The notes beneath the pieces were generated by a model. That model was given only the letters and a program-made list of their open reading frames with translations, ran no database searches and was not told where the DNA came from. This document shows positions 1 to 64,000 of a DNA stretch of 64,000 bases, one piece after another. The DNA comes from Mobula birostris (taxonomy: Eukaryota), in NCBI RefSeq assembly GCF_030028105.1, contig NC_092378.1, positions 139,923,731-139,987,730 of the forward strand. Reading direction: 5' to 3'. Within the stretch, counting starts at the first letter, position 1, and every line of letters begins with the position of its first letter. Made by a program: the position numbers and the translations under genes.

Positions 1-200
1 ACTGGTTCAAGCTCACAGGAAGGCGGCAGCAACTGAAATAACCACACATTACAACAGTGGTGTGCAAAACAGCATTTCTGAATGCACAACACATCGAACC
101 CGTGAAGTGGAAAGGCTATAGCAGAAGATCACAGCCATACGTACAGTGGCCACTTCATTAGGTACAGGAAGGATGCAACTAATAAAGTGGCCATTGAGTT
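1..200 (+). mobile_element. Tc1-like non-autonomous DNA transposon, right part (cut by window edge)
   Basis: Similar to the 3' halves of the copies at 37407 and 62973; ends in ctaataaagtggccattgagt, the reverse complement of their TIR. Confidence 0.7.
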
Positions 201-1102
201 AAAGTCACCCTGTACTACCTGGAGATTCGTTTTCTTTGGCACTCACCATAGAACAAAGAAATACAACAGAGTCACACAAAAGCTTACAAACAACCAATGC
301 GCAAATAAACAAATACTGAGAACACAAGCTGTAGAGTCCTTTAAAGAGAGTCCATAAATTGTAGAATCACATCCCACAGTATATTTTCTGCAGTAAATTT
401 CAAATATATTCCTTCAATATCAAGGATTACATTTACTTTGAATGAGCCTTCCACCCATCACCATGTGAAGAAATTTCTTCCCACCTTTGTTTTAAAAGTC
501 TTCAATTACTGCGAAAGCAAGATCAATGGTTCTAGAGTAACATCCTCTTTATATCCAGTCAAGTAGCAATTTTACAAGTTTCAATGACATTTCCTTTCAT
601 TATTCTTTGTCTAGAAAAAACAAGCTCAGCTTACTCAATTATGAAGAGAACCTTCTCTCTATGTGAATTTTCACTCCCTTCATAACAAGAAAACCATCTT
701 TTTTTTTTAAAAAAAGTGTCTGGAGGCCAGAATAATGCTCTCTGCACTCCAGATGTCATCTCAACAAGGCTCTGTACAATTGCTGCAAGATACCTTTGTC
801 CTATACTGAAATACTTTCATAATAATGAAATCACGTAGAACTAAGTGATCAGCAAAAGAACCAAAATAGGATTTAAAACAAAAATCCACGGCAAATGGTA
901 ATGCGCTGGTGGAGGCAGATTCAAAGCCATAAAGGTGCAAGACCAGTTGATTTTTTCTTACACGTGATATCCTGTATTTCTGCTTTGGAAATTTGGCAAT
1001 GTTTTATGCTACATTATTTCATTTTAAAAGGTATGATAAAGTTTGAAACCTTAAAAAAAATAAGACAATTATGTTACCAGTACTGACTTACCTACAGCGA
1101 TA

Positions 1103-1685
1103 TACAGGGGTGATTGATAAGTTCGTGGTCTAAAGAAGATGTCAATTTTAGAAAACCCAGCACATTTACTTTTCCTACATTTTCTTAGTCCAGCCGTGGT
1201 GGAGCATACGGATCCCTTCTTTGTAGGAGTGGTCCACAGCAGGGGTGATTGACAAGTTCCTGGCCTAAGGTAGAAGGAGATGAGTTATTAACTTCAAACT
1301 TTCTGCGTTATCGCTCAAAGAGTTGAACTGCACGCGCATGTAACGAGAGCGTCTCGGACCTCCAGGTGGTCCACAGCAGGGGTGATTGATAAGTTCGTGG
1401 CTTAAGGTAGAAGGAGATAAGTTATACAGCTCGCGTTACATGTAGGTACAGTTCAACTCTGAGTGAAATCTGCTCACCTACTTTAGGGCACGAACTTATC
1501 AATCACTCCTGCTGTGGACCACTTCAGGGGGTCCAAGACGCAGACTTTTACAAAGAAGGGATCCGTCTGCGTCTGCTGCACGACCGCTGGACTAAGTGTG
1601 TAAATGTAGGAAAAATAAATGTGCTAGGTTTTGTAAAATTGACTTCTTCTATCTTAGGTCACGAACTTACCAATCACCCCTCATA
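1103..1685. mobile_element. Mariner-type MITE, largely palindromic
   Basis: TA-flanked TIRs: cagggg-tgattgataagttcgtggtcta ... taggtcacgaacttaccaatcacccctca. Extra internal TIR copies at ~1240 and ~1377 (direct) and ~1483-1512 (inverted). Confidence 0.8.
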
Positions 1686-2855
1686 CAACTAGCCAATTCT
1701 GAAGTACACTCTCAATTTGGTAAGCATTAGACCTGTGTTTCCTTGGAATCACGTTTAATTTCACAAACAAGCAAACCAAAACTTCAACGTCACGGGCCAT
1801 CCTGGATAGGCATCAACGTGCCCTCGTTACCGAGAACAGTAGGGTCACGTATTTCATTGCGTTACAAGGACAAGTTAATCAGTAAATGTACAGATATTTT
1901 AATATACAACAAAGCGATTACTTGAGTAGATGTATATCACGCTCACATAAATTAGGACGTTTCTCTCTTAAAGCATAAGATTGGAAAGGGAAAGCGTCTA
2001 TTATTGTAATTACGTTGCGCAGTTCGTTTGCACAGCATTTGTTTGCTGGTGACTTTGCGTTGCAACAAAAACTCAGCCCCAGCAAAAGACCCAGCCAGCC
2101 ACATCCCACCCCTACAGCAAATCAAATGGCGGGCGGGGTATTTACCTCAAGTTAATCAGCAGGGCGAACCCGATCACTGCTGTTTCTACCAAACTGGTAG
2201 TGGGGCGGCGGGGGTCGGTACTATTGTGACAAGCAGCACACTAGCCCTTGGAAAGGGAGACCAGCGCTTCGCAGAAAGGCATCACCGCCGAGGGTTGGGC
2301 GAGGACTGGAGAAGAAATGAGGCGCGGCATCGAGGAAGGGAATGGAGGAAGTTGAGATCGTTAGAGGGCGAAGTCGAAACCTAGGGTGAGCGGGGCTAAT
2401 GAGGGGAGGCACTGGGCAGCGAGTGGGGGCAAACAGCCGGGGTGGGACGAGCCAGCTCCGGACCCGCAGGCCTCAGGCCGAAAGGACCACCGTTCCCCAC
2501 CAACCTCCCACGTTCCGGTCACTACCCGTGCCCGACAGTCACCCACCTGGGTTAATAACCCGACATTCGCCACATGCGAATAGAAGCCGCACAGCTCCCA
2601 GCCAAGGCTCGGACACCCCCACTCACTGTTTTTATTGTGCATGGAGCAGCCCCCCCCCCTCCCTTTCAACCACACGAGTCCCCGCCCCGTCACACCGAGA
2701 GGTCTTTCCTATACGTCCACTCGAACAGTCGTCACTGCCATCTGCTCGGTGAGTGGACAGGGTGCGCGTCAATCGTGCCGCATTGACAGCCCGTCAAGGT
2801 TTGATGCCGGAACAGCTCGATCTGAGGTGGCAGTGTGCGTGCCCGCCGCCGCGAC

Positions 2856-2865
2856 GTGACGTCAC
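2856..2865. promoter_or_regulatory. Palindromic CRE (CREB/ATF) site
   Basis: gTGACGTCAc, 50 nt upstream of the NUBP2 ATG. Confidence 0.6.
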
Positions 2866-2914
2866 ACCGCGGGTGACGGGTCACGCGCACGTACACGGCG
2901 GAGCAGCGGGCAAC

Positions 2915-2930
2915 ATGGAGGCGGCGGAAG
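2915..2930 (+). CDS. NUBP2: NUBP2 coding exon 1 (MEAAE, phase 1)
   Basis: Good Kozak context (caacATGG) and donor AAG|gtaaaa. The 16 nt join exon 2 in frame, and the N-terminus resembles human MEAAAE. Confidence 0.88.
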
Positions 2931-3306
2931 GTAAAAACTTATCCAGAACGGGGAATATGAGGTTTCCTCTGGGGGCAGGGACTGCCATAGACAGGAACGC
3001 TCACTACGATTAATGGTAGCTGCTTGCCGACCTATAGTAGGCTTTTTCCCCACGACCCTTCCCGGTTTTAGTTGGGAGTTTTAAGGCCCATGTGCCACAC
3101 ACTGACCGGCACCATGATGATTTGTATTGTCACTGTAGCTGCTGTGCGGTTTTATGTTTGAACATTTGTCATATCCAGATAGGAGAGTTCATGCTTTTAA
3201 ATTGAAAGTCATTGGTTGAGTAAAAAAAATCTCACATGTAATGGAACGTACTTGTACTTTGGTACTTTATAAACTTCAGTAACGATATTAGTCAATACCA
3301 CTTCCA

Positions 3307-3523
3307 AACAACAGGAATTCTGCAGATGCTGGAAATTCAAGCAACACACATCAAAGTTGCTGGTGAACGCAGCAGGCCAGGCAGCATCTCTAGGAAGAGG
3401 TGCAGATTTTGGATCTCCCCCTCCCCCTCCAACTTTCAAATCTCTTACTCACTCTTCCTTCAGTTAGTCCTTACGAAGGGTCTCGGCCTGAAGCGTCGAC
3501 TGTACCTCTTCCTAGAGATGCTG
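3307..3523. mobile_element. Short Penelope-derived element with inverted terminal arms and a degenerate hammerhead
   Basis: 13-bp TSD aataccacttcca (3294-3306 / 3524-3536). Inverted arms cagcatctctaggaagagg / cctcttcctagagatgctg. Confidence 0.75.
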
Positions 3524-3552
3524 AATACCACTTCCACCTGTTTGTATAAAGT

Positions 3553-4529
3553 TTGTATTATGCCATCACCTGCATTGCCTATATTTTTCCAGACAAATGT
3601 GCTCACTCCATTATCCCAACGCCTAAACAGAAAGAGTTCCTCTTGTTCTTACCTACCACCTCATCATCCTCCGCAAATTCTATCTTCTCCAGAGGGATCC
3701 TACCACCAAGCACATCTTTACCTCCCTTCCACTCTTCACTTTCTGCCAAGATCGCTCCCTCCATGATTCCTTTGTCCATTCATTCTTTCCCACTAATCTC
3801 CCTCTTCGGGGATTATCTCTGCAAGTGGCCAAACTGCTACGCCTGCCCATACATGTTCCTCGCCTCCATTCAGAGTCCCAAACATTCCTTCCAGATGACG
3901 CAACACCTCACCTGCGAAAGATCATCTATTGTATCTGGTGCTCCCAATGCGGTTTCCTCTACATTGGTCGTAAATTGGGGTACCGCTTTCTTGAGTACCT
4001 CCGCTCTGTCTGCAAAAAGTGTAATTTCCCTAGTGGCCAACCATTTTAATTTCTATTCCCATCCTGTTCTGATATGTCGGACCATGGCTTCCTGTTGTGC
4101 CACGATGAGATCACTCTCAGAGTTGAAGAGCAGCACCTCATATTCCGTCTGGGTAGCCTGCAAACTGATGGCAAGAACATCCTTTTCTTCTGTCAGTAAT
4201 TTTTTCCCTTCCCCCCCCCCCCCACTTGTTCTATTCCCCACTCTGGCCTCTTACCTCGTTATGCCTCCCCCTTGGTGTCCTTCCATCTTCTCATTGTGCC
4301 ATGGTCCGTTCTCCTCTCCTTTCAGATTCCTTCCTCTCCAGACCAAAACCTTTTCCACCCACTTAGCTTCACCTATCACCTAGCTATCCTCCTTCTCCTC
4401 CCCCCTCTGCCTTTTTATTCGGGCATCTTCCCCCTTCCTTTCCAGACTTGAGGAAGAGTCTCAGCCCAAAACATTGACTAAATTAATTTCCATAGATGCT
4501 GCCTGACCAGCATTTTGTGTGTGTGTTAC
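3553..4529 (+). mobile_element. Penelope-like retroelement 3' fragment (GIY-YIG endonuclease remnant plus pLTR)
   Basis: ORF 3825-4049 has IIYCIWCSQCGFLYIG (GIY-YIG type). 12-bp TSD tttgtataaagt (3541-3552 / 4530-4541). Confidence 0.8.
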
Positions 4530-5349
4530 TTTGTATAAAGTACACCTGAATGTAAAAGCAGGCTAGGGGAAATGAGAAGCCTACACTGTAGCTTGGAATT
4601 TCTGATCAGGTTAAGCCTGTTCATTCATGGAATTGCCATACTCCAATCATGGAATTGGATATAATTCAGTGCAGAACATTTGCCTCATCTCCTCCAACTC
4701 CACCCCCAACTTCATTTATGGCTGCTCCAAACAGGCTGGCTTCATCTTTCAAGAGTATTCACATTTCTTCTCTTGGATGTTCTGAAAGCTTCATTTAATA
4801 ACTTTAAGATATTTCTCATTTGCCTTGTTTTGCCATGATATTACCTGTTCATAGATGATACAGTCCAACAAAGTGGGTGCCATGTTAGTCAATTGTATTG
4901 ATTAAAAATCTGCACTAAAAGTCTGTTGACAAGCTGAACAGTGAAAGCTGTTCCTATTTATCAATTAAAAATGGTGCCATTTAGGCTATCAGCTTGATTA
5001 TCATCTCAGGGATAGTTTTATATGCTTAATATTACTACATGATCTCTTGATCAGATTTCATCCTTGGTCAGATCAGTTGCAATTTAGAGGTGGCTATATT
5101 TACAATACTGGTTGGATTGCATTGGGGATGGAGTTTACGATTGGATCTGGCTTGTTCAGTCTAGGTTGTTTCATACTTTACAAGACTTCAAATACTTACA
5201 ATATGTCAGCAAAATGTTGCCCGTTAACTTTGTTTTGGGCTTTCGGTTCTAGTTTTGTTTTCCCTCTCCTATCCTGTCTATTTCTGTTCCTGATGTAGGG
5301 TGTTTTCAACTGTATATTTTAAATTTTAAAGAGATGTACACATAATGGT

Positions 5350-5545
5350 GCATGTCCTGGTTATGTGACCCCTGAAACTAGGCAGACAATCTGTGAAGAG
5401 TATCGATAATGGCTGGGGTCACCTGTCTTGTAAAGACACTGCCCAGAAGAAGGCAATGGCAAACCACTTCTGTAGAAAAAAATTGCGAAGAGCAATCACG
5501 GTCAAGCCCACAATCGCCCATGCAGCACGGCACATAACAAGCAAA
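5350..5545 (+). mobile_element. RTE-related short element or fragment
   Basis: Contains gaagaaggcaatggcaaaccactt, the segment typical of RTE/BovB-related elements. Confidence 0.45.
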
Positions 5546-5704
5546 CAAACACTATCCTTCTTTGCAAATACTGATTGATATTTCCAACATCTTCTACTTT
5601 CATTATTTCAGATCTAGGCACACTGAACTGTACAGCCCTTGGGGCAAATAGCATTTCAGCTACTCTTGCTGTCCTAGGTTAGGAATCTGGCTGGATCTCT
5701 ATTG

Positions 5705-5935
5705 GTTGGTACGGTAGTGTAACACTTACCAAGACCCGAGTTCAATTCCACTGTTGTCTGTGAGGAGTTTGTATGTTCCCCTGTGCCCCCATGGGTTTCC
5801 TCTGGGTGCTCCAGTTTCCTCCCACATTCCAAAGACATACAGGTTAGTACATTAATTGGTCACATGGGTGTAATTGGGCGGTGTAGGCTTGTTGGACCAG
5901 AATAACCCATTACCATGTTGTATCTCTAAATAATA
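5705..5935 (+). mobile_element. V-SINE (HE1-like tRNA-derived SINE)
   Basis: B-box gagttcaattcc, V-domain gggtttcctctgggtgctccagtttcctcccacattccaaagac and an A-rich tail. Confidence 0.75.
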
Positions 5936-6003
5936 AAAATAATATGCCCCACATATCTCTTTTACTCTTTCAGCTTAAATGCATTGCCTCTAATACATGG
6001 TAT

Positions 6004-6216
6004 TGTAGGGTAATGTAATGGGTGAAAACATATACATAATTCACAACCACCAACATTGATTTGGGGTTCAGTTTAAGAGGTTGGTCTGATGTGATGATGT
6101 AATTACGTGAAGATTTTATTGTGCTTTATGTTTTGTGCTTGATTGACAAAAAAGGTGTTATTACGGTTTCCCTTAAACTTAAAACATCTCTGCCTTTTTA
6201 CTTACAAAAACCTACA
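6004..6216. mobile_element. Possible solo LTR
   Basis: TGTAGG...CCTACA inverted termini, ~210 bp, imperfect flanks gtat/atat. Confidence 0.4.
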
Positions 6217-6609
6217 ATATTGCCTGGACATGGGCAGATCTGCCCTGAGATTTTTCAAAAGTAGAGGTATACAGCATCGAAACAGGTAGACACCAACATA
6301 CTTACACTATATTTTGCTTCTGAAAATTCTAGGTTGAATATCAATCCAGAAAAGATAAAATGTTTGATTCTGCATAAAATATTTGAATAGATTTATTAGG
6401 CTGTAAACCTGTTCACGTTCTCACCAGGAGGGGGAGATTTCTTATTTAAATATTGCACTGTATGTACTTTTGGTGTCATAGTCATGAAACACACATGGGG
6501 CTAAATGTTACTAAGCTACTGGAATTACTATACGCACATTTATCTTGCACACTAGGCTAAGTCTTGACCTGTTTCTTTATTTAATCAAGTGCTTTAATTT
6601 TTCACAAAG

Positions 6610-6722
6610 ATAACCTGGGATCTGTTGATCATATTCTGCTGGTTCTGTCTGGCAAAGGAGGAGTAGGAAAAAGCACCATAACAACAGAATTAGCACTAGC
6701 GCTGAGGAATGCAGGGAAAAAG
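6610..6722 (+). CDS. NUBP2: NUBP2 exon 2, deviant Walker A P-loop
   Basis: aag| ... |gtaagg; encodes [38 protein letters not shown] (Mrp/NBP35 motif GKGGVGKS). Confidence 0.95.
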
Positions 6723-7274
6723 GTAAGGAGATTTAAATTAAGATAAAAGCAATGTAATGAATGTTCTACTGAAAACTCAGCCATGCTGGACAATCAAAAT
6801 CTTGTCTGTGAAAATTGGAATAAAAAATGGCAGATACTGGAAATTTGAAACAGAAACAGAAAATGCTGGAAATGCTTAGTAGGTAGAAAGAGAAACAGTT
6901 GACGTTTCAGTTCAAGGACCAGAATTGGGAAGGAGAAAAAATAAGTCAGTTTTAAAGTGCAGAGTGGAAGAGGGTTTGATAAGTCAAAGGGTGTAAAGGC
7001 AATGTTTCCTTGGGATAAGATGTTTAAGTGAACCTGGATGGTATGCTGATGGGAGCTATTAGATAAAGAGAACACAAAGGAACCGAAGAATTGGTAGAAG
7101 AGGCCGGTTGGAGAGTGACAACACCAGAACTAGCTGTACAGCTGGGAATTGTAGAGCTGGAGGGAAATGCCCAGTAGATCAGGGCATTCTTGTGGAGAGA
7201 AGAAAATGAGCCAGTAACACACTCTACTTCCTTAACTTTTCAATCCACCAGTCTCTATGTTCATCAGATTTTTG

Positions 7275-8416
7275 GAACATAGAACAGTACAGCACAGGAG
7301 TTGGCCATTTGGCCCACAAGGTTGTTCCGAGCCAAATAAGTTAATATTCAAATAGCCGACATAACTAATCCCTTATATCTACACAATATCCATATCCTTC
7401 CATTTTCCTCACATTCATGTGCCTATCTAAATGTCTCTTAAAAGTCCTTAATATATCGGCCTCTACCACCACCCCAGGCAGTGCATCCTAAGGAACCACC
7501 ACTCTCTATGTAAAATAAAAACTTGCCCTTCTCGTCTCCTTTGAAATTACCCTCTCTCACCTTAGTGCTGTCTGATATTAGACTTTTCAATTCTGGAAAA
7601 AAAGACACTGTCTGCCTGCTCTATCTATGCTTTTCATAATCATATAAACCTCTATCAGATCTCCCCTCAGCCTCCGCAGTTCCAGAGAAAACAACCCAGG
7701 TTTGTTCAGCCTCTTGTTATAAAACATCTTGTCCAACCTCTTGTTATAAAGCATGGCCTGTAATCCAGACAGCATCCTGGTAAACCTCTTCTGCACCCTT
7801 TCAAAAAGCCTCGACATTCTTCCTACACTGAGGCGACTAAAACTGTATGCAATACTCCAGATGTAGCACAGCCAGAGTTTTATAAAACTGCAACATAGGT
7901 TCCTGACTTGTAATGCCTTAACTAATAAAGGCAAGCATGTCATATGTCTTCTTAACCGCCCCATCAACCTGTGTAGCCACCGTTGGGGAGCTAGAAACTT
8001 GGATCTCAAGATCCCTCTGTACTGTTTCTTTATATTCTGCCTATTAAGGTGCAACACTTCACATTAACCTTCACATAGGTTAAACTCCATCGACCATTTC
8101 TCCACACACATCTGTAACTGATCAGTATTCTTTGCCAGTCATTTATGCTATCCACATACCACCAATCTTTGTATCATCTGCAAATTAACTAATCCACCTA
8201 TGCGCTGTACATATTCATTCAGGTCATTTATATAGATCACAAATAGCAGAGGTCCCAGTACAAATCCCTACGAAACATCACAATCAGGGACCTCCAGATA
8301 GATTAAGTCCCTTCAACCTTTACCCTCTGTCTTCTATGAGCAAGCCAGTTCTGAATCCAAACGGCAAATTCGCCATGGATCCCATCATCTTAATCTTCTG
8401 GATGAGCCTCCCATGG
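7275..8416 (-). mobile_element. CR1 LINE 3' fragment
   Basis: ORF 7587-8057 has ERVQKRFTRML...LFSLELRRLRGDLIEVY, plus a CR1-type 3' tail. Confidence 0.85.
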
Positions 8417-11400
8417 TCAATTAAGGGTAAAAAGTTAATCTTAAATAAATCTTTGTGTTTACAAGTAATTTTAATCCCAAGATATGAAAAATAATTATTA
8501 ATCAATTTAAACAGAAAGTTATGATATAAGGGAAGTTGTTTATTAATCGGGAAAAGTTCACTCTTACTAAAATTTAATTTATAACCTGAAAAGAGACTAA
8601 ATTGTGCTAATAACTCTAAAACAGCAGGGATGGATTTTTGAGGATTAGAAATATATAAAAGTAAGTCATCAGCATAGAGTGATATTTTATGGGACTTTAA
8701 GCCCCGAGTTATCCCAGTAATATTTGGAGATTCTCGAATGGCAATTGCAAGAGGTTCTAATGCAATATCAAATAATAAAGGACTAAGAGGACAACCTTGT
8801 CGAGTACCTCAAAAAAGAGGGAAAAAAGGTGAGCTTAGAGAGTTAGTACGGACTGAAGCCACAGGAGAATGATATAACAGTTTGATCCAGGATATAAATT
8901 TCGAGCTAAAATTAAACATTTCAAGCACCTTAAATAAGTAAGGCCATTCTACTCTATCAAAAGCTTTCTCAGCATCTAAAGAGATAACACACTCAGGAAC
9001 ATTTTGTGAGGGGGTATAAACAATATTTAACAGTGTGCGAGTGTTATAAAAAGAGTAACGACCTTTAATAAAACCCGTTTGGTCTTCCGAAATAATAAAA
9101 GGAAGTACTTTTTCTAATCTGTTTGCTAATAACTTAGAAAAAATTTTAGAGTCAACATTTAATAAAGATATTGGTCTATAAGATGCACATTGAGCAGGAT
9201 CTTTATCCTTCTTTAATATTAGAGAAATTGACGCTCTATTGAAAGATTCGGGAAGTTTACCAAGTTTTAATGAAGCCTCGAAAACCCTACAGAACCAAGG
9301 GATTGATGAAGGTGCAAAACATTTATAAAATTCTACGGTAAACCCATCAGGGCCAGGAGCTTTCCCCAGGTTCATAGAGGAAATAACATTCTTAATCTCA
9401 TCAGTGGTAATGGGAGTATCTAGCATAGAAGACATATCCTGTGAAATCTTAGGGAAGTCTAGGTTATCTAAAAAAAATCATTAATATATTTAGAGTCTCG
9501 AGGAGACTCTGATTGATATAAGGAAGAATAAAAATCAAAGAAAGTTTGATTAATCCCCGCATGATCAAGTATCAGTCGGTCATTTTGATTATAAATCTGA
9601 TTAATTTGAGATTTAGCATAATTAGACTTCAATTGGTTAGCCAACAGTTTGCCAATTTTGTCACTGTGTACATAAAATTCACTTCTTGTTTTCTTTAATT
9701 GGTTTGCAATCGAGGACGAAAGTAATAAACTGTGTTCCATTTGAAGTTCAGTTCTTTGTTTATATAACTCCTCAGAGGGAGCTGTAACATATTTCTTATC
9801 AATTTCCTTAATCTTGTCCACAATTACCAACTCCTGCTGCTTCAGCTTCTTCCTCAAAGCAGCAGAATACGAGATAAGCTTTAAAAGTATCCCAAAGAAC
9901 GTTCACAGAAATATCCTCTGTATAGTTGATTGTTAAAAAAAAGATCAATCTGTTCATAAGATTGATGATCAAAAGATCATAAAGTTAACAAAGTCCGAGT
10001 CCTGAAGCAACAGCGAATTAAAACGCCATTGTCTATTATTTTGTGTATTGGCCTGAATTTTAATAGAAAGCTTAAGTGGAGCATGATCGGAAATGGTTAT
10101 AGAGTCATAATCACATTTAATCACTGAAGAAATAAGACGAGAGTCAATAAAGAAATAATCAATTCTTGAATAGGAATGGTGAACATGTGAAAAAAAAGAA
10201 AAATCTTTTTCCGGAGGATGCAGAAAACGCCAAATGTCCGTCGACCCAGAGTCAGAGAGGAATGAATTAATCAAAGTTGCAGATTTATTCAGTAAGGTCC
10301 GTAGAGGAGCCGAATGGTCCAAAGCTGGAGATAAACAGGTGTTAAGATCTCCGCCCCAGATCAATGAAAACTCATTCAAATTTGGGAACTGATTAAATAA
10401 TGATTTATAAAATTCCGGACAGTCCATATTGGGAGCATAAACATTAACCAAAACTACCTTTTTATTAAATAGTAGACCACTAACCAGTAGAAATCTACCA
10501 TTCGGATCAGAAATAATATCATGTTGTATAAAAGTAACTGAGGAGTCTATAAAAATAGAGACGCCTCGAATCTTAGCGTTAGAGTTCGAATGGAACTGTT
10601 GTTTCTTTCAGAATTTAAAAAAACATAGTCTGTCCCCTTCCAGAATTTAAAAAAACGTAGTCTGTCCCCCCTCCACACATGGGTCTCTGGTAAAAATAAA
10701 ATTTGTGCTTTAAGTCTCCGGAACACTTTAAAAACTTTTTTCCTTTTAATAGGATGGTTAAGACCATTAGTATTCCAGGAAACAAAATTAATAACAGACT
10801 CCATAAACCCTAAAGTCAACCCGCAACAAGGAGGATTGACGATAGGCTCGACCCATGAACCCGGAAAGGGAACAGAACAAATAAGAGATACCGGGAAGGA
10901 GAACGCAACCAATACTTCAATAGTGTACATAGCCCAAGAAGAAAAAAACTAAAACGTGAAGCCCCTCCCACCACCCCCCACCCCATGACCCCAAGGCTAA
11001 ATCTAACACAGACCAGCCAGAAAGAAGCAAGCACTAAAACTACCCCCATGACTTCCGATAGACTCTCCCTAAAAAAAAAGTGTAAATATAAAAAAGATCA
11101 GCTAGTTATAAAACAGTAAAAGAATAAAAAAGTAAAACAAACACTTAATATAACAGAGAAAAAGCCAGAAAATATAAAACAAACTGCAACAAACCCCAGA
11201 CCCTATGAATAAACAAAAAAAGAAATAAAATTATTAACATAAACTAGTTATGAAAACCTACAAAAAAAGTAGATTTAAAAACTACAAAATTTAAGGCCTC
11301 AAAGGAAATACGTAGAAGGACGCTGAGGGAATAACCACCCAGAATCCCCTGGGAAAAAGAAAGGAATGACGCAGATAGAAAGAAAGTTTAGAAACCATAT

Positions 11401-12521
11401 TAATTAATCAAAAATAAACTTTTCTGCCCATATAAGGCAAAAAAAAATTAAGGCTGACAGATTCACAACCTCCGATCAAACGGAGATAGTTAAAAATTAC
11501 GATTAAGATGTTGAGGGTGAAAATTGATCCAGATAACTCTGGGCATCCGATGGAGATTCAAAAAAACGAAGGGCTCCATCCAACGTACGAATCCTTAGAC
11601 GTGCTGGGTAAAGCAGCGCTGGTTTTAAATCCATCTTGTTGAGTCCCGACATCACAGATCTATAACGAATCCGTTGATCCCGAATTGGTTTACTGAAATC
11701 CTCCACAAATCGGAACTTAAGATCCAAAAAATCAATGTAACCTTTAGATCGAACGAAACGAAACAGTTTCTCCTTGTCTCGAAAGTAATGAAAACGTAAG
11801 ATGACATGCCGAGGTTTATCTGACTTAGACGAGTATGATGGAACTCTGTGAACACGATCCAATAACGGTGGTTGGTCAGGAAGTACAGTAGGAAATGCAT
11901 CTTTTAAAAGTTGAGAAAAATACTTCATAGGGTTAGAAGATTCGACAGCTTCATGCACCCCAATCATTCGAAGATTCTGCCGTCGCATTCTGGATTCTAA
12001 GTCAGAGTTTCTAAAGGTCAAAAAGTCAAGTTTCTTCTTCATTACCTTAATTGTTTCTTCGATTTTCTCCATCTTCAGTTCATTTTGTTGCGTGGATTTT
12101 TGAAGATCAGATATAACCGACTGATGTTCCGTAATAGATGTTTGAATCTTATCGATTGAATCGGCAATTTTCTGGAAATTAATTGAAATTTCCGCACGAA
12201 TCAGCTCCGTAATGGAGGTTGAAATTTCCCTTTGAATTAGATCCGATATAGCTTTCGAAGTCACCGGTGGTTCGGTCGGAGGGAAATCGGTACCTTTCGG
12301 TCTAACCGGAGGTTTGCCGTCCTTCCCGTTTTTTCCATTCTTAGACATAGCAGACTTTAAAAGCATCCGATTATCAAAGAGCCCAATTTATTTCAAAATA
12401 TTGTAAAAGTCGATGCCTTAATGGTTAATTAAAATATAGCTGATCATAAGAAGAAAAACTCAGAGGTAATGGAGCGAGTCAAGAACACGACTTCACTCCA
12501 TGAGCTCTACCGGAAGTCCCC
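8414..12521 (-). mobile_element. L1-clade LINE: 5'-intact, 3'-truncated, frameshifted ORF2
   Basis: 5' end GGGGACTTCCGG. ORF1 11503-12366. APE endonuclease pieces (SWNTNGL; GGDLN, SRIDY, SDHAP) and RT pieces (KAPGPDG, YRPISLLN, LDAEKAFDRV, QGCPLSP, YADD). Confidence 0.92.
11503..12366 (-). CDS. L1 ORF1p (coiled coil plus RRM/CTD), uninterrupted 287-aa frame
   Basis: LESRMRRQNLRMIGVHE, DRVHRV, PRHVILRF and LLYPARL are typical L1 ORF1 motifs. Confidence 0.8.
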   Translation of the reverse strand: MLLKSAMSKNGKNGKDGKPPVRPKGTDFPPTEPPVTSKAISDLIQREISTSITELIRAEISINFQKIADSIDKIQTSITEHQSVISDLQKSTQQNELKMEKIEETIKVMKKKLDFLTFRNSDLESRMRRQNLRMIGVHEAVESSNPMKYFSQLLKDAFPTVLPDQPPLLDRVHRVPSYSSKSDKPRHVILRFHYFRDKEKLFRFVRSKGYIDFLDLKFRFVEDFSKPIRDQRIRYRSVMSGLNKMDLKPALLYPARLRIRTLDGALRFFESPSDAQSYLDQFSPSTS

Positions 12522-12955
12522 GAGTTTTCAAGATTATCTCTGGTTCCCTTCCTCAATGATTGACCAAAGTAAGATACTTGCCAGTCCTCCAGGACTTCAC
12601 CTGTGGTTCGGGAGAACATAAGGGTATTGGTGAAAGCCCCAGCAATCTCTTCACACACCTCTCAAGAATCTAGGGTGTATCCCATCTGGCCCTGGAAACC
12701 TATTGACCTTAATGCTCTTTAAGAGACCCAATACCACCTCCTCCTTAACTTCAAAATACCCAAGCGTACTAATACATTTAGCATAGATTTCCCTATCCAC
12801 CATGTCCTCCTCCTTGGTAAATATTGATGTAAAGTATTCATTAATGAACTCACCCACATGCTCTGCCTCCAAGCAAATGTTCCCCCCTTATTCTTGAGTG
12901 GTCCCATCTTTTCCCTAGTTACCCTCTTGCTCCTGATGTATGTATGGAATATAGG
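12522..12955 (-). mobile_element. CR1 ORF2 fragment (upstream part of the copy at 7275-8416)
   Basis: NEYFTSIFTKE...PGPDGIHPRFL. Confidence 0.8.
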
Positions 12956-13289
12956 CAAATTTGAGAAGGTTAACTTGAGGTAGAAGACCAGCCACTATCA
13001 CTGAATGATGGAATGTTCTCAAATAGTCAGAATGGGCCACTCCAGCTTTTTTTTTGGCTTTAGCCTGTATCCAATTGGAAGGCAGCTGGTTCACAAGACT
13101 TTCTTTCCAATGTACTTGAACGGTCTTCTAGGGCATAGGCAAACCTGACATTTGATGACCAATATTATTGAAACAAGGAACTCAGTGTTGGGAATTTGGG
13201 CAGTTAAGGCAAGTTACTGTTCCTGGATTCCATCTGGATACTAGAGTTTGCTAACATGAAATACTATCAGATGACTGATGCCAAATCAT

Positions 13290-13311
13290 TTATATATATA
13301 TATATATATAT
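13290..13311. repeat. (TA)n microsatellite
   Basis: About 11 TA units. Confidence 0.9.
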
Positions 13312-13787
13312 TAGCTGATTGGATACAATTATTTTTGTTGAGTTTGTTTCAGAGGTTGAAAGTGAAGCTTAAAATATAATGGTTTAAAACATTCAAAGAA
13401 AAGTAGAGTGAAATGTAAAGGAGTGGTGGCACTGGAACCCTTTAACTTTTCTTATAAGACTTAGCCAATTAACTTCCTTTTCTTTCAGTTGCAGTGTTTT
13501 AAAACATCCCATGTTACATTAAAGCTCTCTGGGGGTGGAAGAGAGGAGAGGGGTGGCTAGAGAGCGGTTACTTACTGTTTTTGTGATAATCCTGAGCCTG
13601 ATCTTAATCGATAATTTCAGTGGTTTATCTGAAATCTTGCAAACCTTTATATGATCTTTTACTTTTATTGTATGCAAATGATAAAAGCTTGCATTCGTTT
13701 ATGACTGAAATGTCTAGTCTAATTAATCTCTACTGCCAAGCTCTCTAAGTTGCTCATTTAACTTTTGCTGATTTTGTTTTATTTCAG

Positions 13788-13986
13788 GTTGGAATTCTGG
13801 ACATCGATCTTTGTGGTCCTAGTATCCCCCGGATGCTGAATGTTCTCAATAGTGCTGTGCACCAGTGTGACGCTGGATGGGTTCCAGTTTATGTAGACAC
13901 CAATAAAACAATGTGCTTGATGTCAATAGGCTTTCTCTTGGAGAGTCCAGATGATGCTGTGATATGGAGAGGGCCAAAGAAAACAG
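13788..13986 (+). CDS. NUBP2: NUBP2 exon 3
   Basis: tttcag| ... |gtgatg; encodes [17 protein letters not shown]...[22 protein letters not shown]. Confidence 0.95.
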
Positions 13987-16119
13987 GTGATGTTCTATTA
14001 CTTCACAGCATAATGGAACAGTCTACTCTATGGTCCAATAATTAGTGATCTATCTATCTATTTATTTAGATTTATAGCATAGTAACAAGCTCTTCTGGCC
14101 CATCTAAGCCTGTGCCGCTCTAGAACACCCTTGTGACCAATTAACCTACTAACCCACATGACTTTGAAATGCAGGAGGAAACCAATTTAGAAGTGATTTA
14201 TTATCAGTTCAAACTTTTCTTCAGCATTTTGGTGACCTTTTTGATCAGTGCACCGTGCCATTCTTGATGAAAAATTGTCTTTTGGTCATGCTATGTAGTG
14301 ATATTAGGAAATGACTGGAATAAAATTCAAGCAAGGGGATACTTGCTATAATAGCTTCTTTGAAGCTTGAAAGGCTTCCTTTTCAACTGACATTTCCCTT
14401 TCAGCAAAGTTGGCTGCTAAAACGAATGTTCAGCCAGTTGTACTTCAAGCGTAGCATTTGAGCATCCAGTCTGTATTAATAAATAGAGAATTCATTCATA
14501 ATGTTTTAGTGCTCTGACTGAGAGCCAAAAGTTTACAAATGTGTGCCAGCCCACAAATTTTGTTGAAGAGCTCTTTGTACTTCTTGCGTTCTGTACAGAC
14601 ATAAATGTGTTGGCCAAATTTAAAACAGCTGCAACTTGGTAACAGCATACATTGTGAACAGCTTGTTATTATGGCCTTAGAAGTTTCTTCATCTTGTAAT
14701 ATGAAAGATACAGAGAAGAGCCGCTCATTGCAATGAAATTTGGCAAGTATTTTATCGATGTCATTGATATAACTTGTGTGGCACAGCGGGGCTGCAGGTG
14801 ATGTGCAACTGTCTCGCATCTCCTGTGACCTAAATTTGATTCTGACCTCTGGTGCTGACTGTGTGCAATTTACATGTTTTCTCTGTGATTTCAGAGCATC
14901 TGAGGGAAATTCATGGTTAATTGTCTGTGTAAATTGATTCTAATGTATATGAATGATATTGGTTTATTATTAGTTTACGAAGGTGCAGTGAAAATCTTGT
15001 CTTGTATTCAGTTTATTTCGATCAAATCATTGAGCTAGAATAAGGTAAAAAAATAACAATGCAGAATAAAGTGTAAAAGCTACCAAAAAAAATGTAGTAC
15101 AGGTAAACGATAAAGTGCAGGATCATTACGAGGTAGACTGTACCCTAAGAGGTCTGTTCAGTAGTCCGATAACAGTGGGATAGAAGCTGTCCTTAAGCCT
15201 GGTGGTACATGCTTTCAAGCTTATGTATTTTCTTCCTGATGGTAGGAGAATTGGGAGGTGTTAATAGGCATGTGTAGAAATAGATTGCAGAGAAATAAGT
15301 GAGGAATGGGATTGATTGGATTACTGAGGTCTTGAACAAAGATTTCTCTTGCTTCCAGTAATTTCTCCTTCCTTCCATTTCTTTCTTTTTCCATTCTCCA
15401 TTTAGGCTTCCCTCTTAATCCCCTTCTCACCTGCCTATCACCTCCCTCTGGTACCTGTCCTTCTTCCCTCTTTCCCACGGTCCCTTCTTCTCTCCTGTCA
15501 GATTCCTTCTTCTTCAGCGCTTTACCTTTTCCACTTGTCACCACACAGCTTCTCACTTCATCCCACCTACCTGTTCATTTCTCGTAGAGCCAACGGGCAA
15601 GTAGACTCCAGTGTTAGAAGAAAAGGTGAAATACGAATGGAAGACCAAAAAAATGATGCAATAACTGCAAAAGCATCCTTCATTGTTTTGCAAGAGTAAA
15701 ACCCACATAAAATTTCTGGTTACGTGCTTCCATGCACTCTCTGTTAACATTGTTTATTTGCAAAAGGGGTTAACTACACTTGAGTATAGATTTACAGTGG
15801 CAGCTTCCCTTATCAGTGTGGACAAAAAGTTGTAAAGCTAACAGCTTAGAAATGTAAAATAAAGGAAGTTAACTGATAAAACCTGACCAAGTTCTGTTTG
15901 TGGAATCCTGCCAAATACATACAAAAAAACCCAACTGAATCACCAAATTTAACCCCATACTCAAGTTACTGAGAGCAATGTGACAGGCTAATTCTGGCTC
16001 CTTCAGAAGCAATATACTATTCCTGGAGAGAGATGAAGTCCCTGCCCCATCAATTAACCTTGAGGTATGTTTGGCCTTGAATGCCAGCATGCAGCATACA
16101 CTTGAGCTAGAATTTTGTA

Positions 16120-16700
16120 GAATTCTACAGATGCTGGAGATCCAGAGTAACGCACGCAAAATGCTGGAGGAACTCAGCAGGTCAGGCAGCATCTATGGAA
16201 AAGAATAAAGAGTTGATGTTTTGGGCTGAGACCCCTTTTCAGGACTGGGCAGGAAGGGGAAAGAAGCCAGAATAAGATGGTGGGGTGGGGGTGGTGTACA
16301 AGCTGGCATATGATAGGTGAAACCAGATGAGGAGGAAGGTAGGTGGGTGGGGGAGAGAGGGTTTGAGTGAGAGGAGAGTGGACAGTGGGAGAAAGGGAAG
16401 GATGTGAGACACCAGAGGGAGATGGTAGGCAGGCGAGGAGAAGAGAAGAAACAAGGTAAGGGGTAACCAGAATAGGGAATGAAAAATGGAGGGGGTAGAA
16501 ATTAGCTGAAGTTAGAGAAATCGGTGTATATCCCATCAGGTTAGAGGTGCTTCTCCTCCAAATTGACAGTGGCTTCATCATGGCGGTAGCGGATGCCACA
16601 CATACACATATATTGTATTGGGCATGGGGATTGGAATTATCATGGTTTATATCACCAGGAAATCCTGTGTTTTGTAGACAGAGCGAAAGTGCTCAATAAA
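16120..16700 (-). mobile_element. Penelope-like element 3' fragment
   Basis: Reverse-complement similarity to 4050-4529, including the pLTR/hammerhead-like segment at ~16210-16246. Confidence 0.7.
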
Positions 16701-16926
16701 GCAGTCCCATTTAAGGATAGATTGTAATTTAGTCCCACAAAAAGACCAGAAATTATGTTTTTTTTTGTAGAGCTGTATCAACAAGTTCACATGAAATTGA
16801 GATGGGCTCTTTCAAATGACCAGGTCTATAGACTAATGCTGAATGGAACATAAAACTCAGATTAAACTGAAGCTTGAAGTGTTCTCCATGTTTACAAAAT
16901 AAAGGTAATGTGTTTGTTCCTTTTAG

Positions 16927-17081
16927 CTCTTATCAAGCAATTTCTCTCTGATGTGGCGTGGGGAGAGCTTGACTATCTCATTGTAGACACACCTCCAGGG
17001 ACTTCTGATGAGCACATCTCAGTGGTGGAGGCCCTTCGTCAACATAAACCCGATGGAGCTCTTTTGGTTACGACGCCTCAG
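16927..17081 (+). CDS. NUBP2: NUBP2 exon 4
   Basis: ttttag| ... |gtatat; encodes [32 protein letters not shown]...LVTTPQ (Mrp signature). Confidence 0.95.
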
Positions 17082-18469
17082 GTATATTTTCTAAAGAATT
17101 TAAAGGTGTTTCCCCCATTAAGCTAGGCTAATTAATGCTGATAATTAAAAATAGAGTAGAATAATTGTTACATGCATCAGGTACTTGCATTCTTTACTCG
17201 AGAGATAGGAATATATTCTGTCCTTGTGAACTATGTATTTTGTCCCAAAGAGAGCCATTATCTACCTAGGGTTGGGCTAGAAGATGGAAATAATCAGTCA
17301 TGATCTTATGAATGAGCCACATGACCTATTCTGTTCCTTGGATTCTTCTGAAAATGGAGAATGCATGTTTGGATCATGTTTCTTGAGGAAAAACTTTGCA
17401 GTTAAATTCATGACGTAGATCATAATGTGATCTGTAATGGACACAGATTCTGTGGTCATTTTGTTATCAATTGTCTTATTTCTGGATATCTTGCCTTTTT
17501 GTGAATTGATAGATTATACAGCTGATATACTGGTCAGAGTAAGTTTTGGGAGCTGAGATATTTGTGTCTGCCCAAAATTGATGTTGCTCAGTATTTTCCA
17601 GATACAGTGGAAAATTTGTAGTCTCTAGATCCAATTTATTTTTCCACTATTGTCAGGGGGGAAAAACATGGTAATGAAATATTTTACTAGTCTTAAGGGT
17701 TTTTTTTGGTTCAGAGATATCTTTATTCCTGGGATCTTATGTTTCCTTTTCCTCTATTTCATGCAATGAAACCTGTAATGTATACGGAAGTAGAATAATG
17801 CAACTGGCATTTAATCTTTATTAGTGAATGTAATGTTAAAGAAATTAGGAATTTATTGGATATTGTTGTAAAGTTTTTTATTAGACGGGATTCACCATGG
17901 TGCTCAGTATGATCTTGGTCATAGATTTTGTTGGAACTGCCCTCTAGTGCCACTAGTGGTAACTGCAACAGGTCCACAGGGCTGATGTTATTTCAAACTG
18001 TTAAAATAATAAGTATTAGATTAACTACCTTTCATTTCAAAAATCAGTTTCACCCTGTCTGATATGCATTTATTTTCTGTTTTGCTTTTCCCTCCAGTAG
18101 CTGTAGAAAGTGAAGTTATTCTACCAAGTATTGAGAGATTCATTCCTTTCAGTTTCCCTAAGACCTGGTCTGGAGCATATTCAGTTATGACTGATCTCCT
18201 TCATTAAAAGTTTTTGCTCTTGACATTGAGGCTGGCCTTTCCAATTCAAATTTATTTCTATTCTTAATGTTAATGAATTCAGAATTGGTACGGCTAAATG
18301 CTTCTGAAAAATTAATTTATATTTTTATTTGCTTTAGAACTAATGTACAAGATATTGATTGGATGAATCTTTATTTCCTATCTCTGTGTCCCTTTGTTTC
18401 CATATTTCACTAATTCCAATCTAACCAGTATTCCTCAGGAGTATCCTGTCCGCTTTAAATAAGACATAT

Positions 18470-18760
18470 TTTATTTTATTTGGAGATGCAGTGTGGAACA
18501 GGCCCTTCTGGCCTAGTAAGCCACACCACCCAGCAACTCACCTATTTACCTCTAGCCTAATCAAGGGGCAATTTACAATAACCAATTAACCTACTAACTA
18601 GTACGTCTTTGGAATGTGGGAGGAAACCAGAGTACCCCGAGGAAACCCACGGGGAAGACATACAAACTCCTTGCAGACAGCATGGAAATTGAGCACCGAG
18701 CTCCAATCCCAGGCTGTAATAGTCTTGTGCTAACTGATATGCTACTGTAGCGCCCTACTC
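18470..18760 (-). mobile_element. V-SINE
   Basis: Reverse V-domain gtctttggaatgtgggaggaaaccagagtacccc. Confidence 0.7.
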
Positions 18761-19124
18761 TTAACTCCTACTATTAGACTGCTCTTAGCATGTTTCATTC
18801 TAGAGTTCATGTCTTCACTGAACCTCAAAACAGTGAAACCCTCGCCTTGTCCCCTCTCATGGAAGCTGAAGACTTGAAGATATAAAGATTGGTGCCAAAT
18901 AATCATTACCTGTCTTTTCTTTAATTTCTAGCTCACTTAATTGGGTGAAAGAAGTCTTTTTCAATGAACAGTGACGAATCCATATTAGCAAGTGGTTCAT
19001 TCATTTATGATCATTGATAACAAATATTGATCAAAAAGGATGTTTTGCTTTATCTGAAAACAAGTACGTGTTACCTAAATACTGGGCGGAATGCACCATC
19101 TAAGTGTTTCTTTTCAATTAATAG

Positions 19125-19235
19125 GCAGTATCTATAGGGGATGTAAGAAGGGAATTGACGTTCTGTAAGAAAACTGGATTACCTGTCATTGGAATAATTG
19201 AGAACATGAGTGGCTTTGTCTGCCCAAACTGTTCA
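19125..19235 (+). CDS. NUBP2: NUBP2 exon 5, CPxC Fe-S ligand motif
   Basis: atag| ... |gtgagt; encodes [37 protein letters not shown]. Confidence 0.95.
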
Positions 19236-20003
19236 GTGAGTATGACTGATTTTTTTGAACTGTGGGTTCATTAAGTCACAGTGGATGTGTTTTACGACGT
19301 TGAATATTTTGCATTCAGCAGCAAGGTACAAACAAAGATGCCAACACATATTTAACACCTTCTGCATTGTGGCCTTCTCTTTGCTGACATTGGTTACTGC
19401 CAGACATTGCTTTAAAGCGATCTTTGGTACTCCGTAGCAGTATTTCCATTAAGCTGGTTGAACCAATAATACTGCAGTAAGAATTCTCTCCGACAGAAAG
19501 TATTTATTTTGCAACTGTAGTATTTTAAGCATTTTACAGAGTACAAAATAAAGCCTTGGAATATTAGGTTAAAGTGGAAGCTCATTTTTGGAAGAAAAAT
19601 TACTACATTCTAATATATTCATAAAGGAATTGCAATTAACATGTATCATCTGTATTAAGGGCCTGAGTTTGCGGCTTGGTAATTATGGCCAAGATCAACA
19701 TTTTAAAAAGCTCATGTAACCATTTATCATAGTTTGAAGATACCTTTCATCAAGAAAAGTGGAAAATTTCCTCCATTCAGTTGATTTCCTATTGTTTTAT
19801 GGAAGGAAGCAAAACAGTATATTTCTTGGAAAACTGTAAAGTCACCCTCTAGATTTTCATGTTATGAAAATACCAAAATTGTTTGTTTACTTCACAATGC
19901 AAGGATGGCTCATGCTGATAATTTCATTCCTGTTTAATGGCTTGTTAAGGTACATTGTTTATCTGCTTCAGGTTCTTGACTTGGGTAAATTACTATTTTT
20001 CAG

Positions 20004-20073
20004 GAATGCACTAATGTATTTTCCAGAGGAGGTGGGGAAGCACTTGCTGAGCAGTCCGGGGTTCCATTTCTAG
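20004..20073 (+). CDS. NUBP2: NUBP2 exon 6
   Basis: tttcag| ... |gtgaga; encodes ECTNVFSRGGGEALAEQSGVPFL. Confidence 0.93.
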
Positions 20074-20806
20074 GTGAGATCTAGAAATAAACTATGGAGA
20101 CATAAATCACCTGTCAGTTTTGGAATGTGATTAATATCAGCCAATTATCTTGATTATTATTCAAGTATAAGCTTTTTAATAATTTTACAATTGATGAATG
20201 CTAGATTCAAGGAAACTGCTGAAGGAACTCAGCAGGTCAGGCAGTATCTACGGAGAGGATTTCTTGGTCCGAAACTTCAGCTCTTTATTCCTCTCCATAG
20301 ATGCTGCCTGATGTACTGAGTTCCTCCAGCATTTTGTGTGTGTTACACTGGATCTCCAGCGTCTGCAGAACCTCTTGCGTTACAGATTCCAACAGCCACA
20401 GGATTTAGAGGAGCAAATTTGTGGAGAGTTTGCAGACTGTTGCAAGAAACATAAGGTTGTGCTAGTAGGTCACTGCCTTTCCACATGTTGACTGGGACTC
20501 TCATACTGTAAAATGGCTGGATGGGATAGGACTTTATTTACTAATGAATAAGGGGAGGTTTGATAGATGTATACAAAAATATGAGGGATATAGATAAGGT
20601 AAATACAAGCAGGCTTTTTCCACTGTGGTTGGGTGAGAACTAGAACTAGAGATAATGGACTAAAGGTGGAAAATGAAATGCTTAAGGGGAACATGATGGC
20701 GAACTTCTTCATTCAGTGTGGTGAAAGTATGCCAGCGGAAGTGGTGAATGCAGATTTGATTACAATATTTAAGAGAAATTTGGATAGTACATGGATGGGA
20801 GGGTTA

Positions 20807-21507
20807 AGGCCAATTTATATTTCTGCGTCAAATCTACGCAGTAGCCTGACGCGTACCTCCCCAAAAATTTAACTACGCGTCGTGGCGACGCAGACCACGA
20901 CAACTGTGATTGGTCCGCTTGGTAGCATTGCATTTCCTCCTACGCTGCAATAGCTTCCCATTGGGTGACTGAAGGGCAGGGAAGGAACTCTGGCTGCAAT
21001 GCTTTCCATAAAGCTTTACAGAACCTCCGAAATTATGGAGGACCCTGTGCTTGATGCCAGTTTGTAGCTAGCTGCTGCACCCTGTTGACTTCCACCTGAA
21101 GCGAAAACTCGAATGGTGATTGCCAGTCTCTGAGTATACTGTGCGTACACTGATGCGAAATAAATGGTCGGAGACGATGAACCAAATTGTCAAATCTACC
21201 TGCCGACATCCGAAAATATTTGAAATATATTTCCTTGTCCATGTCTCTCTGTGGCTGGACAAGCACAGAAAATTCACCCTCCTTCAGTTTCAGTCGCCAT
21301 TGTTTGAAGTTTGAGTTTCTTCATGTTGAGTTTCAACACGAAGAAACTCAACACAGTGGCATAGAGACCCCACCGCCAACTAGCGTTTTGGCGGTGAATT
21401 GTAGAGCGACGCAAACACACCAACGCACAGGTATAACTGTTCATAACGGCGTAGGCCTCTTGCGTAGGCTACAGCAAAGGCTACTACGCAGAAGTATAAA
21501 TCAGCCT
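20807..21507 (-). mobile_element. PIF/Harbinger deletion derivative inserted in a CR1 3' fragment
   Basis: TIRs aggccaatttatatttctgcgt / acgcagaagtataaatcagcct with a TTA TSD on both sides. Internal [21 protein letters not shown] resembles a Harbinger transposase N-terminus. CR1 sequence resumes across the insertion. Confidence 0.85.
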
Positions 21508-22289
21508 TTATGGTCTGGGCACAGGTCAATGGGATAGAGCGAATCAATAGTTTGGCATGGACTAGATGGGCCAAATGGCCTGTTTCTGTGCAGTAGTGCT
21601 GTATGCCTGCAACTTAGTGAGATTGAATGTGCGGCTTTGAGAATAAGTTTTGGAATTGAATACTTTTCCTATTGGCTGAATAAGTCTTATTTGGCTGTCA
21701 AAGGAAACCAGCCATTCTGACTTCACCTGCTTATTCCCCTATAACCTGTTCTCTCGTATTTGGCCAGCAATTGAATCCCTGCTGCCCAAACATGGGGCAG
21801 GAGAGCGTAGATGCTGCACTGTCAAAACCCTGGTCAGGATCTAACCAGGGTTGCTAGAGCTCTGCATCTTGTGAGCATGTCATACCCCTTGAATAGTCTA
21901 AACTCTTAACCACACTTTTATGTGAGGTGTGTCCCTGGGTTCACAGCTTGCTTTTGTAGCGAATGTCAGTGGATCCAAGTAAAATCAAGGCTAAAAATTT
22001 TTCCGTATTTTTGAAGGTACATGTAATGCCCTGGGGAGGTTTCAGTATATTATTAATACGCATTTTAATTGTTGATTGCCTTTTGATGTGCCAGATTTTG
22101 TAATATTGATTATAAAAATATTAAGGGCATAGAACATGAGAGTAGGAGGTTATGGTACAAAACTACCTAAAACATTCCTGCCCAGTGAAGTGAAATGAAA
22201 AGCTGGGTAATGCCGCGTTTTATGTTTATGTGAGCTAATATTTTTTTAATGTACTGTACTATCCTTATAATATTCTGTATAAAAATATT

Positions 22290-22705
22290 TGGATATGTTG
22301 TCACAAGGAAGCACCATCTGGCCCTATTCTCATTACTACCACCAGGCAGGTGGTACAGACGCCTTAGGTCCCACACCACTAGATTCGGTAACAATTATTA
22401 CCTTACAGCCATCAGGCTCCTGAGCTGGTGTGGATAACTTCACCACTAATCTAACTCTAATGTGAACTGATTATACAACCCATAGACTCACTTCCAGGAA
22501 CTCTTTACAACTCATGTTCTCAATATTATTTTAATTTGCGGTTTGTCGTCTTTTGCACATTGATTGTTTGTCAGTGTTTATGTATAGTTTTTTGTAAGAT
22601 TCTATTGAATTCTTTTTCCTGTGAATCCCTGCAAGAAAAAAAGAGTCTCAAGGTAGTATATGATAACCTATATGTACTTTGATAAAAGATTTACTTTGAA
22701 CTTAT
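22290..22705 (+). mobile_element. Rex1/Babar-type LINE 3' fragment
   Basis: LFSLLPPGRWYRRLRSHTTRF, then a 3' UTR ending ...tttactttgaac. Confidence 0.6.
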
Positions 22706-23094
22706 ATCAAGATTGGCAGCATTTTGTATGGAAAGGGGGAAACTCAGACAAGCACAAGTTCAAATCCACTAATTGTAAGATACACAAGACTGCAGATGCT
22801 GGAATCTGGAGCCACAAACAATTTGCTGGAGGAACTCAGTGGATTAATACGGAAAATAATCCCCCTCTCACAACAAATCCTGCTCAATCTGTTGAGTTCC
22901 TCCAGCAGATTATTTTTGAGTTTAATTTTGAACCTAAGGGGGTTTTTGTCTCCTCTTATTTACAGCAGCAATGTTCGTGGGCATTATAAGTATCTGTTAA
23001 GATTACTTTAGTTAAAACTCTGTTGAGGGATAGAATATGTAAGTTTTACATTTTCGCTTTTGAAATATCATTGCATATATTTTCTTCTACTCAG

Positions 23095-23249
23095 GATGTG
23101 TTCCTCTAGATCCTCAACTGGCACATAGTCTGGAAGAAGGTAGAGATTTCATCCAAGCCTTTCCAAAGAGTGCAACCTTCGATGCCATTAATAAAATAGT
23201 GGAGAAGATTTTAAGCAATGATAATGAGTTCTCTGGACATGATACATGA
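23095..23249 (+). CDS. NUBP2: NUBP2 exon 7 (last coding exon); cytosolic Fe-S cluster assembly factor, 272 aa in total
   Basis: ctcag|; encodes GCVPLDPQLAHSLEEGRDFIQAFPKS...GHDT*. The seven exons sum to 819 nt in frame. The protein lacks the N-terminal 4-Cys extension of NUBP1, so it is NUBP2. Confidence 0.93.
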
Positions 23250-23464
23250 CCATAGAAACAGGAATGGGTTATTTAGGCTCTCAAGCCTATTTCTCCATTA
23301 AGTGGAATTACCACTGACTCATGAGCTAACTCCTTTACTTAATAGCTCTTGATAATTAACATGCACCAAAATCTATCAATACTGCATTTAAAATTACAAA
23401 TTGACCCAGGAGCAGCTAGTATTTGTGGAGGAGGGTTTTATGCCTCTATACTATACAACATTCG

Positions 23465-23722
23465 AATGGCAGGGTAGTGTAGGTTCGCACAATGCAATAT
23501 AGTACCAGTGACCAGGGTTCAATTCCTGCCGCTCCCTGTAAGGAGTTTGTACATTATCCCTGTGAGCGCGTGGGTTTCCTCTCCTAGTCCAAGACATGCC
23601 AGTTGGTAGGTTAATTGGTCATTGTAAATTGCCTTGTGATAAGGCTACGATTAAATTGGGGGATTGCTGGCGGTGCGGCTCGAAGGGCTTATTTGTGCTT
23701 TATCTCAATAAATAAACAAACA
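23465..23722 (+). mobile_element. V-SINE in the presumptive NUBP2 3' UTR
   Basis: B-box gggttcaattcc, V-domain and tail aataaataaacaaa. Confidence 0.75.
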
Positions 23723-24100
23723 AATTCTTAGAGCAGTAAAGTGTATACTAACATTCACAAGAGCAGCCTCTAATTTTTAGATGCTGTCTCAACTCCTTAG
23801 TGACTGGAGATAGTTTTTCCCTGTTGGCAGTGTCAATTGCCCTCTAATATCTTGAAAAACTCAGATAAAATTTTCTCTTAATCCTTAACTTCCAGGGAAC
23901 ACAATCATAGCTAAAATAAAGTAAGGGCAGAGGATTGTTCTTTGTATATTTGTATTGGACAGCAGAAATAGGAGATTGGGGAAAAGAAGCATTAAATATA
24001 CCCATTCCTGAGATATGATAACAAGATGTCAATATTTATTCCAGAAATAAGTTTTATAAATATGGAACAGTATTTGTGCTTATTGAAATGTGCAAAAAAA

Positions 24101-24106
24101 AATAAA
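24101..24106 (+). terminator. Candidate NUBP2 polyadenylation signal
   Basis: AATAAA followed by T/GT-rich sequence, ~850 nt after the stop codon. Confidence 0.45.
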
Positions 24107-26663
24107 TTCTTTGTACCCTGTTAATTTTGTGAATGTGCTTGAAGATCTGTAACCTGATGCTCTTTAGTAAAGAATATCTGTAATGGCAGACATTGTGCTC
24201 TGGGTGCTATGTTAAGGAGCTATGTATAGCTGTGTTGCCTAAGAGTGCTTGATTCAGGAGGTTATCTGCTTCAACAGAACTAGCCTATTTTTTTAACAGC
24301 CAATTTACCCTGTAGGACATTAGTTCACACAGCAACTTGAGTTATTTCAATATAGTGAGTTTAAGTATAAACTTCAGGAATTAAAGACATACTGTAGTTG
24401 ATTCCTAATCAATAAGTTTTCAAATCAAATCTAATGCTGCAATTAATATTTTCCATACTCAGATATTTTTCTGAATGAAGTGCATGTAAAAATAGTATGT
24501 TATATAATAGACTGCCTTATGCATACCTCCTATTAAGAATGCCACAAGTGACTGAGGAATTCACTTTCACAAGGCTTGTTTCGAAAGTAGAATTTAATTT
24601 GTATACTATAATTGGGAAACAAAAATCATTGATTGTTTCTGAAGTGTTTTAAATTCACAAGAGGCAGCATCATGAGTTATTGAAACTTATTGAAGCACGC
24701 AGTATCATCGGTGCTATAACATAAAGATCATTAGAGACATTATTTTGCCTGCTGTTCATTTGAGACATATGGACTGACATTGCTTATGATCAGATAGGAA
24801 CTGTTCTTCCAGATGATGTTAACTTTCATTTATTTACAATGTGGGCCCATCCTTAATTTCCCTTGAATTGACTGATTTGTTGGCCATTCAGGAGGAGTCA
24901 ACCATGTAGATGTGCAGGTCTGGCTCCACATATCAGTCAGATTGGGAATCGACTTTCCTTAAAGATTGTTCATGAACAAAATGGGTTGCAATGATAATCC
25001 GGTGATTTTGTGGTTATACAAGCTTTTACATTTACTCCTCCATCAGTGGTGGATTTGAACTGAAGATGTAATTGCTGTGGTATTGTGTTTCCTGAATGAC
25101 TGATTAGAAGTGTGAAGCTTGATTTCTACAATTGAGGTTTCATCTGAAGGAATATTTTACTGCATCTGCTCTGTTGTACTTGCAAGTGAAGGAAATAAAG
25201 ATACCTTTAAGTCCTGTGGTGGGATTGAAGAGAACATTAATTTAGCATAAAAAAAATCACTAACCTCATGTTTCATTGAACAAAGAATAAAAATGATGAA
25301 AATTGAAAAACCGTATTCAAAAGATTTTGGAATTGCTATATTTAGAAATATACTGAAATGTCTACGTTTCTAAAACCTCAAATTTTAAAAAGAGGAAGTG
25401 ATAGAAATGCTCAGCAGATTAGGGAGTATATGTAGATATACAGGTCTGAAAGTACACGTATCAGATTAGCTAAGACTGGGAGTCAAAAAGGCCAAATAAT
25501 TTTTTAAGATCCAGGTAAAAGAGGAGTGGGATAGGTTGGATATCAGGAATATACAGAATATAATTTTTTATTGAAGCAGAACTAAAGACCATAATTCTCT
25601 ATTAGTTTGAAAATAGTTATGGAAAAAGATGGGACTAATCCACAAATTAAAATCCTAAATTGAGGTAAGACAAAAGTGAATTGGGATAGGCTATTGCAGG
25701 TAAAGATTTGCCTTCTAAAAAGTCTGGGGGAGTTTAAGGATGGTATATTTTCGTTACAATGAAGTGTTTGTCTTTTGTAGGGTAGGAAAGTGCAAAACAA
25801 AACATGGATTTCAGATGAGGGGGGTAGCGTTTAAAAAAGGATCAAAGGGAAAATTTTACACACTGAGTGTGATGGGTATCTGGAATGAGTTGCCAGCGGA
25901 AGCTAGAGTTAGGTACAATTGCCATGTTTAAAAGACATTTAGAGATGTACATAGATAGATAGGTTAGAAGATAGAGGCTGTCTAAATTTGTAATGAGGTC
26001 AAAATTTACTTTTAAGTCCGAATGAAAGGGTAGACTTAAAAATGTTCTGAATTTTATGAAATAATCTAATCCAAAATTTGTCCTGGGTGTCACTGGGATG
26101 TGTGCTTAATTTTGAATAACCTTTAAATATCACTAATTTTGACACTTAGATTTATGTCTCCATTAGATTAATCTTTTGTTTCTTTGTTCATTGTTTTTTT
26201 GTTTAAATTTCCCACCCTACCACAGATCTACTTTATTGGATTTTTTTCCCCCATTTCTTGACATCTTAAAACAAGTCTAGTTCTTAATCTTTACCCATTC
26301 TGATGAAAGACACAAACATGAAATGCTGCCTCCTTGTCTCTATAAGTGCTCTTTGACCCACTTAGCACTTATAAATTTTTCTCTTTTTATTTCAGATTTA
26401 CAGCATTTTTCAGTATTTTGGTTCGGTAGAACATTTTGTTCATAAAATATATAATTTGCCAAGTGGCTAAATTTTCTTCTTGCGTTCCTACTGACATCCA
26501 TCAGTTTCAATTCTGTTTCTGGTTCACCAAACCAGTAAAATAATTTCCCCGAGCACTGTGAAACATTTTACTACCTTTTATGCTGCTTAATGTTCAAGTT
26601 AGTGCAGTTATTGTTATTTCTGCTCAATCAGCTGAGCATTATTTGCACAACTTTAATAAGGTT

Positions 26664-26800
26664 AAGTCCTGATGAAGGGCCTCGGCCTGAAACATCGACT
26701 GTTTATTCCCTTCCATAGATGCTGCTTGACCTGCTGAGTTCCTTCAGCATTTTGGGACTCTTGCTCTGGATTTCAGAATGTGCATAATCTCTTGTGTTTA
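26664..26800 (+). mobile_element. Solo Penelope pLTR with a minimal hammerhead motif
   Basis: AGTC-CTGATGA-AGGGCCTCGGCCT-GAAAC-ATC-GACT at 26665-26700; TSD taataag(g/c)tt. Confidence 0.75.
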
Positions 26801-27008
26801 TAATAAGCTTACTGAACCTGAAGGAAATATTGCATCAATAACAATTTATATTGGCCAGAAATGTCAGGCCCCCATTAACTGATTAATGTATTGTTATAAT
26901 TGCTTATGCAGATATTATGTGCTTGTAAAAGATGAAGTAATCACAATATAGCCACTTGAATAATTTGACTGTGATAATTGTAGGTAACATCTCATGTTGC
27001 GCTTGATG

Positions 27009-28822
27009 TTAGCAGTTAACAAAATAGTCCTCGCTGATGTCTCTCAGATCTGTACTAGCTATGGCTTGTGGGCTTGCACATGTGATGTTATTGTATGTAT
27101 ACACAAGTGTATGGCTTTCATCCCTTTCTACTGTTGATTCAAAGTAACGGGGCACAACATGGGGGTTCTCCAGACAGTAGTCTCTGAGGGACTTCAACAA
27201 GCAGTCGCAATGCCATCTATTACCATCCAACAGTAATTGTTCAAGTTCTGATGACTGTTTCAAAAGTTGATCTGGGAAATGTCTTAAAGAATTGTTCTTG
27301 AGGTTCAGATATTTTAACCTGGTCAGTGGCTTAAAAGTATGATTGTAGAAAAACTCAATAAAATTCTCTGATAAATCAAGCCAAGAGAGCTGCTGAAGAG
27401 GTTGAAAGGCGATGTCAGGAATTTTTGCAAGTTTATTGCACTTTAACAGAAGATATTCCAGATTTGATATTCCTGTGAAGGCATGAGGAGGTAGCTCTAC
27501 GAGTTTGTTGTACCTGAAATCTAGTTCCAAAAGCCCTCCTAAGTCACTGAGGCTATGATTCTCAATGACTGAAATGTGATTATTTTGCAAGAAAAGTCGT
27601 CGAAGGCCAATCAGTCCAGAAAATATGTTGGGTTGAATTCTTGTGACTGCATTATTTTCTAAATGCAAACTATGAAGATTAGAAAGACCCTTAAAGGTGT
27701 ATTCTGCTAAGTCCTTTAAGAAGTTGCTAGATAGATTAAGGATGGCTACATCACAAAGACCAACAAATGCGCCTGGTCTGATCTCCTGTATTTGATTATT
27801 ATTCAGAGTGAGGATTTCTAGTTGGACTAAGCCCTCAAAAATGTTCTCAGGAAGACTTCTAATTTTGTTGTACCCAAATTGGAGCTCTTCTAGAAATTGA
27901 AGTTCTCTGAAGGTCTTGTGCCTTAACCTTGTGATGGAGTTGTTGAACACTCGAAGTACGTGGAGGTTTGGGAGCCCAGCAAATGTCTCCTCATGCAATA
28001 TGGTAATACGATTGTGGGACAGGTCTAACCACCTGAGAGACTTCATTCCCATGAAAGCTCCAGGCATGATAATGCTGATTTGATTATGACTCAAATAGAG
28101 CTTCTGAAGTTTTTGCAGTTTCACAAAGATGTTCCTCTTAATAATTCTCAACAGGTTTGTAGACAGATCAAGTTCCTTCAGCTCTGTCACGCTGGTAAAT
28201 AGTTGTGGCTGCAGGTACATAAGTCTATTTCCTGCTAAAATAAGCTCCCTTAACTTAGACAAATTATGAAAACTTGCTGTAGGCAACACTGCAAGATTAT
28301 TCCAACCCAGATTCAGGTACCAGAGATGGGAAAGGCTGGAAAATAATGTTTCCTCAATTTTGCCAAAGTTGTTGTTGTTCAGACTAAGTGAGCCAAGAAT
28401 TGGAGTGTGCTGGAATACTCTTGGTGTCAGGTGTTTCAGATTGTTCCTTTCCAAGTGGAGGTGGACCAGTTGCTTCAAACCATAGAAAGCATGTTGGTCT
28501 ATGCTAACTATCTGTCCTTTCTCAAGGTTCAGGAAGTCCAGATTTGGCAGATTTCTGAAAGCATAGGATGGAAGAACTGTGAAGTTGTTACTGTCAAACC
28601 ACACTGTTTTGGCATTAGTTGGTACATCGTTAGGAATGCTGGTAAGATTGTGAGAGCTGCAGTAGACATTCAGTTCTTCAGTGTAGTCATCGAAAGTGCA
28701 TGTGCACACGTGAGGGCATGTGAAATTTTTGTTATCTGTCTGTCCCTCTGGTGGTAACTGTGAGTTTGTTCCCATCAGCGAAATGAACCTCAGATAAACA
28801 ATAAGCAAAACAAAGCAAGTTT
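27009..28822 (-). CDS. IGFALS: IGFALS exon 2: insulin-like growth factor-binding protein acid-labile subunit (LRR protein)
   Basis: Acceptor ttttcttttag|AA. Encodes a hydrophobic signal peptide, LRRNT CPHVCTC, about 20 LRRs, LRRCT WHCDC and the C-terminus CASPQAIASTDLRDISEDYFVNC, like human ALS. Synteny with NUBP2 agrees. Confidence 0.95.
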
Positions 28823-29142
28823 CTAAAAGAAAACACAAAATGCAGTAAGAAAACATAAAATATTTGATTTTGGGTAATATTATATTCCTGTTCCTTTGGT
28901 TGAAATAAGACAAATAATGATCATCATGGCAATGCTTAGAGCAGGGCAGAATAAATTTCCTGGACACCGGAGCGTTATCCTATAGCTAAGGTACAACAGA
29001 TTGCAACTTGCCCTGTCCTTTTAACAACATGTTCCGGGGACCTATCCTGTGGGCAATAAAAGGAATTCATAGGTTAGTGATGATTATCCTACTGAAGATA
29101 CTTATTCCTTAAAAAATGTGTCTTTTATGCTTGAATGTGAAT

Positions 29143-29418
29143 TACAGTCAGTGGCCACACCTGTACACCTGCTCATCAGTGCGAGGATCTAATCAGCCAA
29201 TCGCGTGGCAGAAACTCAATGCATATAAGCATGTAGACATGGTCAAGAGGTTCAGATCAAACAATAGAATGGGGAAGAAATGTGTTCCCAGTGACTATAA
29301 TACGACAATGGTATGCAGAAGAGCACATCATTTCAAACCTTGCAGTGGATGGGGTACAGCAGCAGAAGACCACATCAGGTTTCTACTCCTATACCTAATA
29401 CAGTGGCCACCTAGTGTA
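29143..29418 (+). mobile_element. Tc1-like short derivative in the IGFALS intron
   Basis: TA-flanked TIRs cagtcagtggccac / gtggccacctagtg. Confidence 0.7.
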
Positions 29419-29779
29419 AATGAAAAACCATGAACTTTTATTATGCAGTTTTTGTAGCAGTTCTGTTTTTTTTGTGGAAGTAGTGGAAGATTTGAGTGGA
29501 TTCTATACCACTGTTGGAGATCACGGTACTTTTATTTCGGGCCACATTGGTTTTGTTCATTTCCTATTAAAAGATCCTGAATAATTCTTTTGATATGAAA
29601 AAAAATCAAACTTAATTTAAGATTAATTACTGTCCTATCAGAATCATTGTGATAAATTTTGCCAGTTTTGATCATCTTTAACAATTGAAATAAAAATAAA
29701 TGGCACACCACGCATACTGATTTAATCTATGAGGTCCTACTTCAACAGTTTAGGGGAACACTAGGCTGGGAGTTTGCGG

Positions 29780-30575
29780 AAGGACTTAGTTTACGAGACT
29801 GGGCAAAAAGTGGCAGATGGACTACAGTGTAGGAAAGTGTATGGTCATGCACGTTGGCAGAGGAATAAAGGCATAGAGTATTTTCTAAACGTGGACCACT
29901 TAGAAATCAGAAGTGCAGAGGGACTAGAGAGTATCAGTGCAGAATTCCCTGAAAATTAACTTGCAGGTTGAGTCAGTGGTAAGAAAAGCAGATGCGATAA
30001 AAGCATTCATTTCATGGGATTACAATATAATAGCAAGGATGTAATGCTGAGACTTTTTAAGCCAGTGGTCAGACCACTTTAGAGTAATATGATCAATTTT
30101 GTGCCCCGTATCTAAGAAAGGATCTGCTGGCATTGGAGAGGGTCTACAGGAAATTTTCAAGAATGATCGTAGGAATGAAAGGGTTAATATAAGAGGAGCA
30201 TTTAATGGCTCTGGGCCTGTACCTGCTACAATTTAGAAGAATGAAGGAGTATCACATTGAAACTTACTGAATAATGAAAGGCATAGATGCAGTGGACTTG
30301 CGGATGATGTTTTCAATAGTGGGAGAATCTAGGCCTAGAAGGACGCCTCTTTAGAACAAAAATGAGGAGGAATTTTTTTTTCATTCAGAGGGTGGTGAAT
30401 TCATAGAATTCATTGTCACAGATGGTTGGGGAGGCGAAGTCATCGGATATACTGGTTATAGGGAGAAGACAGGAGAATGGGGTTGAGAGGGTTAATAAAA
30501 CAGTCAAGATGGAATGCCAGCATTGACTCCATGGGCCAATTGATCTAATTCTCTCCTATGCCTTATGGTCTTATT
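29780..30575 (+). mobile_element. CR1 3' fragment in the IGFALS intron
   Basis: Degenerate CR1 RT C-terminus and tail cttatggtctta. Confidence 0.7.
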
Positions 30576-31292
30576 AAAGATTTTGTTCTATAGTCAGGGT
30601 GTTGGGCATCAGCATCAAACACAGTTATTAGAAGTGAAAAATATTAGCAGGCCGTTCATCTCATTGCTGTCTTGTGCAATGGTGATGGTGTAGAATGGTC
30701 AATGCGTTTACGTGTTAGTGAAGTAGTGAGCGCAACGTGTGCCATTTTGTGTGTTAGGAACCAACTGGTAGCCTTAAACACACCAGTGATGTGTTTAATG
30801 ATTTCAAATGTCGGGATGCAGTGTCTCTAATTACACCTTGGCAGAATCCCCACAGAAGCAAATGTGCATGAAATATTCCAAATTATTTCAAAAACATTGC
30901 TCTATGGTCTCTAAATTTTAATCTAATTGCACCTTCTATGGAGGTGGACTTGTGTCAGATAAATTCCAGGCATCACCTTGAAAAGAAATGTTGCATTCCC
31001 TCAAATTCTAGTTTCTAAAATCTAAATACTTTAAGTCTCTCTTAGCCATGACTAGTGCAGTATTTTTCTAACCGTTCCTTCACCATTTCAATAATTCACA
31101 AGGCCTTGCTAACTGTGGGATTTTTATCTTTGACAAATACTGTGAAACAGTGCGTAGCAGGAAAGAAATAGTCCTGAAAAATTTGTGCACAATGCCGAAA
31201 TCTATTGTGCTTGCTATTGACTAAGACCCTCCTTACTTTCAACTCCAGCCACCTTCCCCACCAGCCCCCCAAAACCACAATAAGCATCTTAC

Positions 31293-31308
31293 CCACAGAT
31301 TTGCTCAT
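31293..31308 (-). CDS. IGFALS: IGFALS coding exon 1 (MSKSV, phase 1)
   Basis: aaaATGAGCAAATCTGTGG|gtaaga. The 16-nt phase-1 exon splices in frame to exon 2 (MSKSVETCFVLL..., 609 aa), as in the mammalian gene structure. Confidence 0.75.
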
Positions 31309-32298
31309 TTTGTTCCTACTGTATGTTTTCTGAATCGTCTTGTGTCCAGACTGGATAATGCAGGTGGAAAATAGAATTATTCTGCACAGCTTCAGTTTTC
31401 ATAAGATAGCTTCAGACCACAGGTTGATTCAGCATGGTGTTTCACATGTCTCATTCTTTTCTTAATACATAATTATTTTAACTCCCTCACTGATCAGTGG
31501 ACTGTGTTAGTGACCAAATGGCAATGAGCCAAAATAAGGTCAGCAGAAAAATAAACATCTGGTTCACAGTAAAGAAAGAATCAATAGTATTTACTTAAAA
31601 CATCCACATGTAGCAATATTTAGCTACTTTGCTGCCATAAAACATGCTGCTGCCAATGGAATGTTCTTCTTGAGGCCAGATACATTCAGTTAATAAAGAT
31701 CCGATAAGACCTCTGCCTGGCCAGCTCTCAATAATTAATTATGCAACCTTTCAATTTTGTGTCCCTTGAATGATGAAATTGGGAAAACTTGCTTATTATT
31801 GTCACGAGCTGAGGAACAATGAAAACCTATCTTACGTGCCATCCGTACAACAGTGTTTTGAGGTGGTACGAGCCATCAAGTAGTATATTTACAGCGAACA
31901 TGCCACACAGGCGGACAATAATGTGCAAGGCCATGATGAGGTAGATTATGAGTTCATGAATCCATTTTACCACACAGGGGGACCATACAATGGTCTTATA
32001 ACTGCAGGATAAAATTTGTATTGGTGTCTGGCGATATGTGCTTTCAGGCTTTCGATATTGAATGGTATTTGTAATAATGGTAACTGTGACACTACCTGGT
32101 TGAGTTTTGTTTATATTTTTTTAAAATTCTGTTTTGTGTTTTGGATGCCATTGGGAAGGCCAGCATTATTACCAATCCCTGATTGCTCTTGAGAAAGTAA
32201 TCGTAAGTTGTCTCCTTGAAGTGGTGGTGAAGATACTCTCAAAGTGTTGTTGGGTATGGAAGTCCAGAGGTTAACCAAACCTAGAAGAAATGATGATG

Positions 32299-32830
32299 CA
32301 GTACCGTGCAAAAGTTTTAGGCGCATATGTATAGCTAGAGTACCAAAGACTTTTGCACTGTACTGTATTTATCAACGTGGAGTGGAGAGCGAGTTTGTAA
32401 ATCTGGCGAGAGCAAAGAATGTTGGGAACACTGCATGAGGGGTGTGGGACAGGTGGCAGAAGGAGTGCCAGGGGCATGGAATGGTGCAGGTGCAGACACA
32501 CCCAACCCTGAGACACCAGGCAAGGTCATCTGATTCCAAACAATCGGTTTATTGATCATCACAGAATGTCCCTCTGGTGTTTCCTGATCCCTCCTCCTCT
32601 CTTCCCCTTTTCCCAACCGTGATTCCCTTCTCCCTGCCCCCTTTCCACTCTTAGTCCACAATAGAGATCCATACCAGAATTTGGTTTATCATTACTCACA
32701 TATGTCATGAAATTTGCGTTTTTTTGCGGCCGCGGTGGAGTGCAATGCATAAAATTACTACAGTACTGTGCAAAAGTCTTCGGCACCCTAGATATATATA
32801 TCCTGTATGTGCCTAAGACTTTTACACAGT
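32299..32830. mobile_element. Tc1-like MITE with hairpin (double-TIR) ends
   Basis: Each end reads cagtac(c/t)gtgcaaaagt...acttttgcactgtactg. Homologous copies at 41036-41544 and 43650-44430. Confidence 0.75.
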
Positions 32831-33404
32831 CCCAAGTCATGGTTGTATGTGATTTTGAACAGAGTTAAAGTCCAAGTAGACAACATTAACTGCCCTACCC
32901 TCATCTCCTTTTTTGGTTACCTCTTCAAAAAAAAACTCTAAAAGGTTTATTAAGCACGATTTTCCACATGCAAAGCAAGTCATGAGAAAAAGCAATACCT
33001 AGCAAGAAGTCTCGTAATCAGAATAGCTGGGGGCACTGTAAAGGCAAGGAAAAGAATACTCTTTTAAACTGTATTTATTTCAACGCTCGAAGTTTAACAG
33101 GTAAGGGATACGCACTCAGAGAGGGGATTGGCTTTGAGGACCTTGATGTTACAGCCATAAGAGAAACATGGCTGACAGCTCTGTATTCCAGGATAAGAGA
33201 TACAGATGCTACACAAATTACAGAGGTACAGGGAAGTGAGAAAAGGGTGTAGCCTTTTTGATAACAAAAGGGATGTAACAGCAGTACTTAGAGATGGCAT
33301 TCTTGGGGGATCATTCAGTGAGCATATGGGTAGAATTTAGAAGCAAGATGCAAAGGCTCTCTCGTGTGTGTACCCAACAATAGTCAGAAGGAATCAGATT
33401 ACCT

Positions 33405-34020
33405 TAGATTAGATTATGAAGACACGCAGTCCTCTTTTATTGTCATTCAGTAATGCATGCATTAAGAAAAGATACAATATTTCCTCCGGTGTGATATTAC
33501 AAAACACAGGACAGACCAAGACTGAAAAAACTGACAAAACCACATAATTATAACATATAGTTACAACAGTGAAACAATGCCATAACTTGATGAAGAAGTC
33601 CATGAGCACAGTAAAAGTTCAAAGTCTCTCAAATATCCCACATCTCACGCAGATGGGAGAAGGAAGAAAAGCTCGCCCTGCCATGCCGACCACAATCTGA
33701 CTCTGAGTCATCCGAAAACTTCGAGCTCTGATCAGCTCTGCGACACCGAGTACTGAGCAAATGATTTGACCTCAACCTCTGTTGCCAACAGCAGGCAAAG
33801 TCAGGGATTTTGAGGCCTACCCTCCGAAAGATTCCCAACCACACAGTAATGACAGCAGCGAACGAGCGTTTCAGAAATTTCTCCAGATGTTCCTCTGTGC
33901 TTTCACGTCCATTCTCCATCAAATCAGAATTGTTCACGGCCCCTATTTAACAGATACGATATCATTTTTCACCAGAGAGCTGTGCACGCGCACGGTGCGC
34001 TGCCTCTCTCCTCCCGCGAT
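33405..34020 (-). mobile_element. Non-autonomous retroposon with (AATCT)n tail
   Basis: Tail ttagattagatta and poly(A) signal on the minus strand, a GC-rich 5' end and no recognisable ORF; it sits inside a CR1 fragment. Confidence 0.45.
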
Positions 34021-35359
34021 GAGCATGTGTTTAGAGTAATTGTTCAAAGTTATAAGAATAATAGGGTTAAGGGCTTGAGGAGGGTGAAATTTGTAAAAAG
34101 ACAACAAGATGCAAGGTAGATTGTGAGGTCAAGAGTCCCTTTTCTCATACTGGGAGCTGTTCAATTATCTTCTAACAGCGGGATAGTAGATGCATTAAGA
34201 AATGTTTTGATAGGTACATGAATCATGAGAGAAACAGAACAAAATGGACATTGTGTAGGCAGAGGGGATTAGTTGGCCATTTGATTACTAACTTAATTGG
34301 TTTGGCACACCATTGTGGGCCGAAAGGCCTGTTCCTGTGTTGTACTGTTCTATGTTCTATGTGTCTAGACAAGTTCCCTGTGTCAATATGTAGAGGACTC
34401 TTTTCATGTACCCTTTGAAAACATGTCAGTGGAGTACAATTTATTGTATCGTAGGGCATGAGATGCGGCCCAGGAGGGGCAGGCACGGGTCTGTCTGTTC
34501 AGGAGCCAGGGTTGGATCAATCTTCATCTAGCAACTCGTCCACTGCCATTCTAACATGGGTGGCTCTGAGCTGGCATCGCCTGATGGAGCGCTTGAAGCA
34601 CACAAACCTCCAAATGACATCAATGTGTTGATCCAGGTCATGGAGGAGGGAAGTACAGTTAATCTTTATTAGGTTACATTTATAAAATTGATCTGTACCC
34701 TTCTGTTTTAGGCAGGTTGCTTATGGGGTTTATTTATATTGAAATGTTAGTTAGTGAGTACCTCTCAAAAGTAATTTTGGCATCTTTAGTTTTGAATAAC
34801 TTTCATAACTTTACTTGGAATCATTTCTATTGGAAGAATAACTTTCCAACATGTTAAATAACAGAGTAACTATGCCAAGGAAGGACAATACAATTAAGTT
34901 CATACACAGTTTCATAATTAAGTTTTATCCAGCCAGTGAAGGTAAAACATTTATGAGTTTTATATTTCACTTCACCGTCCACAAAATGGATAATCTAATA
35001 AGATTATTCCTGCTGCTATGCTTTCAAATGCAAGTAACATGTTACCCCCATTACCTATCTGTACAGGCGTGATGTGTAAAGCGTTGGCATGATTTTCCAT
35101 TTCATGCTAATTCAAGATTGAAAAGAAAAGCAGAACAAAAGGCTTTGTCTTGAAATAAAGTTCTCACTGCTTTCATTTTGATAAACTTTGATCCCATTGC
35201 TCTGAAGTTTATGCTAATGACAGTCAATGCTGGAAATCCAGAACACAGCCCAAAATGTCAGAAACACTCAGCAAGTTGGGCAGCATCTATGGAGAAAGAA
35301 ACAGTCAACTTCAGAAAGGGTTGAAACTTTAGATAGGGAACCGGTGATTCCCAAACTTT

Positions 35360-35608
35360 CAAGCAACACACGCAAAATGCTGATGGAACACAGCAGACCA
35401 GGCAGCATCTATAGGAAGAAGTACAGACGACGTTTCGGGCTGAGACGCTTCGTCAGGACTTGGCTCAAAACGTCAGCCTGACGAAGCGTCTCAGCCCGAA
35501 ACATGGACTGTACTTCTTCCTATAGATGCTGCCTGGCCTGCTACGTTCCACCAGCATTTTGTGTGTGCTGCTTGAATTTCCAGCATCTGCAGGTTTTCTC
35601 ATGTTTGA
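35360..35608. mobile_element. Palindromic Penelope-derived element with hammerhead motifs on both strands
   Basis: 13-bp TSD attcccaaacttt, ~100-bp inverted arms and CTGACGA...GAAAC cores at 35424-35460 (-) and 35474-35510 (+). Confidence 0.8.
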
Positions 35609-36609
35609 ATTCCCAAACTTTTTTGGGTTACCACCCCCTTGGCTCCCAGACCATATCCCCAGTGCTCCCTCCTTTTCTGGCTGTTATATAAAAAAACTAT
35701 GAATAATTTTGATTTACAATGCACAGTGAAAAAAAATAGGAACTGCAAATTCTAAAGCCATGACAAATAATTGCAAAAATTATTCAAATCTATTTAAAGC
35801 TACAAATACATTTATTTCTTTATTTAATTATAGTAAAAACAATTTTCATCAACAATTTTAGAGTGTATATTATAAGTCAAACTATGCACTACTGCTGAAG
35901 AATTTTGGCTGGAAATGTCGACTGTACTTTTTTCCATAGATGCTGCCTGGCCTGCTGAGTTCCTCCAGCTTTTTGTCTGTGTTCCTTAGGTTTCCAGCAT
36001 CTGCAGATTTTCTCTTGTTTGTATTCACTACTTTGTTGCCTTTTCACCTTTCAATGAGATGGATGGGCTTGGTACAGTGCTATCAGCTTCTCAACACTAG
36101 GCTCAATGTCGCTCAGAAGGAGTCTCAGATCCCACATGCAGTAACTTGTGGTCTATTTTGTTGCTTTGGAAGAAGTTCGGTGACTGCACTGAAACCGTAT
36201 TCCACGAAGTATGAAAGAAAGTAATAACCCCAATGGTGCCCCATCTGTTGCACGGACAAGAATGCTGAAGAGTGGAATGTGCTTCTCTTTGAAATTTTGT
36301 GACACGTTGGTGATTAGAAACTTGATTCTGATTTTGATTCAGAGTTTGGGCAAATGTCAAGGCAAAGTGAGTTGTGGTTTGTCAGAAGATTGTGCGTTCA
36401 ATCCAATCCACTGAAGGCTGAGTACTGCGTTGCCTGAGGTTTGGTCATTGGATGAGATGTTACGCCCAAGTCACTTCTGGTTTCTCATCTGGACATAACA
36501 GACACAAAGAAGGACAGAGGCACAGGTGCCAGTGCATTATTTAACCCTCAGAAGTTGTAATTTAAGTTGAGCAGCTGTTCTTTATCATACTGATAATTTT
36601 AATTTTTAG

Positions 36610-36900
36610 AATTTTATTTATTGGGATTCAGCGCAGAATAGGCCCGTCCAGCCCTTTGAGCTGCACAGCCCAGCAATCCCCTGATTTAATCCTAGCCTAA
36701 TCATGGGATAGTTTACAATGACTGATTAGCCTACTAACTAGTTTGTCTTTGGACTGTGGGAGGAAACAGGAGCACCTGGACGAAACCCTCTCGGTCAAGG
36801 GGAGAAGATACAAACTCCTTGCAGGCAGCGGTGGGAATTGACCCCGGGTCACCAGTGCTATAAGGAGTTGTGCTAACCACTACACCACCGTGCCACCCCA
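36610..36900 (-). mobile_element. V-SINE, near full length
   Basis: Minus strand shows a tRNA-like head ggggtggcacggtggtgtagtggttagc...gggtcaattccc and the V-domain. Confidence 0.8.
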
Positions 36901-37406
36901 ATCTGTGGAACCAGTTACACAAACTGACCCTTGCACAGAAAGTCTTCATGGCTTTAAATCGGACATTATGAAACATGTTGTATAATTATGAGTTTGATTT
37001 TGCTTCAATACAATTATATAGCATCTGTTCAATCAAAAACATTTTACTAATTCAGGCCAAGTTCTTTCAAACTTGCATTTGTGATTAGGTTAACCATCTG
37101 ACATTAGCAAGAACTCCTGGCCTGATAATATTCTGGTGATAGCATGATAAAGTTCAATCAATGTTAGGAAAACACCTCGCTATAATAGTCAAGGCTGCAA
37201 ATGTAAAAAAAAAATGCTGGATAGATCATTGTGATAACGTGGTACATGACGGTACCATTTGCGTAATTATTCTTAAATTTAAATGTTTTTCCTATAATTT
37301 TATAACTGATTCTTGTGTCACCTCTTGATTAAAGATGAAACGTTGCTTGTGCCTTTTCTTTAATGTTCGAATGAAAGCTGTGTGGACGATACCTGCGATT
37401 GGACTG

Positions 37407-37925
37407 TACACTCACTGGCCACTTTATTAGGTGTGCCCATGCACCTGCTCATTAATGGAAATATCTAATCAGATAATCATGTGGCAGCAACTCAACACAT
37501 GAAAGCATGCAGATGTGATCAAGAGGTTTAGTTGTTATTCAGACCAAATATCAGAATGGAGAAGAAATGTGACCTCAGTGACTTTGATCATGGAATGATT
37601 GTTGGTGCCAGATGGGGTGATTTGAGTATCTCAGAAGCTGCTGAACTCCTGGGATTTTCATGCACAACAGTCTCTAGAGTTTACAAAGAACAGTGCGGTA
37701 AACAAAAACCACCCTGTGAGCGGCAGTTCTGTGGGTGGAAATGCCTTGTTAATACGAGAGATCAGAGGAGAATGGCCAGACTGGTTCAAGGTGACAGTAA
37801 CTCAAATAGCCAAGCGTTAGAACAGTGGTCTGTAGGAGAGCATCTCTGGATGCACAACATAACAAACCCTGAAGTGGATGGGTTACAGTGGCAGAAGACC
37901 ACAAACATACACTCAGTGGCCACCT
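37407..37925 (+). mobile_element. Tc1-like transposon remnant with transposase N-terminal HTH
   Basis: TIR tacactcactggccactttattagg; ORF has DLSDFDHGMIVGAR...SISEAAELLGFSCTTVSRVYKE. Confidence 0.85.
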
Positions 37926-38174
37926 CATTATTCACTCTCATCTGGAGCATTTTGTGGGTTGATGTAGCATAAGTGCAAGGGGTCCAGCCCAGGACCCTAC
38001 CGGGCCATCACCACTGAGACCTGAACTCTGAACCTCTGTGCTGTGGAGCCCAGACGGCTCCCGGTGTCGGCCTCCGAAGTTACTGCTAAACTCTGTCCGG
38101 CTGCTGGTCCTCTCCCTCCGAGCACCGATTGACCGAGTCCGTCAGGCTAGAGAGTGGAGGTTCCCGGTTCTCTT

Positions 38175-38580
38175 CCTCTGAGTACCGACAAAAGTATGGA
38201 GAATGACAGAGCTAAGATCAGGCGGGACTTCCAAATACAGTCTGATAAGCAGGTACTGGCCAACCAACCAGATATAGTAGTACTGGACAAGCAACAGGAG
38301 AAAGCAATAGTAATAGATGTGGCAATCCCATCAGGAAGAAAGAGTATGAGAAGCTGGAGAAATACCAGGGCTTGAAGGAGCAGATAGAAAGGATGAGGAA
38401 GATTAAGGCCAGAATAATCCCGGTGGTGATAGGAGCACTTGGAACTGTGACACCTGGACTGGGAATGTGGCTCCAAAATACCCTGGGAACAACAACAGAG
38501 AGCTCGATCCAGAAGAGCGCACTACTAGGAACAGCAAGGTTACTGCGCCAAACCCTGAAGCTCCCAGGCCCCTGGTAGAG
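38175..38580 (+). mobile_element. R4/Dong(Rex6)-type non-LTR element, restriction-like endonuclease C-terminus
   Basis: DFQIQSDKQVLANQPDIVVLDK...VIDVAIP, then after a frameshift IIPVVIGALG...QKSALLGTARLLR. Confidence 0.7.
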
Positions 38581-39014
38581 GACCAACCAATAGACAACCC
38601 CTTAGGAGAACATCATATGTGACTTGAGTGATCGCACTACTACTAGGCTACGCCAACCGTAACTTCCTCGTGGAGTAACACATACAAAGTGCTAAGGGAA
38701 CTCAGCAGTTCAGGTAGCATCTTTGGAAAGGGCTTTCTGGCTTCTTCCCCCTTCTTTTTCAGTCCTAATGAAGGGTCTCAGCCCCAAAAAATCGATTATT
38801 CATTCCCATATTCCCTATTCTCCAGCATCTGCAGAATCTCTTGTGGTTATGATTTCCCTCATGAATCTTCCTTACTATTGCAAAGAACAACTGTCAAGTT
38901 ATTTGCCTTTAATTAGTTCATAATGAACCACACTCGTTGAAGTGACTGCTAATTTGGTGTCTGTATGTTGTTTTCAGAAGATTCCCTGCCACCAAGGTTA
39001 ATCTGATTGGCTTG

Positions 39015-39561
39015 TCCCCAGGATACTGACGGAGTTTTACCGCTGTACCATTGAGAGCATACTCACCAACTGCATCTCAGTGTGGTATGGCAATTGTCCC
39101 GTATCGGACCGCAAAGCACTCCAGCGTGTGGTGAAAACTGCCCAGCGGATTATCGGCACCTAATTGCCCACCATTGAGAACACCTACCATAAACGCTGCC
39201 TGAGCAGGGCGAAAAGCATTATCAGGGATGCATCTCACCCTAACCATGGACTTTTTACTCTCCTCCCATCTGGTAGGCGCTACAGGAGCCTCCGCTCCCG
39301 CTCCAGCAGGCACAGGAAGAGCTTCTTCCCTGAGCCTGTGACACTGCTGAACCTCTCATCACAGCGCTAAGCAGTATTGCACCCATATTGTACTGTCTCA
39401 GTACTTTTATATTTGTGTGCTGTATATTTTTATTCGCAGCTATTTTGTAAATAACACTATTCTTTGCATTTCTTGTCAGATGCTAAATGCATTTCAATGG
39501 CTTTGTATCTGTACTCGGCACAATGGCAATAAAGTTGAATCTAATCTAATCTAATCTAATC
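39015..39561 (+). mobile_element. Rex1/Babar-type LINE 3' fragment
   Basis: FYRCTIESILTNCISVWYG...HPNHGLFTLLPSGRRYRS; aataaa then an (AATCT)n tail. Confidence 0.8.
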
Positions 39562-39864
39562 TTGTTGTTGGCTTTATTCTTACATTCTTTCAAAAGAAAG
39601 TATTTGCACTTCACCCTTGAACATCAGCCTTGCATCCATAGAGGTTTGGAAGATGACGGTTAATACTTTACAATTTCAATTATTACTTCTCTCAGCAACC
39701 TAAACTGTATCTCGTATAGACTAAGTAATTTATCCATTTAAATGAGCTGATCCTTGAGTATCAATATCAATTTTTAACCAGGAATATGTCACCTACAACT
39801 TCCTTTGTTCAGATCAAAGTAGCATCCTCCTTCTCAGTAAAGGCTGATGTAAAGTATTCATTTA

Positions 39865-40384
39865 TACACAGAGAGGCCACTTCATTGGGTTCGTCCTGTG
39901 AGTTTATGGTTTTCTGCTGGTGTAGCCCATGCTCTTCTAGGTTCAACCTGTTTTACATGCAATGATGCTTTTCTGTACGCAGTTGTAACGTGGGGTTATG
40001 TGAACTACTGCCACCTTACTGTCAACTTGAACTGGTCTGGTCACTCTCCTCTGACCGCAAGGCGTTTTTGTCCACAGACGTTCTGATCACTGGATGTTTT
40101 TTTTTGGTTTTATCACCCCATTCTGTGTAAACTTTGGAGACTATTGTACGTATGTGAAAATTCCAGGAGGTCAGCAGTCTCCAAGATACTCAAACCACAT
40201 CAAATTCCGCGGTCATAGTCACCTTTCTTCCCCATTCTGCTGTTTGGTCTGTACAACAACAGAACCTCTCGACCATGTCTGCATGCTTTTGTGCATTGAG
40301 TTGCTGCCACATGATTGGCTGATTGGATATTTGTATTAACAAGCAGGTGAATAGGTGTACCTAATGAAGTGGCCACTGAGTGTG
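39865..40384 (-). mobile_element. Tc1-like remnant
   Basis: Reverse-oriented homolog of 37407-37925 with TIRs at both ends. Confidence 0.8.
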
Positions 40385-41035
40385 CCTTGGCCATGTTCTC
40401 TACCTCCACGGGCAGATCTTCCTTTGGATCACCAATCTGATAAGCGCCCCCGAACTATGGACTTACTTTCAAGGACTCTTCATCTCCTGTTCTCGATATT
40501 TATTTATTATTATTATTATTTCTGTTTTTGTGTTTGCACAGTTTGTTGTCACTTGCACCCTGGTTAAACGCCCAGGTTGGTGCGGTCTTTCATTGATTCT
40601 ATTGTGGTTATTAGTCTATTATGGATTTACTGAGTATGCCTGCAAGAAAATGAATCTCAGGTTTGTGTATGATGACGTATATGTACTTCGATAATAAATT
40701 CACTTTGAACTATTTTTGAATCTGTTTTACATTTGCAGTGGCCCTTACACACTACCTCTCTCTGCTCCTCTCAGAAACTTTTGGCCTTGCCCTCCAAACA
40801 TCTCATACATAGCTTAGCACTCACCTCACAAATTCTGTTTTCTTTTTCTCTATGCTTTAATTTACTATCTCTTTTGCCACACAGTGAAATATGTCTTTGG
40901 TTGTCCTACCTTTTTCCCACCTAGGCCTGGACTGAGACTCCACCTGAGCTATCTTCTCCTTAACTGCCTTTTGTTGTTCATTTATTGTATTCCAAATTAT
41001 CCAGGCCAAATCCATGCAAGAAAATATTGCAATTC

Positions 41036-41544
41036 ACAGTATGGTGCAAAAACGTTTGGCACTTATATGTAGCTAGCGTGACTAAAACCTTTGCATAGAA
41101 CTATAGTAACTTTATGTATTGCACTGTACTGCTGCTGCAAAAAAGCAAATTTAATGTCATATGTGAATGATGATAAACCTGAATCTGATATGTGGGTCTA
41201 TTGTGGACTGAGAGTGGGAAGGGGGCAGGGAGAGGGGAATCATTGTTGGGAAAATGGGAAAGGAGCTGGCAGGGAGCAGGAAACACCAGAGAGACATTCT
41301 GTAATGATCAATAAACCAAATGTTTGGAATCAAATTACCTTGTCTGGTGTCTCAAGGCTGGGTGTGTCCCTTGTCCCTGGCACTCATACCCCTCCCATGG
41401 TACTCCACCGACACCATTCCCAACATCCTTTGCTCCCACCAGACTTACAAATTTGCTCTCCGCTCCACATTGACAAATACAGTACTGTGCAATAGTATTA
41501 GGCACCCTACGTATATCTACACCTAAGAATTCCACACAGTACTG
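41036..41544. mobile_element. Tc1-like MITE with hairpin ends
   Basis: Inverted homolog of 32299-32830. Confidence 0.75.
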
Positions 41545-42234
41545 TTGAAAATTTGTTTAAATTGGTGAAAAGTCAGTAAGTGGTGTTTAATGTGGGAAAA
41601 TGTGAAGTCATCTAAGGATTCAAAAACAGATTATTGTCTAAATCGAAAGAGACTTTGAAATGAGTGTAATATGGAGAGATCTTATGCTTGAATCATAAAA
41701 TGTTATCAGGCTTGTGTGGTAAGTATTTAAAAAGACAAAAGACATGTTGGCTTTTATTGTGTGGGGGCTGGAGTTTGGAAATAGGGATGTATTGAACAGG
41801 GTGTTGGTGATGCCATACTTAGAATATTGTCCACCGTTTTGGCCCCCTACTCCAATCCAAAGGAGATTCACCAGGATACTTCCAGGAATGAGAGAATTAT
41901 TATCCGGTTGAGAGAGCAAAGCAAGATGGGTCTGTCGTATTCTTTGTTATCCAGAAGAATGAACAGCGGCCTTATTGAAACATGAGAGGATCCCAAGAGC
42001 TCATGCCTTGTGCAGATGTTGAGATATTTTCACCAATGGGAATGAAGGGAAATAGTTTCAGAATAAGAGTTTGGTCATCTAAACTAGAGTATGTAGAAAT
42101 ATCTTCTCTTAGAGGGTAGTAAGTCTCTGGAACCTTCTGCTTCGGAGCATTTTGGAGGCTGGAATATTTGAAGGAATTGAAGTGGAGGTTAATAAACTTT
42201 TGAAAGATCAGGGAGTCTGTGGGTATCTGGTACA

Positions 42235-42972
42235 CAGAAAGAGCTGGTGGTAGACCTGAGGAGAGCTAAGGTACCGGTGACCCCTGTTTCCATCCAGGGG
42301 GTCAGTGTGGACATGGTAGAGGATTACATATACCTGGGGATACGAATTGACATTAAATTGGACTGGTCAAAGAACATTGAGGCTGTCTACAAGAAGGGAC
42401 AGAGCCATCTCTGTTTCCTGAGGAGACTGAGGTCCTTTAACATCTGCCGGACGATGCTGAGGATGTTCTACGAGTCTGTGGTGGCCAGTGCTATCATGTT
42501 TGCTGTTGTGTGCTGGGGCAGCAGGCTGAGGGTAGCAGACACCAAAAGAATCAACAAACCCATTCGTAAGGCCAGAGATGTTGTGGGGATGGAACTGGAC
42601 TCTCTGACGGTGGTGTCTGAAAAGAGGATGCTGTCCAAGTTGCATGCCATCTTGGACAATGTCTCCCATCCACTACATAATGTACTGGTTGGGCACAGGA
42701 GTACATTCAACCAGAAACTCATTCCACTGAGATGCAAAACTGAGCGTCACAGGAAGTCATTCCTGCCTGTGGCCATCAAACTTTACAACTCCTCCCTTGG
42801 AGGGTCAGACACCCTGAGCCAATAGGCTGGTCCTGGACTTATTTCCTGGCATAATTTACGTATTACTATTTAACTATGTATGGTTTTATTACTATTTATT
42901 ATTTATGGTGCAACTGTAACGAAAACCAATTTCCCCCGGGATCAATAAAGTATGACTATGACTATGACTATG
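42235..42972 (+). mobile_element. Rex1/Babar-type LINE 3' fragment (young)
   Basis: Open 192-aa frame (YLGIRID.KLDWSKN...FYESVVASAIMFAVVCWG) and a (TATGAC)n tail. Confidence 0.85.
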
Positions 42973-43649
42973 AGACGACACTAGGAGCACAATGAATGCA
43001 AGGGCCAGGCAATCTGTGCTTGCTCCTATTTGCTTGTGTTCTTGTGTTTTTCTCTCATTTGGTGTCACAATGTAAATGTTCTAGTCAAGGAAGCTCATGT
43101 TCCAAACACATTTCAAAAGTTTCTTCTCCTTCTTGGCCCCTAAATTGTTATTATCCCTGTCAATATTAGAGGAGTTGAAATCTCCCATTAAGTCCACATC
43201 GTGCCTCTTTGCAGATCTCCTTCCACTCTTTCCCATTTCAAAAGGACGGCTCGATGAACCTTGAATGGGAAGTTTCTTCACTCCTGAAAAAAGTTGTCGT
43301 TGTGAGGCTAAAAAACATATATATGTTTATTTTAATAAAAATCAACAATATTCATAACAAGTATTATTTACAAGAATAAATCATGCAATGCTTTTTCATC
43401 CTTACATTCAAAGTCGATGCTTTCAGTACTGCCCTATTACATTCCTACATATCCATCAATAGGACTGTTGCCACTTACATGGCCCTCTGGGCTGGTATCC
43501 TATTTCAATAATTGAGAGTCTTCCTCCCCCAACCCAGTAGCAGATGAACCCTACACTGTGGTTCTTTCCCACCGAGCCCTTGTTGTGGCTGTGCCAAAAT
43601 TCAGTGAGTCCCTCAGCACATACTCCTGCAGCCTGGAATGTGCTAATAA

Positions 43650-44430
43650 TACAGTCCTGGGCAAAAGTCTTGGGCATATGTATATATATATATGTACATA
43701 TATAGTTAGGGTGCCTAAAACTTTTGCACAGTACCGTAGTAACTCCCACAATGCTGGAGGAACTCAGCAGGCCAGGCAGCAGCTATAGTCAACGAGTATA
43801 GTCAACGTTTTGGGCCAAGGACTGCTGAAGGGTCTTGGCCCAAAACGTCGACTGTACTCTTTTCCATAGATGCTGCCTGGCCTGCTGAGTTCCTCCGGAA
43901 TGTTGTGTGTGTGTCACTTGGATTTCCAGCATCTGCAGATTTTCTCTTAGCTGTAGTAACTTTATCTATTGCATGGTACTGCTGTCACATGTAAAAAAAA
44001 ACTAATTTCATGACATATGTGAGTGATGTTAAACCTGATTCTGATATGGGTCTCTGTTGTGGACTGAGAGTGGGAAGGGGGCAGGGAGAGGGGAATCATG
44101 GTTGTGAAAAGGGGAAGGGAGAGGGAAGCATCAGAGACACATTCTGTAACGATCAATAAACAAAATGTTTAGAATCAAATTACTTCGCCTGGTGTCTCAG
44201 GGCTGGGTGCGTCTGCACACACTCCACCCCTCGACCCTGGCACTCCTTCTCTGCCACCTATCCCCCACCCCTCCCGTGGCGCTCCACCCTCACCATTCCC
44301 AACATCCTTTGCGCCTTCCAGATTTACAAACTCGCTCTCTGCTCCACGTTGAGAAATGCAGTGCTGTGCAGCAGTCTGAGGTACACCAACTATACACACT
44401 GTACGTGCCTCACACTTTTGTACAGTACTG
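43650..44430. mobile_element. Tc1-like MITE interrupted by a palindromic Penelope-derived element (~43745-43952)
   Basis: MITE core matches 41036-41544; the insert is flanked by the repeat gtagtaact. Confidence 0.75.
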
Positions 44431-45169
44431 CATAAAAACTGCATTTGACGAGGGCAGGTGCATGTGGAGGTCAAGTGGCAGGCCATACAATACCTTAACA
44501 GTTAGCCTAATGCTTCATAATGCCAGCAACCTTGACTTATTTCTCTCAGCTGTCTGTAGGGAGTTTGCATGCTCTCCTTCTGGCTGCATGGGTTTCCTCC
44601 AGATGCTCTGGATTCCTTCTCCAGTCCAAAGACATACAGGTTAGTTGGTCACTTGGGTATAATTGGGTGGCATGGGTTCGTGAGCCAAAATGGCTTGTTA
44701 CAGCGCTGATTGTTTAAATGAATGAATAAATAAGTACATATATGCAGTTTTGAATGTGGCATTTTGAATCTACCCACTGTAATTTGAATTTATGTTAACT
44801 TCACAATACTTCAGTCAGATGAATTATAGACAGACACAATTGCTTATGTTGTTCATCCATGTCTCGGTCACTCTCTCTGTGCATCATCAGTTTACACGTT
44901 TGATCTCCGATGCCAGAATAGGGAAGGATATCCCCCAACTAAGGTCACGAATCAAAAAAGTTATGTCTTTTCTGTTTATGGATTAAACTACTGAACATAA
45001 GCATGCTGACAATGACAGGTAGCTATTTAAAGTATCACTACAGTTTAGACTTTGACTCCAATGGGCAGCATGAGTAAATATTTAAAATTTCTTTCTGCAT
45101 TGCAGATTCTAACAGTTTTCAAACATACAGGAGACCTTAACATAACCCTTTGTTTATCCTGGCAACAAC

Positions 45170-45680
45170 ATCTGAGGCTGTTTAGGGAGCACATGCATGG
45201 GGTTCTGGACAGCGTTGTCCCATTGAGTCAGGGGAAGGACGATTGGGTGAAAGAACCATGGTTGACAAAAGAGGTGCAACATTTTGTCAAGAGGAAGAAG
45301 GAAGCTTACTTAAGGTTTTGGAAGCAAAGGTCACACAGGGCTTTTGAGAGTAATAAGGCAGCCAGGAAGGAGTTTAAGAATGCACTCAGGTGAGCTAGAA
45401 GGGGACAAGAGAAGGCCTTGGCGAATAGGATTAAGGAAAATCCCAAGGCATTTCACACGTATGTGAAGAATAGGAGAATAATTAAAGTGAAGGTAAAACT
45501 GCTCAGGGATTAAGGGGAAAATGTGTGCCTGGAGTTAGAGGAGGTAGGGGAGATCCTTCATGAATACTTTCCTTCAGTACTCAACAGTGACGTGAGGTTA
45601 ATGTAGAACAGGCTAACGTGCTGGAGCATGTTGGAAGTTAAGAAAGACGCAGTTACAATGGGATGCAGACAGGATGCAGA
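45170..45680 (+). mobile_element. CR1 ORF2 internal fragment
   Basis: KEPWLTKEV...KRKKEAY; it is an inverted homolog of ~46150-46640. Confidence 0.75.
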
Positions 45681-48190
45681 GCTGGGTTGAGAAGTGTATG
45701 GGGAACCTTATCAAATGCCTTACTGAAATCCATTAACACTACATCCACTGCTCTACCTTCATCAATGTGTTTTGTTACATCCTCAAGGAATTCAATCAGG
45801 CTCGTAAGGCATGACCTGCCCTTGACAAAGCCATGCTGACTATCCCTAATCAGATTACGTCTCTCCAAATGCTCATAAATCCCACCTCTCAGGATCTTCT
45901 CCAACAAGTTATCCATTACTGAAGTCAGACTCACTGGTTTATAATTTCTTGGGTTATCTCTACTTCCTTTCTTGAACAAGGGAGCAACATTTGTAACCCT
46001 CCAATCTTCCGATACTTCTCCCCTCCCTATTGATCATCGCTAGAGGCTCAGAAATCTCCTCCCTCCCTTCCCACAGTAGCCTAGGGTATATTTCGTCCGG
46101 TCCCGGTGACTTATCTAACTTTATGCTTCTCAAAAGCTCAAGCACCTCCTCTTTCTTAATGTCTATATGCATAAGTTTTTCAGTCCACTGTAAGTCATCC
46201 CCACAATTGCCAAGGTCTTTTTCCCTGATAAATACTGAAGCAAAGTATTCATTAAGTACCTCCGCTACCTCCTCTGACTCCATGCACATTTCCACTATCG
46301 CAGCTGATTGATCCTATTCTCACACAACTCATCCTTTTGCTCTTCGCATACTTGAAGAATGCCTTGGGGTTTTCCTTAATCCTGTTCACCAAGGCCTTCT
46401 CATGGCCCCTTCTGACTCTCCTAATTCCATACTTAAGATCCTTCCTAGCAACATAATTTTCTAGAGCTCTAACAGTACCTAGTTTCTTGAACCATCTGTA
46501 AGCTTTTCTTTTCTTCTTAACTAGATTTCCTACATCTTTTGTACACCATGGTTCTTTAACTCTGCCATCCTTTCCCTGCCTCAATGGAACATACCTATGC
46601 AGAACTCCATAGAAATGTTCCCTGAACATTTGCCACATTTCTGCCATGCATTTCCCTGACAAAATCTGCTCCTAATTTATGTTCCCAAGTTCCTGCCTAA
46701 CAGCATCATATTTCCCCCTACCCCAATTAAATGTTTTCCCAAATTATCTGCTCCTATCCCTCTCCACCACTATGGTGAAGGAGACAGAGTTATGGTCACT
46801 ACCTCCAAAATGCTCTCCCACTGAGAGATCTGACAGCTGACCAGATTCATTTCCCAATACCAGATCAAGTACAGCCTCACCTCTAATTGGCTTATATACA
46901 TATTGTGTCAGGAAACCTTCCTGAACACACCTAACAAACTCCACCCCATCTAAACCCCTTGCGCTAAGGAGATGCCAATCAATATTAGGAAAGTTAAAAT
47001 CTCCCATCACAACAACTCTATTATTATTCCACCGTTCCAGAATCTACCTCCCTATCTGTTCCTCAATGTCTCTGTTACTATTGGGGGGGTGGGGTCTGTA
47101 AAAAACACCCAGTAGAGTTATTGCCTCTTACCTGTTTCTAACTTCCACCCATACTGACTCAGTAGATAATCCCTCCATGACTTCCTCCTTTTCTGCAGCC
47201 GTGACACTATCCCTGATTAGCAATGCCACATTCCCACCTCTTTTGCCTCCTTCTCTGTTCTTTTTGAAACATCTAAAGCCTGGCACACTCAGCAGCCATT
47301 CCTGCTCCTGAGACATCCAAGTCTCTGTAATGGCCACAACATCACAGTTCCATGTATTGATCCACGCTCCAAGTTCATCCGCCTTGTTTATGATACTGCT
47401 TGCATTAAAATGGACACATCTCAAACCATCAGGCTGAGTGTATCTTTGCTCTAACATCTGCCTATCCTTCCTCACAAACTCCCTACAAGCTGTCTCTACT
47501 TGTGCTCCAACCTCCCCATCCTCTGCCTCTTCACTTCGTTCCCACTCCCCCTGCAAATCTAGTTTAAACCCTCCCTAATAACATTAGTAAATCTCCCTGC
47601 TAGGATATCGGTCCCCCTCAGTTTCAAGTGCAACCTCTCCTTTTTGTACAGGTCACACCTGCCCCAGAAGAGGTCGCAATGATCCAAAAATCTGAATCCC
47701 TGCCCCCTGCTCCAATCCTTCAGTCACGCATTTATCCTCCACCTCATTCTATTCCTATACTCACTGTCGCGTGGCACAGGCAGCGATCCTGAGATTACTA
47801 CCTTTGAGGTCCTGCCTCTCAGCTTCCTTCCTAACTCCCTGTATTCTGCTTTTAGGACCTCCACCCTTTTCTACCTATGTCATTGGTACCAATATGTACC
47901 ACGACCTCAGGCTGTTCACCTTCCCACTTCAGGATATCGTAGATGCGCTCAGAAACATCACGAACCCTGGCACCTGGGAGGCAAACTACCATCCTTGTTT
48001 CTTTTTCACGTCCACAGAATTGCCTGTCCCCCTAACTATAGAATCCCCTATTACCGCTCCCCTCCTCTTCCGTTCCCTACCCTTCTCAGCCGCAGTTCGA
48101 GACTCTCAGTGGCACTGTTGCTTCCCCCAGGTAGGTCGTCCCACACCCTCTCAACAGCACTCAAAATGGAGTACTTATTGTTAAGAGGGA
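45681..48190 (-). mobile_element. CR1 LINE: ORF1 3' part plus ORF2 endonuclease and RT, 3'-truncated
   Basis: AITETW, MGDFNFPNIDW, SDHN, KSPGPD, NYKPVSLTS, DFSKAFDKVPH. Confidence 0.9.
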
Positions 48191-49099
48191 CAGCTACAGC
48201 GTGCACTCCACTACCTGATGCCCTCCCTTCCCTCTTATCATGGGCTGAAGGATCTGTTCTGAGCAGTAATCTTCTCTGTTCCATGTTCTAATGCTGGTGG
48301 TGAGACAGCTATTAAAGAGCAGAGATTGAATAGAATTAGTGAGCCAATGTTGACAGGATAAAAAGGGTTGGTTCCTTAGCACTGACACATGGAGAAACTT
48401 CTTCACTCAGAAGTTTCTAATCATTGAAATATTCCGGATCAAGATGGATCTATTTTTAGATACTGGGGATGTGGGAAGATGGCAGACAGGTAAATAGGAT
48501 TAAAGGTTATTCAGCCATAATCTTACTGGATGAAAGAGACAACAAAACCTTCTCTTCTCATAGTTTCTACTTCCTATAATGCTGAATGGTAAGCTGACAG
48601 TGGCCATGAGACAGGGAAATCCAGAGAGACAGGTCTACTTTAGTGATTCAAGAAAATAACTTTATCATGGCAAAGATGCAAGGATAAAGGAAATGGTGTT
48701 ACCCTACAACATGGATAGGTTTGAGATACTGATTGAACAGCCTCAGAGAAAGAAATAATGCAGAGTTCCAATGAAATAATTTGTATTCAAAAATTGTTCA
48801 TACAAATCTCAATAAACCTATCTCTTCAATCTTTAGCATTTATGGAAATCCTACTGTTATACTTCGAATTCATCCTCCAAAACTCAAATGCTAAAGATGA
48901 ATAGCAGAGCAGATCTGATGGACCAAATAGCATAACTCTGCTCCTCTGTCTTATGGCCTTAAAACTGCGCACACACACAATGTCCTCCGAAATCAATTGT
49001 TTTTTAAAAATATCTTTTGCTCTGTAAGTTTTACGAGTAGGAGAAAATGAGTGTATAAAATAAACTTTATTTTATTGTGCCTTTGTTCAAAGTACAAAG

Positions 49100-50340
49100 T
49101 TCAAGGTTCAAAGTAAATTTATTATCAAAGTGCAACAACGTAACTATGTACAAATCTGAGATTCATTTTCTTGCGGGCGTACTCAATAAAGCCATAATAG
49201 AATAATAACAATAATAGAATCAATGAAATACTGCACCAACTTAGGTGTTCAACCAGGGAGCAAAAGACAAACTGTGTAAACACAAAAGGAAAGAAATAAT
49301 AATAATAATAATTAATAAATAAACAATAAATATTGAGAACATAAGATGAAGAGTCCTTGAAAGCAAGTCCACATGTTGTGGGAACATTTCAATGATAAGC
49401 AAGTGAAGTTGAATGAAGTTATTCTCTTTGGGTCAAGAGCCTGATGGTTGAGGAGTAAATAGTCACAGTTATACTTTATTGATCCCGGGGGAAATTGGTT
49501 TTCGTTACAGTTGCACCATAAATAATTAAATGGTAATAAAACCATAAATAATTAAATAGTAAATACCAGGTGGTTTGGGTCCTGAGGCTCCTATACCTTC
49601 TTCCTGATGGCAGCAGTGAGAAGAGATCATGTCCTGGGTGGTGGGGTTCCCTGATGATGGATACTGCTTTCCTGTGACAATACTTTATGTAGATGTGCTC
49701 AATGGTGGGGAAGCCTTTATCTGGGATTGACTGGGCCCTATCCACTACTTTTAGTCAGATTTTCCATTCAAAAGCATGGGCGTTCCCATATCAGGCTGTG
49801 ATGCAGCCAGTCAATATACTCTCCACTACACATCTATAGAAGTTTGTCTAAGTTTTAGACGTCATGCCGAATATTTACAAACTTCTAAGGAAGAAGAGGT
49901 GCTGCTGAGCTTCCTTTATAATTGCATTTATGTGCTGGGCCCAGGACAGGTCCCCTGAAATAATAAAACACTGAGGAATTTAAAGTTGTTGACCCTCTCT
50001 GCCTCTGATCCTCCGATGAGGACTGGCTCAAGGACCTCTGCTTTTTCCCTCCTGAAGTCAGTAATCAGTTCCTTGCTGACATTGAGTGAAAGGTTATTGT
50101 TACGGCACCACTCAGCCAGATTTTCAATCTCCCCCCTGTATGCTGATTCGTCACCACCTTTGATCCGGCCTATGACAGTGATGTCATCGGCAACCTTGAA
50201 CATGGCATTGACGCTGTGTTTAGCCACGCAGTGAGTAGGGCAGGGGCTAAGCTCACAGCCTTGTGCTGCACCTGTGCAGATGGAGAGCGTGGAGGAGATG
50301 TTGTTACCCATTGAACTGACTGGGGTCTGCAAGTGTGCCT
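49100..50340 (-). mobile_element. Rex1/Babar-type LINE fragment with a nested 3' end of a second Rex family (~49460-49565)
   Basis: GAAQGCELSP...KVADD and LFSLLPSGRRYRSL. The nested piece is the reverse complement of ~42870-42970. Confidence 0.75.
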
Positions 50341-51164
50341 TGATTATTGTGCCTTTAAAAATACAGTTATTTTATTACTTTCATGAAACTAGTTGAAAGC
50401 AATGGAAACACAAAAACATGCAGCACTTGAAATAAAAATAAAAGGCATTTTTCTAATTGTAGAAAAGAAGTTATTTATTTAATTATTGAGCTACAGTGTG
50501 GAATAGGCCCTTCCGGCTCTTCGAGCTGTGCTGCCCAGCGATGTTTGATTTATTTCTAGCCTTATCACAGGACAATTTGCAATGACTAATTAACCTACGA
50601 ACTGGTACGTCTTTGGACTGTGGGAGGAAACCGGAGCACCCTGAGGAAACTCACACGGTCACAGGGGAGAACAAACAAACTCCTTACAGTCAGTGGCAGG
50701 AAGTTTGAAAGAGGGTTGAAGTGTTATTTAGATGTGCCTACTATAAATACACTCCAAATACATTGAAGCTTGTATTTATTTCATCCCACTTTGTATAAAT
50801 ATTCATAATCCAAATTCAATGCAGATGCACACATTAACATATTAAGAATAAAACATCGGCTCAAATAATTTAAATGCAACAGGGGAGAGTCAGCAATTTT
50901 GACCAAGGGTTGATTAAGCAACTACAAAGTCAATATAGGGCATGTCAGCCGGGTACATTCAGAGATTTGGCAGCAGTTCAAGTTGAAGATGATTGCTTAA
51001 CTTCAGGAATAGGGACAGATTACTGAGCCTTTTAAGCTTGTGCTTCAATGCAGTGAGAATATGGCTGATCTGAGATGTAGCTCCATAAACTTGTCTTATC
51101 TTCAGATCTTTAAAGCTTTGATTAATAAAGATCATTCAACCTCAGACTTAAAATTCCGGCTGTA

Positions 51165-51460
51165 ATGGGACACCACGGCAGCGGTAAGCGTGATGCTACA
51201 CTTTGACAGCTTGGGGCGTCGGAGTTCAGAGTTCGGAGTTCAATTCTGATGCCATCTGTATGGAGTTTGTGTGTTCCTTGCCGTGAACACACGGGTTTCC
51301 TCCGGGTGCTCTGGTTTCCTCCAGCATTCCAAAGGGGTACCGGCTACTAGGTTAGTCCGCGATTGTAAATTGTTCTGTGATTGGGGCCAGTGTTAAACAG
51401 GCGGGTTGCTAGGTGGCGCAGTTCATTGGGCAGGAAGGGCTGGATCCGCGTTGTACATCT
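51165..51460 (+). mobile_element. V-SINE
   Basis: B-box gagttcaattc and V-domain gggtttcctccgggtgctctggtttcctcc. Confidence 0.75.
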
Positions 51461-52110
51461 ATCACCTGCCAGCTTCTCATTCCCCCACCTATCTACCCTC
51501 ACCTGTCTTCACTTCTCACTCGCCCACCTATCTACCTTCCCCTCAGCTGTCTTCATTTCTCACTCCCCCACGTATCTACCTCTACCCTTACCTGTCTTCA
51601 CTTCTCACTCCCCCACCTATCTACCCTCACCTGTCTTCACTTCTCACTCGCCCACCTATCTACCTTCCCCTCAGCTGTCTTCATTTCTCACTCCCCCACG
51701 TATCTACCTCTACCCTTACCTGTCTTCACTTCTCACTCCCCCACCTATCTACCCTCACCCGTCTTCACTTCTCACTCGCCCACCTATCTACCTTCCCCTC
51801 AGCTGTCTTCACTTCTCACTCGCCCACCTATCTACCCTCACCTGTCTTCACTTCTCACTCGCCCACCTATCTACCTTCCCCTCAGCTGTCTTCACTTCTC
51901 ACTCCCCCACCTATCTACCCTCACCTGTCTTCACTTCTCACTCGCCCACCTATCTACCTTCCCCTCAGCTGTCTTCACTTCTCACTCCCCCACCTATCTA
52001 CCCTCACCTGTCTTCACTTCTCACTCGCCCACCTATCTACCTTCCCCTCAGCTGTCTTCTCTTCTCACTCCCCCACCTATCTACCCTCACCTGTCTTCAC
52101 TTCTCTCCTT
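51460..52110. repeat. Pyrimidine-rich minisatellite with higher-order units
   Basis: 39-45-bp monomers (cacctgtcttcacttctcactc(g/c)cccacctatctacc...) arranged as 2 x 128 bp then 4 x 83 bp; unit starts at 51500, 51628, 51756, 51839, 51922, 52005, 52088. Confidence 0.95.
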
Positions 52111-52189
52111 CCAGCTTGCACTCCTTCCCCTCCCCCAACTTCTTCCTCTTTCCTTTCCAGTCCTGGTGAAGAAATTCGGCCCGGAACAT

Positions 52190-52495
52190 TGACAATAGAC
52201 AATAGACAATAGGTGCAGGAGTAGGCCATTTGGCCCTTCGAGCCAGCACCACCATTCACTGGGATCATGGCTGATCATCCACAATCAGTACCCCGTTCCT
52301 GCCTTCTCCCCATATCCCTTGACTCCACTATCTTTAAAAGCTCTATTTAACTCTTCCTTGAAAGCATCCAGAGAATTGGCCTCCACTGCCTTCTGAGGCA
52401 GAGCATTCCACAGATCCACAACTCTCTGGATGAAAAAGATTTTCCTCAACTCTGTTCTAAGTGGCCTGCCCCTTATTCTTAAACTGTGGCCTCTT
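52190..52495 (-). mobile_element. CR1 3' end with (CTATTGT)n tail
   Basis: gacaatagacaatagacaatag followed by the reverse CR1 3' UTR; it splits a Penelope pLTR. Confidence 0.75.
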
Positions 52496-52835
52496 TTTCT
52501 GATTTTTTATTATATTGATTCTTATTGATTCTTTATTGTTTTTTTTATTCTTTATTCTTTTCTATAGATGCTGCTGGACCTTCAGTATTTTGTGTGTGTT
52601 ATTCTTGATTTCCAGTGTTTGCAGAATCTCTTCCATTTACTATTTAGTAAACATGTTTTAGAAGCATAGAAAACCTACAGCACAATACAGGACCTTCGGC
52701 CCACAGTGCTGTGCCAAACATGTTCTTTTCAGATTTTGAAAATCTTCTGTTCTTGTTCTGGTCCTTCAAGCTGTAGGTTTTCCTGCTGGATACACACTCA
52801 GCTGACTCCCTAAGCGCTGAAGATTTGTACTGGGG

Positions 52836-53475
52836 TTGTCCATTTTATCCAGTGCTCCCAAAGTGGCCTCCTCTACATTGGTGAGACAGGTCGTAAACTG
52901 GAAGACTGCTTTGTTGAGCGCCACCACTCCATCGGCCAAAAGAAGCTCCCGGTGGCCCAACATTTCAACTCTGATTCCCATTCCCATTCCGACATATTGG
53001 TCCACGGCCTCCTCTTGTGCCAAGATGAGGCCTCTGTCAGGGTGGAGAGGTAACACCTTATATTCCATTTGGGCAGCCTTCAACCTGATGGCGTGAACAT
53101 TGATCTCTCTTTCTAATAAAAAAAGTTTCCATCACCCTTCCTTCTTCTTCTAAATCCCACTCTAGCCTCTTATCTCTTCTCGCCTACCTATCATCTCCAC
53201 CTGGGTCCCCTCCTCTTTTCCTTTCTCCTATGATCCACTCTCCTCTCCTATCAGATTTCTTCCTCTCCAGCCCTTTACTTTTTCCATCCACCTGGCTTCA
53301 CCTATCACCTTCCAGCTAATCCTCCTTCCACTCCCTCCACCTTTTTATTTCGGCATCTTCAACCTTCATTTCCAGACCTCAAGAAGGGTCTCGGCCCAAA
53401 ACGTCGACTGTTTATTCATTTCTGTGGATACTGTCTGACTAACTGAGTTTCTCTTGCATTTTATGTGTGTTGCTC
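52836..53475 (+). mobile_element. Penelope-like element 3' fragment
   Basis: Homolog of 3930-4529 (ctctacattggtgagac, LYIGET) with a pLTR carrying a degenerate hammerhead at ~53373-53410. Confidence 0.75.
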
Positions 53476-53852
53476 AAGATCTGTACTGTTGTTATTTCTG
53501 TTAATGAATAACCAGTTGACCCCATCTCGAGTGGTTAGGGAAATCAGAAAAAGTAGATTTAAATCTTCATGAGGGAAGATGGACAAGCAAATTGAAGAAT
53601 TTTCCATGTATAATAAAGATATGTTAAGGTTTTATAAAATGTTCAACAGACTTATGAGAAAGTTTTAAACTTGACACCCATAACCTTCTATCTCTATGTT
53701 GGCCTGGGGCTGAATTATAGGATAGAAATTCTTCTATAAAGCCTTGTGCATTGTTCAGTGAAATACCCCATAAAATTTCTGCACGTCAGGACACACTGAA
53801 CTGTAATAGTATTTACCTCCGTAAACATAAGCACTTTACCCTGAATAACACT

Positions 53853-54210
53853 TTAAAGATGATGAGAGGCATTGATCGTGTGGATAGTCAGAGGCTTTTT
53901 CCCAGGACTGAAATGATTGCCACAAGAGGGCACAGGTTTAAAGTGCTGGGGAGTAGGTACAGAGGAGATATCAGGGGTAAGTTTTCTACTCAGAGAGTGG
54001 TGAGTGCGTGGAATGGGCTGCCGGCAACGGTGGTGGAGGCGGGTACGATAGGATCTTTTAAGAGACTTTTGGATAGGTACATGGAACTTAGTAAAATAGA
54101 GGGCCATAGGTAAGCCTAGTAATTTCTAAAGTAGGGACATGTTCAGCACAACTCTGTGGGCCAAGGGGAAGGGCCTGTATTGTGTGAGGTTTTCTATGTT
54201 TCTATGTTCT
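53853..54210 (+). mobile_element. CR1 3' end
   Basis: KMMRGIDRVD...TRGHRFKV...FSTQRVVSAWNGLP; tail ttctatgtttctatg. Confidence 0.85.
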
Positions 54211-54599
54211 AACAGATATGAAAATAATTATGTTCGTACGGAACAGTTTGAGTTATATTATCAGCCTCTCCCCCTGAAATTTAGAAACAAAAAGACTGCA
54301 GCTGATGTAAATCTAAAACAAAAATGGAAAGTGCAGGAAACACAGAGCCAGTCAGCCCGCATCTGTGGAAAAAGAAAGAGATAATGTTTCCAGATGAGGG
54401 GTGGGGACTGGGCCCAAAATTTTCTATTTTGATCCCTAAATATTGGGAAGGAGAGTAAGTGGTGGCCAAAACTGTGCCAGGTTGTCATTAGCAACAAAGA
54501 AGAAATTGGGTCCAGTGACCCAATGTTGCTGAAGGTTATGCCTCAGAATTACAATCGCCTTCAACATCACTGACATATGATGTGAAATTTGTTGTTTTC

Positions 54600-55240
54600 T
54601 GGCAGCAGTACAGTGCAAATCATAAAAATATTATTACTTACAATGAAATATAAATGGGAAAATGAAATAAATATATAGTGTAAAGTGGAATAGCTGAGTG
54701 TGGAGGGGTGAAGCTCTTCCTAAAACGTTGAGTGTAGGTCTTCATAATCCTGTACCTGCCCCCGATGGTAGCCTCCACACCAGGTAATGATGCAGCCAGT
54801 CATGCTACATCTGTAGAAGTTTGTCAGAGTCTTTGTAACATACCAAATCTCCTCAAACTCCTAATGAAATATACCCATTGAAAAGTCCTCTTCATGATTA
54901 CATCAATACATTGGACTCAGGCTAAATCCTCTGAGATGTTGGTGCCCAGGAACTTGAAGCTGCTCACCCTTTCCACTGCTGACTCCTTGCTGAGGATTGC
55001 CATGTGTTCCCTTGACTTCCCCTTCCTGAGGTACGTAATCAGTTCTTTGGTCTTGCTGATGTTGAGTGCACAAGTTGTGATTGTGACACCATTCAACCAG
55101 CTGATCTATCCCATCACTGTACGCCTCCTTGTCACCATCTGAGATTCTATCAACAATCGTGTTGTCATTGGTGAATTCACAGATGGCGTTGGAGCTGTGC
55201 CTAGCCATACAGTCATGGGGGTAAAGAGAGTAGAGCAAAG
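54600..55240 (-). mobile_element. Rex1/Babar-type RT fragment
   Basis: LYSLYPHDC...LVEWCHNHNL. Confidence 0.65.
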
Positions 55241-55672
55241 GGTCTGCTCAGTGCACACTACAATGATGCTCTTGGCTTGTTCTTGAAGGTGATTCCACTA
55301 CTGTTTCATATTCTTGACAATTTTAGGAGCTATTTTATACTGGTTATTTGGGCACTGAAATGATGGCCAAACTGGACTCTTGAGCTAGAATATGCCGGTT
55401 GACCTTTATCTTTGTCAAAGAGGTCAAGCCTGCAGTATGAATGGCTGTCCAGCTGTTTGCTGAACCACTAGTTGCTCCTTGAAATACTTACTACTGCCCA
55501 CTATTTTACTTAGAGTTGCAGTACGGCAACAGCCCCTTCTGGCCCAACGAACCCACGTGACCAATTGAGCTACTAATCTGTACGTCTTTGGAATGTGGGA
55601 TGAAACTGGAACATCAGGTTGCTGGTGCTGTAATAGCGCTATACTAACTGCTACAGTGCAGCACCGGCAGAA

Positions 55673-55746
55673 GTATTCAGCTGGGAATTGAACTCATGAT
55701 CTCCTATTTACAAGACTGGTCCTTTGACCAGACAAGCCACAGAGCC
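55673..55746 (-). pseudogene. tRNA-Thr(TGT) pseudogene
   Basis: Minus strand GGCTCTGTGGCTTGTCTGGTCAAAGGACCAGTCTTGTAAATAGGAGATCATGAGTTCAATTCCCAG resembles vertebrate tRNA-Thr-TGT. The 3' strand of the acceptor stem and the anticodon stem are broken. Confidence 0.7.
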
Positions 55747-56449
55747 CCTTGTTGTCTGCACAATGCATTGGCATGACGAGTTTAAATGGACTCTCTTCTA
55801 ACAGGAGCCTCTTGTTTGGGAGCACTGTGAACTCCTAGCAACAATATGCTGGAGGCAGTCAGTAGGTTGAATCTTCAGCAGGTTGCTCCAGGTTCCAGTA
55901 TCTGCAGTGTCTTGTGTCTCCAAGTTGTCCTGAGAAAAGATACGTCAGAAGGGTGTTTATCATTCCATTATGAACAAGGTCCTGGCCAAGTCTGCACTAG
56001 GATGTCATAGAACGCAAGGAAAGAAACTGCTGGGTGGTCTCAAGAGGCTGTGGAAGTTGGTATCCAGCGCAACAAACAAACTGCTGGAACAACATAGAAC
56101 ATAAAACACACACAATGAGTGGAGCAGTATTGTTGGGATGAAGGTTTTGTCGATGTTCTGAGTTGCACAGGACTCAGAGTGGAGAAACAGGATAGCCAGC
56201 ACAGAGAGGAGAAGAGAAAGGAACTGACAAGAAAGGAAACTGAGGTGATTTGTGGATTGAGGAGGGGTGTAAAATGACAGGTAGGTGGTGCGGGATAGGG
56301 GAAGTGAGCAGGGCGGAGTTTGAACACTGGCAGGTGAATGATAGGTAGAGGCTGGCAAAGAGGGAGAGGAAACAGAAAAAAAAAACAACAGTTGGGGCAA
56401 GATGAGAGAAGGGGAATGTGAACAATGGAGTCAAAGCACTGCCGGAGGT

Positions 56450-58575
56450 GGATTTGGCTAAGAGCTGGGCATTGGCAGAGATTTTTGCATCTTCCTTAGC
56501 CACAGATGAGGTATCAGAAGACTGGAGGGTGGTCATTATTATAAGCACTGCAACAAAGAGCCAGGGGATTACTGGTGAGCTAAAAACCACTGGTGGGAAT
56601 GTTACTAGAGGGAAAGGCAAGGACTGATTAGGTGGGAAATGGTGTCCCAAAAGTTTGATTGAGAGCTTTGAAGAGGTGACCAAGAAGATTGATGAGGGCA
56701 GGGGGGTGAAAGGTGTTGTGTATATAGACTTTAGCAAGGGCTTTGACAAGGTCTTGCATTGTAGACTGACCCAGAAGGTCAGATCACATGGGATCTAGGT
56801 GAGCTAGCCAATTGGATACAAGGTTGACTTTGTGGGAGAAGACCGAGGATGGTGATGGATGGTTGCTTATGAGATTGAAGGTCTGTGACCAATGTTGTGC
56901 TGCAGAGGTCAGTTCTGATTCCCCTGCGGCTTGTCATATACATTAAATATTCCCATGAGAACATAGATGGCATAAGGAAATTTGTGAGTGACATCAAAAT
57001 TGGGCAGTGAAGAAAGTTGTCTCAGGCTCCAGGTTAACTGGGAATGTGGCCAAGGCAATGGCAGATGTACAAGTTGAATGAGATGCACTTTGGGAAGTTA
57101 CAACAAAACTGGGTGTATGTAGTGAATGACAAGGCCTTAGGAAATGCTGTATAACAGACATCTTTGGGCACAATTACATCATTCCCTGAAAGTGTTGACT
57201 CATGTAGACATGGTGGTGCAGAAGGCATATGGCATGATTACATACATCGAGCAAGGGATTGAGTACAAGTTGTACAAGATACTGGTGAGATAGCACCTGT
57301 ACAATTGTGTGCAGTTCTGGTCACCATTCTAGAGAAAGGATGTGACTAAGCTAGAAAGGGTGTAATAAAGATTCACAAGACTTTACTGGGACTGGAGAGT
57401 TTGAGTTGAAAAGAGAGACACTGTAGCAATGTTCCCTCTAATTAGTAATAACCAGTGTGCAGAAAAATCTTGTGCTGTGCAATTTTATGCCCAGTGACAA
57501 CAATATGTGCGCACTGAATTTTATATGTATTCATTTTAGCCGCTAAGAAAACACTCTTAATGAGAACTTTGACCTCCCCTGGGATTGACCATTTTTGCTC
57601 TTGTTCATCTGCACTCTCACAAAACATACGTAGCAGGCCTATAGTGGGTAATGAAGAATTTTCTCACCAGAGCTTTTGCACACCGTCCATTTGTGATTTG
57701 CTTGCTGAATGACACTTTAAAAAGTCGTTTCCAAATTTCACTCCACTTCTTCCCACTTGCAAATTCTCCAGCAACTTTTGTGTTGCAACAATACATGCAG
57801 GTAACACCAATTCCTGTACTGTACATAAATATTTCCCGTAACTGCACATCCCTGACCTCATGAGCTTTTGGTGTAGCCATTTATGCTGTTTAATTAAGCA
57901 ATTCTTTTGTGCGTCACACCCTTTGTTTCTTTGGAGTTCAGCATAGAGAATCAATAACCTCTATAATAAAAACAGTATCGGTCAGCCAATTCTAAAATCT
58001 GCAGATAAATCATCACAAACCCCATGTTGTCAACACTGTTTACATCAGAAACCGGAAAAGGAAACGCAATTGTGTATGATGGTGAAATATACTTAACAGG
58101 GTAGAGGACGACAACCTTTTGTGTGCAGATTAAAGTCCTTTGTGTGCTAGTAGCAAAAGATGTGTGCGCGCACATGCGCTCACCTCAGTGGAAAGATCGT
58201 TGTGTAGGCCAGGGCTTCTTTCTCTGGAGCGAAGGAGGCTGAGGGGTGACCTTACAGAGTTTTAAAAGACTATGACAGCCAGAGATAAGGTGGAACATAG
58301 CTGTCTTCCCAGGGTAGAGAAATCTATAACTAGTGGTGAGAGGGGACAGATTTAGAAGGGACCTGAGGGGCAAGCTGAGAGGATGGTATGCATGTGAAAT
58401 AAGGAAGTGGTAGAGGCAGGTACAATTACAACTCTTAAAACACTTTTAGACAGATACATTGCTAGGAAATGTTTAGAGGGAGATGGTCAAATGCAGGCAA
58501 ATGGAACTAGCTAAGGTTGGCAACTGCCATGGACGAGTTGGCTTGAAGGGCCCATTTCTGTGCTGTTTACCACTG
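56450..58575 (+). mobile_element. Degenerate CR1 ORF2/3' fragment, interrupted by a hAT element
   Basis: gactttagcaagggctttgacaaggtc (DFSK.FDKV), cagttctggtcacc and aggaggctgaggggtgacct. Confidence 0.75.
57427..58199 (-). mobile_element. hAT DNA transposon deletion derivative
   Basis: Left TIR caatgttccctctaa, degenerate right TIR tcagtggaaagatcg and imperfect 8-bp TSD cactgtag/ttgtgtag. Internal VTCMYC...FASGKKW...WK resembles a TTF-type zinc finger. Confidence 0.6.
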
Positions 58576-59134
58576 ACTCTTGAATCATTGCTGCTGGAAT
58601 GAATGGTGAAAGATATTGGGAAACTTTACCTGGCACACACACACAGACTTCAACACTCGAACAACATTTAATCTGGAAATTCCCTGAAAGCTGTAATAAG
58701 GATTACTCTCACGGTGGGGGCTTGCAGCACTGGATGCAAGTGTGGAGGAAGGCAGCCTCTGTCACGGTGGCAACCGGCAACGACGCAACCCTGGTGTGGC
58801 GGACAGTAGACTCAGTCACGGTAAGGGCTGGCAATGACATGACGCAGAAGCAGAGGAGTGGCACACTCCCCAGGAAGTGAAGAAAACAAGGGGTTAGAGA
58901 TAGGTGTGACAACCAATCATCGGAGGCACAACTGAGCGACACCACAAGACAAATCATTCTCCACAAACACACAGGAGAATGCCGCTAACAGAGCACAATG
59001 AGAATCCCCTTCAAATAGTCATAGAATCTTTTGCTTTTTGCTGGGGGTCTCTAGTGTACAGTAAGTATGACTGCAATTAAGATTTAGGCAAATCAGCACC
59101 AGCTGCTAGAGATTGGGGCAGGAGGTAAGGTGGA

Positions 59135-59679
59135 CCTATATAACCGTATAACAATTACAACATGGAAACAGGCCACCTCGGCCCTTCTAGTCCGTGCCGA
59201 ACTCTTACTCTCACCTAGTCCCACTGACCTGCACTCAGCCCATAACCCTCCATTCCTTTCCTGTCCATATATCTATGCAATTTAACTTTAAACGACAACA
59301 TAGAACCTGCCTCAACCACTTCTGCTGGAAGCTCGTTCCATACAGCTACCACTCTCTGAGTAAAGAAGTTCCCCCTCACGTTACCCCTAAACTTTTGCCC
59401 TTTAACTCTCAACTCATGTCCTCTTGTTTGAATCTCCCCCATTCTCAATGGAAAAAGCCTATCCACATCAACTCTATCAATCCCCCTCATAATTTTAAAC
59501 ACCTCTATCTAGTCCCCTCTCACCCTTCTACACTCCAAAGAATAAAGACCTAACTTGTTCAACCTTTCTCTGTAATTTAGGAGATGAAACCCAGGCAACA
59601 TTTTAGTAAATTTCCTCTGTACTCTTTCTATTTTATTGACGTCTTTCCTATAATTCGGTGACTAGAACTGTACACAATA
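59135..59679 (-). mobile_element. 5'-truncated CR1 3' end
   Basis: Starts at TATTGTGTACAG (YCVQ); ORF 59215-59502 MFKIMRGIDRVD...TRGH...WNELP; has a tandem tail. Confidence 0.9.
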
Positions 59680-59683
59680 AAGT

Positions 59684-59755
59684 AGGGGGCACCTGGATTT
59701 GAACCAGGGACCTCTTGATCTGCAGTCAAATGCTCTACCACTGAGCTATACCCCC
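59684..59755 (-). tRNA. tRNA-Cys(GCA)
   Basis: GGGGGTATAGCTCAGTGGTAGAGCATTTGACTGCAGATCAAGAGGTCCCTGGTTCAAATCCAGGTGCCCCCT: 72 nt, complete cloverleaf, GCA anticodon, U73 discriminator, intact A and B boxes. Confidence 0.97.
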
Positions 59756-61719
59756 ACACACACTTTCAACCTGTGGCAGACCTGGTCCAAATTTAGCTAG
59801 ACCGGTTCAGGCACATTCTGTGCTAATCTGGGAACCTATATAGTGTCTTTCTTCATCCCATAATTTCCAGGAATGTAGCAAGGCAGCGCCTCCTATGCCA
59901 TTGGAGGAAGTTGACATGTAGAGATCCATGAAACTTCTGAGTTTACAGCTTCTAAAGCTAGTTGTTTCTATTTGGTAACCCAGACGAATTTCAAATGGCA
60001 GCAACCTTCCAAGCAAGGAATCATAAACACAAGAGATGCTGGAAATCTGGAGCAACACACACAAAATGCAGGAGGAACTCAGTAAGATTCTCACTGCCTG
60101 AAAAGTTGACTGGTTATTCCTCTCTATAGATGTTGCCTGATCTGGTGAGTTTCTCCAGCATTTTGTGTGTGTTCCAAACAAGATATCTTTTTGATAGTGG
60201 GTCTACTTAATGCCCTTTATCCAAGGAATCCGTAGTTAGCCCCTCAGGTTCATCTGTGCCAAAGGCAAGCAGCAGTGGTTGACTCTTAATGGCTATCCAA
60301 AATGGCCTTGCAATCTCTTAGTTCAGGGTGTAATTGGGAATGGATGCTAAATATTAACTGTGCAGTCTCATGATTGAGTTACAAAGATTCTGTCCTTTTC
60401 CAAAGTCAACATGCGTAATTGATGAAACTGAACTTTGATAAAGTAGGTACAGCGACAATTGCCCATTACACAACCCACCCAATTGAAATGATCCAGGATG
60501 AATATTACACTGCTGTAATAGAGGAGGACTTTTACCCATCTTGAGCACTTTCCAACATTTAATTTCGACTTTGTATGCTTTTTAGCTGGAATCATCAGCA
60601 GCCAGCAGCCTGACTCATTTGCTGCTTTTCAGTACAGGAAAACTTCCCACCCTTGTCTTGAGATTGGATTCCACCCAATGTCTGCCTGGGTTGTGTGAAG
60701 CAATACTAGAGCTTGTATGGTACTCATTTGGCAAACCAGTCACACAGATTCATTTTTCTTATCTATTTTTTTCTTTTCCCTTCATATTTGTTGACCCCCT
60801 TTTGGTCTGCAGCACCAAGGATTAATGAAGGTTCTTCCAAGAATTTTGTGCTATTTTTGTATATGGAACTTGAAGGGTAATGGATGAAATCTATTTTCCT
60901 GGAACTGATAATATAAACTCTATCTGCTGTTCTCTCTGTTTGCCATCGCTTGATATCCTGATTTATTTAATGTGTACAAATGAGTATCATTAAAAAGTGC
61001 ATCGCTTAAAGGGAAATTACATGCTGCAGATTGCAGTGAGAGTAATTCAAAAGAGGTATATTTAGAAGTATTGTACGTAGTCTGCAGCACGTCACCATGG
61101 TTCACTGGCACCATCTTGCAAGGTCCAGAAATAACAGGGCAAAATTTGCACTGTTTTAAAACTTTGGAACTGACAAGTGATTTATTTTAAATAGGAGGTG
61201 TAATTAATTGACCCAAATTTATGTTGTTTGATTTATTAATTCACTTTTGATAAACTGTGCTCTAGGTATTGGATGTTTCCAAGAGTTAGCACATTATTTC
61301 CCCTCAAGGACCTTGTCCTGAATCCTTTCTCGGCTGAGAGGGTGAAAGTTTTCCTTCTTCCCCATTTAGATTCAAGATTCAAGATTGTTTGATGTCATTT
61401 CCAGTACACAAGTGTAAAGGAGAACAAAATAACTGTTACTTCAGATCCAATCCAGCACAAAAAAAACACAATAAGACAATGAACGCAATAATAAGAAAGC
61501 TATAAATATAAATACATAAGCTAGCTTACATAGAGAACAGAAACTGATTGTATGCCATAAAGTGACACTAGATACAGGAGTGTCTAGAATTTTTAAACTT
61601 GCCAGGGGCTTTCAAACGTTAGTTAATGTGTGGATACTGACATCCATCGGAGGAGGGTTTTTGCAATTGTTGCTCTTTTATCCAATTCTTAATTTTATTC
61701 TGGAATTTAGAGGAAATGG

Positions 61720-62102
61720 GGGAGGGGGAAGATCTCATTGAAACCTATCAAATATTGAAAGCCTCAGATAGAGTGGATGTGGTGAGAATGTTTCCAGTAG
61801 TGACAGAGTCTAGGACCAGCCTTAGAATAGAAGTACGTCCCTTTAGAATAGAGGTGAAGAGGAATTGCTTTAACTAGAGGATGGTGAAACTGTGAAATTC
61901 ATTGCCACAGACAGTTATGGAGGCCAAGTCGTTGGGAATATTTAATAGGTTGATAGATTTGTGGTTAGTAAGGACGTCAAAGTTTATGGAAGAAGGCAGG
62001 AGAATGGGGCTGAGAGGGATAACGAATTAGCCATGATCAAATAGCATTGCAGACTTGATGGGCCAGATGGTTTAATTCTGCTCCTGTGTCTTATGGTCTT
62101 AT
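61720..62102 (+). mobile_element. CR1 3' fragment
   Basis: Homolog of ~30250-30575 with tail tcttatggtctta. Confidence 0.7.
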
Positions 62103-62972
62103 CAAGAATGTATATGGCACCCATATAATTCATTGCAAGCATTTCATGATTGTTAGGAATTGCACATAATGTCTTTTGTCTGCCTTTAATTGATATAATG
62201 TCTGAACTGTGTCCTAACTCTGCTTACTTCAGTTAACAGTAAGCTGTTCACTGCAGATTTAAGATTTACAGCTGGTCCACATCAAAAGCCATTTGTTGAA
62301 GTGTTTCAAGCTTCCCGTAACCCACGAGTGTAAAATAAATTCCTCACCTCATTTTAAAATTCTATTGAATCCCAAGCCCCTCGACCCATGGTAGTAGTTT
62401 CTCTCATCTGCTATTTAATGTTGATGTAATCACTCTTAACTTTCTGAATCCCAGAGAGTTAATACAACTCTGGTTATCCCATCTTATTTACAGAAATCAT
62501 TAACAAATGCTGTGAAGATTGGTAGTCCGAATACTGATTGCTGTGGTAGGTGTCCAGCAGAGTTAATGCCTTTAAGGACAGTCCTCTAAATCTGATAGTG
62601 AATCAGATCCTACATGAACACCATCACTGATTAATCTTGTAGGAGTCGATGTGTGGGGCAGTGGTCCACACAATCTTTAATGACTTGGGACAAGGTGTTG
62701 GTGTAACTGTTCACAGGTTCCTGACCTGTGTGAATGTTGGAAAACCTGGACTGAGTAAAATAACTATCATCTTAAGTAGATAAAATGGGGGGGGGGGGGG
62801 AAAACTGCAGATGCAGGAAATTCTAAACAAATATCAGAAATGCTGGAAGCACCTCGCAGGTTGGACACCATCCTTGGTGAGGAGAGAAACATAAACAACA
62901 GTCTGGGCCGAGGACTGAACTATCAGAACTTAAAATAAATGAGACAATGGGCATGTTGCTGCAAGGAAAGAA

Positions 62973-63516
62973 TACACTCAGGGGCCACTTTATTAAAGTA
63001 CCCCTGTTCACCTGCTTGTTAATGCAAATATTTAATCAGCCAATCATGTGGCAGCAACTCACGCAGTCACGGTCAAGAGATTCAGTTGCTGTTCAGGCCA
63101 AATATCAGAATGGGGAAAAAATGTGATCTAAGTGACCTTGACCGTGGAATGATTGCTGGTGCAAGGTGGGGTGGTTTGAGTATCTCAGAAACTGCTGACC
63201 TCCTGATATTTTCGCGCACAGCAGTCCCTAGAGTTTTCAGAGAATGGTGAGAAAAACAACAAGAAACCCATCCAGTGAGTATCAGTTCTGTGGGTGAAAA
63301 TGCCTTGTTAATGAGAGAGGTCAGAGGAGACTCGTTCAAGCTGACAGGATGGAGAAAGTAACTCAAGTAAACCCCATGTTACAGCAGCAGTGTGCAGAAG
63401 TGCAACTATGAACGCACAACACGTTGAACTTTGAGGTGGAAAGACTACAGCAGCAGAAGACCACAAGCCACATTATTAGGTACCTCCTGAGCCTAATAAC
63501 GTTGCCACTGAGTGTA
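62973..63516 (+). mobile_element. Tc1-like non-autonomous element with both TIRs
   Basis: TA-cactcaggggccactttatta ... taataacgttgccactgagtg-TA, with an internal transposase HTH remnant. Confidence 0.85.
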
Positions 63517-63579
63517 CGTGGATGTAATGGGAGCAAAATTACTGCAGATGCCGGAAATTCTAAACTAATACCAGAAATG

Positions 63580-63845
63580 ATTTAGAGTGGGAGACGGAGT
63601 GTGGAACAGACCCTTCCAGTCCAATGAGCCACATTGCCCAACAGCTCACCTATCTAACCCCAGCCTAATCACAGGACAATTTACTGTGACCAATTTGTGT
63701 TTGGATTGTGGGAGGAATGCGGAACACCCGGTGGAAACCCACGCAGTCATGGGGACGACCCACAAACTCCTTACAGACAATGGCGGGGATTGAACCCGGG
63801 TCACTGGTGCTGTAAAGCGCTTCCCTGGCCGCTGCGTTACCTTGC
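63580..63845 (-). mobile_element. V-SINE
   Basis: Reverse B-box gggattgaacccgggtc and V-domain. Confidence 0.75.
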
Positions 63846-64000
63846 CTAACGAGCAGGATGAACAGCAAATCTGGTGAGCAACACTTTGGTCCAAGAAGTG
63901 AGCTTAAAATAAATGGGAATGTGTGCATGTTGCCGACAGGAAAGAAGACCTGTGATAGGATGCAGACCAAAGTTGTCAAGGTAACAATTAGTTTACAGCT

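Follow-up and report, generated by a model that had tools for sequence, protein, structure and literature searches.

The 249-bp insert at 35360-35608 is best explained, with a probability of roughly 0.8, as two short ribozyme-bearing ends of a Penelope-like element (PLE) that lie head to head inside a 13-bp TSD and that came from one abortive insertion primed by both cut ends. It is probably a dead and unremarkable by-product of a single PLE insertion, not a member of a family that spreads as a palindrome. All positions refer to the 64,000-nucleotide stretch of Mobula birostris DNA that was analyzed (hereafter, the window), and the features are collected in Table 1. Statements attributed to cited papers refer to excerpts of those papers.

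Table 1. Features of the insert and of related copies in the window (strand "." denotes head-to-head units).
Feature	Position	Strand	Remarks
TSD, left copy, 13 bp	35347..35359	+	final two bases match the left arm as well (2-nt microhomology)
Left arm, 5'-truncated pLTR without tail	35360..35460	-	from 4 nt before hammerhead core C3 to +97
Minimal type I hammerhead	35424..35460	-	core, GUC and ACGU palindrome intact; stem I 3/5 pairs; stem II C-C mismatch
Middle piece, degenerate 3' half-hammerhead	35459..35474	+	ends exactly at GUC cut site; 2 nt common to the left arm's 5' end
Right arm, 5'-truncated pLTR	35475..35608	+	start same as the left arm's; end at +131
Second hammerhead motif	35475..35510	+	core boxes kept; triplet AUG; stem III palindrome lost; stem II C-C mismatch; stem I minus one base
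One-sided extension, 32 nt	35577..35608	+	fits the 30-40 bp PLE tail (excerpts of Craig 2021, Arkhipova 2013)
TSD, right copy, 13 bp	35609..35621	+	exact repeat
Second head-to-head stub	3307..3523	.	exact 13-bp TSD (3294-3306, 3524-3536); centre and ends differ
Third head-to-head stub	43745..43952	.	TSD 9 bp exact (11 with one mismatch); centre differs
Fourth head-to-head stub	60018..60171	.	11-bp TSD with one mismatch; centre differs
Decayed coding end of the autonomous partner (RT thumb end, cysteine linker, GIY-YIG), then pLTR 4401-4526	3630..4526	+	tblastn E 1e-36
Second GIY-YIG remnant, then pLTR 53333-53480	52829..53480	+	tblastn E 9e-34

Anatomy of the insert

The first-pass annotation of this DNA had described a ca. 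250-bp palindrome with inverted arms, a 13-bp TSD and a third half motif between the arms, and all three were borne out. The insert is a head-to-head palindrome whose arms (35358-35457 and 35477-35576, 100 nt each) are 91% complementary, differ at 9 of 100 positions and are separated by a 19-nt gap. The sequence ATTCCCAAACTTT is present without a mismatch at both insert edges; when junctions were placed at random in the 64-kb window, a direct repeat of at least 13 nt adjoined them in 41 of 20,000 placements. The arms are unequal because the right one extends 32 nt further, and the termini are thus asymmetric. The RNA of the insert folded into one hairpin of -179 kcal/mol (z = -21.6), a value matched by none of 200 shuffles, which supports the long hairpin in either orientation described earlier. 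The unit is also non-coding, as the annotation had it. The tip of this hairpin is imperfect in the predicted fold and carries a 7-nt loop.

The middle piece differs from the family copy at 43834-43849 at 1 of 16 positions, and none of 5,000 shuffles came within two mismatches. From the left arm it differs at 4 of 16 positions. The left arm begins 4 nt ahead of the core and shares 35459-35460 with this plus-sense piece, which ends in GTC; after the piece, the right arm restarts at the start point of the left arm. In the family copy, the counterparts of the middle piece and of the sequence from 35506 onward (43834-43849 and 43850-43874) are contiguous. Given this contiguity and the restart, the centre amounts to a simple inversion junction plus a duplication that begins with stem I and stops at the cut site.

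Both arms bear the variant GCGTCTCAGCCC, as the annotation had reported. It had also contrasted this variant with the other copies, which holds only in part: the CAG portion occurs in 3 of 10 other aligned window copies, so only the G-to-C change is distinctive of the arms. A possible inversion from one template draws on that single shared base; against it, the middle piece is without the CAG change of the arms, and copying from arm to arm near the hairpin tip at a later time would give the same pattern. Either the middle piece came from a second RNA, or the changes shared by the arms were copied between them after insertion.

In its most explicit form, the later-copying account holds that a simple inversion came first and that the left-arm hammerhead was subsequently carried into the right arm (31 nt, 35475-35505) by a DNA-level fold-back or template switch, in which case one RNA template would not be the source of the shared variants. 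This course of events would refine the two-ended insertion without replacing it, and we consider it possible, with the odds some two to one against. It draws on the contiguity in the family copy, on the middle piece without the CAG change and on the identity of the arms over the 26 nt nearest the centre, compared with 9 differences in the remaining 74 positions. The last contrast is not significant (P = 0.058). Moreover, a 32-nt segment that includes the ends has 3 differences, a rate like that of the rest of the arms, and CpG decay is frequent and may recur independently.

The one unusual feature of the insert, seen in this single case, is the exact coincidence of the end of the middle piece with the ribozyme cut site. 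Conceivably, the RT arrived at the hammerhead's 5' edge and then switched to the 3' terminus of a pLTR RNA that had cleaved itself in vivo; such a jump would explain why the piece ends at GUC and differs from the arms, but we rate it as improbable. In the excerpts of Frangieh et al. (PMC11167929), cleavage was not required in vitro and no reads ended at the cut site. If the jump did occur, stub-rich ray genomes would hold a fossil record of hammerhead-cleaved RNA used in Penelope transposition, a role for cleaved RNA that has been unseen in vitro.

A contig of organism C matches 34572-35357 and then continues with 30 letters that could not be placed, which hints that organism C lacks the insert at this site. 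The contigs from organisms A and B end at 35293, and none of the 15 joints listed, of 1,798, crossed the empty site. The flanks differ from organism C at 34 of ca. 786 positions and the arms from each other at 9 of 100 (P = 0.03 for 9 or more when 4.3 are expected); with three CpG-site changes set aside, the excess in the arms has P = 0.26. The arm divergence is somewhat high for an insertion as young as an absence in organism C would imply.

The target site (35340-35359 and 35622-35700) lies within another repeat, with raised depth and a paralogous contig from 35612. The start of that repeat may resemble the end of a hAT-type MITE; no inverted partner or paralogue of this host repeat was found in the window. 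Elsewhere, an IGFALS-like leucine-rich repeat gene occupies 27012-28775 on the minus strand (E 1.5e-202 to PDB 7wrq_A), ca. 6.5 kb from the insert. A tRNA gene with anticodon GCA is located at 59684-59755 on the minus strand (Rfam, 73 bits), and L1-type LINE fragments at 8320-12387, also on the minus strand, contain ORF1-like, endonuclease and RT frames, as judged from their translations.

The parent family and its hammerheads

A profile of the arm sequence, derived partly from the paired copies themselves, gave 31 matches in the window that merged into 30 segments. The transposon remnant of the window had a single protein match, P0001 from the ray Mobula hypostoma. This protein combines the RT motif YIDD with a CX4CX2C linker and a GIY-YIG domain of the CCHH type (E 4.6e-4 against Pfam GIY-YIG, just short of the curated cut-off), and it matches 85 longer proteins, most of which have an RT domain. 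In a tblastn search of the window, P0001 matched 3630-4181 and 52829-53110 (E values in Table 1) and, weakly, 16609-16511 (E 0.001); the first two remnants also match the full-length RT proteins P0002 and P0008. A Pfam search of the window's own endonuclease remnant frames gave no match. Arm sequence follows each of the three GIY-YIG remnants on the same strand, which identifies the arms as pLTR sequence from an endonuclease-positive PLE. The Penelope-like origin and inverted pLTR named in the annotation are supported. The three endonuclease ends (3630-4526, 52829-53480 and 16609-16120) are decayed, with frameshifts and stops, and each is followed by pLTR.

The cysteine linkers read CKRNKCYTC in P0001 and CKWPNCYAC in the window frame 3550-4383. 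The linker of Nematis is related to that of Neptune. A CX2-5CxxC linker between RT and endonuclease is a feature of the Neptune clade (PMC8557442), and by this character the parent family is probably Neptune-like. A literature search, limited in reach, returned no description of this family in sharks or rays, and a search with the family motif had 0 matches in each of two sets, viral contigs and metagenome contigs.

The pLTR end is far commoner in the window than the coding part (30 segments versus 3 remnants). In four organisms, 84,283-124,735 contigs per run mapped to one 2.2-kb stretch, and the summed contig depth was 10^5-10^6 over family copies versus ca. 12 on unique flank, which is a measure of abundance, not of copy number. 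The preponderance of pLTR ends would suit a template in the form of a short RNA made of a solo pLTR (a SINE-like monomer of ca. 135 nt derived from a PLE) that starts at stem I, with palindromes formed afresh at each insertion. Likewise, start points no more than ca. 10 nt from the core are common to both arms of the insert, the right arm at 43823 and the single, TSD-bounded copies at 26661 and 35893. Yet the copies at 3439, 4401, 16288, 38735, 52139 and 53333 reach upstream into the PLE 3' region, others start further down, and stalling of the RT at the structured ribozyme would yield the same pattern; a solo-pLTR template thus appears unlikely.

Single pLTR stubs that start at the 5' edge of the hammerhead lie at 26654-26807 and 35883-36031, with apparent TSDs of 7 bp and of 10 bp with one mismatch, respectively. 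At 51473-52193, there is a 630-bp tandem array (periods 39-128) that is ca. 70% like the PLE 3' untranslated region at 16311-16449 and is followed by a pLTR hammerhead remnant. It is apparently a satellite born from a PLE end, and the ribozyme is absent from its unit.

Hammerhead motifs had been reported on both strands of the insert. Both cores are indeed present, with CTGACGA...GAAA boxes at 35478-35501 (+) and 35456-35433 (-), but the stems are damaged in both, and the plus-strand motif reads GAAAC-ATG and thus lacks the GUC site. A conserved core with an NUH triplet occurs on the minus strand (GUC) and not on the plus strand (AUG). Stem II of the insert, with its C-C mismatch in both motifs, was calculated at -1.4 kcal/mol versus -5.1 kcal/mol in the family majority, and the stem I duplex at +0.7 (minus) and -1.3 (plus) versus -4.7 kcal/mol. 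At position 35427, in the minus-strand motif, the pairing base was carried by 98.5% of the mapped depth in run X1.

Minimal hammerheads of the PLE type require a same-sense partner. The insert has one complete core per strand and no same-sense complete pair, and in the predicted fold of the full-length RNA the core bases are unpaired with a probability below 0.02. On these models, activity of either motif is unlikely. In the favored reading, the hammerheads are passengers carried in from the pLTR.

The minimal type I architecture that the annotation recognized is found in the majority of 10 other window copies, in which stems I and II form round the core. Over 12 decayed copies, the family fold pairs 73.6% of cells versus 22-46% in slid registers. 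Covariation in the same 12 copies showed no excess, with 408-486 of 500 sets of shuffled partners scoring equally high. An Infernal or RNAmotif search for type I hammerheads had been proposed as well; with E values up to 1 admitted, the Rfam search of the 64-kb window gave no hammerhead. Directly ahead of stem I at 4425-4450, 38740-38765, 52145-52165 and 53355-53380 there is a pyrimidine tract with a terminal CAG, which resembles a 3' splice site; in the Penelope of D. virilis, an intron terminates at helix I (PMC4209133).

Head-to-head pairs across the window

Adjacent minus/plus neighbors among the 30 segments formed 8 head-to-head pairs (at 3305, 20208, 22787, 35357, 38673, 43741, 55836 and 60034) versus 0 tail-to-tail pairs. 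Random placement yielded a mean of 0.56 head-to-head pairs and a maximum of 4 in 10,000 trials. In all 8 pairs, one arm reaches at least model position 168 and its partner ends at or before 150; for the pairs at 60018 and 22787, the end of the long arm was determined by visual inspection past the model match. A TSD of 9-13 bp accompanies 4 of the 8 pairs (13, 13, 9 [11 with one mismatch] and 11 with one mismatch), and no convincing TSD was found at the remaining 4. The pairs at 38673 and 55836 have almost no arm overlap, and the scores of the latter are weak (E 0.23 and 0.0067). Altogether, the pairs span different subfamilies and ages. The stub at 3294-3536 has a short arm that ends ca. 76 nt early, and it lies directly upstream of an older PLE coding remnant.

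The annotation had proposed a retrozyme-like, non-coding family mobilized in trans, here taken as a non-autonomous one that is transcribed and re-inserted as a whole palindrome by the PLE enzyme, and had added that breakpoints unique to every copy would mean independent truncation products of the autonomous element. The centre differs in 8 of the 8 pairs, and the breakpoints are therefore unique within the window. The tail is one-sided, on the arm that starts in the stem II loop here and on the other arm at 43.8 kb; the ribozyme unit forms no tandem array in the window (none head to tail among 21 TRF rows), and the insert offers a single core per strand, with broken stems and buried in the hairpin. 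Propagation as a palindrome is thus very unlikely, even with a clean TSD, no coding sequence and the statement that pLTR sequences are enough for mobilization in trans (PMC3846280). Some breakpoints do recur: they are non-random, with several 5' ends either in the loop of stem II or where stem I begins, and there is a junction at 43.8 kb like that of the insert. Its tail is on the opposite arm, so a hot spot fits better than a shared master. A MITE-like palindrome that moves as a unit is likewise unsupported in the window, as the ends differ by 32 nt and 8 of 8 window centres differ.

An artefact of assembly or library fold-back, to which the lack of a centre-spanning contig (none among 32 of ca. 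400,000 pieces listed, in a mapping swamped by paralogues) could point, is scarcely credible against 9 differences in 100 arm positions, unequal ends, a TSD and the same layout in seven other pairs.

In the window, the family has thus left a head-to-head stub every 8 kb or so, always with the tail on a single arm. Such junctions, tabulated across a genome, could separate two-strand target priming from fold-back self-priming and could show whether RNA ends cut by the ribozyme enter the process.

Proposed mechanism and known systems

For the two-ended PLE insertion, the following course is proposed. An RT-endonuclease from an intact copy elsewhere would have nicked both strands ca. 13 nt apart, and the staggered nicks would have given rise to the TSD; mobilization by an enzyme encoded elsewhere, as put forward at first pass, is supported. 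Each 3' end would then have primed cDNA on pLTR RNA, one at a far site (+131) and one at a near site (+97 to +99), and this difference in priming sites would leave a tail on one arm only. Both cDNAs would have halted at the 5' edge of the hammerhead. One of them would have gained the 16-nt piece by template switching, and the ends would have been joined via the 2-nt microhomology. The inserted copy would have decayed afterwards.

For one of the arms, fold-back self-priming (Arkhipova 2013) could take the place of priming by a target end, with the verdict unchanged; Arkhipova et al. favor self-priming for such junction palindromes (PMC3846280). The imperfect hairpin tip with its 7-nt loop is compatible with self-priming, so either route may have been taken. 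In vitro, the purified PLE protein of Anolis cleaves both strands and extends them, and it initiates reverse transcription at two internal positions between which the tail lies (PMC11167929). Two-strand priming at the present insert is suggested by analogy with this in vitro work on an element that is Poseidon, and the family here looks Neptune-like. A literature search, limited in reach, gave no account of twin priming in PLEs.

In L1 twin priming, two target ends prime, and the 5' part becomes inverted within one TSD. The arms of such L1 copies carry different sequence, whereas both arms of the insert copy the same 100 nt.

The closest counterparts are the inverted-pLTR insertions of endonuclease-positive PLEs (PMC3846280, PMC8557442), with which the insert shares head-to-head pLTRs, a TSD around the whole unit, a 30-40 bp tail at one end, 5' truncation and a palindromic junction. 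In Pen2a of Adineta, there is an inverted pLTR, the TSD measures 9 bp, and one inverted pLTR carries a tail of 31 bp (PMC3846280), and an inverted, 5'-truncated copy and a one-sided tail of 30-40 bp are listed among general PLE features (PMC8557442). Unlike these insertions, the insert is only 249 bp long, has no coding sequence between its ends and contains at its centre an extra 16-nt piece that ends at the ribozyme cut site.

The family hammerhead agrees with those of metazoan PLEs (Cervera and de la Pena 2014, PMC4209133) in its CUGANGA/GAAA boxes, the extra base between 9 and 10.1, G10.1-C11.1, a 5-bp stem I, the palindromic 15.2-16.2 and the absence of loop 3. Pairs of hammerhead motifs on opposite strands, 100-700 bp apart, had already been noted in 2014 (PMC4209133). 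In contrast, the stems of the insert are broken, its plus-strand motif is without a cleavable triplet, and its cores are ca. 20 nt apart.

With PAc (Poseidon, Anolis; Frangieh et al. 2024, PMC11167929), the insert shares a hammerhead at the start of the pLTR-ORF and, in the proposed course, extension on both strands; in PAc, two start sites of reverse transcription ca. 100-150 nt downstream bound the tail. PAc belongs to another clade, as P0001 has a cysteine linker and Poseidon is without one, and inverted products are not reconstructed in the excerpts of that paper.

Finally, non-LTR retrozymes (Li, Clavereau and Pollet, bioRxiv 10.64898/2026.07.22.740005) are likewise non-coding, pLTR-derived, furnished with a type I hammerhead and present in a chondrichthyan. 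According to the excerpts of that work, they are head-to-tail tandems with at least two complete ribozymes in the same sense, whereas the insert is head to head with one per strand. It is thus a new example of a known PLE insertion structure and not a retrozyme.
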